From a virus, in UHGV virus genome UHGV-1297543: a stretch of 6,569 bases of DNA. One strand, written 5' to 3'. The translations under genes were made by a program, and so were the position numbers. Below the pieces are notes generated by a model that saw only the letters and a list, made by a program, of their open reading frames with translations, made no database searches and was not told the origin of the DNA. Below are positions 1 to 6,569 of the stretch, piece after piece; position 1 is the first letter of the stretch, and every line of letters begins with the position of its first letter.

Positions 1-36
1 TACTAGACTTTCGCGAATAGTTGGAGGTATACCCCT

Positions 37-1449
37 ATGTCTGTTATAAGGTTCAATAAAATTTTTCTATCGAGTTTTCTGTTGGTATTTGTTCTTTTAT
101 TTCCTTTGACTGCTTTTGCAATGGTCGCTACTCCTTCCGATGCTGTCAAGGTTCCGGTTGCCTCGTCAAATGAAGCAGAAATAATTCAATCGGATAATGT
201 TTCGGTTGCTACTTCAAGTAATGCATTCCCCTCTGAGGAATACATGGAAACAGACGACTTTGACATATTGGATGCTCCTGCTTTACTTTCTTCTGGAATT
301 GGTGATTTAGATAATACTATTGATTATTCCGGGGTCACATTTGTTTTAAATTATCATGATATGTCAGGAAAAGTTCATAGGCCGGAATACAAGTTGAATT
401 CTGATGGTTACTTTAGTGTTGCCCGTCCTGCTGATTGTGCTGATATTATGTGGATTGGCTTTAAGTTTAAAAAAGCGTCTCTTCCATCTTCTGGCAAGTA
501 TGCTATGCGTGTACGTTTTGGATGTAATACAGGAGTAACTTATCAAGATTATGGTTATGAACTGCAATTATATAGTGAATATACAAATGTTAAAGTTGAA
601 GGTGTATCGAGTACTCCTTACTTTGACCAATCATCCGGTGATTTATATTTTTCTCAGACCATTCAATTAAGTGGCAGTACATATGTTGTATTTGCTTATC
701 GTCCTACAAGTAGTCTGAATGATTTTTTTCCTTATGGTGGGTATTTGGATGTCAATTTTGAACGGCTTTCTTCTTCTGCTAACGTCAATGTTACCACTCC
801 TGGCGCTGGTGATGTTTCTTCCTCAGATATCCAGCAGGACATATCTTCCAACACGGCCCAGCAGGTGGAACAAGGCGACACAATAATTGAGCTTATCAAG
901 AACACAATACAGACTATCTCCTCTCAGCTTACATCCTTCTGGAATCAGCTTGCTGGTGAGTTTACCAACCTTTATAACAAAATGAACCAGCAACACCAGG
1001 AAAGCATAGATAAAGTGGATGAGCAAATAGATAATGATAACTCCAATACAGATAAGGTTACTACTGCTATTGAGTCCCATGGAAATTTTATCATTGAGGG
1101 TTTGAAGAAACTTTTCATTCCCTCGGATGAATATTTTAAGGCTTATTTTGATGACCTCTATAGTTGGTTCAGTGAAAGGTTTGGGTTTCTCTCCTTCCCT
1201 ATTGATTTACTATTAGAGGTCATTGATATTTTTGTTAATTCATCCCAGACAGACTGTGTGTTGGTACTCCCCTCTTTCACTATCATGGAAAATCTGCTCT
1301 GGCCTGAGATGTCCTTTAATCTAACTGAATTTTTAAATACAAATTTTTCTTTTGTCGTTGTTGCGATTAAGACTGTAACAAGTATCTATTTGGTAATGGC
1401 ATTTGTGCAGTTATGTGAGGAAAAATGGAATGAGGTGATGATGAATTGA
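37..1449 (+). CDS. Large secreted, membrane-anchored virion protein; putative pIII-like adsorption/minor coat protein
   Basis: 470-aa ORF. GGAGG (24-28) sits 8 nt before the ATG. N-terminal signal peptide (MSVIRFNKIFLSSFLLVFVLLFPLTAFA, AxA cleavage). Ser/Thr/Gly-rich and Q-rich linker segments. C-terminal hydrophobic anchor (FSFVVVAIKTVTSIYLVMAFVQL). Its stop overlaps the start of a small hydrophobic ORF, matching the gIII then gVI order of Ff phages. The function is inferred from architecture only. Confidence 0.45.
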   Translation: MSVIRFNKIFLSSFLLVFVLLFPLTAFAMVATPSDAVKVPVASSNEAEIIQSDNVSVATSSNAFPSEEYMETDDFDILDAPALLSSGIGDLDNTIDYSGVTFVLNYHDMSGKVHRPEYKLNSDGYFSVARPADCADIMWIGFKFKKASLPSSGKYAMRVRFGCNTGVTYQDYGYELQLYSEYTNVKVEGVSSTPYFDQSSGDLYFSQTIQLSGSTYVVFAYRPTSSLNDFFPYGGYLDVNFERLSSSANVNVTTPGAGDVSSSDIQQDISSNTAQQVEQGDTIIELIKNTIQTISSQLTSFWNQLAGEFTNLYNKMNQQHQESIDKVDEQIDNDNSNTDKVTTAIESHGNFIIEGLKKLFIPSDEYFKAYFDDLYSWFSERFGFLSFPIDLLLEVIDIFVNSSQTDCVLVLPSFTIMENLLWPEMSFNLTEFLNTNFSFVVVAIKTVTSIYLVMAFVQLCEEKWNEVMMN

Positions 1450-1718
1450 TTTTGGAAAGTGTGTTTAACCTCTTTTCTTCTGCCTTGAAACTGATATTTG
1501 GATGGATTAATCTTCCAGAGTTGCCGGCAGAGATACAAACGGTAGTGGATTCACTCTTTCAATACATGCGTGCTGGTCTTGGATTTGTATTCTTGTTCTT
1601 TAACATGGATTTGGTTAAAATTATGTTGCCGTTCGTGATTGTGGTGGCGAATTTTGAGAAGGTTTATAAGATTGTTATGTATGTGTTGCGTAAGATTCCT
1701 TTCCTGGGTATTGAGTGA
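1446..1718 (+). CDS. Small hydrophobic membrane protein; putative pVI-like minor coat protein
   Basis: 90 aa, starting at TTG (1446) or at a nearby GTG; its start overlaps the stop of the upstream ORF. A GAGGTGA motif lies upstream. Largely hydrophobic (GLGFVFLFFNMDLVKIMLPFVIVVANF). Its position right after the pIII-like gene matches inovirus gVI. The start codon is uncertain. Confidence 0.4.
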   Translation: MILESVFNLFSSALKLIFGWINLPELPAEIQTVVDSLFQYMRAGLGFVFLFFNMDLVKIMLPFVIVVANFEKVYKIVMYVLRKIPFLGIE

Positions 1719-1727
1719 ATGGTTGGC

Positions 1728-1769
1728 ATGGCTGCCGGAACCGCACCAGCGGTGCGGTCCGGTAGCCAT
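1728..1769. other. GC-rich stem-loop in the Rep-upstream intergenic region; candidate origin or packaging hairpin
   Basis: ATGGCTG-CCGGAACCGCACC-AGC-GGTGCGGTCCGG-TAGCCAT gives a ~19-bp stem with one bulged A, one G.T pair and an AGC loop. No T-run follows on the + strand, so it is unlikely to be a simple terminator. TTGACA (1773-1778) lies just downstream. Confidence 0.5.
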
Positions 1770-1821
1770 TACTTGACAGTATAAACACTTAACACTCATT
1801 TTAATAAAAACAGGGGGAAAT

Positions 1822-2649
1822 ATGGAACCGTATAATGTCAAGATAATCACTTATCCTGACCTTACAAAACAGTATCGTATTTATCATAATACGATTGGTA
1901 CGGATGATTTAAGTATTCCTGTACGGCCTCATAAGAAGGGGGAACGGAATCCATTTGACGGTAAGGTTTGTAAGGAAATATTGGTTGATATAAAGGATTA
2001 TAAAAATCATGTGGATGATGTAAGTATAAAAAGAACAAAGAAAAAGGTCTATGATTATGCCAAATCAAATGAATGGGAATGGTTTGTCACTTTTACTTTC
2101 AGTCCTGATAAAGTGAATCGTTATGATTATGATGAATGTACAAAGTATCTTAGTAAATGGTTTAATAATCTAAAACGTTCCTCTCCTGCTCTCTCCTATC
2201 TGGTTGTTCCTGAACAACATAAGGATGGCGCATATCATTTTCATGGATTATTTAGTGGGATGAATGAACGTCAGATAGTATGGACTGGTAAGTATGTTAT
2301 AAAGCGTGTCCGTGGGCTTAGAAGTAAGTTTGTTCGTACGAAAGAAAAGATATATAAGATAGGCAGTTATAAGTTGGGTTGGATGACGGCTACAAGGGTT
2401 CGTGAGATGGAAAAGGTCACGTCCTACATAACAAAGTACATCACGAAAGATATGTTGAACGGTCTGCATGGTAGAAAACGTTATTGGTGTTCCAGGAATT
2501 TGGTTTTGCCTTTGGAAGAGGTTTTTATCCTGGATGCCACAGACCGGTTCATTCTGTCCCAGGAACTGGATGACAGTTCAAGGTTCAAGAAGGTTTCGCA
2601 AGTGTGTTATGGGGACATGACCCAATCAGTTAATATATATGAGGTTTGA
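1822..2649 (+). CDS. Rolling-circle replication initiation protein (superfamily I Rep, phiX174 gpA / phage CRI-like)
   Basis: 275 aa with a GGGGGA RBS. Motif I is WFVTFTF, motif II is YHFHGLF (HUH), and motif III is TSYITKYITKD (YxxKYxxK, two catalytic tyrosines; compare phiX174 A YVAKYVNKK). Confidence 0.85.
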   Translation: MEPYNVKIITYPDLTKQYRIYHNTIGTDDLSIPVRPHKKGERNPFDGKVCKEILVDIKDYKNHVDDVSIKRTKKKVYDYAKSNEWEWFVTFTFSPDKVNRYDYDECTKYLSKWFNNLKRSSPALSYLVVPEQHKDGAYHFHGLFSGMNERQIVWTGKYVIKRVRGLRSKFVRTKEKIYKIGSYKLGWMTATRVREMEKVTSYITKYITKDMLNGLHGRKRYWCSRNLVLPLEEVFILDATDRFILSQELDDSSRFKKVSQVCYGDMTQSVNIYEV

Positions 2650-2695
2650 TATCAGTGTAGCTTATAAGTTGATGAATGTCAAGGTGTTTAAGGAA

Positions 2696-2760
2696 TGTAA
2701 CACATGTATCTTCCGGAGCCGGGCTGGCCGGGGAATTTCCTGCAGCAAAAATGTGTTACA
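2696..2760. repeat. Palindrome-flanked ~65-bp element, copy 1: TGTAACACAT, 45-bp GC-rich core, ATGTGTTACA
   Basis: A perfect 10-bp inverted repeat (2696-2705 and 2751-2760) encloses a CCGG/GGCC-rich core (ccggagccgggctggccgggg) that also contains GGAATTTCC and CCTGCAG. It ends 23 nt before the ATG at 2784. It is an inverted copy of the element at 6240-6304. Confidence 0.7.
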
Positions 2761-2783
2761 ATGAAATGAAAGGTGATGTGATT

Positions 2784-3122
2784 ATGAAAAGTGCTAAGAA
2801 TAATATACGTTCATTTAGGTATTCAGACAGAGTGGCGGAGATTCTGGAAGCAATGGAAGGTGATAGTTTGAACGCAAAGTTTGAGAATCTGGTACTCTTT
2901 TGTTATGACAGACTGCCAGAGGTAAAGTCTAAGTATGAATCCTATAAAAAGATGGCTGATAGGGAATGGAATGAGTTTATGGAACTGTCTGATTTGCGTG
3001 ATTCTATCAAGAGAGATTTAAACAACATTGATTCCCGTCTCCGGTCATTGGATGACCTTATGTCATATGTAGAGAGAAAGTGTAACATAATTGTTGATAA
3101 AAGAAAAGAGGGGAATCAATGA
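2784..3122 (+). CDS. Hypothetical charged, helical small protein (possible regulator)
   Basis: 112 aa if started at ATG 2784, which has an AAAGGTGA RBS. The ORF-track start at 2676 would run through the repeat element and lacks an RBS. A short N-terminal beta-strand then helix pattern (IRSFRYSDRVAEILEAM) is weakly RHH-like. The C-terminal half looks coiled-coil. No motif was recognised. Confidence 0.5.
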   Translation: MKSAKNNIRSFRYSDRVAEILEAMEGDSLNAKFENLVLFCYDRLPEVKSKYESYKKMADREWNEFMELSDLRDSIKRDLNNIDSRLRSLDDLMSYVERKCNIIVDKRKEGNQ

Positions 3123-3224
3123 TAAATAAAATATGGTTATGGCTTAACTCTCCCTGTCAACGGCAATATACGCATATTGAATTAGCCTTGCTTTGTATAC
3201 AGGTGTTGGCTTTTACGAATGCTA

Positions 3225-3305
3225 TCATTTTTTCTTTATTATGATTCCGATAATAGTTGCGATAATAAAGATGGCAATCCAAAAGTTTGGTGATTCAATA
3301 TTCAT
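3225..3305 (-). CDS. 26-aa hydrophobic peptide (MNIESPNFWIAIFIIATIIGIIIKKK); type I toxin-like or small membrane protein
   Basis: On the minus strand, AAGGAG sits ~6 nt upstream of the ATG (complement of 3303-3305). A single TM helix is followed by a KKK tail. It lies directly downstream of the RHH gene, after the hairpin. A longer 68-aa version (3225..3431) would overlap the RHH 3' end and lacks an RBS, so the short form is preferred. Confidence 0.35.
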   Translation of the reverse strand: MNIESPNFWIAIFIIATIIGIIIKKK

Positions 3306-3321
3306 GGTATTCTCCTTCCAG

Positions 3322-3349
3322 CGGAGCAGCGCGTACTGCTCCGTTTTTT
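3322..3349 (+). terminator. Intrinsic terminator closing the Rep-ORF2784 transcription unit
   Basis: An 8-bp GC-rich stem CGGAGCAG / CTGCTCCG with a 6-nt loop is followed by TTTTTT (3344-3349) on the + strand. It lies between the 3' ends of convergent genes. Confidence 0.5.
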
Positions 3350-3360
3350 CATGAGTTTCT

Positions 3361-3567
3361 TTAACCAGTCTTTGAGATAGATGACTTTTCCAGTTTACTC
3401 TTCTGCTTTGCCCGGGAATGTTGGGCTTCATAATTTTTAATATAATTATCTAATATGTGATGAATTTGTTCATTTGTACTTCTATGTTCTTCTTCTGCAA
3501 TCTCTTTTAATTTATCAATGGTTTCCTGTGGTAATCTGACAGTTAGTCTTGGTAAATTTGATGGCAT
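3361..3567 (-). CDS. Ribbon-helix-helix (Arc/CopG/MetJ-type) transcriptional repressor
   Basis: 68 aa with an AGAGGA RBS on the minus strand. Beta-strand RLTVRLP, then helix A (QETIDKLKEIAEEE), then helix B (STNEQIHHILDNYIKNY): the canonical RHH pattern. It is transcribed divergently from the structural genes, next to palindromic operators. Confidence 0.75.
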   Translation of the reverse strand: MPSNLPRLTVRLPQETIDKLKEIAEEEHRSTNEQIHHILDNYIKNYEAQHSRAKQKSKLEKSSISKTG

Positions 3568-3586
3568 AAAATTCCTCTTTCTTTTA

Positions 3587-3647
3587 TTGACAAAGTGACG
3601 TCACCTGTGATAGACTAAGTAACAAGAGGTGACGTCACTTTGTCACC
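3587..3647. promoter_or_regulatory. Divergent promoter/operator region with two perfect GTGACGTCAC palindromes
   Basis: GTGACGTCAC occurs at 3596-3605 and 3629-3638, centres 33 bp apart. These sit inside a longer 19-bp inverted repeat, TTGACAAAGTGACGTCACC / GGTGACGTCACTTTGTCAC (18 of 19 matching). A + strand TTGACA (3587-3592), N18, TAGACT (3611-3616) promoter-like pair overlaps the left palindrome. The region lies between the RHH start (3567) and the rightward gene block. Confidence 0.6.
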
Positions 3648-3942
3648 CATGATAGTGTGGTTGTTGTAGGTGCATTGGTAACCTTCCGAAAATCTGAGTC
3701 ATTCCGAATAGGTGTAGGGGTACAACTATTTTACCATGATTTCAGATTTTTGTACATACTGGCTGAGGAAACAGCTATCCGTGTAAGTCGGTATATCTGT
3801 TCGGTGTTTAAGAAGTCTCCGGCCGTGCCATATCAGCGGTAAAGTGGTATGGATGTTCTGGACACAATTCCAGAGGGGAGATATTTTCCTGTATCTCCTG
3901 TTAGATATTTGAATACTGGTTGAATGGTTAAGGAGGTATGTT

Positions 3943-4176
3943 ATGAAAGTACAGGGTGAATTTAAATTTTTAGGTGTTGAAAAAAGGCAGGGCTTCAAGG
4001 ACCCGTCCCAGACATTTTATGTCGCTGGCTTTGCTCAGGGATTGGATTCTCTTCGCTGCTATGTGGATGCGGAGGCATATGGCAGGTATTCCGGTATTGA
4101 ACCTTATTCCGATGTAATGGCGGAATTAGAATATAACCCGGTATCGGGTAAGGTTGCACTTGTGGGCATTAACTAG
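3943..4176 (+). CDS. Putative ssDNA-binding protein (gV-like)
   Basis: 77 aa with a strong AAGGAGG RBS. It sits immediately upstream of the major coat gene, as in Ff. LRCYVDAEAYGRY resembles the M13 gVp segment QLCYVDLGNEYP. The size fits gVp-family proteins (~80-120 aa). Similarity was judged by eye only. Confidence 0.45.
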   Translation: MKVQGEFKFLGVEKRQGFKDPSQTFYVAGFAQGLDSLRCYVDAEAYGRYSGIEPYSDVMAELEYNPVSGKVALVGIN

Positions 4177-4191
4177 AAAGGAGGATTTAAG

Positions 4192-4482
4192 GTGAAGTTG
4201 TATCAGTCTTTGAAAAAGTATGGCACTCTCCCGGTCGCTACTGGTCTTATGGCAGTTTCATCTTTTCCGGCTTTGGCATCCGAAGCTGGGGCCACTGTCA
4301 CATCCACGGACTGGGCGCCTATCATTTCAGCTATGACGGGTCAGATATCCGTGTCGACGGTAGTGGGTGTGATTGCTACAGCTATCGGTGCCGGCATCGG
4401 CCTGGTGTTCATGTGGTGGGGCGGTCGCAAGGCAGTCCGTACACTTATGTCAGCATTCCGTAAAGGTAAGGTGTCCATGTAG
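4192..4482 (+). CDS. Major coat protein precursor (gVIII-like)
   Basis: GTG start with an AAAGGAGG RBS 7 nt upstream. Signal peptide ending ALA. The mature ~67-aa protein has an acidic N-terminus (SEAGATVTSTD), a hydrophobic Gly/Ala/Ile core (VVGVIATAIGAGIGLVFMWW) and a basic C-terminus (RKAVRTLMSAFRKGK). This is the inovirus coat architecture. Confidence 0.75.
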   Translation: MKLYQSLKKYGTLPVATGLMAVSSFPALASEAGATVTSTDWAPIISAMTGQISVSTVVGVIATAIGAGIGLVFMWWGGRKAVRTLMSAFRKGKVSM

Positions 4483-4491
4483 CTCAGGGTT

Positions 4492-4520
4492 GGGGGTGGC
4501 GGTTGCCACTCCCTTTTTTT
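4492..4520 (+). terminator. Rho-independent terminator immediately after the coat gene
   Basis: GGGGGTGGC-GGTT-GCCACTCCC forms a ~9-bp stem with a 4-nt loop, followed by TTTTTTTATTT. It lies 10 nt after the coat gene stop and 15 nt before the pI-like start. This mirrors the central terminator after gVIII in Ff. Confidence 0.7.
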
Positions 4521-4534
4521 ATTTGGAGGTTGTC

Positions 4535-5203
4535 ATGTCTTTTAAATGGTATATGGGTTCCCTGGACATTGGGAATGTGTTTAAGGTCTGGAAGTATAAC
4601 AAGGAATTCCGTAAACAGCATCCTGAGTATTTTGACCCGGATGGGATTATCGTGTTCTGTGGGATGCAGGGTGCTGGTAAGACAATCAGTGCTGTCCAGT
4701 ATGTACAGAAACTTTGTGAACTGTATCCCCAGGTAAAGGTGTGCAGCAATATGGATTTGCGCCTCCCGGATGGCATTGAAGTATATCCCTGGGACGGTGT
4801 CCATTGCTTCACAGATATTAATAATGGTTATGCTGGTGTGATTTATCTGATTGATGAGATACATCTGGAATTCAATTCCCTGGAATCGAAAAAGATGGAC
4901 AGCAATATTTTTACGGTCGTCTCCCAGCAGCGTAAACAGCGGAAACATATTGTTGGTACATCCCAGGTATTCAGCCGAATTGCGAAACCTTTCCGGGAGC
5001 AGTTTCGCTATGCGGTCGCCTGTCGCACGGTGCTGCGGTGCATTCAAGTCAATGCGTTGATTGACGCGAAAAATGCCCGGGAGGTTGACGGCGAGGTCGT
5101 TGCCAGCAGTATCAAGCGGTTTTTTTGGTTCCACTCTCCTGCGCTTTATGATAGTTATGATACATATGCGGTGATGAATCGGTATCGCCAGGATTGGGGG
5201 TGA
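4535..5203 (+). CDS. Zot/pI-like P-loop NTPase (filamentous phage assembly protein)
   Basis: 222 aa starting at ATG 4535, with GGAGG 5 nt upstream. The ORF-track N-terminal extension from 4373 overlaps the coat gene and terminator and is rejected. Walker A FCGMQGAGKT near the N-terminus. Walker B VIYLIDEIH. The size fits the Zot N-terminal NTPase domain. Confidence 0.8.
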   Translation: MSFKWYMGSLDIGNVFKVWKYNKEFRKQHPEYFDPDGIIVFCGMQGAGKTISAVQYVQKLCELYPQVKVCSNMDLRLPDGIEVYPWDGVHCFTDINNGYAGVIYLIDEIHLEFNSLESKKMDSNIFTVVSQQRKQRKHIVGTSQVFSRIAKPFREQFRYAVACRTVLRCIQVNALIDAKNAREVDGEVVASSIKRFFWFHSPALYDSYDTYAVMNRYRQDWG

Positions 5204-5207
5204 TTGG

Positions 5208-5339
5208 ATGCAGGTTGCAATTGGATTATTTGCGGATGTGATTCGGGAAGCAATGCCCTATGCAATTGTGTTTGCTCTTGGCCAGCGGGTTGTTACATTG
5301 TTCCTTGGGATGGCCTTTAGAGGGGATGTACGCTTATGA
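5208..5339 (+). CDS. 43-aa hydrophobic protein (MQVAIGLFADVIREAMPYAIVFALGQRVVTLFLGMAFRGDVRL); possibly the detached TM module of pI
   Basis: Not in the ORF track because it is under 60 aa. ATG 5208 is 4 nt after the Zot stop, with GGGGGTGA upstream. Its stop TGA (5337-5339) overlaps the ATG (5336) of the next ORF as ATGA. One predicted TM helix. Confidence 0.35.
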   Translation: MQVAIGLFADVIREAMPYAIVFALGQRVVTLFLGMAFRGDVRL

Positions 5340-6148
5340 TGTGGAGGAGGATGTATTGTGTATTACTTTGTTTGGTTCTGTGTGCTTTATACTGTTTTCG
5401 GTCTTTTGCGGATGAGTATACGCTCACTGAGGAGGATTTTATGGCTCCTGAGGGATATCCTCAGGCTGAGACGAATGATGTAAATGGGTGGCTTTCCAGT
5501 GTTCCTGATGAGGATATGGACTTTGATCAGTACCAGCAGATAATGGAAATCTTGTATCCTGAGCTGGCGGAGGAGGATGAGGAAGATGAGGATGATATGG
5601 CTGATATTGAGGACGATGATGACATGGAAGATATTCCTGTTGCTTCTGGTTCTAATGCTCGCGTTGCTAGTGCTTCTAATGCTGGGCGCACAAAAAAGGC
5701 CCAGACGGTAGCGAATATTCTGACTGTGAATTCTCCTGTGGTCTATAGCTCGTATACGCCTTATGATTCGTCTATTTCCACCACAGTGATAACTTATATG
5801 TCGGATGTGCTTCCGAAGCTGGGAAACGTTCATTATGTGCTGTTCCGCCACGGACAGTATGCGTACCGTTTGGTTTATGCAAAGGATATGGTTTGTAATG
5901 GTACTACGTTCACGGCGGAGGATGCGCAATATATTGCCTATGATTCCCGGTATTATACTTGGTCAGCCGGTACGGAAGGTTCTTTTCGGCTCCAGGCGAA
6001 TAATTACATCGTATACAGTGACCTTGCGGAATATCCTATGCTCCAGAGTGAGGGAACATATTATTGGCTGATTATCTTCATTGCCGGGGTAGCATTCCTT
6101 TTTGTGATATACCGCTCTCTGTTCAGTCCTGGCCGTGTACGGATATGA
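5336..6148 (+). CDS. Secreted, C-terminally anchored protein with a poly-acidic tract; putative virion or assembly protein
   Basis: 270 aa; alternative in-frame starts at 5339 and 5351. Signal peptide (CVLLCLVLCALYCFRSFA). Acidic low-complexity stretch EEDEEDEDDMADIEDDDDMEDI (nt ~5570-5640). Tyr/Ser/Thr-rich, probably beta-rich domain. C-terminal TM (WLIIFIAGVAFLFVIY) with a basic tail. Confidence 0.6.
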   Translation: MMWRRMYCVLLCLVLCALYCFRSFADEYTLTEEDFMAPEGYPQAETNDVNGWLSSVPDEDMDFDQYQQIMEILYPELAEEDEEDEDDMADIEDDDDMEDIPVASGSNARVASASNAGRTKKAQTVANILTVNSPVVYSSYTPYDSSISTTVITYMSDVLPKLGNVHYVLFRHGQYAYRLVYAKDMVCNGTTFTAEDAQYIAYDSRYYTWSAGTEGSFRLQANNYIVYSDLAEYPMLQSEGTYYWLIIFIAGVAFLFVIYRSLFSPGRVRI

Positions 6149-6239
6149 TGGGACATCTTCATTTCCTTGTCCGCTGACAGTGCCAGGGGATTTATGGGTG
6201 CGAATCGTAATCGTTTTGTATATCTTCGTTTTGGATTTA

Positions 6240-6304
6240 TGTAACACATTTTCGCCTGCAGGTGATTCCAGGCCAGGCCGGAGCCAGCTGTGTCGTGTGT
6301 TACA
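6240..6304. repeat. Palindrome-flanked ~65-bp element, copy 2 (inverted relative to copy 1)
   Basis: TGTAACACAT (6240-6249), a 46-bp GC-rich core (cctgcagg...ccaggccaggccggagccag), then TGTGTTACA (6296-6304). The core aligns to the reverse complement of the copy-1 core at roughly 75% identity. The A-tract next to one arm is also conserved. It ends 23 nt before ATG 6328. Confidence 0.7.
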
Positions 6305-6327
6305 GATATGGTAAAGGAGGGTGTTAT

Positions 6328-6558
6328 ATGCAGGTGGATTTTAATAAGACTGAACTGCTCTATCTGGACATATTGGCAACGGAAAAATTGGATATTATAA
6401 AACACCGTCATGAACGGGATAAAAGAATCTTTGACACTTTGGATATTGATATTCATGAGCGTATTGTTTTATATGAATCCCAGATTAAGGCATTCACTGA
6501 TATACATAACAAGATAGTTTCTGCGGTTGGTTCCTTGAGTTTGGACCCTACTGTTTAG
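6328..6558 (+). CDS. Hypothetical small helical protein
   Basis: 76 aa starting at ATG 6328, with an AAAGGAGGG RBS. The ORF-track start at 6262 lies inside the repeat element. Charged, probably helical; no motif recognised. Confidence 0.5.
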   Translation: MQVDFNKTELLYLDILATEKLDIIKHRHERDKRIFDTLDIDIHERIVLYESQIKAFTDIHNKIVSAVGSLSLDPTV

Positions 6559-6569
6559 TGCTTACTGAT

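What the first reader, a model, noticed from the sequence alone, without database searches (positions are those of the whole stretch)
2696..6304. Pair of inverted ~65-bp palindrome-flanked elements bracketing the core module, each exactly 23 nt upstream of a small ORF
TGTAACACAT, a ~45-bp GC-rich core, then ATGTGTTACA occurs twice (2696-2760 and 6240-6304). The cores are reverse complements at roughly 75% identity and share CCTGCAG, CCGGAGCC and GGAAT. The two copies therefore form a 3.5-kb-spaced inverted pair around the regulator, coat, Zot and related genes. Both copies end 23 nt before an ATG with an SD (2784 and 6328). The GC-rich cores stand out in an AT-rich genome. Candidate roles are: hairpin origins or a packaging signal for ssDNA; paired operators for a shared regulator with arm centres ~55 bp apart; recombination sites that could invert the intervening 3.5-kb segment or a mini invertible switch, since the two core orientations look like flip states; or Xer-type attP arms in the CTXphi style of inverted sites, although no match to a known dif consensus was seen.
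Basis: seen in the sequence. Interest (0 to 1): 0.75.

Follow-up and report, generated by a model that had tools for sequence, protein, structure and literature searches.

The report
Conserved palindrome-ended spacer elements in gut inoviruses
The two 65-bp elements are real, and they belong to a large, apparently undescribed family of fixed-length, palindrome-ended intergenic elements in filamentous phages of gut Clostridia; they are most likely binding sites for a small conserved phage protein, not origins, invertible switches or integration sites.

Summary
A (2696-2760) and B (6240-6304) are 65-bp inverted copies ending in TGTAACACA/TGTGTTACA.

The window is a complete ~6.5-kb inovirus, found as a prophage in Enterocloster. 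Its attachment core lies at the window ends, so A and B are not attP. Eight related assemblies are collinear across A to B, so nothing indicates inversion.

The same element occurs about 230 times in more than 100 inovirus genomes and prophages of Oscillospiraceae and Lachnospiraceae, at 1-7 copies per genome and in either orientation. Copies have only three exact sizes (54, 55, 65 bp) and near-invariant 8-bp arms (GTAACACA...TGTGTTAC). Cores are GC-rich and palindrome-rich but show no conserved fold, no compensatory arm changes and no target-site duplications.

The elements sit exactly between genes, and the TAA inside an arm often serves as a stop codon. ORF2784 encodes a family with an invariant, RHH-like N-terminus and a long coiled coil. 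That gene abuts an element in 48 of 58 protein-first metagenome loci. In many relatives an IS30-family transposase gene is flanked by elements.

Best reading, at moderate confidence: these are double-stranded DNA binding sites for this protein at module boundaries. Rival readings are a transposase-linked cassette or MITE-like element, and a hairpin function. Function is untested.

The parts
2696..2760 (.). Element A, 65-bp size class: arms TGTAACACAT / ATGTGTTACA around a 45-bp GC-rich core. It lies 47 nt after the rep stop codon and 23 nt before ORF2784.
   Evidence: Identical in 14 of the 16 related assemblies that cover this position.
6240..6304 (.). Element B, 65-bp size class, inverted relative to A: arms TGTAACACA / TGTGTTACA. 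It lies 92 nt after the stop of ORF 5336-6148 and 23 nt before ORF6328.
   Evidence: Identical in all 9 related assemblies that cover this position. Its core is 88% identical to the element upstream of the ORF2784 homologue in L064.
2697..2704 (.). Left arm box GTAACACA of A, the family-invariant 8-mer. It contains a TAA that serves as a stop codon in many relatives.
2752..2759 (.). Right arm box TGTGTTAC of A
6241..6248 (.). Left arm box GTAACACA of B
6296..6303 (.). Right arm box TGTGTTAC of B
2784..3122 (+). ORF2784 (112 aa), the candidate element-binding protein. Its N-terminus is invariant (KNNIRSFRYSD...EGxSLNxKFENLV) and resembles the Arc/Mnt ribbon-helix-helix, followed by one long predicted helix (residues 29-110). 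It matches no curated family.
   Evidence: Adjacency to elements.
6328..6558 (+). ORF6328 (76 aa), immediately downstream of B. It is specific to this lineage and has no family match.
1822..2649 (+). Rolling-circle Rep (PF23343 / phrog_3419), the gene immediately upstream of A. In several relatives with a Rep_trans-type rep, the gene order is rep, ORF2784-like gene, element.

Best explanation
A and B are two copies of a family-wide cis element of Clostridia inoviruses. The element consists of two invariant 8-bp boxes, (Y)GTAACACA and TGTGTTAC(R), in inverted orientation. The distance between them is quantised: 44, 45 or 55 bp centre to centre, which places the boxes in the same helical phase in all three size classes. 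The spacer between them is GC-rich and palindrome-rich.

I propose that the elements act on the double-stranded replicative or prophage form as binding sites for the conserved small protein encoded next to them (ORF2784 in the window). That protein has an invariant Arc/Mnt-like N-terminal DNA-reading segment and a long coiled coil. One dimer would bind each box, and the coiled coil would bridge the two boxes.

Because the elements sit exactly at gene and module boundaries inside long same-strand operons, the bound complex would most likely act as a boundary or roadblock-type regulator. A would give autoregulation of ORF2784 downstream of rep. B would gate read-through from the structural operon into ORF6328 and, in the circular form, on into the adsorption and rep genes.

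**Shown:** the element family, its anatomy, its placement, its tight genetic linkage to the ORF2784 family, and the fact that it is not attP or an observed invertible segment in this phage.

**Inferred:** the RHH fold, physical binding, oligomeric bridging, and the regulatory outcome.
For: 1. **A large family with quantised lengths.** In the fetched loci, GTAACACA...TGTGTTAC pairs peak sharply at inner lengths 52, 53 and 63. Counts were 42, 24 and 42 in viral contigs and 68, 36 and 52 in genome contigs, against 10 or fewer at any other length. Centre-to-centre spacings of 44, 45 and 55 bp correspond to 4.2, 4.3 and 5.2 helical turns.
2. **The arms behave as sequence-specific boxes, not as a generic stem.** Of 227 elements, 186 have perfect arms, 39 have one mismatch and none has a compensatory double change. 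Solitary arms are close to chance expectation (35 against 24).
3. **Cores lack a conserved pairing register** and are only marginally more foldable than shuffles (mean z of -0.15, -0.5 and -0.9). Even so, one set of orthologous cores stays 81-92% identical while the adjacent coding DNA retains similarity only at the protein level.
4. **Linkage to ORF2784 homologues.**
   - They were detected in 52 of 108 element-bearing loci with a single query and in 44 of 63 loci that carry two or more elements.
   - In 40 of 47 cases the gene's stop codon lies in an element arm; otherwise an element lies 14-39 nt upstream.
   - Protein-first sampling confirms the link. All 13 viral contigs had already been recovered by the element-pattern scans. 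Of 58 metagenome loci, 52 carry an element within 3 kb and 48 have one directly adjacent; the exceptions are one match cut at a contig end and the most distant homologues.
5. **The protein's N-terminal ~40 residues are nearly invariant** (N7, R9, S10, R12, S14, D15, G26, K32) across phages of two host families, while the rest of the protein diverges. This mirrors the invariant boxes. The beta-alpha-turn(G-x-S-x-N)-alpha pattern aligns with Arc/Mnt in the expected register. AlphaFold2 gives a confident 82-residue helix after this segment.
6. **The elements persist with perfect arms in lineages that lack any transposase** (window, L062, L064).
7. **Placement between genes.** In 118 of 207 elements at least one arm supplies the stop codon of an ORF of 60 or more codons. 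That is 32% of arms, against 12.6% of random TAA triplets.
Against: - No binding experiment exists.
- The RHH assignment is not statistically supported. hhalign gives E = 0.15-0.18, Pfam, PDB-sequence and NCBIfam searches return only coiled-coil noise, and Foldseek on the monomer model is uninformative.
- Some element-bearing contigs have no detectable ORF2784 homologue, for example L041 with five elements and L025. Most such contigs are incomplete or break next to the IS30 gene.
- Coiled-coil length does not track the element size class, so the simplest rigid-ruler version of the bridging model fails.
- Adjacency could instead mean that the ORF2784-like gene is one of several cassettes bounded by elements; the IS30 gene is flanked in the same way.
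- Core motifs (GCAGC, GATC, CAGCTG) are conserved and enriched, and a model in which only the arms are bound does not explain them.
- No promoter-like site on the + strand lies at A or B, so classic operator-over-promoter repression is not evident.
Confidence: 0.4

Rival explanations
1. The elements are transposase-linked cassette boundaries or MITE-like units. The arms would be recognition ends for the IS30-family DDE transposase that many of these phages carry. The elements would then be either non-autonomous mobile units or the joints at which genes such as the ORF2784-like gene and the transposase gene are exchanged between phages. Under this reading the window phage retains elements after losing the transposase, and the ORF2784 protein would be an accessory factor.
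For: - In every mapped case the IS30-family gene (HTH_38 + rve) is flanked on both sides by elements, with no room for separate inverted repeats. The recurrent order is ORF2784-like gene, element, IS30 gene, element.
- IS30 homologues were detected in 50 of 108 element-bearing loci.
- Arms read TGT...ACA, the pattern typical of DDE transposon tips (established knowledge).
- Copies occur in tandem and in both orientations, for example three E53 copies in L134, and pairs in L133, L060 and L215.
- One mosaic junction falls exactly at an element edge: L041 and L047/L158/L107 are homologous to the left of the element and unrelated to its right.
- In 26 of 101 pairs of elements with similar cores, similarity is lost within 80 nt in at least one flank.
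- In two prophages an element lies 43-55 nt inside one att end.
Against: - No target-site duplications were found at any offset.
- There are no half elements or solitary arms at prophage ends.
- Cores within one genome are strongly diverged while the arms are invariant, which is the opposite of recently transposed copies.
- The elements do not appear to have spread into host chromosomes outside inovirus prophages, which usually carry recognisable inovirus genes (Zot, Rep, IS30 or ORF2784 homologues).
- Four diverged Lachnospiraceae-phage lineages keep perfect arms without any transposase.
- Apparent cases of the same core in different flanks turned out to be orthologous positions when compared at the protein level.
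- An 8-9 bp inverted repeat is short for an IS30-family end (established knowledge).
Confidence: 0.25
2. The elements function as single-strand hairpins. On packaged or displaced (+) ssDNA they would serve as a minus-strand origin or packaging signal. On mRNA they would serve as REP-like or T7 RNase III-like processing or stabilising structures. Because the arms are a perfect inverted repeat, the closing stem 5'-GTAACACA...TGTGTTAC-3' is identical whichever way the element is oriented.
For: - A and B fold better than dinucleotide shuffles as ssDNA on both strands (z from -2.2 to -3.7).
- The 65-bp class shows some excess structure, with mean z of -0.9 and 24-27% of copies below -1.64, and a central GATC often embedded in a local palindrome.
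- Their location between genes inside operons, and at 3' ends of genes, resembles REP elements and T7 R sites.
- There is a moderate strand bias relative to the Zot-coding strand: GCTGC outnumbers GCAGC in 42 elements and the reverse holds in 20 (p = 0.007), and the 65-bp class splits 26 to 7.
Against: - Only the 8-10 bp arm stem is consistently predicted. The centroid structure of A contains the arm stem alone, at about -5 kcal/mol.
- No conserved interior pairing was found, and the 54- and 55-bp classes fold like shuffles.
- There are zero compensatory arm changes against 39 uncompensated ones.
- A structural role alone explains neither the invariant arm sequence nor the exact loop lengths.
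- There is no U-tract, so these are not intrinsic terminators, and no Rfam family matches.
- Copy number varies from 1 to 7 and orientation is mixed, which is unlike a single origin or packaging signal. Rep families also differ among carrier phages.
Confidence: 0.15
3. A and B are recombination sites of this phage: either an attP for Xer-type integration, or crossover sites that invert the 3.5-kb segment or flip the 45-bp cores.
For: - They form an inverted pair.
- The phage encodes no integrase of its own.
- The prophage occurs in tandem arrays, as seen for dif-integrating inoviruses.
Against: - The prophage-host junctions and the 21-bp att direct repeat are at window positions 2-22 and just past 6569, not at A or B. 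The circular relative L016 joins the window end directly to the window start.
- All 8 assemblies that span A to B are collinear, and 15 of 15 show A in the same orientation.
- A 45-bp invertible core is far shorter than known invertons (established knowledge).
Confidence: 0.03

Closest known systems
REP/BIME elements of enterobacteria (repetitive extragenic palindromes)
   Same: Both are short (35-65 nt), palindromic and multi-copy. Both are strictly extragenic, often at 3' ends of genes and inside operons, and occur in either orientation and sometimes in tandem. In both, one end sequence is conserved.
   Different: - REPs are chromosomal and number in the hundreds per genome. They form a well-paired stem-loop and are mobilised by RAYT (Y1 HUH) transposases.
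- Here the elements are confined to small ssDNA phages at 1-7 copies. Only the 8-bp arms are conserved, the interior has no conserved pairing, the sizes are exact, and no RAYT is present.
Integron attC sites (59-base elements)
   Same: - Size is about 55-65 bp, and sequence conservation is limited to the inverted ends, which contain AAC...GTT.
- Each arm matches RYYYAAC / GTTRRRY at 6 of 7 positions (read).
- The stop codon of the upstream ORF often lies in the left end, and the next ORF starts a few nucleotides after the right end, giving a cassette-like layout.
   Different: - attC function depends on a nearly fully paired folded bottom strand with extrahelical bases, on a single orientation along the array, and on an IntI tyrosine recombinase.
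- None of these holds here: there is no conserved interior pairing, orientations are mixed, and no IntI is present.
Neisseria dRS3 repeats, NIME arrays and Correia elements
   Same: Short inverted-repeat boxes flank variable 50-150-bp segments in intergenic mosaics. The system is biologically tied to filamentous phages and a transposase-type integrase (established knowledge).
   Different: - Those repeats are host-chromosomal and serve as attB for the phage.
- Here the elements are carried by the phages themselves. In the window phage they are not the att site.
Operators of RHH repressors with oligomerising helical tails (P22 Arc/Mnt, plasmid omega heptads, F TraM sbm sites)
   Same: - Short sequence-specific boxes are read by a beta-ribbon.
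- The protein gene is adjacent to its sites.
- Several sites per replicon control several operons.
- A helical C-terminal domain builds dimers of dimers (established knowledge). The protein pattern here is shown.
   Different: - Known operators have boxes that abut or lie one to two helical turns apart and overlap promoters.
- Here the boxes are 44-55 bp apart with a conserved-length spacer, sit at gene ends rather than on recognisable promoters, and the RHH fold is not proven.
MITEs and IS30-family terminal inverted repeats
   Same: Both have terminal inverted repeats beginning TGT and ending ACA. The elements are short and non-coding, co-occur with an IS30-family transposase gene that they flank, and appear in both orientations.
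   Different: - There are no target-site duplications.
- Arms are only 8-9 bp.
- Cores within a genome are diverged.
- The elements have not spread into host DNA.
- They are maintained in lineages without a transposase.
T7 RNase III processing sites
   Same: Both are conserved structured elements of about 60 nt, placed between genes of long polycistronic phage transcripts.
   Different: T7 sites have a defined two-stem structure with an internal loop and occur in a single orientation. Here no conserved structure exists beyond an 8-bp stem, and both orientations occur.

Membership tests
Integron attC site | Inverse core RYYYAAC and core GTTRRRY at the two ends | tested here: inconclusive
   ATGTAAC and GTTACAT each match at 6 of 7 positions. 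The AAC and GTT triplets are present, and the third position is G/C instead of Y/R (sequence; arm consensus).
Integron attC site | Nearly fully paired folded strand (R and L boxes, extrahelical bases) conserved as a structure | tested here: not met
   No conserved pairing diagonal exists beyond the 8-bp arms. Cores fold about as well as shuffles.
Integron attC site | Associated IntI tyrosine recombinase and a single orientation along the array | tested here: not met
   The window has no recombinase. Orientations within genomes are mixed.
MITE / IS30-derived non-autonomous element | Terminal inverted repeats | tested here: met
   The 8-bp inverted repeat is perfect in 186 of 227 copies and extends to 9 bp in 132 of 207.
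MITE / IS30-derived non-autonomous element | Target-site duplication flanking each copy | tested here: not met
   Direct identity of flanking 2-4-mers is at or near chance at offsets 0-3.
MITE / IS30-derived non-autonomous element | An autonomous partner with matching ends | tested here: inconclusive
   IS30-family genes are always flanked by whole elements. No separate IS ends, insertion footprints or host-chromosome copies were found.
REP-type extragenic palindrome | Extragenic, multi-copy, located at gene ends | tested here: met
REP-type extragenic palindrome | Conserved stem-loop and a cognate RAYT (Y1 HUH) transposase | tested here: not met
   No conserved interior stem. The window has no Y1 transposase.
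CTXphi-type Xer attP (inverted dif-like sites) | Prophage-host junctions fall within the site | tested here: not met
   The junctions and the att direct repeat ACTAGACTTTCGCGAATAGTT are at the window ends.
Invertible DNA switch (inverton) | Both orientations of the segment between the inverted repeats occur in populations, and a recombinase is nearby | tested here: not met
   All 8 assemblies spanning A to B are collinear, and A has the same orientation in 15 of 15. No recombinase gene is present. Minority forms in reads were not testable.
Operator set of an RHH (Arc/Mnt-type) regulator | The adjacent regulator has a ribbon-helix-helix fold | tested here: inconclusive
   The pattern is beta strand, helix, G-x-S-x-N turn, helix, and the invariant N/R/S residues align with Arc/Mnt. 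However hhalign gives E = 0.15-0.18. The AF2 monomer shows short N-terminal helices followed by a long helix. There is no Pfam hit.
Operator set of an RHH (Arc/Mnt-type) regulator | The protein binds the repeated boxes | not testable with these tools
   Only genetic linkage is shown: 13 of 13 viral and 48 of 58 metagenome protein-first loci.
Intrinsic terminator | GC-rich hairpin followed by a T-run | tested here: not met
   The scan finds terminator-like sites at 3320-3345 and 4492-4513 but none at A or B.
Any curated RNA family (Rfam 15) | Covariance-model match | tested here: not met
   No match at E <= 1 on either strand.

The most novel reading that the evidence does not exclude
The elements are the joints of a cassette system native to ssDNA filamentous phages. 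Genes, including the ORF2784-like gene and an IS30-family DDE transposase gene, would be packaged as units bounded by TGTGTTAC...GTAACACA ends. These units would be swapped between phage genomes at fixed-length spacers by the transposase, with the RHH-like coiled-coil protein as accessory. That would be a functional analogue of integron cassettes, run by DDE chemistry in inoviruses.
Probability: 0.12. Interest if true: 0.85.

Novelty: new variant of a known kind. Interest (0 to 1): 0.6.

Why it matters
Gram-positive gut inoviruses are almost uncharacterised experimentally. Their origins, packaging signals and regulatory circuits are unknown.

This work defines a simple, searchable signature: YGTAACACA, then 36, 37 or 47 nt, then TGTGTTACR. 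The signature marks a whole clade of inoviruses of Oscillospiraceae and Lachnospiraceae. It also links them to one conserved small protein of unknown function and, in many members, to an IS30-family transposase.

- If the protein-site pairing is confirmed, it would give the first regulatory or architectural module for these phages. It would also be an unusual DNA-recognition geometry, with two boxes four to five helical turns apart at a fixed phase.
- If the cassette reading is right, it would be a new mechanism of gene exchange in ssDNA phages.
- In practical terms, the signature helps delimit inovirus prophages and modules in gut metagenomes.

Tried and rejected
- **Rigid-ruler model.** I tested whether coiled-coil length in the ORF2784 family tracks the element size class. 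It does not: C-terminal lengths of 84 aa go with 65-bp elements, 87-90 aa with 54-bp, 96 aa with 55-bp, and 104-112 aa again with 65-bp.
- **Conserved hairpin.** Pairing diagonals over ungapped class alignments show nothing beyond the arms. Core folding z-scores are near zero for the 54- and 55-bp classes.
- **Sigma-54, CcpA cre, DnaA box, parS, LexA and dif similarity of the arms.** I checked these by eye against remembered consensus sequences. All matches were partial or at the wrong spacing, so I dropped them. They are leads from memory, not tests.
- **Rep nick site.** Carrier phages use at least two unrelated Rep families (PF23343 and Rep_trans), so a shared Rep site is unlikely.
- **Mobility inferred from 'same core, different flanks'.** The clearest cases proved to be orthologous positions at the protein level.
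- **Core orientation by motif or PWM.** Orientation calls were too noisy to establish any rule for the orientation of neighbouring elements.
- **Structure search.** Foldseek of the AF2 monomer against the PDB was uninformative. PDB-sequence, Pfam and NCBIfam profile searches returned only coiled-coil noise.
- **Ends of IS30-bearing prophages.** L044 turned out to be an excised slice of the same MAG contig, and only L016 has terminal repeats. How the IS30-bearing phages integrate therefore remains unresolved.
- **Literature.** Full-text searches for the arm sequences and for inovirus/IS30/intergenic repeats found no description of this element. The IS30-bound 'IScream' phages (PMC12823448) are tailed phages and a different system.

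Full report
**1. Observation**

A (2696-2760) and B (6240-6304) are each 65 nt. A has 10-nt arms (TGTAACACAT/ATGTGTTACA), and B has 9-nt arms (TGTAACACA/TGTGTTACA). The perfect 9-mer occurs only at these four places in the window.

rc(A) and B are identical at 43 of 65 positions without gaps, and at 24 of 45 in the core. In the same orientation the cores match at 8 of 45. Only 1 of 20,000 core shuffles reached the observed value. Both elements end 23 nt before an ATG with a Shine-Dalgarno sequence.

**2. What the window is**

The window encodes:
- a rolling-circle Rep (PF23343, 1822-2649);
- an Arc-type RHH repressor (3361-3567, minus strand);
- a coat protein (4192-4482);
- a Zot-like assembly ATPase (4535-5203).

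Its nearest database relatives are gut Inovirus sequences.

The ORF2784 protein is 100% identical to a hypothetical protein of Enterocloster. In Enterocloster contigs the whole window aligns as a prophage, for example L232:7213-13775 at 98% identity. The prophage is bounded by a direct repeat, ACTAGACTTTCGCGAATAGTT (L233:7277-7298 and 13788-13809; window 2-22).

L016 has 99-nt terminal repeats and is the circular form. In it the window end joins the window start. The window is therefore a complete genome opened at attP, and attP is not at A or B. Several genomes carry a second inovirus in tandem at the same site.

**3. The element is a family**

Scanning IMG/VR for the arms at variable spacing returned many small inovirus-like contigs with several copies each. 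A degenerate scan of those contigs found 2-6 copies per genome.

The inner length of GTAACACA...TGTGTTAC pairs is sharply trimodal at 52, 53 and 63 nt, equivalent to 54, 55 and 65 bp with the outer Y/R base. Counts were 42, 24 and 42 in viral contigs and 68, 36 and 52 in genome contigs, with a background of 10 or fewer at any other length.

In one genome per species (GTDB), the GC-rich 54/55/65-bp matches came overwhelmingly from Oscillospiraceae: Oscillibacter, Faecousia, Dysosmobacter, Marasmitruncus, Intestinimonas and others. They cluster at 2-7 per 8 kb alongside Zot, Rep or IS30 genes, which means inside inovirus prophages. Together with the Enterocloster phage lineage, the family spans two Clostridia families. 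I found no sign of a general host repeat outside prophages.

**4. Anatomy**

- **Arms.** Of 227 non-redundant copies, 186 have both 8-mers perfect, 39 have a single mismatch and none has a compensatory double change. The outer base is T in 76% and C in 19% of copies. Solitary arms are near chance expectation (35 against 24).
- **Flanks.** There is no target-site duplication at any offset.
- **Cores.** They average 60% G+C. GCAGC/GCTGC is strongly enriched, present in 172 of 230 cores against 25 expected. CAGCTG, CTGCAG, GATC, CCGG and CCAGG are also enriched, and 6-bp palindromes in general occur 355 times against 145 expected. In the 65-bp class, GATC sits at the exact centre.
- **Structure.** No pairing register is conserved beyond the arms. 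Cores fold little better than dinucleotide shuffles, with mean z of -0.15, -0.5 and -0.9 for the three classes. Even so, in one set of orthologous elements the cores stay 81-92% identical while the adjacent coding DNA is recognisable only at the protein level.
- **Spacing.** Arm centres are 44, 45 or 55 bp apart, or 4.2, 4.3 and 5.2 helical turns. All three classes therefore share the same rotational phase.
- **Strand bias.** There is a moderate bias relative to the Zot-coding strand (42 against 20 elements, p = 0.007).

**5. Placement**

The elements are strictly intergenic and tightly packed between genes. In 118 of 207 elements at least one arm's TAA is the stop codon of an ORF of 60 or more codons. 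That is 32% of arms, against 12.6% of random TAA triplets. Where a downstream gene follows closely, its start is often within 11-30 nt, although gaps of up to 89 nt occur.

The window's two 23-nt gaps fit this compaction but are not a conserved number. The elements are not terminators (no T-run). They match no Rfam family.

**6. Genetic associations**

*ORF2784 family.*
- A single tblastn query found homologues in 52 of 108 element-bearing loci. An N-terminal HMM found them in 44 of 63 loci with two or more elements.
- The gene almost always abuts an element. The stop codon lies inside an arm in 40 of 47 cases; otherwise an element lies 14-39 nt upstream.
- Protein-first sampling removes the ascertainment bias. 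All 13 viral contigs that encode the protein had already been recovered by the element-pattern scans. Of 58 metagenome loci, 52 have an element within 3 kb and 48 have one directly adjacent. Of the six without any element, one match is cut at a contig end and five are the most distant homologues.
- The first ~40 residues (KNNIRSFRYSDRVAEILExxEGxSLNxKFENLV) are nearly invariant across phages of both host families, while the remainder is a variable coiled coil.
- AlphaFold2 (mean pLDDT 90) gives one helix spanning residues 29-110.
- The pattern of strand, helix, G-x-S-x-N turn and helix aligns with Arc/Mnt in the expected register, but not significantly (hhalign E = 0.15-0.18). No curated family matches.

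*IS30-family transposase.*
- In many Oscillospiraceae phages a ~1.1-kb gene flanked by two elements is an IS30-family DDE transposase (HTH_38 + rve).
- The recurrent order is ORF2784-like gene, element, IS30 gene, element.
- The window lineage and its Lachnospiraceae-phage relatives (L062, L064) have no transposase, yet they keep perfect arms.

**7.

- **attP.** Contradicted (section 2).
- **Inversion or flip switch.** All 8 assemblies spanning A to B form one collinear alignment at 96.8-98.3% identity, with A and B 100% identical. A has the same orientation in 15 of 15 assemblies. No recombinase gene is present. Minority forms cannot be excluded from assemblies.
- **Hairpin origin or packaging signal.** Only the arm stem is robust. 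Copy number and orientation vary, Rep families differ among carriers, and no covariation was found.
- **Paired operators.** This is the reading that survives. The likely binder is the ORF2784 product, not the Arc-type RHH, which has a perfect 19-bp inverted repeat just upstream of its own gene. ORF6328 is lineage-specific and unlikely to be the binder.

**8. Mechanism I commit to (confidence about 0.4)**

The elements act on double-stranded DNA as composite binding sites. One dimer of the ORF2784-family protein would bind each 8-bp box, and the two dimers would be bridged through the coiled coil. The complex would mark module boundaries inside long same-strand operons and modulate read-through:
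- A would give autoregulation downstream of rep.
- B would gate read-through from the structural operon into ORF6328 and, in the circular form, onward into the adsorption and rep genes.

*Shown:* the family, its anatomy, its placement, its linkage to the protein, and that it is not attP and shows no evidence of inversion in this phage.

*Inferred:* the fold, the binding, the bridging and the regulatory effect.

*Unexplained by this model:*
- the enrichment of core motifs;
- the absence of a detectable homologue in some contigs, such as L041 and L025;
- the failure of coiled-coil length to track size class.

**9. Rival explanations**

- **Transposase-linked cassette joints or MITE-like units (about 0.25).**
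  - For: IS30 genes are flanked by elements; the arms have TGT...ACA tips; tandem copies occur; one mosaic junction falls exactly at an element edge; and in two prophages an element lies 43-55 nt inside one att end.
  - Against: no target-site duplications, no half sites, diverged cores within genomes, no spread into host DNA, and persistence without a transposase.
- **Single-strand hairpin function on ssDNA or mRNA (about 0.15).**
- **Recombination site of this phage (about 0.03).**

**10. Comparison with known systems and novelty**

The element resembles several known systems:
- REP/BIME elements, in placement;
- integron attC sites, in having conserved AAC...GTT ends and a cassette-like layout;
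- Neisseria dRS3/NIME arrays, in being inverted-repeat boxes around variable segments linked to filamentous phages;
- multi-site RHH operators such as Arc/Mnt, omega and TraM;
- MITEs.

It fails at least one defining test for each of these, or the defining feature could not be established (see the membership table).

Full-text searches found no description of it. The IS30-bound 'IScream' phages are tailed phages and a different system.

I therefore rate it a new variant of a known kind: a phage-borne family of palindrome-ended intergenic repeats or operators. About 12% probability remains for a more novel cassette-exchange system.

Noticed in passing
window 1-22 and 6558-6569; L233:7277-7298, 13788-13809, 14255-14280: The window is a whole prophage opened at its attachment site. 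The core ACTAGACTTTCGCGAATAGTT is a quasi-palindrome around CGCG and is directly repeated at both prophage ends in Enterocloster contigs, with a third degenerate copy about 470 bp further on. The phage has no integrase, so a host recombinase is implied. Several genomes carry a second inovirus (Rep_trans + Zot) in tandem at the same site.
   Followed up: partly
window 1728-1769: An imperfect GC-rich hairpin of about 19 bp (ATGGCTGCCGGAACCGCACC AGC GGTGCGGTCCGGTAGCCAT) lies in the 100-nt gap just upstream of rep. It is followed by TTGACA. It is a candidate origin, terminator or rep control element.
   Followed up: no
window 3588-3606 / 3627-3645: A perfect 19-bp inverted repeat (TGACAAAGTGACGTCACCT) overlaps a promoter-like TTGACA-18-TAGACT. 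It lies between the minus-strand Arc-type RHH gene (3361-3567) and the structural operon. It is probably the operator and promoter switch of that repressor.
   Followed up: no
window 103-1002 vs L064:8074-7175; window 167-849 vs L016/L230/L233: The N-terminal part of the 470-aa putative adsorption protein is mosaic. It is 95% identical to the otherwise distant phage L064, but is replaced in the 97-98% identical relatives L016, L230 and L233. This suggests recent exchange of a host-range module.
   Followed up: partly
L003:5793-6857, L037:342-1451, L060:711-1727, L043:401-1450, L092:1797-2825, L041:5923-6921: Many Oscillospiraceae inoviruses carry an IS30-family DDE transposase gene (HTH_38 + rve). 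It is flanked immediately by two elements and usually preceded by the ORF2784-like gene. No separate IS ends are visible.
   Followed up: partly
L041:7021-7232, L034:5383-5593, L158:1198-1408: A conserved stretch of about 210 nt with no ORF in any frame lies between two 54-bp elements upstream of the IS30 gene. It could be a small RNA or a regulatory region.
   Followed up: no
L154:6853-6922 and L175:7212-7281 (Marasmitruncus massiliensis NZ_FYDE01000005, 1904001-1920000): An ~8.4-kb inovirus prophage with six elements is flanked by a 70-bp direct repeat (94% identical) that contains a promoter-like sequence. The repeat lies immediately upstream of a tyrosine-recombinase gene. A 65-bp element lies 43 nt inside the left repeat.
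   Followed up: partly
L153+L151 (CAYYLZ010000016.1), about 1220 and 9740-9790 of the joined sequence: An IS30-bearing prophage appears to be bounded by AGTTCTCCACAT motifs that resemble DnaA boxes, with three copies on the right side. A 65-bp element lies about 55 nt inside the right end.
   Followed up: no
window 3320-3345 and 4492-4513: Two canonical intrinsic terminators lie on the + strand. One follows the ORF2784 region. The other sits directly after the coat gene and probably acts as an attenuator before the Zot-like gene.
   Followed up: no
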